From a virus (taxonomy: Duplodnaviria > Heunggongvirae > Uroviricota > Caudoviricetes), in the IMG/VR virus record IMGVR_UViG_2609459846_000016: a stretch of 8,047 bases of DNA, one strand, 5' to 3'. How positions within the stretch are numbered: the first letter of the stretch is position 1; the number at the start of each line of letters is the position of its first letter. The position numbers and the translations under genes are program-made. Shown here one piece after another: positions 1 to 8,047 of this stretch. The notes beneath the pieces are model-generated. The model was not told the DNA's origin. It saw only the letters and a program-made list of their open reading frames with translations, and ran no database searches.

Positions 1-1
1 A

Positions 2-214
2 CTGACCAATCAGCTGGTGCAGACGGTAAGGGGGTATATCCGCGAATGCCTGCAATGGATGATTGATGACGGTGTGGTGTCCCGTATTGATCTGGATATC
101 CGCCGCACCGGGATTAATGAACTGGGTAACAGTATCACTCTCTGGCGACGTGACGGACCGGTAATGATTTCTTTTGATAATCTGTGGAGTGCGATAACGC
201 ATGGCGGACAGTGA
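2..214 (+). CDS. Phage baseplate protein, 3' end only (gene continues upstream of the window); probably the gp46/GPW-like wedge subunit that precedes gp47 in Mu-like tail modules
   Basis: Frame is open from the first base of the window to TGA at 212-214; the track shows only the last 65 aa (from an internal GTG at 17). It is co-oriented with the downstream baseplate J-like gene, whose ATG at 201 overlaps it by 14 nt. Identity is inferred from gene order only; I do not recognise motifs in the 70 visible residues. Confidence 0.45.
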   Translation: MTNQLVQTVRGYIRECLQWMIDDGVVSRIDLDIRRTGINELGNSITLWRRDGPVMISFDNLWSAITHGGQ

Positions 215-1283
215 ATTTCAGCGCCCGACGCTGGCAGAAAATATCAGTATGCTCCGTAACGATTTATTCGCCAGGCTGGACGTCAGTGACCCACTCCGGC
301 GCATGGATGAAGACGTGCGGGCAAAGGTGTATGCGGCGGCGCTGCATACGGTTTACGGTTACATCGATTATCTGGCAATGAACATACTGCCTGACCGGTG
401 TGATGAATCCTGGCTGGCGCGACATGCTGCGATGAAACGGTGTCCGCGCAAGGGGGCCACGGCTGCCAGCGGGTATATGCGCTGGGAAGATGTCAGCGAT
501 GACCTGAAGGTGACCGCCGGGAGTGTTATTCAGCGCGATGACCTGGTTCAGTACACAGCAACTGCCGATGCAACCAGCTCCAGTGGTGTCCTGCGCGTGC
601 CGATCGCCTGCTCAACTGCAGGTGCGGTCGGTAATGCTGACGACGGTACGGCATTAATCCTGGTCACGCCGGTGAATGGTCTGCCGTCGTCTGGTGTGGC
701 TGATACCCTGACCGGCGGATTCGATACTGAAGATCTGGAAACGTGGCGCGCCCGCGTCATTGAGCGGTATTACTGGACGCCTCAGGGCGGGGCTGACGGG
801 GATTATGTCGTCTGGGCTAAAGAAGTGCCTGGTATTACGCGCGCATGGACATACCGTCACTGGAGAGGAATAGGAACGGTAGGGGTGATGGTGGCGACAA
901 ACGATCCGGAACATCCGGCTCCGGATGAAAGCGTCATTAATGCAGTCAGAGAGCACATTCTTCCTCTGACACCGGTTGCCGGAAGCGGATTGTATGTATT
1001 CGGTGCCACAGAAAAAGTCATCCCGATGACGATTGCATTATCGAAAGACACACCGCAGATCAGGACTGCAATAAAAGCAGAGCTGAATGCACTGATGTTA
1101 CGGGATGGTGTGCCAGAGGGGCGTATGTATCTGTCCAGAATCAGTGAGGCCATCAGTTTGTCTGCTGGTGAAGTGGCCCACCGGTTAATCGTCCCTTCAT
1201 CGGATATTGACCTGGGGGAGACCGAGCTTCCGGTGCTCGGCGAGATCACCTGGCAGGCTTATGACCCGGCAAGGAGTAAATAA
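201..1283 (+). CDS. Baseplate J / gp47-family baseplate assembly protein
   Basis: 360-aa ORF. The N-terminal region (MADSEFQRPTLAEN...VYGYIDYLAMNILPD...) matches the pattern I recall for Mu gp47 / P2 gpJ-type proteins. Its TAA stop (1281-1283) overlaps the next ATG (1283) as TAATG. GC is roughly 50-55 percent, like the other baseplate genes. Confidence 0.8.
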   Translation: MADSEFQRPTLAENISMLRNDLFARLDVSDPLRRMDEDVRAKVYAAALHTVYGYIDYLAMNILPDRCDESWLARHAAMKRCPRKGATAASGYMRWEDVSDDLKVTAGSVIQRDDLVQYTATADATSSSGVLRVPIACSTAGAVGNADDGTALILVTPVNGLPSSGVADTLTGGFDTEDLETWRARVIERYYWTPQGGADGDYVVWAKEVPGITRAWTYRHWRGIGTVGVMVATNDPEHPAPDESVINAVREHILPLTPVAGSGLYVFGATEKVIPMTIALSKDTPQIRTAIKAELNALMLRDGVPEGRMYLSRISEAISLSAGEVAHRLIVPSSDIDLGETELPVLGEITWQAYDPARSK

Positions 1284-2242
1284 TGGATTCGTTACAGGAT
1301 GATTATAAAAAGCTGCTGTACGGACTGATGCCGCCGGGGCCTGCATGGAGCGATACCGACGGCGTGCTTGATGGTCTGGCACCATCGCTTGTACGTGTTC
1401 ATCAGCGGGCTGATGAACTGATGGCTGAAATCGATCCTGGTCAGTCAACAGAGCTGATTGAACGTTATGAAGAATTGTATGGTTTACCTGACACCTGCTC
1501 TCCTGTTGGAGCCCAGACATTACGCCAGCGTCAGCAACGGCTGGAAGCAAAAGCCAATGTGGCTGGTGGCATAAATGAGCAGTTCTTCCTGGAGCAGCTT
1601 GAGGCGCTGGGATATACCGGCGTGACGATCGAACAGTTCCAGCACCTGGATGCAAGCCCCGATCCGGAATGGGGTGATCGCTGGCGTTATTTCTGGCGTG
1701 TGACGTTGCCGGTGGATGCCGGTGCTCAGTGGCAGACATGTTCGGACACCTGTAACACACCGATCCGGACGTGGGGTGATACGGTTGCGGAATGCGTGAT
1801 TAATAAATTATGTCCGTCGCATACTGTTGTCCTTTTTGCATATCCGGATGAGTCTGGTGAAGTGCAACAAGCCGCCCTGACTATAAACAGCCTCTCCTTT
1901 CAGGCCGGACACAAGACGACTGAGCCATTAGCGATTAATCATACAGGTGTTCATTTTGCGGTTGTTCCGGCACTGACAGGTAAGCCGCTGACAATTAACC
2001 GGATTAACTTTTATGCCGCCCGTCCGATGGCAGAGCCACTGGTACTCAGCAGGGCGCAATTGCACTCAGGTCTGCCGACAACGGACCCCATGACCATGAA
2101 CAGCGCACAGTTGCAGACGGGATACAGGACCCGCTCCCCCGTACCAGTTAACAGTATGCAGTTGCAGACAGCCAGCAGACCCCGTGAACCGTTATTGATT
2201 AATCACCCGGGACTGCATTTTGCTGTGGTCACGTCCGAATGA
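1283..2242 (+). CDS. DUF2313/YmfQ-like phage tail protein (Mu gp48 / P2 gpI position) with a ~125-aa repeat-containing C-terminal extension
   Basis: 319-aa ORF with AAGGAG at 1271-1276, 6 nt before the ATG. N-terminal residues 1 to ~190 (LLYGLMPPGPAW ... ELIERYEELYGLPD ...) resemble YmfQ-type proteins, which I recall as ~190-200 aa. Residues ~195-319 carry internal repeats: EPLAINHTGVHFAVV and EPLLINHPGLHFAVV, and four copies of an xTxNSxQLQ-type unit. The matching DNA-level direct repeats are visible at about 1921-1975 and 2183-2240. Confidence 0.75.
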   Translation: MDSLQDDYKKLLYGLMPPGPAWSDTDGVLDGLAPSLVRVHQRADELMAEIDPGQSTELIERYEELYGLPDTCSPVGAQTLRQRQQRLEAKANVAGGINEQFFLEQLEALGYTGVTIEQFQHLDASPDPEWGDRWRYFWRVTLPVDAGAQWQTCSDTCNTPIRTWGDTVAECVINKLCPSHTVVLFAYPDESGEVQQAALTINSLSFQAGHKTTEPLAINHTGVHFAVVPALTGKPLTINRINFYAARPMAEPLVLSRAQLHSGLPTTDPMTMNSAQLQTGYRTRSPVPVNSMQLQTASRPREPLLINHPGLHFAVVTSE

Positions 2243-2265
2243 CATAAAATAAAAGGAGAGCCGCT

Positions 2266-3315
2266 TTGAATATTATTAAACTCGAAAGTTTTCGACAAAT
2301 TCCGGCGAATGAGGGATTGTGCGAGAACTATTATTCAACAAATATTATTTCAGCACTGAACGAAAACGGTGTCACGCTTATCAATGATATGTCCGGTTCT
2401 GTAACATCCGTCTGTCGTGGCACTCAGGCCGTAAATACTGTAGAAAGAACGGGGCTGATTTTTACGACACCCTCATATGTCACACTGTACAGCACACTTC
2501 CGGACTTAAAAGCCTCAGCTGTACAGCTGGGATTTCGTCTGACATTAAGTGCGGGAAAGAAATATTCATCTTCGCCATCCCACATCAGGATTAATGGCTA
2601 TTCATTTACAACCCCGTATCCTGATGAAGCAGCCAGTTATTACTATGAAATTTTCGCAACGCGAAACGAAAACGGCTATGTCTCAGCCAGTCTGTACTGC
2701 AACCGCTCATTAGTTGGAAATGCATCGTTTTATGTATCAGATGACCGGACTGACAAAATTCAGGTGAGTATTGGTAGTGGTGACAATATTTTTTCATCGG
2801 GTGCATCCGGCACGTTAATGCTGGGTGATATGTACTGTGGAACAGTGACATACGGTAGAAATAATAGTGCAGAACCCGCCCTGCTCGGAAGCATTGAGGT
2901 CAGATACAGCCCGGTAACGGCATTTACCGGTGGAAGCGCCAAAAACTCACTGAATAAAGATATTGTCACGGGGCTGAACACCTCTGACAGCGAGGCCGGA
3001 TATCTGATGCTCTCGCCCTCCCTGAATGCAGCACAGGCCACGTTTGGTGCGGTGGATAACAGCAACAGTGATGTTGTGGCTGTTATGGCCTCGGTCACTT
3101 ACCGCGGTGCTGATGCCCCCAATAACCGCCTGGCCTGGAAAGTGAAAAATGGCAGCCATGCAGGCGCAACGATTACAGAGAATGGCGTACAAAGCGACAC
3201 AAACAGCTGGACGACTGTCTCACAGAGTTTTATGGCCCAGCCAGGCGGAGAAACGCCTTTCACAAAGGGTGAACTGACTTTCACAGCGGAATTGTTTAAT
3301 CAGGCAAGGACATAA
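2266..3315 (+). CDS. Hypothetical protein, 349 aa, Ser/Thr/Asn/Gly/Tyr-rich; probable tail-associated or receptor-binding accessory protein, or a horizontally acquired cargo gene
   Basis: Long ORF starting at TTG 2266 with AGGAG at 2254-2258 (7-nt spacer). It sits 23 nt after the DUF2313 gene and 30 nt before the fibre gene, on the same strand. GC is visibly lower (about 40-45 percent) than the baseplate genes. No hydrophobic N-terminus or transmembrane stretch; composition suggests a beta-rich protein. I recognise no family. Confidence 0.6.
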   Translation: MNIIKLESFRQIPANEGLCENYYSTNIISALNENGVTLINDMSGSVTSVCRGTQAVNTVERTGLIFTTPSYVTLYSTLPDLKASAVQLGFRLTLSAGKKYSSSPSHIRINGYSFTTPYPDEAASYYYEIFATRNENGYVSASLYCNRSLVGNASFYVSDDRTDKIQVSIGSGDNIFSSGASGTLMLGDMYCGTVTYGRNNSAEPALLGSIEVRYSPVTAFTGGSAKNSLNKDIVTGLNTSDSEAGYLMLSPSLNAAQATFGAVDNSNSDVVAVMASVTYRGADAPNNRLAWKVKNGSHAGATITENGVQSDTNSWTTVSQSFMAQPGGETPFTKGELTFTAELFNQART

Positions 3316-3345
3316 TTCTGATATTTCATTCACGGGAGGTTTAAT

Positions 3346-4455
3346 ATGCACAGAATTGACACTCCGACAGCAGTTAAAGATAAATTTGGCCCGGGCAAGA
3401 ACGGATTTACTGACGGGAATATTCGTACAGGGCGTCATGCCACCTGGCTGAACAGTGCCATGTGGGATGCCCTTCAGGAGGAAATCTGTGGTGTCATTGA
3501 GAAGGCCGGGATAGAACTGAATAAAGAGGAACACGACCAGTTATATAAAGCCATATTATTACTGGTGGGCGGTGCAATTAACGAAGAGGCATTGCTGATA
3601 AAAAATAATCTTTCGGATGTCGAAGACAGTGATGAGGCTGTTGAAAACCTCGGATTAAAACCCACGGTGGATAAGGCAAAAAATGCCGTTCAGCGTGATG
3701 GAGACACCATGACCGGGGAGCTGAAAATCAGTGGTGTTAATGCACTGAGGATTTTCAACGAAGCCTTTGGTCTGATTTTTCGTCGTTCGGAAGAGTGTCT
3801 GCACCTCATTCCTACCCGGGAAAATCAGGGCGAGAGTGGTGATATTGGGCCGCTACGCCCCTTTACGCTTAATCTCAGGACCGGTCGCATAACTATGGGA
3901 CACGGTCTGGATGTTACAGAAGATGTATTTGCAGGCCGTTTAGCGATTAACAGCAGTAACGGAACGTGGATTCAGATGCGTGACAACAACGTTATTTTCG
4001 GGAAAAACAGGATAAATACTGATGCTGCTCAGGCGCTTCTGCGTCAGGATCATGCAGACAGAAAGTATTTCCTGGCTGGTCTTGGGAATAAGCAGTTTGG
4101 CATTTACATGATAAATAATAGCCGTACGGATAATGGTACGGACGGTCAGGCGTATATGGATGATGCGGGAAACTGGCGATGCGGGCGTCAGGTTATACCG
4201 TCAGACTACGGAAACTTCGATGCCCGCTACCAGACCAAAACAGGTGGCGTACAGAATTTTCAGTATACCAGTGAGGTGTTTTACAACCCGGGCGGGAACG
4301 AGCACAGCTGGACGTTTCGAGCACCTTCTGGTTGTGTTTTGTCAGGCATTAATGTTCAGGATACTGGCCGTAACTCTGCAGACAATATCGGTGGCGTGTA
4401 TTACAAACAGGCTCAGATTTATATTAATGGTGCATGGCGATCTGTATCAGGTTAA
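3346..4455 (+). CDS. Phage tail fibre protein (Mu S / P2 gpH-like)
   Basis: 369-aa ORF with GGGAGG at 3334-3339 before the ATG. Motifs shared with tail fibres as I recall them: ALLIKNNLSD, ENLGLKPTV...NAVQRDGDTMTGELKI (compare P2 H LGLQETVNRAGNAVQKNGDTLSGGL) and a C-terminal ...IYINGAWRSV. The ENLGL motif at 3641-3667 is the usual constant/variable junction. Confidence 0.85.
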   Translation: MHRIDTPTAVKDKFGPGKNGFTDGNIRTGRHATWLNSAMWDALQEEICGVIEKAGIELNKEEHDQLYKAILLLVGGAINEEALLIKNNLSDVEDSDEAVENLGLKPTVDKAKNAVQRDGDTMTGELKISGVNALRIFNEAFGLIFRRSEECLHLIPTRENQGESGDIGPLRPFTLNLRTGRITMGHGLDVTEDVFAGRLAINSSNGTWIQMRDNNVIFGKNRINTDAAQALLRQDHADRKYFLAGLGNKQFGIYMINNSRTDNGTDGQAYMDDAGNWRCGRQVIPSDYGNFDARYQTKTGGVQNFQYTSEVFYNPGGNEHSWTFRAPSGCVLSGINVQDTGRNSADNIGGVYYKQAQIYINGAWRSVSG

Positions 4456-4469
4456 TTAAGGAGAAAATA

Positions 4470-5000
4470 ATGGAACTCTCAAACATTACGCGTTACTACC
4501 CTGAAGACATGCCTTATGGTGACGGCATTCAGTATTTCCGTAGTGAAGACGGGCAGGATTTTTATGAATCACTGGATAAATTCACGAAGAAATACAAGCT
4601 GTGCACGCATCCTGAAACCGGCGTTATTTATTCCGTGGCGGAAGATGTATCCCGTCTTTATCCCGTTGGTTTTACCATTGTGGAAGTGGATGAACTACCG
4701 GATGGTTTTTGTATAGAGGCGCGCTGGTATTATAAAGACGGTGAAGTACTACCGGTCCCTGTTGATTACAGGCAGCAGGCAGAGTCGGAGCGTGCACGTC
4801 TTACTGCGATTGCTGAACGGGAAATATCCGATAAGAAGACGGATTTACTTTTGGGAATCATCGGTGATGAAGAAAAAGAAAAGCTGACAGTCTGGCGCAT
4901 TTACGCGAAATTGCTGCAGGCGATGGATTTCAGCACCATCACTGATAAAACCTCATATAACGCCATTGAATGGCCCGTCTCTCCGGAAGCCTCTTCCTGA
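4470..5000 (+). CDS. Tail fibre assembly protein (Tfa / Mu U / P2 gpG-like chaperone)
   Basis: 176 aa. ATG at 4470 is preceded by AGGAG at 4459-4463 and lies 14 nt after the fibre stop. The C-terminus (...KLTVWRIYAKLLQAMDFSTITDKTSYNAIEWPVSP) matches the conserved Tfa C-terminus, for example lambda Tfa ...APDIEWPAVP as I recall. The track start at 4434 overlaps the fibre gene and has no RBS, so 4470 is preferred. Confidence 0.85.
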   Translation: MELSNITRYYPEDMPYGDGIQYFRSEDGQDFYESLDKFTKKYKLCTHPETGVIYSVAEDVSRLYPVGFTIVEVDELPDGFCIEARWYYKDGEVLPVPVDYRQQAESERARLTAIAEREISDKKTDLLLGIIGDEEKEKLTVWRIYAKLLQAMDFSTITDKTSYNAIEWPVSPEASS

Positions 5001-5089
5001 TTTAATTTATCGCGAGAAAAATTATGTCTGTAGTGATATCAGGTGCGCTGACAGATGGCGCAGGCGCAGGTCGATCGCAATGACGAGAT

Positions 5090-5360
5090 TTATCGCCGTA
5101 GGAGGGAGATGAAGGAAGAACTGAGCAGTCTGGGGGATTTGAAGTCGATTAGGAATTTTATAGTGGAATAACAGAAGCCGCGGCACGTCGTATGCAAGAA
5201 CGCACCGCGGCAGGCACCAATATTTTTTGTGAAGGTATCTTTTCCCGGAATATCTGCGCCGTTCTGGTTTTTCTGTAATGCGCCAGAAGCCTGATTTACC
5301 GTTTCCTGTAAACCGAGGTTTTTGAGAATTGCCTCCGTGTCGTCTGAACGATATTTTTTC
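5090..5360 (-). pseudogene. Truncated remnant of an alternative tail-fibre segment (S'-like) in inverted orientation
   Basis: Minus-strand translation of about 5212-5360 gives KKYRSDDTEAILKNLGLQETVNQASGALQKNQNGADIPGKDTFTKNIGA, paralogous to the + strand fibre residues SDEAVENLGLKPTVDKAKNAVQRDGDTMTG. The frame then runs into non-fibre-like sequence and stops at 5090. There is no room for the rest of a fibre or a second assembly gene. The track ORF 5090..5467 starts inside the IS terminal repeats, so its first ~40 codons are not fibre-derived. Confidence 0.4.
5303..5328. other. Gin/Hin/Pin/Cin-family DNA-invertase crossover site (gix/hix-like)
   Basis: TTCCTGTAAACCGAGGTTTTTGAGAA is an imperfect palindrome about a central GA. 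It differs at 2 of 26 positions from the Mu gix sequence as I remember it (TTCCTGTAAACCGAGGTTTTGGATAA). On the minus strand it encodes N-L-G-L-Q-E, the fibre junction motif. Confidence 0.6.
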
Positions 5361-5409
5361 CCGCTTTCAGCAACAATCGCGGGCCAGAAAGTATGCAATA
5401 TAGTTATGT

Positions 5410-5542
5410 GCAAAATGGCATCTGAATCGATCGCAGTTTGGCATTCGAATCGATCATGATTTGGCATTCATCTCCGATCACAGTTTGGCATCACAATCGA
5501 TCACGATTTGGCATGCTTCCGATCATTGATTGGCATCCTGCC
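5410..5542. repeat. Left terminal multi-repeat array of the IS (5 tandem ~23-bp units plus a partial sixth)
   Basis: CGATC anchors at 5428, 5451, 5476, 5498 and 5520 (spacing 22-25 bp), each followed by (A/G)TTTGGCAT; a partial unit AAAATGGCATC lies at 5412-5422. Confidence 0.7.
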
Positions 5543-5610
5543 AGTCACTCCGGGAATTAACTCTTTTCACCACAGTCTCCATTGCCGTGTTTAAACCAGT
5601 GGAGACGTCA

Positions 5611-7176
5611 ATGTCCAGAAAGAGAAAATCCAGGAGCACTATGGAAACCTGTTTTAAGATCCTTCAGCTCAAGTTCGACAAGAAGCTGACTAACCGTTGT
5701 ATCGGACTGACGTTACACATCAGCGCCTCAACCGTTTTTGAGGTTCTTGCCCGCTTCAAAGCCTCTTCTCTGTCATGGCCATTACCTGCTGATATATCCC
5801 ATGACACGCTGGAGAAACTCATTTTTCCGCCCAAAGACACCTTTGCATCAGAGCTTGTAATGCCTGACATGTTGTACTTCGATACGGAAATGAGAAAACC
5901 AGGTGTGACGCGGCAACTGTTGTGGATGGAATACAAGGCACAGGCGGGTGACAAAGCGATGGGATACTCGCACTTCTGCCGTTGCTACCGGGAGTGGAAA
6001 AAAACGCGACGTCTCTCCATGCGCCAGGAGCATCGTGCCGGCGAAAAGCTTTTTATCGACTTCTGTGGTCCTACGGTTCCTGTTATTAATCCGGACACCG
6101 GTGAGATACGCCGCGTGGCAATCTTCGTGGCCGTAATGGGGGCGTCCAACTATACCTACGTTGAAGCGTGCGAAGGTCAGGACATGATGTCATGGTTAAA
6201 TGCCCACAGCCGTTGCCTGACCTTCCTGGGCGGCGTACCGAAGCTGCTCATCCCCGATAACCTCAGAAGCGCAGTGAAAAAGGCCGATCGCTATGAGCCT
6301 GTCATCAACGACAGTTATCAGGCACTGGCTGAGCACTATGGCACGGTTATCATCCCGGCCCGACCACGCAAACCTAAAGATAAACCAAAAGCAGAAAACG
6401 GCGTCCTCATCGTCGAACGATGGCTTCTTGCCCGCATCCGTAATGAAACCTTCCACACGCTCAGGGCGCTGAATGCGCGCCTTAGGGAGTTACTGACAGA
6501 CATGAATAACCGGCCAATGAAGGGGTACGGCAATCAAACCCGTGCAGAACGCTTCCGCATACTGGATGCGCCAGCACTCTCTCCGCTGCCTCTGGCACCT
6601 TATGAATACACGGAATACAAAGCTGTGAAGGTTGGCCCTGACTACCACGTTGAATATGCCCGTCACTGGTACTCCGTTCCACACGAACTGGTCGGTCAGC
6701 GTCTGTCACTGAAGGCGGGGCAGTCGGTGGTACAGCTCTGGCACAAGGGGCAGTGTGTGGCGCAACATCCGCGCAGCACACATGAATATAAACACACAAC
6801 CAATCCGCTTCACATGCCAGAGCGCCACCGGCAGCACGGGACATGGACACCGGAACGCCTGATCGAGCAGGGAAAACGTACGGGCCCGTCCACAGGCCGG
6901 GTGGTTGAATCCATGCTGAAGGCAAAACCCCATCCGGAACTGGCTTATCGTGCAGTTCTGGGGCTGCTGGCACTTCAGAAAAAATACGGCCCGGAACGGC
7001 TGGAAAAGGCCTGTTACGTTGCCCTGCACTATAACGCCCCTGACAGACGCTTTATCGACAATCTGCTGCGTCACCATCGGGAGAACCTGGAGCTTCCATT
7101 ATCCCGCCAGGGCGAACAACATCCGGCATATGCTTCAGAGCATGAAAACCTGCGTGGTCCGGGCTACTACCACTGA
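5611..7176 (+). CDS. istA: IS21-family transposase IstA (N-terminal HTH plus DDE integrase core)
   Basis: 521 aa from ATG 5611 (GGAGA at 5601-5605). Motifs typical of IstA: FIDFCGP, FVAVMGASNYTYVE, FLGGVPKLLIPDN, KPKAENGV. The track start at 5530 is a TTG inside the terminal repeats and is rejected. An alternative ATG at 5641 also has an AGGAG 4 nt upstream. Confidence 0.9.
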   Translation: MSRKRKSRSTMETCFKILQLKFDKKLTNRCIGLTLHISASTVFEVLARFKASSLSWPLPADISHDTLEKLIFPPKDTFASELVMPDMLYFDTEMRKPGVTRQLLWMEYKAQAGDKAMGYSHFCRCYREWKKTRRLSMRQEHRAGEKLFIDFCGPTVPVINPDTGEIRRVAIFVAVMGASNYTYVEACEGQDMMSWLNAHSRCLTFLGGVPKLLIPDNLRSAVKKADRYEPVINDSYQALAEHYGTVIIPARPRKPKDKPKAENGVLIVERWLLARIRNETFHTLRALNARLRELLTDMNNRPMKGYGNQTRAERFRILDAPALSPLPLAPYEYTEYKAVKVGPDYHVEYARHWYSVPHELVGQRLSLKAGQSVVQLWHKGQCVAQHPRSTHEYKHTTNPLHMPERHRQHGTWTPERLIEQGKRTGPSTGRVVESMLKAKPHPELAYRAVLGLLALQKKYGPERLEKACYVALHYNAPDRRFIDNLLRHHRENLELPLSRQGEQHPAYASEHENLRGPGYYH

Positions 7177-7192
7177 CAGAAGGAACAACAGT

Positions 7193-7948
7193 ATGAGTGA
7201 TAACCTGTTAAACAAACTGACCCAACTGAAACTCCCGGCGATGGCCGGGAGCCTGATACGGCAGCGGGAAACGCCTCAGACCTACGACGAACTGTCGTTC
7301 GAGGAAAGGCTGACGCTGCTGGTTGATGACGAGCTTCTGAGCAGGGAAAACAGCCGTGTGGCACGGTTGAGAAAAAATGCCGGCCTGAAATACCAGGCAA
7401 CACCGGAAGGGCTGCGCTATCCGGCCTCAAGAGGTCTGCGGGCTGAACAGATGAGAGAACTGCTGAACGGCCACTACATAACCCACAGGAAAAACCTGCT
7501 GATAACCGGTCCGACAGGATGTGGCAAGAGCTGGATAGCCAATGCACTGGGCGAACAGGCATGTCGACAGAAACACAGCGTCCGGTACTGTAGAACCGGG
7601 CGATTACTGGAACAACTGGCTCAGGGACGTGTTGATGGCAGCTGGCTGAAATATCTGAAACAGTTGCAAAAAATACAGGTTCTAATCCTGGACGATCTGG
7701 GGCTGGAACAGTTAAGTAACGCCCAGTGTAATGACCTTCTGGAGCTCATAGAGGATCGTTACGGACAAAGCAGCACGATAGTGGTAAGTCAGTTCCCGGT
7801 AGATAAATGGCATGGTCTGATGGAGAACCCAACAACAGCAGATGCCATCCTGGACAGACTGGTACATAACTCACACCGGGTGGTCCTTCAGGGAGAGTCA
7901 CTGAGGAAAAATCCCCCGGTAGTGGAAAGCAGCGAAAAAACGCGTTAA
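7193..7948 (+). CDS. istB: IS21-family helper ATPase IstB (DnaC-like AAA+)
   Basis: 251 aa from ATG 7193, 16 nt after the istA stop. Walker A GPTGCGKS and Walker B VLILDDLG are present. The track ORF begins at 6950, overlapping istA; 7193 is preferred. Confidence 0.9.
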   Translation: MSDNLLNKLTQLKLPAMAGSLIRQRETPQTYDELSFEERLTLLVDDELLSRENSRVARLRKNAGLKYQATPEGLRYPASRGLRAEQMRELLNGHYITHRKNLLITGPTGCGKSWIANALGEQACRQKHSVRYCRTGRLLEQLAQGRVDGSWLKYLKQLQKIQVLILDDLGLEQLSNAQCNDLLELIEDRYGQSSTIVVSQFPVDKWHGLMENPTTADAILDRLVHNSHRVVLQGESLRKNPPVVESSEKTR

Positions 7949-7974
7949 AAAGCGGTAGAAAAAGTTAAGTTCCC

Positions 7975-8047
7975 GGTTGATCGAATGGATGCGAATCGCT
8001 GATCGGACTTCGATGCCAATCCGTGATCGAATAGAGCGGAATACGCA
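7975..8047. repeat. Right-end terminal repeats of the IS (inverted copies of the left-end unit), truncated by the window edge
   Basis: The reverse complement of 8004-8027 is CGATCACGGATTGGCATCGAAGTC, and of about 7983-8003 is CGATCAGCGATTCGCATCCAT. Both match the left-end unit in inverted orientation. Only two units are visible before the window ends. Confidence 0.6.

Follow-up and report, generated by a model that had tools for sequence, protein, structure and literature searches.

Genes of the distal tail locus

The window (the whole stretch of DNA analysed, 8,047 nt of the IMG/VR virus record IMGVR_UViG_2609459846_000016) comes from an E. coli myovirus prophage and covers its distal tail region; the prophage has a baseplate of the Mu type and a YmfQ protein like that of e14 (Table 1). 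Positions 1-5410 of the window occur as an identical stretch adjoining potB in E. coli E203449, in which the upstream head-tail cluster is fully annotated, and the complete gp44-gp48 cluster was found in the locus L001. In the window, gp48 starts directly after gp47, as in the Mu-type baseplate cluster. The gp48-type protein is a peripheral wedge subunit and the fibre attachment point in simple baseplates (PMC11821841); it is reported to be present in six copies per baseplate and not as a trimer (PMC11821841, citing earlier work).

Table 1. Features of the window
Feature	Position	Strand	Description
gp47 / Baseplate_J wedge protein	201-1283	+	PF04865, E 1e-53; phrog_6
gp48/YmfQ wedge protein	1283-2242	+	319 aa; PF10076, phrog_203
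gp48/YmfQ core domain (aa 1-190)	1283-1852	+	PF10076; homologous to 196-aa short forms
Accessory cassette (array-coding segment, gap and 349-aa gene)	1853-3335	+	Indel relative to short-form relatives (blastn)
Repeat unit 1 (aa 197-213)	1871-1921	+	AALTINSLSFQAGHKTT
Repeat unit 2, internal cap-like, with PALTG linker (aa 214-233)	1922-1981	+	EPLAINHTGVHFAVVPALTG
Repeat units 3-6 (aa 234-301)	1982-2185	+	17 aa each; internal units of the canonical 5-unit array
Terminal cap unit (aa 302-319) and TGA stop	2186-2242	+	EPLLINHPGLHFAVVTSE
Shine-Dalgarno AAGGAG and TTG start of the 349-aa gene	2253-2268	+	Read from sequence
349-aa partner protein	2266-3315	+	phrog_8291; no Pfam match
Tail fibre	3346-4455	+	phrog_6859
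Tail fibre assembly protein	4470-5000	+	PF02413; PGAP coordinates in L001
Inverted fibre fragment	5090-5467	-	ORF list
IS21-family element	5411 to window end		

A gp48 core with a C-terminal addition

PF10076 (Phage_Mu_Gp48) matched residues 13-187 of gp48 with 88 bits (gathering cut-off, 37.4), and phrog_203 matched residues 1-205 (E 1.8e-73), in agreement with the first-pass annotation, which had placed a YmfQ-like domain at about residues 1-190. The core is an ordinary member of the gp48/YmfQ family. As in Mu gp48, P2 gpI, and e14 YmfQ, residues 1-190 are a bona fide family member, with Baseplate_J/gp47 before and the fibre and Tfa after; unlike in these systems, the window adds a 125-aa repeat array and an extra downstream gene, both foreign to the family. 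Single-domain members have about 190-200 aa, whereas the ORF in the window has 319 aa; its core is the family member and its tail an addition. The roughly 125 extra residues, which had been pointed out before, are real and without family match. They are also atypical: almost all of 119 gp48 homologues were 192-197 aa long rather than about 320 aa, and the tail was present in only four clusters (P0002-4 and P0051). The other long homologues (P0008, P0010, P0012, P0049, P0113, and P0115) were discarded as fusions, frameshifted products, or possible assembly artefacts.

The tail is a tandem array of about 17-residue units

Two long and four short repeats had been described in the tail. The repeats proved genuine, with 12 of 15 residues identical between the long peptides EPLAINHTGVHFAVV and EPLLINHPGLHFAVV and 73% identity over 45 nt between the corresponding DNA direct repeats (1921-1965 and 2185-2229), but the division into two classes did not hold. 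The gp48 tail is one tandem array of seven units, which begin at aa 197, 214, 234, 251, 268, 285, and 302 and have lengths of 17, 20, 17, 17, 17, 17, and 18 residues, respectively. The BLOSUM autocorrelation of the tail at lag 17 gave z = 8.3, a value reached by none of 2000 shuffles. TRF detected no tandem repeat in the DNA, indicating that the array is conserved as protein and not as DNA.

Internal units from all family members gave the consensus E-P-L-[TV]-[IV]-N-[RS]-A-Q-L-Q-[ST]-G-[HY]-x-[TS]-x, in which P2, L3, N6, L10, Q11, and G13 are the positions kept. A distinct cap, E-P-L-x-I-N-[HR]-x-G-L-[HS]-F-A-V-V, forms the last unit, and the final units of the compared arrays showed the signature P-L-x-[IV]-N-[HR]-x-G-L-x-F-A-V with some residues substituted. 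We accordingly defined the array family by at least three tandem E-P-L-x-[IV]-N-x-x-x-L-Q-x-G units and a C-terminal cap PLx[IV]Nxx(G)LxFAV. The array of the window contains both, and a gene of the 349-aa family lies in the same tail cluster.

The tail of the window has the layout [unit + cap] + PALTG + [4 units + cap], which explains the long repeat noticed earlier. Its aa 197-233 aligned to the last two units (positions 52-85) of an array HMM to which only other lineages had contributed (E 5e-13), and distant phmmer matches covered tail residues 38-125 only. Two cap-like units are kept in gp48 types A, B, and D, and because the arrays of types B and D have diverged to about 50% identity, this double-cap layout is no recent accident. 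The number of units ranged from 3 to 7 across arrays and varied even between close relatives.

Searches of the array against Pfam (E<=10), PHROGs, and PDB (phmmer and profile searches) and by tblastn against INPHARED phages gave nothing meaningful, and the array profile had no PDB match. The array is a sequence-novel tandem peptide repeat, without match in Pfam, PHROGs, or PDB. Neither the array nor the 349-aa family was found described in the literature. AF2 modelled full gp48 poorly (pLDDT 53.7), with residues 189-319 all below 50 and short strand pairs or hairpins in only a few array units, so that the model tells little about the array apart from a tendency of its units to form hairpins. 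The low confidence predicted for the tail fits folding on a partner or during assembly; it would also fit plain disorder.

The array and the 349-aa gene are inserted together

The window was compared with its closest short-form relative, P0005 (196 aa, 93% identical; locus L050), which ends in ...SYPDEDEDAQD. By blastn, window positions 677-1852 aligned to 5395-6570 of L050 with 88% DNA identity, which stops at ...TATCCGGATGAG, and positions 3336-3885 aligned to 6568-7117 with 92.5% DNA identity. These flanking alignments define window positions 1853-3335 as a clean indel of 1,483 bp. It comprises exactly the array-coding segment, a 23-nt gap, and the 349-aa gene, and lies between gp48 codon ~190 and the start of the fibre gene. 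The 349-aa gene is a separate gene: given the in-frame TAA at 2245-2247 and its own strong Shine-Dalgarno sequence and TTG start, we rejected a frameshift or translational fusion linking gp48 to the 349-aa protein.

The fibre start (MHRIDTxTAVKDKF..., the first ~180 codons) is common to the window and to L050. The same fibre thus follows gp48 with and without the array, so that fibre attachment is independent of the array. In L002, which represents a different prophage, the block of homology with the window opens with the array (93.7% DNA identity from window position ~1899), and the gp48 cores are only 25% identical.

Coding status and selection

In the genome with the identical stretch, RefSeq/PGAP treats the gene as a pseudogene that stops at aa 195 ('YmfQ family protein, incomplete, missing C-terminus'), and RefSeq left the array segment at 15586-15983 of L001 without annotation. 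Array DNA was carried by 59 of 5426 complete E. coli genomes (~1%), mostly from human hosts; in most E. coli genomes PGAP cuts the array-bearing gene to a 195-aa "pseudogene" and the array goes unannotated. According to this annotation the extension would be a recombination scar, and the failure of AF2 to yield a fold for the tail is in line with it. However, dN/dS of the tail was 0.36-0.48 against relatives at 76-83% tail identity, compared with 0.06-0.13 for the gp48 core and 0.17-0.36 for the 349-aa gene, which indicates purifying selection on the tail, though relaxed. The frame was open throughout, with no stop or frameshift in the tail of any relative examined, so the expectation that the extension is uninterrupted in close relatives was borne out. 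Moreover, lengths changed by whole units, the module was kept on four gp48 types and on lambdoid side-tail-fibre anchors down to ~35% identity, and PGAP itself calls the 324-aa version in L002 an intact protein. A scar is thus extremely improbable, and we regard this explanation as already largely refuted.

The first-pass annotation had also considered a fused fragment of another gene. This was right only in that the tail is a shared, portable module, but the dN/dS values show that it is not a dead fragment. We conclude that the extension is very probably a selected module coupled to the 349-aa gene.

The partner is predicted to have a lectin-like fold

The 349-aa family comprised 27 clusters from E. 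coli and Raoultella, all labelled "hypothetical", and the protein of the window had no Pfam match even at E<=10. AF2, run with a 25-sequence alignment, gave an all-beta, two-domain model (pLDDT 91.3, pTM 0.89). The model confidently assigns the partner to the jelly-roll beta-sandwiches of the ConA-like lectin/glucanase superfamily, and Foldseek against PDB agreed, with matches that included legume lectins and the binding domain of botulinum neurotoxin. The predicted fold resembles those of legume lectins, PL7/PL14/PL36 alginate lyases, CBM4/22, and sialidase lectin domains at sequence identities of 6-13%, whereas the whole two-domain form was matched only by uncharacterised phage virion proteins. 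These full-length structural matches (TM 0.6-0.66) were proteins of ~350 aa from phages of Achromobacter, Serratia, Providencia, and Cronobacter; the top match carries the name virion structural protein, and most of the rest are uncharacterised.

Conservation extended over the entire partner, with no hypervariable tip, a pattern unusual among receptor-binding proteins. The N-terminal strand of the partner was strongly conserved as MNIIxLEGFRQIPA (MNIIKLESFRQIPA in the window).

The array occurs on unrelated anchors and accompanies the 349-aa family

We performed an exhaustive HMMER search of 1.84 billion representative proteins with the 125-aa tail as a single-sequence query, and seven proteins matched. 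The distant matches comprised three lambdoid side-tail-fibre N-terminal anchors (Stf-N; PF08400), P0122, P0124, and P0125, together with P0123, a gp48 of another type that contains an Ig-like insert. The same array and cap terminate all four, and a protein of 349-354 aa without Pfam match is encoded downstream of P0123 and P0124. A further scan with P0122 added nothing new. Taken together, array-bearing gp48 proteins were of type A (the window, L004, L007), B (L002), C (L011, L020, L038-40), or D (L029), and the array was found on Stf-N anchors in L010, L016, L018, L021, L031, and L046-49 as well as in the three proteins above. Unit numbers were, for example, three on a 259-aa gp48 anchor (L020), three on a 202-aa Stf-N anchor (L018), and five on an uncalled Stf-N ORF (L016). 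With four unrelated gp48 cores and the lambdoid side-fibre anchors as its carriers, the cassette behaves like a portable connector.

Scanning IMG/VR and GTDB with a profile of the 349-aa family gave 29 loci, 28 of them usable. An array-terminated ORF ended 22-30 nt upstream of the 349-aa family gene in 26 of the 28; in the other two the order was gp48-D(array)-fibre-Tfa-349, with the array-bearing gp48 two genes upstream. Nine further loci, found apart from the profile scan, showed the same coupling. In all, each of the ~37 loci examined, including two permuted orders and one degenerate case, had the 349-aa family gene clustered with an array-bearing gene, nearly always 1-33 nt upstream; in the window the distance from the gp48 stop is 23 nt. 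At L014, which has the most distant partner (40% identity), the array is represented by a free 64-aa ORF with about two degenerate units, a weak case in which the array HMM gave an E-value of 1e-4 in a tiny database.

These gene orders bear on an alternative in which the array would bind not the 349-aa protein but the tail fibre encoded downstream, or the assembly protein of that fibre. Genes for a fibre and a Tfa-like protein do follow the 349-aa gene in the window, L002, L004, L010, L011, and L020. On the other hand, the fibre start of the window, as noted above, follows an array-less 196-aa gp48 elsewhere, and fibre N-termini vary between loci while the array-349 pairing is constant. In L018 and L016, moreover, an Stf-N-array and its partner (370 and 382 aa, respectively) come after a complete fibre and Tfa set, which in L018 includes a normal 194-aa gp48, and nothing fibre-like lies downstream of the pair; the partner can therefore occur with no fibre or Tfa gene after it. 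This gene order indicates that the constant companion of the array is the 349-aa family and not the fibre, and makes binding to the fibre or its assembly protein very unlikely.

Array and partner identities were correlated (Mantel r = 0.61, 4 of 5000 permutations). In L010 a recombination breakpoint lies ~9 codons inside the partner gene, which means that the N-terminal strand of the partner travels with the cap. Gene adjacency, the Mantel correlation, and the L010 breakpoint can all arise through linkage alone. Partners 89-99% identical were paired with arrays only 34-49% identical (L010, L021, L029), so either recognition must depend on the motif pattern or the two may not touch. An apparent covariation of the partner N-terminus with the cap type (K5N/S8G) was rejected, because it consisted of five clustered changes, some of them synonymous, and points to a recombination breakpoint rather than point co-adaptation. 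A 'mom' annotation under H70 was likewise set aside: it marks the junction of a deletion within a decayed prophage and does not reflect homology.

A candidate docking module for an accessory tail protein

The first-pass annotation had suggested that the extension might serve the neighbouring 349-aa protein as a docking or adaptor domain. This idea gained support from the joint 1.48-kb indel, the portability of the array, its genomic coupling, and the lectin-like fold predicted for the partner. From these sequence patterns we favour, with some reservation, the interpretation that the extension physically docks the 349-aa protein and serves as a portable module by which an accessory glycan-binding protein is attached to the tail. 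The array of ~17-residue, beta-hairpin-like units, ending in an amphipathic cap strand (PLxINxxGLxFAV), is fused to a protein that the tail already holds in place, which is the wedge protein gp48 here and the lambdoid side-tail-fibre anchor elsewhere. It would tether the product of the next gene, a lectin-like virion protein, non-covalently, most likely through contact of the cap strand (L-x-F-A-V) with the partner's conserved N-terminal strand. If the array tethers the lectin-like protein, each wedge gains an accessory glycan-binding protein besides the ordinary fibre, which would still attach to the gp48 core. Array and partner gene appear to move as one cassette through recombination, and the unit number, altered by unequal recombination, probably sets reach or valency. 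Physical binding, contact site, stoichiometry, and glycan binding are what we infer in this proposal.

The array might instead be a mere fibrous spacer or shaft (beta-spiral or beta-helix-like), with the 349-aa protein attached elsewhere (the fibre, gp47, or the gp48 core) and the coupling due to co-inheritance in one recombination cassette without direct contact. A unit number varying from 3 to 7 is as expected of a spacer, and shuffling of arrays relative to partners does occur. Loosely, the unit motif xPLx[IV]xxxxLxx also resembles the shaft repeats of adenovirus: like the array, the triple beta-spirals of adenovirus fibre and reovirus sigma1 have short tandem units (15-17 aa) with a Pro-Leu start and alternating hydrophobics. 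However, there was no profile similarity, with no match of the array to Adeno_shaft in Pfam or to a PDB profile at E<=10, and hhalign against an Ad5 shaft sequence gave a probability of 0.7%; as the gp48 context is also not trimeric, the adenovirus shaft remains no more than a loose analogy. That the same array sits both on gp48, which is not a trimer, and on the presumably trimeric Stf-N favours independent chains over an obligate homotrimeric shaft. In addition, the protein stops at the cap, which would leave a shaft without load, and the partner keeps an array next to it even where the anchors have nothing else in common. We therefore consider a spacer or shaft unlikely.

Another arrangement would be a multivalent, scaffoldin-like strip in which each 17-aa unit docks one lectin-like copy and copy number equals valency. 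It would explain why internal units keep their six motif positions, why copy number differs between close relatives, and why two cap-like units are retained in three gp48 types. Against it, no unit is as distinct or as conserved as the cap, which points to a single site; 17 residues per site are short for a 349-aa ligand, and adjacent copies would clash. We judge this arrangement quite unlikely, and equally so its variant in which units bind by beta-strand addition and up to seven glycan-binding heads are carried per wedge protein. If it were true, unequal recombination of units (3-7 copies) would tune avidity, and the array would be a universal plug-and-play connector, used by myovirus gp48 and siphovirus-type Stf alike, for host-range engineering.

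Docking of the 349-aa protein through the array, the interpretation we prefer, would be of a kind already known, the modular attachment of accessory host-binding proteins. In T4 gp7-gp10-gp12, the CBA120 TSPs, and G7C gp63.1/gp66, an added module on a wedge or anchor protein tethers a further, separately encoded host-binding protein, so that the phage presents more than one binding specificity. The logic proposed for the array, suggested by genomic coupling, is the same as in T4 and the other branched-RBP adaptors. The gp10-like adaptors are folded domains that carry trimeric tailspikes, whereas the present module is a short tandem repeat with a lectin-like cargo of ~350 aa; the tail has no sequence or family similarity to them (Pfam, PHROGs, PDB), and its AF2 model is unfolded.

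By what means simple Mu/P2-type baseplates carry fibres beyond their standard six is a structural question still open (PMC11821841). The locus suggests a concrete answer, in that an array grafted on the wedge protein appears to recruit a separate lectin-like protein. A portable connector of this type would be useful for engineering the host range of phages or tailocins. The lambdoid anchors (PF08400, phage_tail_N) show the same division: a classical Stf is one long polypeptide with a distal receptor-binding part, accompanied by Tfa, whereas several Stf-N anchors (P0122, P0124, P0125, L016, L018) end in the array and are followed by the partner family, a separate lectin-like protein taking the place of the distal part.

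Recombination of the array and its partner

In the close relatives carrying gp48 type C, one of the gp48 cores that bear the array (loci L038, L039, L040 and L011), the arrays differed by whole repeat units, five versus six. The array of L040 contained three near-identical copies of EPLVINRVMLQSGR(T/M)TQ, which shows that its units have recently undergone unequal recombination. Recombination also left a trace in the gene for the lectin-like partner of 349 aa. Five substitutions separating locus L010 (1260-1290) from the window (2266-2296) were clustered within the first ~30 nt of this gene, two of them non-synonymous (K5N and S8G) and the others synonymous, whereas the remainder of the gene was 99.8% identical. 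The recombination breakpoint is thus ~9 codons inside the L010 gene, so that the N-terminal strand of the partner was inherited together with the upstream array.

The most divergent partner (40% identity) was found in a lambdoid prophage (L014), where a free-standing 64-aa ORF (4794-4988) lies upstream of it in place of the anchor-array fusion and an 88-aa ORF lies downstream. Within the 64-aa ORF, roughly two array-like units are recognizable in degenerate form (LPLVIKHAVVSVGH..LPVLTGRTWLTYLIQN); this arrangement may be a split or decayed form of the array-partner module.

Array DNA was present in 59 of the 5426 complete E. coli genomes. Among the matches listed, most array carriers came from human hosts (e.g., ETEC6, B7A and the JNE O166:H15 strains).

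Probable second fibre sets and the region downstream of Tfa

Lambdoid genes of the PF08400 type ('prophage tail fibre N-terminal') were located 3' of the fibre and tail fibre assembly (Tfa) gene pair in Mu-like and P2-like myovirus prophages, which implies that simple baseplates bear second fibre sets. The PF08400 genes of L018 and L016 end with the array and are followed by the lectin-like partner; that of L050, whose gp48 has no array, ends with a different terminal module, followed by ORFs of 100 and 195 aa.

Positions of PF08400 genes and of features downstream of Tfa
Feature	Sequence	Position	Strand	Remark
PF08400 gene region	L018	4391-6113
PF08400 gene region	L050	8358-9293
PF08400 gene region	L002	8810-9148
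PF08400 gene region	L016	~4030-6149
Partial DUF4376/Tfa fragment	window	within 5055-5467	+	downstream of Tfa
Inverted tail-fibre C-terminal fragment	window	5090-5467 (ORF)	-	PGAP 'phage tail protein, partial'
IS21-family element, inserted	window	5411-8047		IstA-like and IstB-like ORFs, terminal repeats
IstA-like ORF, 548 aa	window	5530-7176
IstB-like ORF	window	6950-7948

The DUF4376/Tfa and inverted fibre fragments resemble the remains of an invertible host-range segment of the Mu G type; the window contains no invertase. At the left end of the IS21-family element, GATC..TTTGGCAT terminal repeats occur in multiple copies, as is typical of IS21, and the 100% identity of E. coli E203449 (L001) to window positions 1-5410 ends at 5410.

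Gene annotation

The Tfa start is ambiguous (window 4434-4470): the mechanical ORF begins at ATG 4434 and overlaps the fibre stop at 4455, whereas PGAP and the homologues place the start (MELSNITRYY) at 4470. In L001, PGAP treats the gp48 gene (15001-15983, equivalent to window 1283-2265) as a pseudogene 'missing C-terminus' that ends at aa 195, leaving the 125-codon array unannotated, whereas the 324-aa gp48 orthologue of L002 (WP_229315494.1) is intact according to PGAP. Automatic annotation of the same architecture is inconsistent between the two loci.

What the first reader, a model, noticed from the sequence alone, without database searches (positions are those of the whole stretch)
2266..3315. 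Unrecognised low-GC 349-aa gene inserted between the DUF2313 tail gene and the tail fibre gene
In Mu-type and e14-type tail modules, as I recall them, the fibre gene directly follows the DUF2313/gp48 gene. Here a 1.05-kb ORF sits between them, tightly packed (23-nt and 30-nt gaps, strong RBS, TTG start) and co-oriented, so it is probably co-expressed with the late tail operon. Its GC is clearly lower than the baseplate genes. The protein is Ser/Thr/Asn/Gly/Tyr-rich with no signal peptide or membrane segment and no motif I can place in a known family. It could be a new receptor-binding or fibre-decorating protein, or a moron such as a superinfection-exclusion or anti-defence function riding in the tail operon.
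Basis: partly seen in the sequence, partly recalled or inferred. Interest (0 to 1): 0.75.

Follow-up and report, generated by a model that had tools for sequence, protein, structure and literature searches.

The report
Portable two-part phage tail adhesin cassette
The unrecognised gene is real and is half of a movable two-part tail module: a lectin-like protein that always occurs with a short peptide-repeat tail grafted onto different phage tail anchor proteins, most likely giving the virus an extra way to grip its host.

Summary
The ORF at 2266-3315 (349 aa, TTG start, AGGAG 7 nt upstream) is real and under purifying selection (dN/dS about 0.2). It matches only PHROG 8291, 'unknown function'. 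It was not inserted alone. Compared with a close relative that lacks it, the window carries a 1,483-bp cassette (1853-3335). The cassette holds a 129-aa C-terminal extension of the gp48/YmfQ baseplate wedge protein plus the 349-aa gene. The extension consists of six or seven 17-aa repeats (PLxINxxQLQSGxxxxE) and a hydrophobic cap.

In 13 of 14 lineages examined, a homologue of the 349-aa protein is accompanied by a 17-19-aa repeat tail of this kind; the fourteenth keeps only a cap-like remnant. The tail is fused to Mu gp48, P2 gpI, the lambda Stf N-terminus or the P2 gpH N-terminus, or stands alone. AlphaFold2 (pLDDT 91) predicts two concanavalin-like jelly-roll domains. The only full-length fold matches are Casjensviridae tail-region proteins, two of which were detected in virions by mass spectrometry; one protein bridges the two families at sequence level.

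Best reading: a separately encoded, probably glycan-binding tail subunit that docks on the repeat tail. The moron and anti-defence readings have no support. Docking, presence in the virion and the ligand are inferred, not shown. Neither half occurs in 50,697 sequenced phage records.

The parts
1283..1852 (+). gp48/YmfQ baseplate wedge core (aa 1-190), the resident anchor
   Evidence: Pfam Phage_Mu_Gp48 covers aa 13-187, E 7e-25. It is 88 % nt-identical to the 196-aa short YmfQ of L002, which lacks the cassette. About 105 of 119 homologue clusters are 187-211 aa long.
1853..3335 (+). Inserted cassette: gp48 C-terminal extension, spacer, 349-aa gene and spacer
   Evidence: Absent from L002, whose flanks are contiguous. 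The same block (window 1899-3310, 96.7 % identity) sits in a Mu-like com/mom prophage (L003) whose flanks show no nucleotide similarity to the window.
1871..2239 (+). Repeat tail of gp48 (aa 197-319). One degenerate unit at 1871-1924. A 20-aa internal cap-like unit at 1925-1984 (PLAINHTGVHFAVVPALTGK). Four 17-aa units at 1985-2035, 2036-2086, 2087-2137 and 2138-2188. Terminal cap at 2189-2239 (PLLINHPGLHFAVVTSE).
   Evidence: Units parsed. BLOSUM62 autocorrelation is 115 at lag 17 against a shuffled maximum of 40, 0 of 2000 shuffles reaching it. No tandem repeat at DNA level. AF2 pLDDT is below 50 over aa 190-319, so it is not predicted to fold as a monomer. Homologous repeat tails accompany a p349 homologue in 13 of the 14 lineages examined.
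2254..2258 (+). Shine-Dalgarno AGGAG for the 349-aa gene
   Evidence: Read directly from the sequence; it ends 7 nt before the TTG at 2266.
2266..3315 (+). 349-aa protein (p349, PHROG 8291, RefSeq WP_032257365.1 'hypothetical protein')
   Evidence: phrog_8291 matched over 1-349 of 349, E 1e-244. AF2 pLDDT 91, pTM 0.90. dN/dS about 0.2. Only 17 representatives among 1.84 billion proteins.
2266..2865 (+). p349 N-terminal jelly-roll domain (aa 1-200), including the conserved N-terminal strand and motif MNIIxLE(G/S)FRQIP
2866..3312 (+). p349 conserved linker (aa 201-250) and more variable C-terminal beta-sandwich (aa 251-349)
   Evidence: The C-domain has 6 invariant columns of 99 and falls to 32-47 % identity in distant members, against 41-55 % for the N-domain. 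GC 53.1 %.
3346..4455 (+). Resident tail fibre (369 aa), kept alongside the cassette
   Evidence: phrog_6859 tail fibre, E 1e-170. Its N-terminus is 89 % nt-identical to the fibre that directly follows the short gp48 in L002.
4470..5000 (+). Tail fibre assembly protein (Tfa) for the resident fibre
   Evidence: Pfam Caudo_TAP, E 1e-21. The start follows the RefSeq annotation in L001.

Best explanation
The 349-aa protein is a virion tail component. It is the separately encoded distal subunit of a portable two-part appendage.

Part one is a C-terminal tail of three to seven tandem 17-19-aa repeats ending in a short hydrophobic cap. Recombination grafts this tail onto whichever protein anchors appendages to the tail. 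In this window the anchor is the baseplate wedge protein gp48. Elsewhere it is P2 gpI, the lambda side-tail-fibre N-terminus or the P2 gpH N-terminus.

Part two is the 349-aa protein, made of two lectin-like jelly-roll domains. The proposal is that it docks non-covalently on the repeat tail through its conserved N-terminal strand and N-domain. Its jelly-roll surfaces would then face the cell and bind a surface polysaccharide. The phage keeps its ordinary fibre and chaperone, so the cassette would add a second adhesin and alter host range.

Shown here: the gene is real and constrained; the cassette boundaries; the co-occurrence of the two halves across 14 lineages and at least four anchor classes; the fold; and the relationship to virion proteins. 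Inferred: physical docking, presence in this phage's virion, glycan binding and stoichiometry.
For: 1. Linkage. A repeat tail ends 1-45 nt upstream of the p349 homologue in the adjacent-gene loci: window, L003, L020, L021-23, L041, L035/36, L029-32, L014, L040, L016/L004, L042 and L043. In L011/12/L038 the tail lies in the same tail module but separated by the fibre and tfa genes.

2. Anchors typed by Pfam. Phage_Mu_Gp48, phage_tail_N, Phage_tail_fib and Tail_P2_I, the last covering aa 6-142 of a 300-aa protein.

3. The same head on different anchors. p349 is 98.8 % identical in L014, where the anchor is a Stf N-terminus and the tail is only about 36 % identical. It is 89 % identical in L016 on a gpH-type anchor.

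4. Reverse test. Only 4 of 119 gp48 homologue clusters carry an extension, and all four carry this repeat tail. In complete E. coli genomes the extension occurs in 59 genomes and p349 in 64, with abutting coordinates in the rows listed. The relative without the extension, L002, has no p349.

5. Discrete cassette at 1853-3335, also found in an unrelated Mu-like background.

7. Link to virion proteins. Full-length Foldseek matches (E 7e-15, TM 0.66) fall on proteins of similar size in Casjensviridae siphophages. The top hit is AchV4_0026. It and its paralogue AchV4_0025 are encoded directly after the putative tail fibre gene and were detected in virions by LC-MS/MS (PMC7996906 Table 1).

8. Sequence bridge. 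P0041 matches the p349 profile (E 1.4e-6) and also phrog_2448, the AchV4_0025/26/27 family (E 5e-5).

9. Conservation pattern. The N-terminal strand, N-domain and linker are the most conserved parts and the C-domain the most variable. This fits a docking end and a ligand end.

10. No sigma-70-like promoter or terminator-like site falls in either intergenic gap.

11. Mechanistic precedent. The gp48/gpI homologue TssG is present once per wedge. It anchors two TssK trimers by inserting short hydrophobic loops into their N-terminal cavities (PMC6300606).
Against: No direct evidence of binding.

No cultured phage carries the module, so no virion proteomics exists for p349 itself.

Divergence across p349 is fairly even rather than sharply concentrated at a distal tip, which is less typical of receptor-binding proteins.

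gp48 and gpI are expected at one copy per wedge, whereas Stf and gpH anchors are trimers. One docking mode has to work in both settings.

In L033 the partner is reduced to a 64-aa ORF with a single cap-like unit. In L040 the tail lacks the hydrophobic cap. The cap is therefore not strictly required.

The jelly-roll fold is generic, and the link to the virion proteins is remote (hhalign against single sequences gave only 0.3-22 % probability).
Confidence: 0.55

Rival explanations
1. p349 is an assembly chaperone or transient cap for the repeat tail. It would be analogous to Tfa, to T4 gp38 or to the Alteromonas phage 'chaperone caps'. It would be needed to fold or stabilise the extension but would not itself be the receptor-binding element, and might be absent from mature virions.
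For: It is encoded directly downstream of the C-terminus it would act on, which is the classical chaperone position. The extension is not predicted to fold alone. Loci with a Stf N-terminal anchor plus p349 have no Caudo_TAP gene after them. Precedents for fibre-tip caps exist (PMC10579305, title and abstract).
Against: No similarity to Caudo_TAP or any chaperone family. At 349 aa with two lectin-like jelly rolls it is unlike known fibre chaperones. Its structural relatives are found in virions (PMC7996906). In L011/12/L038 it is separated from the repeat tail by the fibre and tfa genes.
Confidence: 0.15
2. p349 is a baseplate-tethered polysaccharide-degrading enzyme, a jelly-roll lyase or hydrolase, rather than a passive lectin. 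It would clear capsule, colanic acid or O-antigen. It would still be attached through the repeat tail.
Against: Non-catalytic CBMs and lectins match equally well. No sequence match to any lyase or hydrolase family. The conserved residues could equally form the docking site.
Confidence: 0.12
3. p349 is a moron, a non-structural passenger such as a superinfection-exclusion, anti-defence or lysogenic-conversion gene carried in the tail operon.
For: Patchy distribution, about 1 % of E. coli genomes. Lower GC in its 5' half. In some prophages it is the last gene before the attachment-site end.
Against: Linked to a repeat tail on tail anchor proteins in 13 of 14 lineages examined. No promoter-like site of its own. 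No PADLOC hit. No signal peptide or membrane segment. Fold and remote homology point to virion proteins.
Confidence: 0.05

Closest known systems
PHROG 2448 proteins of Casjensviridae siphophages (e.g. Achromobacter phage AchV4 gp0025, gp0026 and gp0027; Chi-like Salmonella, Providencia and Proteus phages)
   Same: Similar size (333-377 aa) and the same two-jelly-roll architecture over the full length (Foldseek E 7e-15, TM 0.66). They share the N-terminal motif phi-(E/D)-G-F-(R/D)-Q. They are encoded next to a tail fibre gene. One protein, P0041, bridges the two families at sequence level.
   Different: No direct sequence match: tblastn finds nothing and hhalign is weak. In AchV4 there are three tandem paralogues, and no 17-aa repeat tail is visible on the upstream AchV4_0024. 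Their function is also unknown; they are annotated 'virion structural protein' or 'hypothetical'.
T6SS TssG-TssK baseplate attachment (EAEC; PMC6300606), with lactococcal phage BppU-BppL as a related case
   Same: TssG is the homologue of Mu gp48 and P2 gpI and is present once per wedge. Short hydrophobic loops from one chain each anchor an RBP-like oligomer through its N-terminal residues. Here gp48 or gpI carries tandem short hydrophobic units, and the partner's N-terminus is its most conserved segment.
   Different: In TssG the docking elements are two internal loops, not a C-terminal tandem array. TssK is unrelated in fold to p349. Docking here is inferred and not shown. The same repeat tail also occurs on trimeric fibre N-termini.
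T2/T6/S16-type gp38 adhesin on the tip of long tail fibre gp37
   Same: A receptor-binding subunit encoded as a separate gene directly downstream of the fibre protein whose distal end it occupies. It is exchanged as a module. This comparison rests on general knowledge.
   Different: No sequence or fold relationship (no Pfam hit). gp38 is smaller and built on glycine-rich motifs. The carrier here is a short repeat tail on a baseplate wedge protein, not a long fibre.
Tail fibre assembly proteins (Caudo_TAP: lambda Tfa, Mu U, P2 G)
   Same: Encoded immediately after the C-terminus of a fibre-type protein. Some stay bound to the fibre tip.
   Different: p349 has no Caudo_TAP signature, is twice the size and has a lectin-like fold. 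A genuine Tfa for the resident fibre is present separately at 4470-5000.
Triple beta-spiral fibre shafts (adenovirus fibre, reovirus sigma1, PRD1 P5)
   Same: Short (about 15-17 aa) pseudo-repeats with a conserved Pro/Gly and alternating hydrophobic residues, as in PLVINRxQLQSGxxxxE. The comparison is recalled from general knowledge.
   Different: Beta-spirals need three identical chains, whereas gp48 and gpI are expected once per wedge. AF2 gives no fold for the region. There is no sequence match.

Membership tests
PHROG 8291 (unknown function) | Full-length match to the family HMM | tested here: met
   E 1.1e-244, residues 1-349 against profile 1-349 of 349. The distant relatives P0027 and P0030 also match.
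Concanavalin A-like lectin/glucanase fold | Curved two-sheet jelly-roll beta-sandwich | tested here: met
   [not shown]
Concanavalin A-like lectin/glucanase fold | Carbohydrate binding | not testable with these tools
   Needs glycan arrays or binding assays.
Jelly-roll polysaccharide lyases (PL7, PL14, PL20, PL36) | Catalytic Tyr with Arg/Gln/His/Lys placed in the concave cleft; family sequence motifs | tested here: inconclusive
   [not shown]
PHROG 2448 / AchV4-type virion tail proteins | Homology to members shown to be in virions | tested here: inconclusive
   Full-length Foldseek E 7e-15, TM 0.66. Bridging protein P0041. Direct profile-to-sequence comparison is weak, probability 0.3-22 %.
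Tail fibre assembly chaperones (Caudo_TAP, PF02413) | Match to the Caudo_TAP domain | tested here: not met
   No Pfam hit at E up to 0.1 for p349, while the gene at 4434-5000 matches at E 1e-21.
Anti-phage defence or anti-defence proteins | Match to a known defence-system component | tested here: not met
   PADLOC gives no families for p349 or gp48.
Mu gp48 / YmfQ (DUF2313) baseplate wedge protein (the upstream gene) | Phage_Mu_Gp48 domain, position after Baseplate_J | tested here: met
   PF10076, E 7e-25, aa 13-187, directly after PF04865. aa 190-319 lie outside the domain and are absent from about 105 of 119 homologue clusters.
Bipartite receptor-binding appendage (anchor with docking peptide plus a separately encoded head) | Conserved genetic coupling of the two parts across different anchors | tested here: met
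   14 lineages and at least four anchor classes. One lineage, L033, is degenerate.
Bipartite receptor-binding appendage (anchor with docking peptide plus a separately encoded head) | Physical complex, presence in the virion and a role in adsorption | not testable with these tools
No cultured phage carries the module.

The most novel reading that the evidence does not exclude
The tandem 17-19-aa units form a multivalent docking array. Each unit, with its three spaced hydrophobic residues, would plug into the N-terminal end of one p349 oligomer, as each TssG loop does with a TssK trimer. A single gp48 or gpI chain per wedge would then carry three to seven lectin heads. That would turn a fibre-type myovirus baseplate into a multi-RBP 'brush' resembling lactococcal phage baseplates. 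The number of repeats would set the valency, and the cassette could be transplanted onto any tail anchor, making it a natural plug-and-play system for displaying receptor-binding proteins.
Probability: 0.25. Interest if true: 0.8.

Novelty: new variant of a known kind. Interest (0 to 1): 0.6.

Why it matters
Host range in tailed phages is set by exchangeable receptor-binding modules, and the rules for how such modules attach are known for only a few systems. This would be an undescribed attachment system, consisting of a short peptide-repeat tail and a dedicated lectin-like head. Nature has moved it between four kinds of anchor: Mu gp48, P2 gpI, lambda Stf and P2 gpH.

It also shows a conserved baseplate wedge protein acquiring its own appendage. 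That parallels the way its T6SS homologue TssG holds TssK.

If the docking is confirmed, the cassette would be a compact, portable handle for engineering phage, tailocin or packaged-cosmid host range. It would also give a first function to two 'unknown' PHROG families, 8291 and 2448, the second of which occurs in at least 169 sequenced phage records. The module is found mainly in human enterotoxigenic and other diarrhoeal E. coli isolates, and RefSeq currently mis-annotates its carrier gene as a pseudogene.

Tried and rejected
- Megablast and tblastn of p349 against 50,697 phage records found nothing. The same was true for the repeat tail.
- A protein search with the extension alone returned a single fragment, apparently a limit of the word index.
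- The scan of one genome per species gave only one locus, in E. albertii.
- Tandem Repeats Finder found no DNA-level repeat in the extension. The periodicity exists only at protein level.
- A profile search of PDB sequences gave nothing meaningful.
- Foldseek against PDB gave no two-domain match; all TM-scores were below 0.3.
- The afdb50 library was unavailable.
- AF2 of full-length gp48 left the extension unfolded, which says nothing either way.
- hhalign of the p349 profile against single AchV4 sequences was too weak to show homology. The link rests on the fold match and the P0041 bridge instead.
- Literature searches for YmfQ with tail fibre, and for Stf adhesin modules, found no description of this cassette.
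- The odd hit of the extension under a 'protein mom' annotation in strains E92 and E94 turned out to be a deletion scar in a decayed Mu-like prophage.
- Rejected: not a real gene (dN/dS about 0.2).
- Rejected: an ordinary conserved tail component. It is absent from close relatives and from about 99 % of E. coli genomes.
- Rejected: a defence gene.
Full report
THE OBSERVATION

The window is part of an E. coli prophage. Positions 1-5410 are 100 % identical to strain E203449 and other complete genomes. That prophage combines an HK97-type head module with a Mu-type contractile tail.

The ORF at 2266-3315 (+) exists exactly as described. It encodes 349 aa. Its TTG is the first possible start, 6 codons after an in-frame stop. 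AGGAG lies 7 nt upstream. The gaps to the gp48 stop and to the fibre ATG are 23 and 30 nt.

The neighbours are Baseplate_J, Phage_Mu_Gp48, a tail fibre and a Caudo_TAP chaperone. The protein is rich in Ser, Thr, Gly, Asn and Tyr and has no hydrophobic segment. It has no Pfam, NCBIfam or PADLOC match. Its only family is PHROG 8291, 'unknown function', and RefSeq calls it 'hypothetical protein'.

It is a real gene. dN/dS is 0.18-0.30 against seven homologues that range from 97 % to 40 % identity.

The GC claim needs qualifying. At 47.0 % the gene is below gp47 (56.0 %) and gp48 (53 %), but it equals the fibre (47.4 %) and tfa (46.3 %). Its own 5' part is 42.3 % and its 3' part 53.1 %.

WHAT WAS ACTUALLY INSERTED

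A close relative, L002, has gp47, then a 196-aa YmfQ, then a fibre gene that overlaps it, and no extra gene. Similarity between the window and L002 runs over 660-1852 (88 %) and resumes at 3336-3884 (89 %), while L002 is contiguous across that point.

The window therefore carries a 1,483-bp block at 1853-3335. The block begins inside gp48, directly after the sequence ...AYPDE. It adds 129 codons to that gene, then a spacer, then the 349-aa gene.

The same block (window 1899-3310, 96.7 % identity) lies in a Mu-like prophage with com and mom (L003). That prophage's gp48 core and flanks show no nucleotide similarity to the window.

Among 119 clusters of gp48 homologues, about 105 are 187-211 aa long. 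Only four carry an extension, and in each it is this one. PGAP flags the long gp48 as a truncated pseudogene in several genomes. The reading frame is nevertheless intact in every lineage.

THE EXTENSION IS A PEPTIDE-REPEAT TAIL

gp48 aa 197-319 consist of the following parts:
- one degenerate unit;
- a 20-aa cap-like unit (PLAINHTGVHFAVVPALTGK);
- four 17-aa units of the type PLxINxxQLQSGxxxxE;
- a terminal cap (PLLINHPGLHFAVVTSE).

The 17-residue periodicity is far beyond chance. The BLOSUM62 autocorrelation is 115 at lag 17, against a maximum of 40 in 2000 shuffles. No repeat is detectable at DNA level. AlphaFold2 folds the gp48 core moderately well but leaves aa 190-319 below pLDDT 50. That is compatible with a segment that becomes ordered only in a complex, but it proves nothing.

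THE TWO HALVES TRAVEL TOGETHER

The family is tiny. It has 27 clusters at 90 % identity and 17 representatives among 1.84 billion proteins. I collected loci for 14 lineages.

In each lineage the tail module also encodes a protein ending in 17-19-aa tandem repeats. In most lineages that protein ends 1-45 nt upstream of the p349 homologue. Pfam types the N-terminal parts of these carriers:

- Mu gp48: window; L003; L020; L021-23; L041 with three units; and L011/12/L038, where the fibre and tfa genes lie between the carrier and p349.
- Lambda side-tail-fibre N-terminus (phage_tail_N): L014; L029-32; L035/36 from Raoultella; and L040 in a J-lom-stf context.
- P2 gpH-type N-terminus (Phage_tail_fib): L016 and L004 from E. 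albertii.
- P2 gpI: L042. The Tail_P2_I domain covers aa 6-142 of 300 aa and is followed by four 18-aa units, SVPVKAINGTxINAGNVL, and a cap.
- A free-standing 90-aa ORF of four 19-aa units: L043, the most distant member.

One lineage, L033, is degenerate. A 64-aa ORF with one cap-like unit lies in frame behind a stop codon that ends a Stf N-terminal protein.

Nearly identical heads sit on different anchors. p349 is 98.8 % identical in L014, on a Stf N-terminal anchor whose tail is only about 36 % identical. It is 89 % identical in L016, on a gpH-type anchor.

In complete E. coli genomes the extension is found in 59 genomes and p349 in 64, out of 5,426, and the coordinates abut in the rows listed. 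Neither half occurs in 50,697 sequenced phage records.

WHAT THE PROTEIN LOOKS LIKE

AlphaFold2 on the family alignment gives a confident model (pLDDT 91, pTM 0.90). It has an N-terminal strand, a large jelly-roll domain (to about aa 195), a conserved linker and a second beta-sandwich.

Foldseek against predicted viral structures does give full-length matches (E 7e-15 to 1e-9, TM 0.55-0.68). The targets are 306-400-aa proteins of Casjensviridae-type siphophages. The top hit, at 352 aa, is AchV4_0026. It and its paralogue AchV4_0025 lie directly after the putative tail fibre gene AchV4_0024, and both were detected in purified virions by LC-MS/MS (PMC7996906, Table 1).

These proteins belong to PHROG 2448. 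Relatives occur in 169 phage records, nearly all annotated 'hypothetical'. They share with the p349 family an N-terminal motif, phi-(E/D)-G-F-(R/D)-Q.

Direct profile-to-sequence comparison is weak. However, P0041 matches both the p349 profile (E 1.4e-6) and PHROG 2448 (E 5e-5). I therefore regard the two families as remote homologues. This is the main reason to expect p349 in the virion.

CONSERVATION

The N-terminal strand, the N-domain core strands and the linker are the most conserved parts. Invariant residues include Q87, R91, K99, Y125, Y126, E128, Y144, D188 and Y190. The C-terminal sandwich is the most variable part in distant members.

Some homologues are mosaic between the domains. 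P0008 is 75 % identical in the N-domain and 88 % in the C-domain, while P0009 is 82 % and 67 %. This matches the GC step inside the window's gene.

HOW IT MOST LIKELY WORKS

Shown:
- a discrete cassette;
- co-occurrence of a repeat tail and a lectin-like protein across at least four anchor classes;
- purifying selection;
- no promoter-like or terminator-like site in either intergenic gap;
- structural and remote sequence kinship to virion tail proteins.

Inferred: p349 docks non-covalently on the repeat tail and is displayed at the baseplate periphery (here) or on a side-fibre stub (elsewhere). There it would bind a surface glycan. The phage keeps its resident fibre and Tfa, so this would be a second adhesin.

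A useful precedent comes from the T6SS. TssG is the homologue of T4 gp7, P2 gpI and Mu gp48. It is present once per wedge and holds two TssK trimers by inserting short hydrophobic loops into the cavity formed by their N-terminal residues (PMC6300606). A single gp48 chain with several short hydrophobic units, paired with a partner whose N-terminus is its most conserved segment, fits that logic. It also raises the possibility of several heads per chain. I put the overall model at about 0.55.

Rivals:
- A chaperone or cap role (0.15).
- A tethered depolymerase (0.12), which is a variant of the main model.
- A non-structural moron (0.05).

COMPARISON WITH KNOWN SYSTEMS, AND NOVELTY

Separately encoded adhesins on fibre tips (T2 gp38) and peptide-mediated RBP docking (TssG-TssK, BppU-BppL) are known principles. 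This particular pair appears undescribed: I found no matching family, solved structure or paper. The same is true of its transplantation between wedge proteins and fibre N-termini. I therefore rate it a new variant of a known kind, with interest 0.6.

LIMITS

There is no evidence of binding, and neither the oligomeric state nor the ligand is known. Virion presence is inferred from remote relatives. The jelly-roll fold is generic. The census of repeat tails that lack a partner is limited to the collections I could search.

Noticed in passing
window 5411-7948: An IS21-family element (istA ORF 5530-7176, with rve and Mu-transposase C-terminal domains; istB within 6950-7948, IstB_IS21 E 2e-60) is inserted just past the tail module. 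Identity to complete E. coli genomes ends at 5410, and no genome covers the junction. The left end (about 5420-5530) carries several TTTGGCAT repeats.
   Followed up: partly
window 5001-5410: Debris of further tail-fibre genes lies downstream of tfa. On the plus strand at about 5025 there is a 19-codon stub of a prophage tail fibre N-terminal gene (MSVVISGALTDGAGAGRSQ*). On the minus strand, ORF 5090-5467 contains fibre-like sequence. RefSeq annotates partial DUF4376, tail-protein and tfa fragments here, which suggests a decayed invertible or alternative fibre segment.
   Followed up: no
window 1283-2242; L001 19018-19974; L038 4605-5600: PGAP annotates the long gp48 as a pseudogene ('YmfQ family protein, incomplete, missing C-terminus') and leaves the repeat tail unannotated in several RefSeq genomes. 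The 319-aa frame is intact and conserved. In L003 the equivalent 324-aa protein is annotated normally.
   Followed up: yes
window 2266-3315: The 349-aa gene is itself mosaic. Codons 1-200 have 42 % GC and codons 201-349 have 53 %. Homologues show discordant identity between the two domains (for example 75 % and 88 %, or 82 % and 67 %), which implies recombination between the domains.
   Followed up: partly
[not shown]
   Followed up: no
L033 5002-5988: In a lambdoid prophage, the partner of the most divergent E. coli homologue (P0027) is a 64-aa ORF with a single cap-like unit. It lies in the same frame as the preceding Stf N-terminal gene and is separated from it by one stop codon and 18 nt. 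This could be a nonsense-split gene or a genuinely minimal partner.
   Followed up: partly
L044 (E. coli E92) 4370-5421: The first 108 nt of the repeat tail (81.5 % identity) lie between a truncated YmfQ gene and a truncated mom gene, abutting the latter, in a decayed Mu-like prophage. This is a deletion scar that removed p349, the fibre and tfa.
   Followed up: yes
L038 (plasmid NZ_OZ547049.1, 249 kb) 1-8056: The whole Mu-type baseplate plus the cassette (order gp48-long, fibre, tfa, p349) sits on a large plasmid next to ssb, parB, psiB/psiA and hok. This is a prophage fragment or phage-plasmid hybrid.
   Followed up: no
(strain lists): Many carriers of the cassette are human diarrhoeal or enterotoxigenic E. 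coli isolates (B7A, ETEC6, TD225-C4, E2528-C1, ATCC 43886 and an O166:H15 outbreak lineage). Some genomes hold two to five copies or fragments.
   Followed up: no

Follow-up and report, generated by a model that had tools for sequence, protein, structure and literature searches.

A probable fossil crossover site in the fixed tail fibre gene of a phiP27-like prophage, and an orphan site probably from a separate, wrecked fibre switch

Introduction

Invertible tail fibre segments of the Mu type are built to a common plan. In the G segment of Mu (gixL/gixR, gin), in Yersinia phage vB_YpM_39 and in the E. coli phage-plasmid pTD225C4_47 the same order is found: the constant part of the fibre, a crossover site, an S-type tip, a chaperone gene, an inverted S'-type tip, a site and the invertase gene. 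The Mu gix sequence, TTATCCAAAACC-TC-GGTTTACAGGAA, stands at both ends of the G segment. The outer part of a half-site is the seat of the DNA-binding domain, as seen from the contacts made by Hin, and the Cin invertase of P1 uses diverged 'quasi-cix' sites at low frequency.

Two further systems bear on what becomes of such segments. The P segment of e14 (pixL/pixR, pinE) lies in a cryptic prophage of E. coli K-12 and still inverts (PMC4272514; PMC12529663). PinQ also inverts this segment, so that invertases can act in trans on the segments of cryptic prophages (PMC12529663). Gene H of P2, a phage that has neither an invertase nor an inverted partner site, carries a lone gix-like sequence at the junction of the constant and variable parts of its expressed fibre, and a variable part of the Mu S type follows it.

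Here we analyse 8,047 nt of DNA (IMG/VR record IMGVR_UViG_2609459846_000016, Caudoviricetes), referred to below as the window, in which an expressed fibre gene contains a sequence resembling half of a gix-type site and a second such sequence lies downstream on the opposite strand.

Results

Gene content of the window

The prophage to which the window belongs is phiP27-like and has a Mu-type baseplate, and the window carries its right-hand end. Pfam matches identify a Baseplate_J gene (201-1283) and a Gp48/YmfQ-like gene starting at 1283, which are followed by an ORF without assigned function (2266-3315, 349 aa) that has no Pfam match and is a full-length member of phrog_8291. The tail fibre gene (3346-4455, plus strand, 369 aa) is intact, of the phiP27 L54 type and a full-length member of phrog_6859 (tail fibre), and the tail fibre assembly chaperone gene that serves the expressed fibre lies at 4470-5000 on the same strand (Pfam Caudo_TAP, phrog_136 and RefSeq annotation in relatives). 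Beyond it the genes are fragmentary. Blastn and a RefSeq pseudogene annotation identify 5055-5215 (plus strand) as a remnant of a second chaperone gene, made up of the last 117 nt of a phiP27 L57-type gene (DUF4376) and 44 nt of downstream DNA. On the minus strand, 5206-5302 is the truncated start of an alternative fibre tip of the Mu S' or G(-) type, approximately 32 codons long (QETVNQASGALQKNQNGADIPGKDTFTKNIGA), and 5303-5328 is a well preserved gix-type crossover site. The plus strand then continues with the leader (5329-5392) and the start (ATG at 5393) of a serine invertase gene, of which 5 codons plus 1 nt are present up to 5408, and with an IS21-family insertion sequence (istA, istB; 5409-8047, plus strand; Pfam rve / Mu-transpos_C_2 and IstB_IS21). 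A minus-strand ORF at 5090-5467 was rejected as a gene because it consists of the tip stub, read-through and the invertase leader.

The interval from the gp48/YmfQ-like gene to the fibre gene is approximately 1.45 kb longer in the window than in phiP27 (1870-3345), which is accounted for by a C-terminal extension of the gp48-like ORF and by the 349-aa ORF at 2266-3315. The extension carries a 45-nt direct repeat (1921-1965 and 2185-2229), and in relatives the gp48-like gene is annotated as truncated in RefSeq.

The nearest relatives that are free of the IS are ETEC chromosomes, in which a complete-looking phiP27-like prophage lies between potB and potC. That of E. coli TD225-C4 is complete-looking over approximately 43 kb. 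Its right end holds lambdoid leftovers (chaperone fragments and a SAM-dependent methyltransferase) of a kind that is present in 4,767 of 5,426 E. coli genomes.

The sequence at the fibre junction

The N-terminal baseplate-attachment part of the fibre ends at approximately 3651, and the distal part is related to Mu S (G+), P2 H and P1 S. Lying across this constant/variable junction of the intact gene, at the position homologous to gixL, is the 26-bp plus-strand sequence 3638-3663, CTGTTGAAAACC-TC-GGATTAAAACCC, with its TC core at 3650-3651 and its half-sites also written CTGTTGAAAACC and GGGTTTTAATCC; its codons read V-E-N-L-G-L-K-P. The sequence-only reading that drew attention to the locus had correctly reported GAAAACCTCGGATTAAAACCC at an ENLGLKPTV junction (3643-3663, encoding ENLGLKP), with a left half that matches the crossover consensus and a diverged right half. 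A position weight matrix made from 11 distinct bona fide half-sites (Mu, P1, e14, vB_YpM_39 and pTD225C4_47) bears this out: the outer, constant-side half scores 9.6 bits, within the top 0.03% of 12-mers, as against -3.6 bits for the inner, variable-side half, a score equalled by approximately 8% of random 12-mers. The outer six bases of the inner half are GGGTTT, in place of TTCCTG or TTCTCC. As a full site the sequence matches Mu gix at 16 of 26 positions and scores 6.0 bits, only fourth in the window. Chance sequences at 2273-2298 (11.2 bits) and 172-197 (8.1 bits) outscore it, so matrix hits of this level are uninformative alone.

We take the plus-strand sequence as the relic of a gix/pix-type site on the strength of its positional homology to Mu gixL, which it shares with the P2 H relic. 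It aligns codon for codon and in frame with Mu S and P2 H at I/V-Q/E-N/Y-L-G-L, and the N-L-G-L codons AAC CTC GGN TTA are common to all three genes. The inner half matches Mu at 6 of 12 positions, and the next 70 nt match Mu S of the G(+) type at 41 of 70, compared with 26 of 70 for the S' type. In Mu itself the S and S' half-sites are identical (12/12) although their flanks agree at just 26 of 70 positions (approximately 37%). With 6/12 identity, like its 59% flank, the inner half has evolved without constraint as a site and drifts like the neighbouring coding DNA. The 26 bp now serve only as codons and, to judge from their sequence, appear to be inactive as a site.

phiP27 L54 has the same 26-mer, without a change, in surroundings that differ by 9.5%, and 53 IMG/VR contigs contain an exact copy of the central 24 bases. 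Among the 33 contigs with at least 1.7 kb of downstream DNA, a partner site was present in one, in which the arrangement is that of the window with a strong partner; phiP27 and the other 32 have no partner. None of the 53 contigs gave an invertase match within the DNA fetched, and a search of IMG/VR for a hybrid of the phiP27-type outer half with an intact inner half returned no match. That phiP27 and, for the central 24 bases, 53 contigs share this form shows the divergence to be old and lineage-wide, and it predates the window prophage. The description of the plus-strand copy as a decayed partner is only partly supported and misleads, as its divergence belongs to the whole lineage and is not a consequence of the loss of this particular invertase.

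One Salmonella contig (QAUD01000038) has a fibre gene of the same N-terminal family with a good pix/cix-like site, TTCTCCAGAACG-TT-GGTTTAGAAGAA, at 6290-6315. The contig ends approximately 115 nt past this site, as would be expected if an invertible segment had broken the assembly.

The minus-strand site and its surroundings

Read on the minus strand, 5303-5328 is TTCTCAAAAACC-TC-GGTTTACAGGAA, identical to Mu gix at 24 of 26 positions. Its half-sites score 16.0 and 12.9 bits, and the total of 28.9 bits is by far the best in the window. It agrees at 25 of 26 positions with the right-hand site of the intact vB_YpM_39 and pTD225C4_47 systems, each of which is complete, with fibre, chaperone, inverted chaperone, inverted tip, site and invertase. 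The sequence-only reading had placed this copy at 5297-5322, and had read a minus-strand peptide, SDDTEAILK, out of what is the non-coding leader between the site and the invertase start at 5393; both points needed correction. The adjoining tip stub (5206-5302) is 94% identical to Mu S'v/gixR and matches vB_YpM_39 at 95 of 97 positions, and window positions 5206-5408 show 95.6% identity to the part of vB_YpM_39 that begins with the inverted tip, takes in the right-hand site and reaches the first codons of hin, which is intact in that phage. There is no inverted chaperone gene in the window. The minus-strand sequence is an orphan right-hand site, probably the end of a different, destroyed switch.

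In the IS-free relatives the invertase is a pseudogene. Its translation begins MQYSYVMMSTFDQNMELQAEVLRW and stops at codon 25, the YxRVS motif has an R-to-M substitution, and an internal deletion follows. Over its first 108 nt this remnant is 76% identical to the intact gene. The difference from the site region, which is approximately 96% identical, had suggested that the site was undergoing conversion; the idea was abandoned because identity in ungapped windows falls gradually, probably through indels. Switches of this kind also carry, towards the 5' end of the invertase gene, a Fis-dependent recombinational enhancer that acts in cis. The annotated enhancer of P1 spans nt 19-90 of cin; the equivalent stretch would lie past the IS and outside the window, and in the relatives it falls within the first 108 nt of the remnant, of 76% identity.

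The element that splits the invertase pseudogene, in codon 6, has the features of the IS21 family, namely istA (DDE transposase) followed by istB (AAA+ helper) and terminal inverted repeats with repeated motifs. It has TGC...GCA ends, a repeat family at 5405-5519 and inverted repeat pairs; comparison with another copy, one flanked by a 6-bp target duplication in strain 99-3165, fixed its boundaries. It runs up to the final base of the window (8047), which probably breaks off there because a repeat interrupted the assembly. No IS21-family element occupies this position in the complete E. coli genomes of the collection.

Several insertions have arisen independently around the start of the dead invertase gene (approximately 5382-5410): the IS21-family element of the window and, within approximately 25 bp of it, an IS66-family element in three strains (E200086, 100117 and 100248). 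In Z0117EC0005 a partial ISEc62 lies within the fibre gene itself.

pTD225C4_47 is a phage-plasmid of approximately 47 kb in TD225-C4. Its fibre inversion system is apparently intact, with sites at locus positions 2945-2970 and 6013-6038, and the inner half-sites differ at 2 of 12 positions (GGTTTGCAGAAA and GGTTTACAGGAA). Several other carriers of the chromosomal locus have plasmids like it.

Comparison of the two copies

The plus- and minus-strand copies are in inverted orientation, 1,664 bp apart, and have the same 2-bp core when read from outer to inner half (TC, at 3650-3651 and at 5315-5316 on the minus strand). They differ at 6 of 12 positions in the inner halves and at 4 of 12 in the outer halves. 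It had been claimed that active systems keep their two sites nearly identical. This is true of the inner halves and cores, which show 0-2 differences in working systems, whereas between their outer halves P1, e14 and vB_YpM_39 show 4-5 differences in 12 positions.

Similarity of approximately 75% had also been said to continue outward on both sides of the two copies. An arm of 34 nt is indeed 74% identical (25/34), but the 70 nt inward of it agree at 26 positions, which is background, and on the outside the local alignment of the flanks is marginal (p ~0.016). An inverted repeat of 25/34 was equalled in 5.5% of shuffles of the window. We therefore dropped repeat statistics as a basis for the relic claim, the flank alignments being marginal or non-significant. 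The one-codon indel reported between the copies did not hold up either: the peptide strings quoted for it differ by three residues, and the gap in a MAFFT alignment is 6 nt.

The DNA between and around the copies is a mosaic. Blastn matches to phiP27 cover 3336-3885, 4852-5065 and 5055-5215; the fibre gene is 90.5% identical to L54 over 3336-3885 and 74% identical to Mu S over 3895-4230. The joints lie at approximately 3709 and 3886 and at two microhomology junctions, 5055-5065 and approximately 5203-5215. The suggestion that the variable part was replaced by recombination was thus right about the mosaic nature of the gene and wrong about the place, as all of these joints are downstream of the plus-strand site and none is at it.

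At the first microhomology junction, phiP27 L56-L57 (a second fibre gene and its chaperone gene) have been deleted through 11 nt of microhomology, ATGGCGCAGGC, at 5055-5065. This deletion is common to phiP27-like prophages at yecE and at tRNA-Ser/hya, which have the fibre, chaperone and L57 stub as in the window; no invertase fragment or partner site was found in either. Homology of phiP27 and the yecE prophage to the window ends at 5215, and that of the tRNA-Ser prophage at 5155. The 5215 end lies in a shared CGCGGC(A/T)GGC near 5203-5215, and this is where the inverted stub starts. Judged by these junctions, the two copies were probably brought together by illegitimate recombination and were never a working pair.

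Orientation of the locus

Among the testable requirements of a switch, the matching core is the only one present at this locus. There are not two inverted 26-bp sites each with two recognisable 12-bp half-sites, as the inner half of the plus-strand copy is at background; no intact serine invertase stands beside either site; of the two complete tips on opposite strands, with a chaperone for each, that a switch needs, the minus-strand one breaks off at 5206; and a single orientation is seen among genomes. The inverted junction, searched for with a query in which the inverted stub follows directly on the constant part, at a coverage of at least 80%, was found in 0 of 5,426 complete E. coli genomes, and the best-matching carriers among the matches listed are collinear with the window.

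The carriers of both copies are closely related ETEC lineages, 13 of which share a 447-nt remnant at 100% identity, and they are consequently not independent samples of orientation. In at least six of them, TD225-C4 included, there is also a phage-plasmid whose invertase is intact and closely related. That inverted isomers are absent despite an invertase available in trans in these carriers is mildly informative, though the strains are closely related. We infer that this locus does not invert. The proposal that the expressed fibre is locked in one orientation is supported, more strongly than the sequence alone could show, given the lost inner half, the tip of approximately 32 codons, the dead invertase and the lack of the inverted junction in all 5,426 genomes.

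Discussion

We consider it probable, at roughly 0.72, that the window holds a fossil Gin/Pin-type site in a fixed fibre gene together with an orphan site of a separate, wrecked switch, and that the two do not form a working pair. According to this interpretation, 3638-3663 would descend from a crossover site of the Gin/Pin type that once lay between a constant fibre base and an exchangeable tip, and in the phiP27-type fibre lineage the 26 bp would have ceased to act as a recombination site long ago. What survives is the constant-side half with the 2-bp core, in which the conserved E-N-L-G junction motif is encoded; this half is probably maintained by selection at the protein level. A fragment of the right end of a switch, comprising a tip stub, a site and an invertase leader and start close to those of working phage-plasmid systems, would then have become attached to the right end of a phiP27-like tail module by illegitimate recombination at approximately 10 nt of microhomology. 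After the joining the invertase gene presumably decayed and, in this genome, was split by the IS21-family element.

A doubt that bears on the first step is whether the plus-strand sequence was ever a site, since a half-gix match could arise from the conserved ENLGL motif. N-L-G-L-K is nearly invariant over a broad family of fibre N-terminal domains, many members of which have gp53-like tips and no invertase (junction-motif proteins from a search with the first 135 fibre residues, in which all matches were at most 237 aa), and a sequence ranking fourth as a full site in its own window would sit well with coincidence. However, a distant member of the family encodes NLGLK with other codons (AAT CTT GGT CTG) and has no likeness to gix, from which it follows that the match reflects descent and not coding constraint alone. 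The codons shared with Mu and P2, together with downstream DNA that has 59% identity with the beginning of the variable part of Mu S, indicate homology by descent to a gixL-bearing gene, and we think coincidence unlikely. If the sequence is a relic, the two copies might still be the left and right sites of a single invertible segment, the left one having decayed in place after the invertase was lost. Their inverted orientation, identical TC cores and spacing of 1,664 bp in a Mu-like layout, with the expressed tip of the G(+) type and the inverted stub of the G(-) type, are what such a history would leave, and the related e14 module shows exactly this layout. Against it, the diverged 26-mer is already present in phiP27, and its central 24 bases in 53 contigs, almost all without a partner and none with an invertase match in the DNA fetched; the minus-strand fragment begins at the microhomology junction where phiP27-type homology stops; and the identity of 95-98% between stub plus site and the working phage-plasmid systems points to a later, separate origin. 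Decay in place is accordingly given a small share of belief, about that allowed to coincidence. The data lean towards the diverged site being older than the juxtaposition of the copies. By analogy with e14, whose homologous baseplate module has a complete switch in the same place, a common ancestor with a working pair is conceivable.

It may also be asked whether the plus-strand copy is a quasi-site in use, at which an invertase supplied in trans occasionally inverts 3652-5314 and joins the fibre base to the 32-codon stub and its read-through. PinQ acts in trans on the e14 P segment (PMC12529663), the cores match, and a phage-plasmid with an intact and closely related invertase is present in TD225-C4 and in at least five further carriers. 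The central 20 bp of the plus-strand copy are within the tolerance reported for the Gin and Hin catalytic domains, with one A-to-T change at positions 6-4 and the CC and core kept (PMC3985619). What weighs against such use is that the inner half, at -3.6 bits, has lost its outer six bases, where the DNA-binding domain sits, that the inverted junction is missing from all 5,426 genomes, the carriers of a trans invertase included, and that an enhancer placed as in P1 cin would be on the far side of the IS here, and in the relatives within a mutated pseudogene. Quasi-site use seems to us quite unlikely, and it is very improbable that the diverged and the orphan site do recombine at low frequency when an invertase is provided by the phage-plasmid or by another prophage. 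If trans-driven inversion did take place, the fibre base would be fused to a short stub and the prophage fibre would be switched off or re-purposed, an outcome comparable to the PinQ-driven inversion of e14 that yields an anti-phage chimera.

Returning to the preferred interpretation of a fossil site beside an orphan site of separate origin, the locus should be annotated as a fixed phiP27-type fibre with an orphan gix-type site, a dead invertase and an IS, and not as a phase-variable host-range switch. Its importance beyond correct annotation is small. It offers a clean case of the death of a switch, in which the inner half drifts with the coding DNA once inversion stops while the half encoding ENLG stays, and it illustrates how little a half-site match within a fibre gene says in favour of an inversion system. 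A caveat is that intact orphan sites, where the strain has a live, related phage-plasmid invertase as well, could in principle give rare rearrangements.

Set against the Mu-type systems of Mu, vB_YpM_39 and pTD225C4_47, the window retains a minus-strand site that matches gix at 24 of 26 positions and a stub that is 94-98% identical. Unlike them it has an alternative tip of just 32 codons, no second, inverted chaperone, an invertase that is dead and split by an IS, and a left site without its inner half; a same-strand stub of a second chaperone gene lies in between. With e14 it shares residence in a cryptic prophage, a Mu-like baseplate module (YmfQ/gp48 family) and the position of the fibre switch at the right end. 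The working sites of e14 differ at 5 of 12 positions in their outer halves, but their inner halves are identical and pinE is live, and the window has neither of these. The L54-L57 module of phiP27 resembles it in the fibre with the identical 26-mer, the chaperone and the L56/L57 ends, at approximately 90% identity. phiP27 differs in having a second complete fibre/chaperone pair and no invertase fragment, whereas the window has lost L56-L57 and gained the orphan-site fragment and the IS. The kind of feature described here is already known, in a decayed state, and gene H of P2 is the precedent for a lone relic site: there as in the window, the expressed fibre has a single gix-like sequence where its constant part meets a variable part of the Mu S type. 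The constant part of the window fibre (MHRIDTPTA..., phiP27/SfV type) belongs to a family other than that of P2 H, and the P2 relic, TTATCGAATATC-TC-GGTTTACAGGAA, is much the better preserved of the two, matching gix at 23 of 26 positions with a perfect inner half, compared with 16 of 26 and an unrecognisable inner half in the window.

Follow-up and report, generated by a model that had tools for sequence, protein, structure and literature searches.

Three described groups of invertible tail-fibre systems lie close to the locus studied here: the G segment of phage Mu, with its sites gixL and gixR and its invertase Gin; the B-segment (PinB) systems of Shigella boydii (bixL/bixR), the E. coli plasmid pL25922_3 and the Yersinia phage vB_YpM_39; and the P segment of the e14 prophage of E. 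coli K-12 (stfP-tfaP / tfaE-stfE, pinE). Din invertases complement one another, and decayed relics of the Pin type are well known from E. coli prophages. In the intact systems (Mu, pL25922_3 and vB_YpM_39), invertase dimers bind two 26-bp sites in inverted orientation, while an enhancer bound by Fis, ∼100 bp from one of the sites and within the 5' end of the invertase gene, assembles the invertasome. The central GA is cut at both sites and one half rotated by 180 degrees (subunit rotation) before religation, with the outcome that the constant N-terminus of the fibre is joined to the other C-terminus and the chaperone is swapped too. The Hin enhancer lies about 100 bp from hixL (PMC3798978). 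By homology, the ancestral switch at the present locus would have worked in the manner of Gin and Hin.

The recombinase of pL25922_3 is intact at 184 aa, and contains the PF00239 (Resolvase) and PF02796 (HTH_7) domains. Its identity with Gin is 54% and with PinE 60%; the left site of this plasmid is identical to bixL. The invertase of vB_YpM_39 is 99.5% identical to this lineage, with a spacing of 64 nt from site to ATG. Comparing vB_YpM_39 with its close relative vB_YpM_44, we observe that two chaperone genes, of 528 nt and 534 nt, occupy swapped positions between the crossover sites, which may suggest that an active segment stands in opposite orientations in the two phages, with cassettes that are only ∼81–85% identical. 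The U/U' regions of these two phages align at 84.6% in reverse and 81% in the forward direction, but the cassettes differ, and the comparison falls short of proving inversion. The nearest named phage to our locus is the Stx2e phage phiP27 (genes L54-L57), whose baseplate and fibre DNA is ∼89–91% identical.

The stretch of DNA analysed, referred to below as the window, comprises 8,047 nucleotides of IMG/VR virus record IMGVR_UViG_2609459846_000016. Its features are as follows.

201-1283: baseplate J.
1283-2242: gp48/YmfQ-like baseplate wedge ORF, a pseudogene in the RefSeq annotation of identical relatives.
2266-3315: 349-aa ORF of unknown function, with no Pfam match; corresponds to phrog_8291.
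3346-4455, plus strand: expressed tail fibre, 369 aa (phrog_6859 tail fiber, E=1e-170), annotated by RefSeq in identical relatives.
3638-3663, plus strand: degenerate partner-site candidate within the fibre gene, CTGTTGAAAACC TC GGATTAAAACCC, encoding ENLGLKP (inverted repeat I1).
4470-5000, plus strand: gene for the assembly chaperone of the expressed tail fibre (PF02413 Caudo_TAP, E=1e-21), with an equivalent RefSeq CDS in the relative L001.
5055-5215, plus strand: fragment that aligns with phiP27 from the 3' end of L57 onward (90.7% identity to positions 7629-7789 of the phiP27 locus, L020).
5206-5302, minus strand: relic of an alternative fibre C-terminus (Sv') of which only 32 codons remain, counted from the junction (ETVNQASGALQKNQNGADIPGKDTFTKNIG...); identity is 96.9% with pL25922_3 Sv' and 94% with Mu S'.
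5303-5328, plus strand: 26-bp crossover site of the Din family (gix/bix-type, GA core), TTCCTGTAAACCGAGGTTTTTGAGAA, assigned by weight matrix and published sites.
5329-5392, plus strand: 64-nt spacer between site and invertase start, 92.2% identical to that of pL25922_3; the spacing is equal in pL25922_3 and vB_YpM_39.
5393-5408, plus strand: beginning of a serine DNA-invertase pseudogene (16 nt, ATGCAATATAGTTATG), aligning with the start of the intact 184-aa pL25922_3 recombinase.
5409-8047, plus strand: IS21-family insertion sequence, ISSso4-like (istA 5608-7176, istB 7190-7948; Pfam rve/Mu-transpos_C_2 and IstB_IS21).

Baseplate J, Mu gp48/YmfQ, a short fibre starting MHRIDT and Tfa follow one another in that order. 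The window belongs to a phiP27-like prophage of E. coli whose tail module is Mu-like, and covers the end that carries the tail fibre. The e14 prophage has the same Mu-like tail module order, and shares with the window the succession of baseplate J, YmfQ/gp48, an MHRIDT... short fibre with an ENLGL junction, Tfa, an inverted cassette and an invertase at the prophage end. Its pix sites, however, have an AA core and 7–8 mismatches to the site in the window, and pinE is intact in K-12. The fibre at 3346-4455 has a conserved N-terminal part running from aa 1 to ∼103 and ending ...AVENLGL, followed by a variable C-terminal part; its N-terminal 130 aa are 95.4% identical to phiP27 L54. Unlike our locus, phiP27 has no right site, Sv' relic or invertase, and it retains L56-L57 while lacking a counterpart of window positions 1852-3336. 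Within 1852-3336 lie the 349-aa ORF and a C-terminal extension, ∼130 aa long, of the gp48/YmfQ-like ORF, in which the motif PL(A/L)INH(T/P)G(V/L)HFAVV occurs twice. About a dozen complete E. coli genomes are 99–100% identical to positions 1-5410 of the window, where the match stops; none of the complete E. coli genomes covers 80% or more of the window.

In the site at 5303-5328 a central GA is flanked by 12-bp half-sites, TTCCTGTAAACC and TTCTCAAAAACC (the reverse complement of GGTTTTTGAGAA). For comparison with known sites of the Din family we used the published table (PMC3241671, Table 3), together with the Mu sites read from NC_000929, and built a weight matrix from 19 distinct published half-sites. 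By this matrix the site scores 29.3 bits, within the range of published sites (17.1–31.0 bits), while the highest score among 200 shuffled windows was 18.0 bits; matching of the 26-mer itself with three or fewer mismatches occurred in none of 200 dinucleotide shuffles. The sequence shared by Mu gixL and gixR, TTCCTGTAAACCGAGGTTTTGGATAA (NC_000929), which straddles both annotated boundaries of the G segment, differs from the site at 2 of 26 positions, the left half-site and GA core being identical (24/26 overall). Shigella boydii bixR shows 2 mismatches and bixL 3, hixL (TTCTTGAAAACCAAGGTTTTTGATAA; PMC3241671, Table 3) shows 4 of 26, and the cix, pix and mix sites show 7–10. The closest of all is the site that adjoins the intact invertase of the Yersinia phage vB_YpM_39, with a single mismatch. 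Both its score and its mismatches to gix and bixR (2/26) place the sequence in the Din family, and as a 26-bp site it is, to judge by its letters, as good as functional sites.

The minus strand across the site reads ...ILKNLGLQETVNQ... and encodes ...KNLGLQETVNQ..., the same fibre junction as in Mu S (...IQNLGLQETVN...) and e14 StfP (...ENLGLGEG...). The NLGLQETVN junction is shared with Mu exactly, and beyond it, at the S'/gixR junction, the DNA is 94% identical to Mu over the first ∼100 nt of S'. Thus the site occupies the position between constant and variable parts of a fibre, the variable part here being the 32-codon relic only. The sequence-only reading had recognised most of this: a near-consensus Gin/Hin/Pin-type site, with 12-bp inverted half-sites around GA, two differences from Mu gix, a resemblance to hixL and NLGLQE on the minus strand at a fibre junction. 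Each of these points held when set against the deposited and published sequences, the exact 26-mer and both half-sites being present as quoted, and the alignment to published gix, hix, cix and pix sites that it proposed gives a score inside their range. The combination that it named as fatal to the idea, poor similarity with neither an invertase nor a second site nearby, is not what we find. We regard the sequence at 5303-5328 as very probably the right-hand crossover site of a Fis-dependent serine-invertase switch of the Gin/PinB type, now a fossil, which would once have swapped the receptor-binding C-terminal portion of a tail fibre together with its chaperone.

The same reading had reported no serine-recombinase ORF in any frame. 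It was correct that the window holds no intact one, but it overlooked the first 16 nt of such a gene at 5393-5408. The start codon of the invertase is at 5393, at the canonical 64-nt distance from the site, and the gene is cut in codon 6 by the insertion sequence, 16 nt past the start codon and 93 bp from the point of crossover. As in Mu, the order is Sv' on the minus strand, site, invertase, and the identity between window positions 5206-5408 and the Sv'-site-spacer-invertase junction of pL25922_3 is 94.6%. By analogy with Mu and P1, the spacer would hold the promoter region of the invertase. The similarity to Mu does not extend to the spacer or to the lineage of the invertase: the relative of the window's invertase that is intact in pL25922_3 is 54% identical to Gin.

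Exact searches of genome contigs for the junction with the insertion sequence, and for the ORF that crosses it, gave no match, and relatives of the locus that are free of the insertion sequence served as proxies for the sequence past it. Eleven such loci with an identical site were found in E. coli genomes, both complete and draft, and on a single metagenome scaffold, nearly all of them adjoining potB, and in all 11 the site is followed by the same stub, MQYSYVMMSTFDQNMELQAEVLRW and a stop. The first 100 nt of the stub share 77% identity with the intact invertase gene, as against 92–97% for the neighbouring Sv' relic, site and spacer. The stub has lost the conserved Arg8 to Met (R8M), has a stop at codon 25, and shows no homology beyond ∼100 nt; there is no recombinase gene between fibre and potB in the IS-free loci examined. 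No intact serine invertase, with catalytic Ser and Arg and a C-terminal HTH, therefore adjoins the site, unlike the PinB/B-segment systems of pL25922_3 and vB_YpM_39, which have an intact 184-aa invertase and complete cassettes where the lineage of the window has a stub of ∼100 nt. Because the IS-free relatives carry this decayed stub, the invertase was, by this comparison, already decayed and truncated before the IS inserted. Past the right end of the IS we would expect the 5-bp duplication TTATG and then the decayed stub, TGATGATGTCAACTTTTGACC..., with debris of tail-fibre-assembly genes and potB after it. A Gin/Pin-family gene, for which the sequence-only reading had suggested searching the flanks, thus does begin at the site, but only as a ∼100-nt stub in the IS-free relatives.

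Little is left of the alternative fibre cassette. Inward of the site, homology to the intact systems (Mu and pL25922_3) ends at ∼5206, and RefSeq labels the Sv' relic as a phage tail protein with missing N- and C-terminus. The window contains no U', that is, no inverted chaperone gene on the minus strand, so that in place of two opposed cassettes of fibre C-terminus and chaperone we find one such cassette and 32 codons of Sv'. Adjacent to the relic, the RefSeq DUF4376 fragment corresponds to 5055-5171, and is annotated as a pseudogene in the relative L001. We also observe a deletion of the interior of L56-L57, the second pair of fibre genes in phiP27: positions 4852-5065 match the end of L55 and the start of L56, and between this match and that to the end of L57 (5055-5215) ∼1.9 kb of phiP27 is missing.

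In Mu both sites are present along with full Sv'/U' cassettes and an intact gin, whereas in the window only the right site is intact. A second site was found neither at three or fewer mismatches nor at eight or fewer, and there is no second full inverted site with an identical core. The sequence-only reading had proposed looking for both orientations across 3600-5330, and a candidate with a matching core does lie near 3600, at 3638-3663. This candidate is inverted relative to 5303-5328, has an equal core (TC = GA), and has the 10-mer AAAACCTCGG in common with it. It is, however, degenerate, its outer half-site being fair and its inner half-site lost, and phiP27, a phage with no inversion system, carries the identical sequence. 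Its score of 11.1 bits (10.3 + 0.8) lies below all published sites (≥17.1 bits) and within the shuffle maxima. For these reasons the candidate, which arose from an inverted-repeat match at 3644-3677, was judged degenerate. A weak left site may nonetheless be workable, given that hixR and some mix sites function with one poor half-site (17.1–17.3 bits). Two other sequences were set aside. The 26-mer TTATTAAACTCGAAAGTTTTCGACAA at 2273-2298, at the start of the 349-aa ORF, scores 13.4 bits, inside the span of the shuffle maxima, with an incompatible AA core and is probably due to chance, and the short inverted repeat I2 (3675-3693 / 5344-5362) is not symmetric about both sites and was also taken as chance.

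Evidence for inversion was sought in natural sequences. The inverted junction built from both cores is spanned by no record in 5,426 complete E. coli genomes, matches ending at the core, and among the IS-free loci retrieved with the site, all 11 have the orientation of the window. The position expected for the enhancer by analogy with Hin, from ∼5415 (PMC3798978), is occupied by the IS, whose insertion point falls where the near edge of the enhancer would lie; Fis sites are too degenerate for reliable scoring. The switch appears to be dead in three independent ways: the invertase is a stub cut by the IS, the cassette is deleted, and the inner half-site of the partner is lost. We infer the inactivity of the relic from its sequence and from the lack of inverted forms. 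Because invertase, spare cassette and one site have been lost, the fibre gene would be locked in one orientation.

Our overall account, in which we have high confidence, is of a genuine Din site left behind by the ordinary prophage decay of a host-range switch. The flank homology, the 64-nt spacing and the invertase start all support the earlier proposal of a former or crippled invertible host-range switch. We have considered whether the site could be something else altogether, a chance likeness or mere conservation of the NLGL coding motif, unrelated to invertase sites, and give this virtually no credence. NLGL is conserved as a protein motif and occurs in the fibre of phiP27 without any invertase, but zero such matches are expected by chance, the DNA identity to gix spans both half-sites, including the outer half that is not constrained by coding, and the start of an invertase gene lies at the canonical 64-nt distance. 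Chance resemblance is refuted by the identity to Mu gix, the alignment of the invertase start and the weight-matrix score. A possible, if doubtful, alternative is that a fragment of a foreign Mu/P1/PinB-type module (Sv' start, site and invertase start) recombined onto the right end of the prophage and was dead on arrival. The relic is placed and oriented as is canonical for the right-hand boundary of an invertible fibre segment: Sv', on the minus strand, faces the fibre operon, and the invertase points outward. Yet phiP27, and prophages like that of strain AST217, match the window only to ∼5215, beyond which they run into right ends of their own that have neither site nor invertase. Similarly, the left candidate can be read both ways, having the uncommon GA core and the 10-mer in common with the right site, but being identical in phiP27. 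A mosaic of debris past the stub in the IS-free relatives (tail-fibre-assembly fragments and a methyltransferase) would suit an import, while e14, with the same tail module and type of fibre N-terminus, has a working Pin switch. Position, orientation and the shared GA core favour the side of a resident switch.

The site might still be used by a Din invertase from elsewhere in the genome, such as a Pin-type prophage or a P1-like plasmid, acting in trans. We consider this very improbable, and the same applies to its products, namely low-frequency inversion of 3651-5315 (fibre off) or recombination with other GA-core sites. The 26-bp site is of full strength, and the left candidate matches its core and offers one fair half-site, but that left site falls 6 bits under the weakest published site, the inverted product would be a truncated fibre, and the enhancer position is disrupted by the IS next to a stub that is decayed and truncated. 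The inverted junction is, moreover, absent from the 5,426 complete genomes and from the 11 IS-free loci. That a Din invertase elsewhere in the host recognises the relic site and gives rare inversions, using either the weak fibre-gene site or another GA-core site in the chromosome as partner, we hold to be more improbable still; if true, it would provide an "off" switch for the fibre, or lead to large rearrangements of the chromosome between relics of prophages. In principle, orphan sites of full strength could serve invertases from other prophages or plasmids, although nothing in the present data points to this.

Returning to the decay of a resident switch, the locus illustrates how a host-range switch may decay in a resident prophage, with recombinase, cassette and one site gone and the other 26-bp site intact. 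It adds an unannotated recombination site and an invertase stub to a group of mostly ETEC-associated E. coli prophages. Beyond annotation the significance is slight, the locus being one more case of an already known kind.

In the IS-free relatives, between the stub and potB (L001 11500-13050), we observe two C-terminal fragments of tail-fibre-assembly genes on the plus strand and, in the same interval, an intact class I SAM-dependent methyltransferase on the minus strand. This interval, at the end of the prophage, is a mosaic of debris and possible cargo.

The insertion sequence has the features of the IS21 family: istA (a DDE transposase), istB (an AAA+ helper), TG...CA termini and multiple terminal repeats. 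It is absent at this position from the complete E. coli genomes. Its termini, TGCAAAATGG...GAATACGCA, were fixed from three other copies with target duplications of 5–6 bp; such a duplication is visible only in these other copies, the window stopping at the end of the IS. Since the right end of the IS is the last base of the window (8047), we suggest that the contig break here is repeat-induced. At the left end of the element, five direct repeats of ∼23 bp (GATC(A/G)CAGTTTGGCAT-like, 5426-5537) are typical of the terminal repeats of IS21.

Follow-up and report, generated by a model that had tools for sequence, protein, structure and literature searches.

Does the DNA downstream of the tail-fibre assembly gene in this prophage represent the remains of one invertible fibre switch, or fragments of several genes that came to lie side by side? 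The window considered here is the whole stretch of 8,047 nt analysed from IMG/VR record IMGVR_UViG_2609459846_000016 (Caudoviricetes), and carries the tail end of a Mu/P2-style myovirus prophage. An earlier note, made from the sequence alone, described the region as a truncated inverted fibre fragment, left by a deletion within a switch that no longer works. We consider it likely that positions 5001-5408, at the right end of a phiP27-like prophage, form a patchwork of fragments from dead genes, and not one decayed switch.

The tail genes in the left part of the window are:

201-1283: baseplate J gene
1283-2242: gp48/YmfQ-like gene
2266-3315: ORF of 349 aa, phrog_8291 (unknown function), no Pfam match
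3346-4455, plus strand: resident tail-fibre gene, 369 aa, phrog_6859 tail fiber (E 1e-170)
4470-5000, plus strand: tfa, the tail-fibre assembly gene, 176 aa, Caudo_TAP (E 1.1e-21), annotated by PGAP as 'tail fiber assembly protein' in ETEC B7A

The tail module of phiP27, an Stx2e phage at yecE (genes L54-L57), is collinear with this arrangement at 80-91% identity. The shared parts are the baseplate genes, the fibre N-terminus, the 3' end of tfa, the start of L56, the end of L57, a hairpin and an identical pseudo-site within the fibre gene. The first ~180 aa of the resident fibre are L54-like (90.5% by blastn over 3336-3885), while the 250 aa at the C-terminus share 48% identity with Mu Sv, the receptor-binding part. 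This fibre is thus a mosaic, with a breakpoint near 3885 that lies more than 200 bp past an ENLGL motif. Compared with phiP27, the window has this other fibre C-terminus and an extra 1.48-kb block (1853-3335) between the gp48/YmfQ-like and fibre genes. The block lengthens the YmfQ-like ORF by ~120 aa of repetitive, PLxINHxGxHFAVV-type sequence and also contributes the ORF at 2266-3315; in B7A, the YmfQ gene is truncated according to PGAP. In phiP27, L56 and L57 are whole and are followed by L58 and attR, with neither an invertase nor the fibre stub described below.

To the right of tfa, block limits were taken from blastn of 4400-5420 against fetched loci, and the following features were found:

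5024-5065, plus strand: start of an L56-like fibre gene, first 14 codons, with the frame continuing to a stop at 5083 (19-codon ORF)
5055-5065: junction A, an 11-bp microhomology (ATGGCGCAGGC) where two blastn segments overlap (one ends at 5065, the other starts at 5055)
5055-5171, plus strand: end of an L57-like DUF4376 gene, last 38 codons and stop, from blastn to phiP27
5177-5211, plus strand: hairpin 3' of the L57-like gene, with 12-nt arms, conserved in phiP27 (repeat search and alignment)
5206-5215: junction B, a 10-bp microhomology (CGCGGCAGGC) between the L57-type hairpin and S'v coding sequence
5207-5332, minus strand: S'v stub, 42 codons (AILKNLGLQETVNQASGALQKNQNGADIPGKDTFTKNIGACR) from the beginning of a variable fibre domain of the Mu S'/P1 Sv' type
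5303-5328: gix/hix-type crossover site, intact 26 bp, TTCCTGTAAACC-GA-GGTTTTTGAGAA
5333-5392, plus strand: invertase upstream region, part of a 203-bp block matching Yersinia phage vB_YpM_39
5393-5408, plus strand: first 5 codons (MQYSY) of a hin-like serine invertase, cut by the insertion sequence (IS) and aligned to vB_YpM_39 hin (MQYGYARVSTFDQ..)
5409-8047, plus strand: complete IS21-family element, with istA at 5641-7176, istB at 7193-7948 and TG...CA ends

Judged by its sequence, the fibre fragment on the minus strand is real, with a similarity far above chance. It lies within the minus-strand translation of 5207-5410, HITILHTFWPAIVAESGKKYRSDDTEAILKNLGLQETVNQASGALQKNQNGADIPGKDTFTKNIGACR. 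A 44-aa query (TEAIL...GACR) was compared by tblastn with the six-frame translation of 50,697 phage records (2.3 Gb). The best match was vB_YpM_39 (98% identity, E 2e-21), and matches were also obtained to Mu S' at the annotated G-segment boundary (93%, E 7e-19), to Sv' of P1 and P7 (74%, E 4e-14) and to D108 S'; over Mu, D108, P1, P7 and SJ46 the E-values were 1e-10 to 2e-21. Past the site-encoded residues ILKNLGLQE, the stub agrees with Mu S' residues 15-46 at 31 of 32 positions (blastp), so that the similarity extends beyond the site, as expected of a Mu S'/P1 Sv' domain and as the earlier note had proposed. At the DNA level, identity is 94% to Mu over 124 bp and 95.6% to vB_YpM_39 over 203 bp.

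The similarity breaks off sharply after ...NIGACR (5207), 32 codons beyond the site, or 41-42 codons when the site-encoded residues are included, which is close to the ~45 fibre-like codons first estimated. About the first 13% of the S'v domain is kept (42 of ~320 codons), and this is all that is left of S'v; U', the second assembly gene, is absent from the minus strand. The inverted fragment therefore exists, with an extent of 5207-5332 rather than 5090-5360. Its frame does not degenerate further in, as had been suggested, since 5090-5206 is the antisense of the plus-strand L57-like relic. A 125-aa minus-strand ORF at 5090-5467 was rejected as a fibre gene: it is a chance read-through of three unrelated pieces, starts in the IS and has no Pfam match. 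Within phage DNA the stub lacks a start codon (the ATG of that ORF is situated in the IS); with neither a start codon nor a promoter of its own, and in the absence of an invertase, it is functionally inert. PGAP labels exactly this stretch 'phage tail protein, missing N-terminus and C-terminus', both in ETEC B7A and elsewhere, so that the sequence is already known in RefSeq as pseudogene fragments.

In an intact switch, S'v and its assembly gene are carried on the opposite strand, as the earlier note stated and as the layouts of Mu and vB_YpM_39 show. The first 41 S'v codons of the Mu G segment (Gin/gix; S-U, S'-U') are 93% identical to the stub in protein and 94% in DNA, and in the G(+) orientation the S'v end adjoins the invertase gene, as it does in the window. 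Mu has two sites, an S'v of 958 bp, a U' of 534 bp and an intact gin, whereas in the window S'v is down to 126 bp, U' is absent, and one site and five invertase codons are left. With the 28-bp spacer between U' and U included in the Mu layout, the portion lost in the window amounts to 1413 bp; the vB_YpM_39 counterpart (locus L002, 3589-5000) is 1412 bp, so the loss can be sized at ~1.41 kb against intact S'-U' relatives. The invertase of Mu begins MLIGYVRVS.., and differs from the MQYGYARVS.. subtype to which the window remnant belongs.

The nearest relatives of the whole orphan piece are vB_YpM_39 and related E. coli phage-plasmids of ~50 kb, which have the same hin subtype. The switch of vB_YpM_39 is intact, with 83-bp inverted repeats at 2057-2139 and 5035-5117, an S'v of 325 aa, a U' of 176 aa (Caudo_TAP) and an invertase of 184 aa (Resolvase + HTH_7); its tail genes are distant relatives of those in the window. 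Positions 5206-5408 are 95.6% identical to 5001-5203 of the vB_YpM_39 locus (L002), where hin starts at 5188.

The crossover site at 5303-5328 (TTCCTGTAAACCGAGGTTTTTGAGAA) is of the gix/hix type and lies in the fibre frame at the constant/variable boundary, where it codes for ILKNLGLQE at the head of the S'-type sequence. It agrees at 24 of 26 positions with the site at the Mu G-segment boundary (TTCCTGTAAACCGAGGTTTTGGATAA) and equally with that of vB_YpM_39, and is the single good site match within the window; a segment flanked by two inverted 26-bp sites is thus lacking. An intact serine invertase (Resolvase + HTH_7) is likewise absent from the window, tblastn with Hin giving no match and the best match with Gin having an E-value of 9.3. 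Enzymes of the Gin/Hin type depend on a Fis-dependent recombinational enhancer in the 5' part of the invertase gene, and here that part is cut by the IS after codon 5. With one site and no invertase, inversion is impossible in the window, and the switch is non-functional, as had been concluded before.

A longer hin remnant is found in B7A, which carries the allele without the IS. It reads MQYSYVMMSTFDQNMELQAEVLRW (24 codons, then a stop) against MQYGYARVSTFDQNLELQLEALRSSG in the intact gene, and TGATGATGTCAACTTTTGACCAGAATATGG belongs to it; homology to hin is gone after ~32-34 codons. This remnant (locus L006, 6494-6595) is 79% identical to vB_YpM_39 in nucleotides and 59% in amino acids, while the adjoining block of S'v, site and upstream region is 95.6% identical in nucleotides, and the divergence jumps near the start codon. 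The catalytic-region motif YARVS has become YVMMS, and a premature stop is present. The stronger divergence may reflect either a different hin allele or faster decay.

The IS itself is a complete member of the IS21 family, with istA and istB (Pfam domains rve, Mu-transpos_C_2 and IstB_IS21), TG...CA termini and 23-bp terminal tandem repeats at 5425-5537, the only ones found by a tandem-repeat search. PGAP names the IstB protein 'ISSso4 family'. A copy in E. coli 99-3165 is 99.9% identical over 2643 bp and is flanked by a 6-bp TATATG duplication, from which the limits 5409-8047 were set. Since the last base of the window is the last base of the IS, the target duplication is seen at the 99-3165 copy only. 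None of 5,426 complete E. coli genomes contained a record spanning the prophage/IS junction (5300-5700), which places the source strain, or its IS insertion, outside those genomes. In strain Z0117EC0005 (locus L001, 3549-4810), another IS21-like element, present as ISEc62 fragments, replaces part of the fibre region of the same prophage, an independent case of IS damage to the same fibre module; on comparison, an ISEc62 fragment was unrelated to the IS of the window.

The distance between tfa and the right site is 302 bp (5001-5302), in accordance with the ~300 bp given earlier, and the interval up to the stub is occupied by 205 bp of plus-strand relic of the phiP27 L56-L57 type. Positions 4852-5065 are 90.7% identical (blastn) to phiP27 (locus L003, 3953-4166) and comprise the 3' end of L55 (tfa), the spacer and the start of L56, which in phiP27 encodes a 490-aa fibre protein of the phage_tail_N family (Pfam). 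Positions 5055-5215 are likewise 90.7% identical to the 3' end of L57 and its hairpin (L003, 6044-6204). The 11 bp of ATGGCGCAGGC are found at both phiP27 positions, corresponding to a deletion of 1888 bp relative to phiP27, and the L56 start is joined to the L57 end out of frame. L57 of phiP27 is a DUF4376 protein (Pfam, E 3.7e-18). The 38-aa remnant gave no Pfam match, being too short, and it is identified by its DNA identity to L57 and by comparison with B7A, where PGAP annotates a pseudogene at this place, 'DUF4376 domain-containing protein, missing N-terminus'. In a promoter and terminator scan of 4900-5560 the counts were as in shuffled sequences, and the hairpin at 5177-5211 was not scored as a canonical terminator.

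At junction B, a three-way display of the blastn alignments shows phiP27 homology stopping at 5215 and vB_YpM_39 homology beginning at 5206; the intervening CGCGGCAGGC has one mismatch in phiP27. Junction A also occurs in strain E100341, in a prophage at yecE that is 99.4% identical to the window over 4400-5215. There the fibre gene, tfa and the L56'/'L57 junction are shared, after which the sequence is phiP27-like up to attR at yecE and the stub is absent. The stretch with the junction spans 5125-5317 of the E100341 locus (L004), equivalent to 5024-5215 of the window. Its presence in E100341 without the stub implies that junction A is older than the stub junction, or else was spread by recombination. 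Partial matches suggest that several further strains probably carry it too.

A switch that included the plus-strand fibre gene would have had a second, left site in that gene, as partner of the right one. The candidate is:

3638-3663: left pseudo-site, CTGTTGAAAACCTCGGATTAAAACCC, coding for ..VENLGLKP.., at a position homologous to Mu gixL

Its position corresponds to Mu S residues 146-194 by positional homology. Compared with the reverse complement of the right site, it scores 16 of 26, equal to a random position in the IS; a slightly offset 26-mer scores 17 of 26, a value reached or exceeded in 10 of 200 shuffles. The motif is identical at all 26 positions in phiP27, B7A and E100341. In phiP27 no serine recombinase or invertase is annotated (best tblastn to Hin, E 0.057) and nothing scores above 17 of 26 as a crossover site, while the yecE prophage of E100341 has neither an invertase nor a good site. 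With a chance-level score and an identical copy in the invertase-less phiP27, it was rejected as a decayed partner site, and by these comparisons it is no credible crossover site.

These observations bear on the most serious alternative, in which the resident fibre gene once belonged to a Mu-type switch of the form Sc-[Sv-U-U'-S'v]-invertase, which then suffered an internal deletion and point decay of the left site before the IS killed the invertase. We regard this history as unlikely, although several features agree with it. Gene order and orientation fit the Mu G(+) layout, the fibre resembles Mu S and has both an ENLGL motif where its homology to Mu places gixL and a TC core dinucleotide that matches, and the stub is of the S' type and adjoins an invertase remnant. 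The DNA between tfa and the stub, however, is a plus-strand L56'/'L57 relic with its own hairpin and not decayed U'/S'v. The stub is a relic, but probably not the product of an internal deletion in a switch of the plus-strand fibre gene, from which it is separated by that 205-bp relic. Moreover, left motif and right site disagree at 10 of 26 positions, yet the right site, like the stub, is 94-96% identical to Mu/vB_YpM_39. Such uneven divergence argues against a single switch, in which neutral decay after inactivation should affect both sides equally. The same left motif is found unaltered in the complete phiP27 genome, which has no invertase, and in the E100341 prophage, which ends normally at yecE; among the loci examined, none of the relatives has a fibre gene of the phiP27 L54 type with a consensus left site. 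With the ENLGL motif at the gixL-homologous position, a remote ancestor with a switch, or a later exchange of the left half for a phiP27-type allele, is still a reading of the locus, but a doubtful one.

Under the patchwork reading, the right end would have arisen in three steps. First, a 1.9-kb deletion at the 11-bp microhomology would have fused the L56-like start, out of frame, to the last 38 L57-like codons. Then, beyond the L57 hairpin and at the 10-bp microhomology, the orphan right boundary of a Mu/vB_YpM_39-type invertible segment would have been joined on, bringing 42 minus-strand S'v codons with their gix-like site, the 60-bp invertase upstream region and five invertase codons. Finally, the IS21-family element would have inserted into the invertase remnant. 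The short identities at the breakpoints suggest that both junctions are products of illegitimate recombination mediated by microhomology. In DNA, the right piece has 94-96% identity to Mu/vB_YpM_39, while the fibre gene around the left motif has ~45% protein identity to Mu S, which points to different origins for the two sides. The orphan piece would then come from a different element, whose nearest intact relatives are the ~50-kb phage-plasmids, and would not be the partner of the resident fibre gene. The order of these events is our inference, as a precursor with an intact U'-S'v-hin beside an L57-like gene was not found.

The relic, in its allele without the IS, is present in ETEC B7A and 15 further complete E. 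coli genomes; these 16 cover at least 80% of the 4900-5420 query, and all show 98.6-100% identity over 95-98% of it (about 4900-5410). Thirteen genomes cover at least 80% of positions 6330-6760 of the B7A locus (L006). A search of the 5,426 complete E. coli genomes for a chromosomal precursor, in which an intact U'-S'v-hin would stand in the same context next to an L57-like gene, found none; matches beyond ~100 bp were confined to the 13 genomes with the identical relic and to plasmids of ~50 kb. In B7A, the vB_YpM_39-homologous piece (L006, 6306-6588) is followed, up to potB, by relics resembling lambdoid phage ev243. In these (from about 6646, after a short gap, to 8150), tfa is represented by two fragments and a class I SAM methyltransferase gene is intact, and the fibre-module debris beside potB derives from at least three phage types. 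Four strains (E300082, 100117, 100248 and E200086) carry, besides the chromosomal relic, a plasmid of ~50 kb that encodes a tail fibre and a recombinase of the same hin type. The plasmids of E300082, 100117 and 100248 cover 92-100% of the vB_YpM_39 U'-S'v-hin query, and that of E200086 gives a partial match at 88% identity. The orphan piece may have come from such plasmids, or they may supply an invertase acting in trans.

The latter would matter if the orphan site were still used, with a serine invertase supplied by a phage-plasmid or another prophage pairing it with a distant site, to give chromosomal inversions or a chimeric fibre-derived protein. This seems very improbable. The Gin/Hin family requires two inverted sites in cis and a Fis-bound enhancer, and a second credible site is absent from the window, even though the 26-bp site is intact (24/26 to Mu gix) and several ETEC strains with the relic also harbour one of the ~50-kb plasmids, whose switch is intact and of the same hin type. 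The relic is, furthermore, preserved at 98.6-100% identity in 16 of 16 complete genomes, its orientation relative to flanking genes having been examined in three fetched loci. A precedent for action in trans is PinQ, which is reported to act on the P segment of e14 (PMC12529663). Were the orphan site used, the outcome would be an occasional chromosomal inversion, a plasmid-chromosome fusion, or the resident fibre N-terminus fused to the 42-codon stub. The weakest alternative, that the fibre-like residues are merely site-encoded and no fibre fragment exists, can be practically dismissed: the site does code for ILKNLGLQE and such motifs recur in many fibre genes, but the near-complete agreement with Mu S' past the site and the long DNA matches to Mu and vB_YpM_39 given above speak against it.

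Among known systems, e14, a defective prophage of E. coli K-12, also has a switch region with decayed fibre genes (the stfE pseudogene and the Pin/pix P segment). The likeness to e14 is by description, and the comparison has its limits, as the e14 P segment and the P1 C segment (Cin/cix), a switch of the same kind whose Sv' gave the 74% match to the stub, keep two sites and a working invertase and still invert (e14: PMC12529663). For inversion of the Gin/Hin type, the enzyme must act with an enhancer on two inverted sites present in cis (for Gin, PMC3575834). In place of alternative fibre domains on opposite strands, each with an assembly gene, the window offers a plus-strand Sv-like domain with tfa and, on the minus strand, only the 42 S'v codons. 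As three of the defining features of the Mu G, P1 C and e14 P switches are missing, the stub is a relic of such a switch and not a member of the group.

For the prophage, this means that host range is not switchable by inversion and that the fibre module is fixed in one state; the L56-like and L57-like genes, two more fibre-related genes, are also dead. The stub is ordinary prophage debris, and beyond correct annotation the significance is small. Gene order may suggest a decayed switch where unrelated pieces of fibre modules have in fact been joined into a collage at microhomologies of 10-11 bp, and a conserved ENLGL-coding motif should not be taken for a crossover site without a test of site quality.

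Follow-up and report, generated by a model that had tools for sequence, protein, structure and literature searches.

The Gin/G segment of phage Mu and the Pin/P segment of e14 in E. coli K-12 are inversion switches of the same kind as the locus described here, with the same gene order, aligned invertase start codons and, upstream, gp47- and gp48(YmfQ)-like genes that are also present in our sequence. Their invertases belong to the MLIGYVRVS subfamily, in contrast to the MQYGYARVS subfamily met at this locus, and their leaders are not alignable with ours in sequence. Both of these invertase genes are annotated as intact, while the switch studied here is dead.

The likeness extends further in hin of Yersinia phage vB_YpM_39 (OR545053) and pin of Salmonella phage SJ46 (NC_031129), which share with our sequence the 64-bp leader and an MQY.Y start, as well as the overall layout of invertase, crossover site, Sv'-U' cassette and inverted U-S. 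In these two phages, however, the invertases are intact (184-193 aa, Resolvase and HTH_7 domains), the site has a well-matched partner and the alternative cassettes are full, whereas at our locus only 16 nt of the gene are left before an insertion sequence (IS). The same invertase gene also occurs on ~48-52 kb plasmid records of E. coli: an intact MQYGYARVS-type invertase with the same leader is found on such 48-52 kb records in 34 complete genomes, for example on the 48.5-kb NZ_CP009073.1 of ATCC 25922. Strains 100117 and 100248 hold both the plasmid-borne intact invertase and a chromosomal relic; the invertase could therefore be present in trans.

The window, that is, the whole stretch of 8,047 nucleotides analysed here, matches a prophage of E. 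coli B7A (ETEC) over positions 1-5408, colinearly and without indels, with 5393 of the 5408 positions identical (99.7%). The B7A prophage adjoins potB. Very probably the window represents the terminal part of a cryptic prophage whose tail genes are Mu-like and which is potB-adjacent in close E. coli relatives. Its features up to the IS are the following:

201-1283, plus strand: baseplate J/gp47 gene (ORF list and Pfam scan)
1283-2242, plus strand: Mu gp48/YmfQ-like gene (ORF list and Pfam scan)
2266-3315, plus strand: ORF of 349 aa with a TTG start, between gp48 and the tail-fibre gene
3346-4455, plus strand: tail-fibre gene in the expressed orientation, residues 1-65 with 61.5% identity to e14 StfP
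3638-3663, no strand: degenerate candidate left partner site within the expressed tail-fibre gene (codons ...VENLGLKP...), 16/26 against the right site, in inverted orientation
4470-5000, plus strand: tail-fibre assembly gene, tfa (Pfam Caudo_TAP at 1e-21)
5001-5205, no strand: scrambled filler from the tfa stop codon to the Sv' remnant, including a DUF4376-type fragment; pseudogene fragments in the PGAP annotation of B7A and E200086
5206-5302, minus strand: what is left of the alternative tail-fibre variable cassette (Sv'), 97 bp on the inner side of the site, 95/97 against vB_YpM_39
5303-5328, no strand: 26-bp gix/pix-type crossover site, invertase-proximal ("right"), TTCCTGTAAACCGAGGTTTTTGAGAA, effectively an orphan in the window
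5329-5392, plus strand: 64-bp leader or upstream region of the invertase gene, 59/64 identical to the spacer in both vB_YpM_39 and SJ46
5393-5408, plus strand: first 16 nt of the relic serine DNA-invertase gene (M-Q-Y-S-Y and base 1 of codon 6), cut by the IS; 15/16 against the hin/pin 5' ends

On the 3' side of tfa follow ~330 bp of fragments, the 26-bp crossover site and an IS21-family element that fills the window to its last base.

Among the upstream genes, the 349-aa ORF has no Pfam match and is called "hypothetical" in the annotation of all relatives. The gp48/YmfQ-like ORF carries a ~130-aa C-terminal extension of ~17-20-aa repeats (xPLxINxxxxxF..., with the repeat pair 1921-1965 / 2185-2229). 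Pfam Gp48 spans only residues 13-187 of this ORF, and PGAP labels the B7A copy "incomplete, missing C-terminus". On the other side, the interval from the relic to potB in B7A holds a tfa fragment, a SAM-methyltransferase gene and another tfa fragment. Both fragments are C-terminal and flank a reverse-strand class I SAM-dependent methyltransferase gene (L001 8194-9359), giving a patchwork-like prophage end. The fibre and tfa genes as such are found in prophages of three chromosomal contexts: near smpB (L012), near pncA-aspS (L013, L016, L017) and near potB (L009-L011, L014, L015, L018). The copies outside the potB context diverge from the window at 5064 or 5115 and have neither the crossover site nor the invertase relic.

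The crossover site and the remains of the invertible segment

The site at 5303-5328 agrees with the boundary site of the phage Mu G segment at 24/26 positions and with the site beside hin of vB_YpM_39 at 25/26, the two sites of the latter phage differing from it at 1 and 3 positions. Every other 26-mer of the window differs from it at more than 9 positions. The basis for the left candidate at 3638-3663 is an inverted repeat (I1) that is 74% complementary over 34 nt. The two matching inverted 26-bp sites of a Gin-type invertible segment are consequently not found here, the left candidate reaching 16/26. The same holds for its two cassettes: the plus-strand cassette (3346-5000) is intact, while the opposite one is represented by 97 bp and unrelated fragments.

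The 97-bp piece can be assigned with some precision. Its minus-strand translation matches Sv'/S' of Mu, D108 and P1, and PGAP annotates its equivalent in B7A as "phage tail protein, missing N- and C-terminus". Homology to the invertible segment of vB_YpM_39 starts only at ~5206; the rest of the Sv'-U' cassette is missing and U' is gone. Because the site, the cassette and the enzyme are all degraded, the fibre locus is fixed.

We also considered the site as a mere internal motif of an inverted fibre-gene fragment, the antisense frame being open beyond it. As the main reading this was rejected, the same stretch lying directly before intact invertase genes.

The invertase leader and start codon

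The phage genomes were searched (tblastn) with the minus-strand translation across 5207-5413. Most matches (Mu, D108, P1, P7) do not extend beyond the site and cover only the conserved beginning of the Sv' cassette on its inner side. Five records, namely vB_YpM_39, _41, _44 and two SJ46 records, match also through the outer 80 bp and into an annotated DNA invertase gene. In hin of vB_YpM_39 and pin of SJ46, which run on the other strand, the annotated start lies 18 nt within the match and corresponds to window position 5393. At the nucleotide level, 5329-5408 is identical at 74/80 positions (92.5%) to the leader and first codons of each of the two genes. A leader and 5' end homologous to those of a serine DNA invertase (PF00239 and PF02796) are therefore found just outside the crossover site, where the earlier note had expected the invertase gene and had located an IS21-family element in its place; its positional reasoning, that this gene lies just outside the site, was sound.

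Hin of vB_YpM_39 and Pin of SJ46 both start MQYGYARVSTFDQN (fuller N-terminus, MQYGYARVSTFDQNLELQ), and the former matches Pfam Resolvase at 2.6e-44 and HTH_7 at 2.9e-13. A six-way MAFFT alignment of the window with B7A, vB_YpM_39, SJ46, Mu and e14 brings the crossover sites into register and superimposes ATG 5393 on the start codons of hin, pin, gin and pinE. From site to start the distance is 64 bp in the window, B7A, vB_YpM_39 and SJ46, against 55 bp in Mu and e14. ATG 5393 is the homologue, in both position and sequence, of these four start codons, and the IS lies within the invertase gene, behind its first 16 coding nt.

Read from ATG 5393, the stub gives M-Q-Y-S-Y. The junction falls within codon 6 (GTG), with G at position 5408 and TG supplied by the first two bases of the IS, which coincide with the original bases. 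The reading M-Q-Y-S-Y-V, running into the IS repeats, had been noticed before and is borne out. Its resemblance to invertases had then been rated as weak (3 of 6 positions), which is true against MLIGYV; against the MQYGYA subfamily the stub agrees at 4/6 residues and 15/16 bases. The N-terminus used for the earlier comparison, MLIGYV, is that of the Pin/Gin subfamily, and this alone made the resemblance seem weak. The serine in the motif Y-x-R-V-S is the catalytic nucleophile of serine invertases; this motif is absent from the window, which has only M-Q-Y-S-Y before the IS.

A simple scan of the leader (5329-5392) found no consensus sigma-70 promoter on the plus strand. A TTG-initiated plus-strand ORF at 5322-5459 (MRIASVSSER...) was tried as a recombinase start and set aside: it is in another frame than the conserved hin/pin start and is without a homologue. 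On the minus strand, the frame across 5329-5410 is open, ...SDDTEAILKNLGL, and resembles the end of the fibre constant part (compare SDEAVENLGL at 3620-3655). The Sv' CDS of SJ46 is annotated to start 6 nt inside pin.

The ISSso4 element and its insertion point

The remainder of the window is taken up by a single element. Its target hexamer and its features are these:

5403-5408, no strand: target hexamer GTTATG, spanning codons 4-6; its duplication at the right end of the IS, outside the window, is predicted
5409-8047, plus strand: complete ISSso4-like IS21-family insertion sequence of 2,639 bp (TGCAAAATGG...GAATACGCA), ends set by the target duplications of other copies
5409-5560, plus strand: left terminal region of the IS, which carries some six spaced TTTGGCAT...GATC repeats (~5416-5545; direct-repeat family D1)
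5641-7176, plus strand: istA, transposase of 511 aa (Pfam Mu-transpos_C_2 at 3e-20; "IS21 family transposase" on near-identical copies)
7193-7948, plus strand: istB, helper ATPase of 251 aa (Pfam IstB_IS21 at 1e-60)
7960-8047, plus strand: right terminal region of the IS, with repeated GATCG... motifs (direct repeat D9, inverted matches I4/I5)

The boundaries were taken from three other copies, inserted into a decayed ISL3 transposase gene, an antirestriction gene and dtpD. Each starts TGCAAAATGG and ends GAATACGCA, and their target duplications are exact and of 6 bp (TATATG, GTTACG and TTATAC). Because these clean duplications define the ends, the IS starts at 5409 and ends at 8047. Its left end lies exactly 80 bp beyond the crossover site, in accordance with the earlier estimate of about 80 bp. 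The right end, which had been placed beyond the window, lies inside it, on the last base.

The element is identical at all 2639 of 2639 positions to the copy of E. coli JNE21-003, and at 2637/2639 and 2632/2639 to two others. It has the tandem istA and istB genes of the IS21 family, and 5'-TG...CA-3' terminal inverted repeats with subterminal repeats, the ends reading TGCAAAATGGCATC... and ...GCGGAATACGCA; the inverted matches I4 and I5 pair the left region with the right end (8012-8030). The integrase core (rve) of IstA scores 1.5e-07 (32.1 bits), just below the curated cut-off of 32.6, and istB has 100% DNA identity to copies that PGAP names "IS21-like element ISSso4 family helper ATPase". 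All the IS21/ISSso4 tests that could be run were passed by this IS. In itself it does not differ from other E. coli copies, and only its insertion site is new, with no counterpart among 5,426 complete E. coli genomes.

Many strains carry several copies of ISSso4, at up to 33-34 places per genome, and the literature searched for it holds incidental mentions only. The four target hexamers at hand (GTTATG, TATATG, GTTACG, TTATAC) are all T/A-rich and "TTAY"-like, which hints at a target preference, the four sites being far too few to conclude on it.

The last base of the IS is also the last base of the window (8047), which resembles a contig break at a repeat boundary; short-read assembly yields contigs that end at such boundaries. 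The junctions were sought in several collections. None of the 16 complete E. coli genomes covering at least 80% of 4460-5410 has the left ISSso4 junction. Among the 5,426 complete genomes, neither the left junction nor a synthetic right junction had a covering megablast match, and exact searches of genome_contigs and metagenome_contigs with the left and the predicted right junctions gave no match. Neither of the two ORFs across the left junction (minus strand, 125 aa; plus strand, 45 aa) had an exact protein match on record, and for the tfa protein the matching contigs were all either IS-free or from other chromosomal contexts.

The right junction would be predicted to read ...GAATACGCA-GTTATG-TGATGATGTCAACTTTTGACC..., followed by the B7A-type relic. 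We infer that the window's own right flank is this same relic with the GTTATG duplication, and from it the order of events, because of the 99.7% colinear identity to B7A and the Ser4 and Val6 substitutions shared with the relic alleles.

A second insertion is found close by. E. coli E200086, 100117 and 100248 carry an IS66-family element (tnpA-tnpB-tnpC) at 5389/5390, so that 19 bp separate it from the ISSso4 site on its right. The 8 bp duplicated at its target, GGCCAGAA, correspond to window 5382-5389, 3 bp before the relic ATG (L002 6925-6936, 9620-9640). Two unrelated IS families within the same ~20-bp stretch are a mild curiosity without statistical weight. It seems unlikely, with two events and no statistics, that the start region of the relic invertase is a preferred landing pad for unrelated ISs; if it were, a local DNA feature of the invertase leader or of the recombinational-enhancer region could be the cause.

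IS-free alleles and the order of events

The insertion point could be read across in seven IS-free contigs (B7A and six further ones). All seven match the window exactly up to and including 5410 and go on as ...GTTATG-TGATGATGTCAACTTTTGACCAGAATATGGAG...; the empty site of B7A reads ...ATATAGTTATGTGATGATG..., and its relic sequence, …GTTATGTGATGATGTCAAC…, meets a stop at codon 25. E200086 shows the same relic continuation to the right of its IS66 insertion.

The earlier note had proposed joining the flanks to see whether a serine-recombinase ORF is reconstituted. The IS-free alleles that were read through the insertion point all give a 24-codon ORF, MQYSYVMMSTFDQNMELQAEVLRW-stop, with the continuation past the stub reading ...VMMSTFDQNMELQAEVLRW*. 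A full ORF of ~185-195 aa with Resolvase and C-terminal HTH_7 domains is not found in any of these alleles. What they hold is ~160 bp of invertase-like sequence, about 53 scrambled codons, so that the comparison with IS-free relatives shows invertase-derived sequence at this position and no unrelated gene.

The catalytic motif of this relic reads Y-V-M-M-S, the serine being kept and Arg-Val replaced by Met-Met, and STFDQN.ELQ, which is conserved around the catalytic serine of invertases, is present. At the DNA level, homology to hin fades out after ~95 bp of the gene. In tblastn with Hin, SJ46 Pin and PinE, residues 1-34 match the IS-free allele at E=8e-8. A match to residues 97-115, weak on its own (E=0.2-0.5), directly abuts the first one in frame, which implies a 62-codon internal deletion. 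The same searches found no further part of the catalytic domain and no HTH in the IS-free allele, and the relic read through its stop has no Pfam match at E<=1. The window shares the derived Ser4 and Val6 codons with the relic. By its reading frame and domain content, the empty-site allele is a long-dead pseudogene.

Taken together, we consider it highly likely that an intact ISSso4 landed in the already-dead invertase pseudogene of a fossil switch. Mechanistically, a Gin/Pin-type tail-fibre inversion switch of the MQYGYARVS subfamily, standard in its function, would have decayed in the cryptic prophage, leaving one good site (5303-5328), 97 bp of the alternative cassette, the 64-bp leader and, in the IS-free copies, ~160 bp of broken invertase. 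Later, an active and intact ISSso4 copy would have inserted by ordinary IS21-type transposition into GTTATG (5403-5408), at codons 4-6 of the relic. The pseudogene would have been long dead by then, because the joined sequence of the IS-free alleles gives no serine-recombinase ORF, and the IS probably did not kill a working gene. The earlier proposal that the IS splits the invertase gene is right in that the IS lies within the gene, after its first 16 nt; the gene so divided was probably not functional, the IS-free copies being a relic already. No functional effect on tail-fibre switching is expected, since the switch had already lost its invertase, its alternative cassette and its partner site.

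An IS-associated deletion or inversion on the right side is possible. In that case the insertion would have come with a rearrangement, either an adjacent deletion or an inversion between two ISSso4 copies, and the DNA to the right would be unrelated to the prophage. The many copies of ISSso4 per genome would allow for such an event; the window stops on the last IS base, and neither junction turned up in any collection searched. A contig that ends at a repeat boundary is, however, expected from short-read assembly, no positive evidence points to a rearrangement, and simple insertion with a clean 6-bp duplication is what the other examined copies show, so that we regard this course of events as very unlikely.

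Still less probable is an IS that inactivated a functional invertase, with a full-length serine recombinase resuming past the right IS end. The good preservation of the leader and the first 16 nt (74/80 against intact genes) fits such a history, as does the failure of the junction searches to find the window's right flank. Yet the window is 99.7% identical to, and colinear with, B7A-type alleles that carry the ~160-bp relic, and has the derived Ser4 and Val6 codons in common with them. The identical relic is present in 7/7 IS-free contigs and again beyond the IS66 of E200086. Moreover, both have the alternative cassette deleted and the left site degenerate, so an invertase would have nothing left to invert.

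That ATG 5393 and its "MQYSYV" are a chance reading, the 80 bp being a non-coding stretch of the prophage or a tail-fibre fragment read in antisense, is hardly credible and may be counted as already refuted: the open minus-strand frame with its fibre-like end, the SJ46 Sv' CDS annotated as starting within the region and the lack of statistical weight of six residues alone stand against 92.5% identity to the sequence that precedes and starts two full-length, domain-verified invertase genes, and against an IS-free allele that continues with STFDQN.ELQ.

The insertion of ISSso4 into the invertase relic is thus biologically minor, another step in the ordinary decay of a cryptic prophage, and its only novelty is a new insertion site for a well-known and currently active IS. 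For annotation, the stub at 5393-5408 and the orphan site at 5303-5328 are best labelled as remnants of a Gin/Pin-type switch, and the tail-fibre locus of this prophage should not be treated as phase-variable.

Follow-up and report, generated by a model that had tools for sequence, protein, structure and literature searches.

Tandem repeats at the left end of an ISSso4 insertion sequence in a defective prophage are ordinary for their IS21 subgroup and very probably bind the IstA transposase

A series of direct repeats of ~23 bp stands directly ahead of a transposase gene in the window (the whole 8,047-nucleotide stretch of DNA analysed here). This locus raises the question of what element the repeats belong to, what they do, and whether there are unusually many of them, as a preliminary description had claimed. 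The sequence of positions 5405–5548 reads, in consecutive segments, TGCAAAATGGCATCTGAAT, CGATCGCAGTTTGGCATTCGAAT, CGATCATGATTTGGCATTCATCTC, CGATCACAGTTTGGCATCACAAT, CGATCACGATTTGGCATGCTTC and CGATCATTGATTGGCATCCTGCCAGTCACT. The array is real and regularly spaced: a search of the whole window with the motif CGATCAnnRTTTGGCAT (CGATCANNRTTTGGCAT) returned 8 matches against 0.48 expected, a number reached in none of 200 shuffles, and the matches were placed as had been described. Those on the + strand (0–1 mismatch) started at 5428, 5451, 5475, 5498 and 5520, with start-to-start spacings of 23, 24, 23 and 22 bp, and those on the − strand lay at 8013–8029 (1 mismatch) and 7989–8005 (2 mismatches). 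TRF assigned the array a period of 23 bp plus a 47-bp super-period, with a score of 139. When the phase was read from the tip as TGGCAT-N5-7-CGATCA, positions 5409–5547 resolved into six phased units of ~23 bp, each with a TGGCAT half-site followed by a CGATCA half-site:

5409..5433, + strand: L1, the tip unit, TGCAAAA + TGGCAT (5416–5421) + CTGAAT + CGATCG (5428–5433)
5434..5456, + strand: L2, TGGCAT at 5439–5444, CGATCA at 5451–5456
5457..5480, + strand: L3, TGGCAT at 5462–5467, CGATCA at 5475–5480
5481..5503, + strand: L4, TGGCAT at 5486–5491, CGATCA at 5498–5503
5504..5525, + strand: L5, TGGCAT at 5509–5514, CGATCA at 5520–5525
5526..5547, + strand: L6, TGGCAT at 5531–5536, second half-site decayed to CAGTCA (5542–5547)
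5550..5568, + strand: inner block CCGGGAATTAACTCTTTTC, conserved in relatives, with an inverted counterpart at 7958–7976

Six TGGCAT half-sites and five CGATC(A/G) half-sites are present, and neighbouring half-sites are 11–12 bp apart from centre to centre, which is about one helical turn. Read this way, the innermost unit and not the outermost is the partial one; in a CGATCA-first reading, the partial unit is the tip of the insertion sequence (IS), TGCAAAATGGCAT, at 5409–5421. The inner block, CCGGGAAyTTAAC at both ends of the element, is where the imperfect terminal inverted repeat stops on its inner side. From the end of the array to the first ATG of istA (5611) there are 63 nt. Compared as blocks of 45–47 bp, L4+L5 and L2+L3 are 84% identical. 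The two-unit super-period found by TRF (46–47 bp; 5428–5537 in the window) also occurs in arrays of the ISSso4 clade and, independently, in ISPsy14 and a Shinella element. Units may have been duplicated recently as blocks, or they may work in pairs.

The array begins at the tip of a complete IS21-family insertion sequence of 2639 bp, which occupies 5409–8047 on the + strand, has the ends 5′-TG...CA-3′, and carries istA and istB. The assignment to IS21 made in the preliminary description is borne out, as both IstA and IstB pass the cut-offs of curated IS21 models. In addition, istB lies directly 3′ of istA (17 nt from the istA stop to the istB start), the TG...CA ends belong to imperfect terminal inverted repeats whose arms were detected (left TGCAAAAT..., right ...AATACGCA), and multiple direct repeats are present within each end, six units at the left and three at the right. 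The genes and the right-end units are as follows:

5611..7176, + strand: istA, DDE transposase, 521 aa (NF033546, 283.5 bits, cut-off 160)
7193..7948, + strand: istB, AAA+ helper ATPase, 251 aa (PF01695, 205.7 bits; NF038214, 257.8 bits, cut-off 200)
7978..7999, − strand: R3, TCGCAT at 7994–7989, CGATCA at 7983–7978, reading GCGAT-TCGCAT-CCATT-CGATCA
8000..8023, − strand: R2, TGGCAT at 8018–8013, CGATCA at 8005–8000, reading CGGAT-TGGCAT-CGAAGTC-CGATCA
8024..8047, − strand: R1, the tip unit, reverse complement TGCGTAT TCCGCT CTATT CGATCA, first half-site divergent

The three inverted units fill 7978–8047 and mirror those at the left, so the repeats are multiple terminal repeats with inverted far-end copies, as had been proposed. 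Compared with the right end, the left end looks as though three additional units had been inserted after the tip unit, ahead of the inner block.

IstA matched the Pfam family Mu-transpos_C_2, with rve just under its cut-off (32.1 versus 32.6 bits). The protein is homologous to IS5376 IstA (8B4H/8Q4D; E about 1e-13), with a phmmer alignment that covers residues 85–383 only. Its tandem helix-turn-helix (HTH) region is predicted from the NCBIfam IS21 model (residues 19–327) and not from structure. Residues 16–80 (5656–5850), in the N-terminal HTH region, gave a weak match to the IS66 accessory TnpA model (54.7 bits, cut-off 150). The C-terminal ~120 residues (398–521; 6802–7173) matched no Pfam family and lie beyond the region aligned to IS5376 IstA.

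Sequence comparison identifies the element as ISSso4, a common catalogued insertion sequence of the IS21 family; we take ISSso4 to be the element name in both ISfinder and PGAP. The segment 5405–8047 is 100% identical to Escherichia coli plasmid pCT (NC_014477), all repeats included. Among plasmid records, 506 contain matches to it, and in 325 the identity is at least 99%. PGAP labels IstB as 'IS21-like element ISSso4 family', and an IstA 97.9% identical to that of the window is also labelled 'ISSso4 family'. In a comparative study, ISSso4 is named as one of the accessory modules that pCT carries (PMC6361801). Among 5426 complete E. coli genomes, 246 contain a complete ISSso4 left end and 1701 contain fragments.

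The limits of the element were determined by comparing the flanks in pCT and eight relatives. By this comparison the element starts at 5409 (TGCAAAATGG...) and stops at 8047 (...GGAATACGCA), and the left tip TGCAAAATGG is common to all close relatives, whatever the flank. The IS21 family is characterized by short target duplications of 4–8 bp, and duplications of 5–6 bp accompany three independent copies: AAGTAT in pCT, GGCAT in the K. indica element and CTGTA in the E. hormaechei element. The last base of the window, 8047, coincides with the right tip, and the target duplication of the window copy thus falls outside the view. This coincidence suggests that the contig was broken at a repeated element.

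The element sits in the tail-fibre region of a Mu-like defective prophage. Upstream of it are Mu-like tail genes, encoding baseplate J, a gp48-like protein, two proteins without assignment and a tail-fibre assembly protein. An IS-free version of the locus is present in E. coli B7A (NZ_CP035812), where ...ATAGTTATG is directly followed by TGATGATG..., and in other strains. The B7A region matching 4400–5408 is annotated as tail-fibre and tail-fibre-assembly pseudogene fragments. The minus-strand open reading frame (ORF) at 5090–5467, noted earlier as spurious and as overlapping the repeats, does start inside the IS, with an ATG that is the reverse complement of a TGGCAT half-site. It joins remnant prophage sequence to 59 nt from the left end of the IS, and within the corresponding region of B7A the annotation shows a partial 'phage tail protein' pseudogene. 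This ORF is an artefact of the IS insertion.

These limits bear on the idea that the repeats are plasmid-type iterons, i.e., part of a replication origin or an incompatibility determinant. The sole support for it is the classic iteron look of five or six direct repeats of 22–23 bp in tandem. Against it, the array begins at the exact tip of the IS and is mirrored at the opposite tip, and together with istAB it has moved into chromosomes, prophages and a wide range of unrelated plasmids. An iteron array would be expected beside a rep initiator gene in an origin context; no rep gene is adjacent, and the neighbours are istA and the prophage tail genes. An iteron function therefore has a negligible probability.

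Next, the number of units was compared among close relatives, whose IstA is 79–92% identical to that of the window. Units were counted from single half-sites, by TRF and by direct reading, as composite motifs with a fixed gap undercount when spacers vary by 1–2 bp. Close relatives carry 4–7 left units:

Serratia marcescens, K. indica and S. fonticola elements: 6 left units each
Rahnella and E. asburiae elements: 5 left units each
Buttiauxella element: 4 left units
E. hormaechei element: 4 + 2 left units

At the right end they carry three units, except for the S. fonticola element with four. The sixth CGATCA half-site, decayed in the window copy, remains undamaged in the elements of K. indica, S. 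fonticola, Rahnella and E. asburiae. The ISSso4 copy of E. coli plasmid NZ_OZ547039 (301–485 of the extracted locus) has a precise 47-bp deletion that fuses the first part of L2 with the last part of L4 and leaves four units; its istA is truncated by ISEc38.

A relic ISSso4-like left end, with the tip and four units (5 TGGCAT half-sites), was found beside terW in E. coli O145:H28 (NZ_AP024924; 1486–1601 of the extracted locus). The same relic, which an IS66-family element (tnpA/tnpB/tnpC) truncates behind the last TTGGCATCCTG, occurs in O157:H7 and O111:H8 genomes. A chimera with IS66 had been suggested by the 102-bp array match upstream of the IS66-family tnpA in O145/O157 and by the weak match between IstA and TnpA. 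It was rejected, since the locus is an ISSso4-like left end truncated by an IS66 insertion and its TnpA has no similarity to IstA.

More distant relatives were read directly and then scored by TRF and motif scans. Nine distant long-IstA elements, with IstA 38–47% identical to that of the window, share the 23-bp period and carry about 4–5 direct left units, although their half-site sequences are unrelated. Where right units were counted, there were 2–4:

ISPsy14: left 5, right 3
Pseudosulfitobacter element: left 5, right 4
Acaryochloris element: left 5, right 2–3
ISFK1: left 4, right 3
Shinella element: left 4, right 4
ISAs27: left 4 direct + 1 inverted
ISEc12: left 3–4 direct + 1 inverted
ISAs29: left 4 direct + 2–3 inverted
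ISBmu3: left 4 direct + about 5 inverted

These counts contradict the view of an unusually long array. Identical arrays are present in hundreds of ISSso4 copies, and close relatives normally have a similar number of units. The array of ISSso4 tops the range of its subgroup by about one unit and is no outlier; its count is high only in comparison with the short-IstA members IS100 and IS5376, which have two units per end. IS21 itself probably has about three left repeats. The array is real, ordinary for ISSso4 and its subgroup, and already known.

To assess the conservation of the units, four colinear six-unit arrays (window, S. marcescens, K. indica and S. fonticola; IstA 85–89% identical to that of the window) were compared. 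Only 7 of 78 half-site columns were variable, versus 20 of 61 spacer columns (Fisher p = 5e-4), and this applied to all six units and not to the outer two alone. The conservation of the half-sites fits binding by two predicted HTH domains of IstA.

The same comparison bears on whether the inner units do anything. In one reading, L3–L6 and R3 are neutral products of slippage or unequal recombination, and only the outer two units matter. The range of 4 to 7 units among close relatives, the existence of the 47-bp deletion variant, the lack of a CGATCA half-site in L6 of the E. coli copy, and the need of IS5376 for just two repeats per end in vitro (PMC10122671) all agree with it. However, in all six units the half-sites vary less than the spacers, and all sampled long-IstA elements keep about four or more left units despite fully diverged half-sites, which is hard to explain without selection. 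Neutrality of all inner units is therefore improbable. That four or more units persist throughout a deep clade argues for selection on multiplicity as such. Some inner units may be neutral, given the half-decayed L6 of the E. coli copy. Single inner units are dispensable, as shown by changes in copy number of one unit or of 47-bp blocks with two units. Recombination between repeats would add or remove units, often as 47-bp two-unit blocks, so that their number would drift from 4 to 7.

The array is thus very probably the set of left-end binding sites for the IstA transposase of ISSso4, with a tetramer core of two units per end and accessory inner units. The terminal inverted repeats of IS21 elements contain at least two direct repeats, each with two conserved blocks ~10 bp apart that are read by HTH-2 and HTH-1 (PMC10122671; PMC11208146). 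For IS5376, it was demonstrated that IstA binds the repeats, with HTH-2 and HTH-1 contacting the conserved blocks CS1 and CS2, and that strand transfer depends on IstB; integration needs two complete direct repeats at each end, and this number suffices in vitro (PMC10122671). In its transpososome, an IstA tetramer holds two ends, with the catalytic subunits on R1 and the structural subunits on R2 (PMC10122671). By analogy, each TGGCAT/CGATCA unit of ISSso4 would bind one IstA monomer through its two N-terminal helix-turn-helix domains, which we infer from the homology to IS5376 and the matching geometry of the half-sites. An IstA tetramer would hold L1/L2 and R1/R2, with catalytic subunits on L1 and R1 and structural subunits on L2 and R2.

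On this model, L3–L6 and R3 would be accessory sites. They could recruit IstA cooperatively and concentrate it, they could create an asymmetry between the left and right ends, and, placed as they are between tip and istA, they could limit transcription into istA when occupied, as a roadblock or an operator. It has been suggested that multiple repeats help to hold the transposase in an autoinhibited state until IstB binds (PMC11208146). A further step would be that the extra left sites of the long-IstA branch (4–6 phased sites at 23 bp, in many cases with a super-period of two units) build a higher-order IstA array that is mechanistically required. We regard this as doubtful. If true, IstA could coat the istA leader as a filament with an autoinhibitory or autoregulatory role, or the array could tell the left end from the right, and the transpososome would have an architecture so far undescribed for IS21.

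A promoter scan of the + strand from 5300 to 5700 found no sigma-70-like promoter, and a promoter within the array was rejected accordingly. By eye, the TTGGCA half-sites resemble a −35 element, but without a usable −10 at 16–18 bp. The idea of autoregulation is thus without sequence support, because no sigma-70-like promoter of the + strand lies in or after the array. Tandem copies of IS21 are reported to form junction promoters across their abutted ends. When the abutted tips of ISSso4 were inspected by eye for a junction promoter of this kind, CAAAAT in the left tip was a possible −10, but the right end had no −35 at a suitable distance, and this candidate was also rejected. An outward promoter-like site was observed at 5397–5426 on the − strand, with −35 TTCAGA in the IS tip, −10 TATATT in the prophage flank and a spacer of 18; one such site against 0.6 expected is at chance level. 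A search of 5000–8047 against Rfam returned nothing relevant.

The istA leader contains one further feature:

5575..5606, + strand: hairpin in the istA 5′ leader, GTCTCCATTG ... CAGTGGAGAC, pairing the Shine-Dalgarno GGAG (5601–5604); z = −3.58

In 7 relatives ten pairs of this hairpin persist, for the most part because the sequence itself is conserved; one change affects both sides of the stem, and several pairs are G-U. The hairpin may damp the translation of read-through transcripts. Two in-frame ATGs of istA, at 5611 and 5641 (10 codons apart), are preceded by the Shine-Dalgarno sequences GGAG (5601) and AGGAG (5630), and PGAP annotates the second start (5641). The pair is conserved in the ISSso4 clade (MS[RK]K...S.M[ED][TI]CF). 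A dual istA start, 7–8 codons apart, is also found in 6 of the 9 distant relatives, namely ISEc12, ISAs29, ISBmu3, ISFK1 and the Pseudosulfitobacter and Shinella elements. IS21 has similar dual starts, which yield the transposase and the cointegrase.

Each CGATC(A/G) half-site contains a GATC, at 5429, 5452, 5476, 5499 and 5521 in the left end and at 7979, 8001 and 8025 in the right end. Control by Dam/SeqA coupled to passage of the replication fork operates at the ends of IS10 and IS50, and the GATC in each unit could likewise form a Dam/SeqA-sensitive switch that couples IstA binding to the fork. Five GATC sites within 100 bp at the left end, three at the right, and the enterobacterial host range agree with such a switch. 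Yet the Burkholderia, Bradyrhizobium and Pseudosulfitobacter relatives also have GATC in their half-sites, and these hosts are expected to lack Dam. Furthermore, the units of ISPsy14 and ISAs29 have the same architecture without GATC. We consider a Dam switch very unlikely. GATC also lies within the half-sites of ISEc12, ISBmu3, ISAs27, ISFK1 and IS100, and more simply it is probably part of the sequence recognized by the HTH domains.

The discovery value of the locus is small, as the IS is catalogued and common on both the plasmids and the chromosomes of E. coli, and its family is classically known for multiple terminal repeats. The gain lies in annotation: the exact limits of the IS, the phase of the units, and the minus-strand ORF as an insertion artefact. 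In addition, the number of left-end sites in the long-IstA subgroup consistently exceeds the two that the solved IS5376 transpososome uses at each end.

The closest known system is ISSso4 in pCT, which has the same istA-istB gene order, the same TG...CA tips and a target duplication of 5–6 bp; the insertion site is the sole difference from the window copy. The elements ISPsy14, ISFK1, ISAs27, ISEc12, ISAs29 and ISBmu3 resemble ISSso4 in their IstA of about 505–521 aa (42–47% identical) and in the 23-bp period. Their tips begin with TGC as in ISSso4, except for ISPsy14, where the tip begins with TGG. In ISBmu3, ISAs29, ISEc12 and ISAs27, inverted copies of the unit lie between the direct array and istA, whereas ISSso4 has direct copies only, and one more of them. 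The direct array followed by one to ~5 inverted copies upstream of istA gives these four elements a palindromic, operator-like layout, which is absent from ISSso4, ISPsy14 and ISFK1.

IS100 of Yersinia pestis pPCP1 also carries istA and istB and has a repeated GATC-containing motif, GTGATCCAC, at both ends. Unlike ISSso4, it has two sites per end (by eye), a leader of 86 nt from tip to istA and a short IstA of 340 aa, and TRF detected no 23-bp array in it. IS5376 of Geobacillus stearothermophilus (PDB 8B4H, 8Q4D) shares with ISSso4 the DDE transposase IstA, the AAA+ ATPase IstB and bipartite direct repeats at each end. It has two repeats of ~27 bp per end within a 55-bp terminal inverted repeat (PMC10122671), compared to six left and three right units of ~23 bp in ISSso4. 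The half-site sequences of the two elements are unrelated, and the IstA of ISSso4, with 521 aa, has extra residues at both termini compared to the longer solved chain of IS5376 IstA (8B4H), which has 406 aa.
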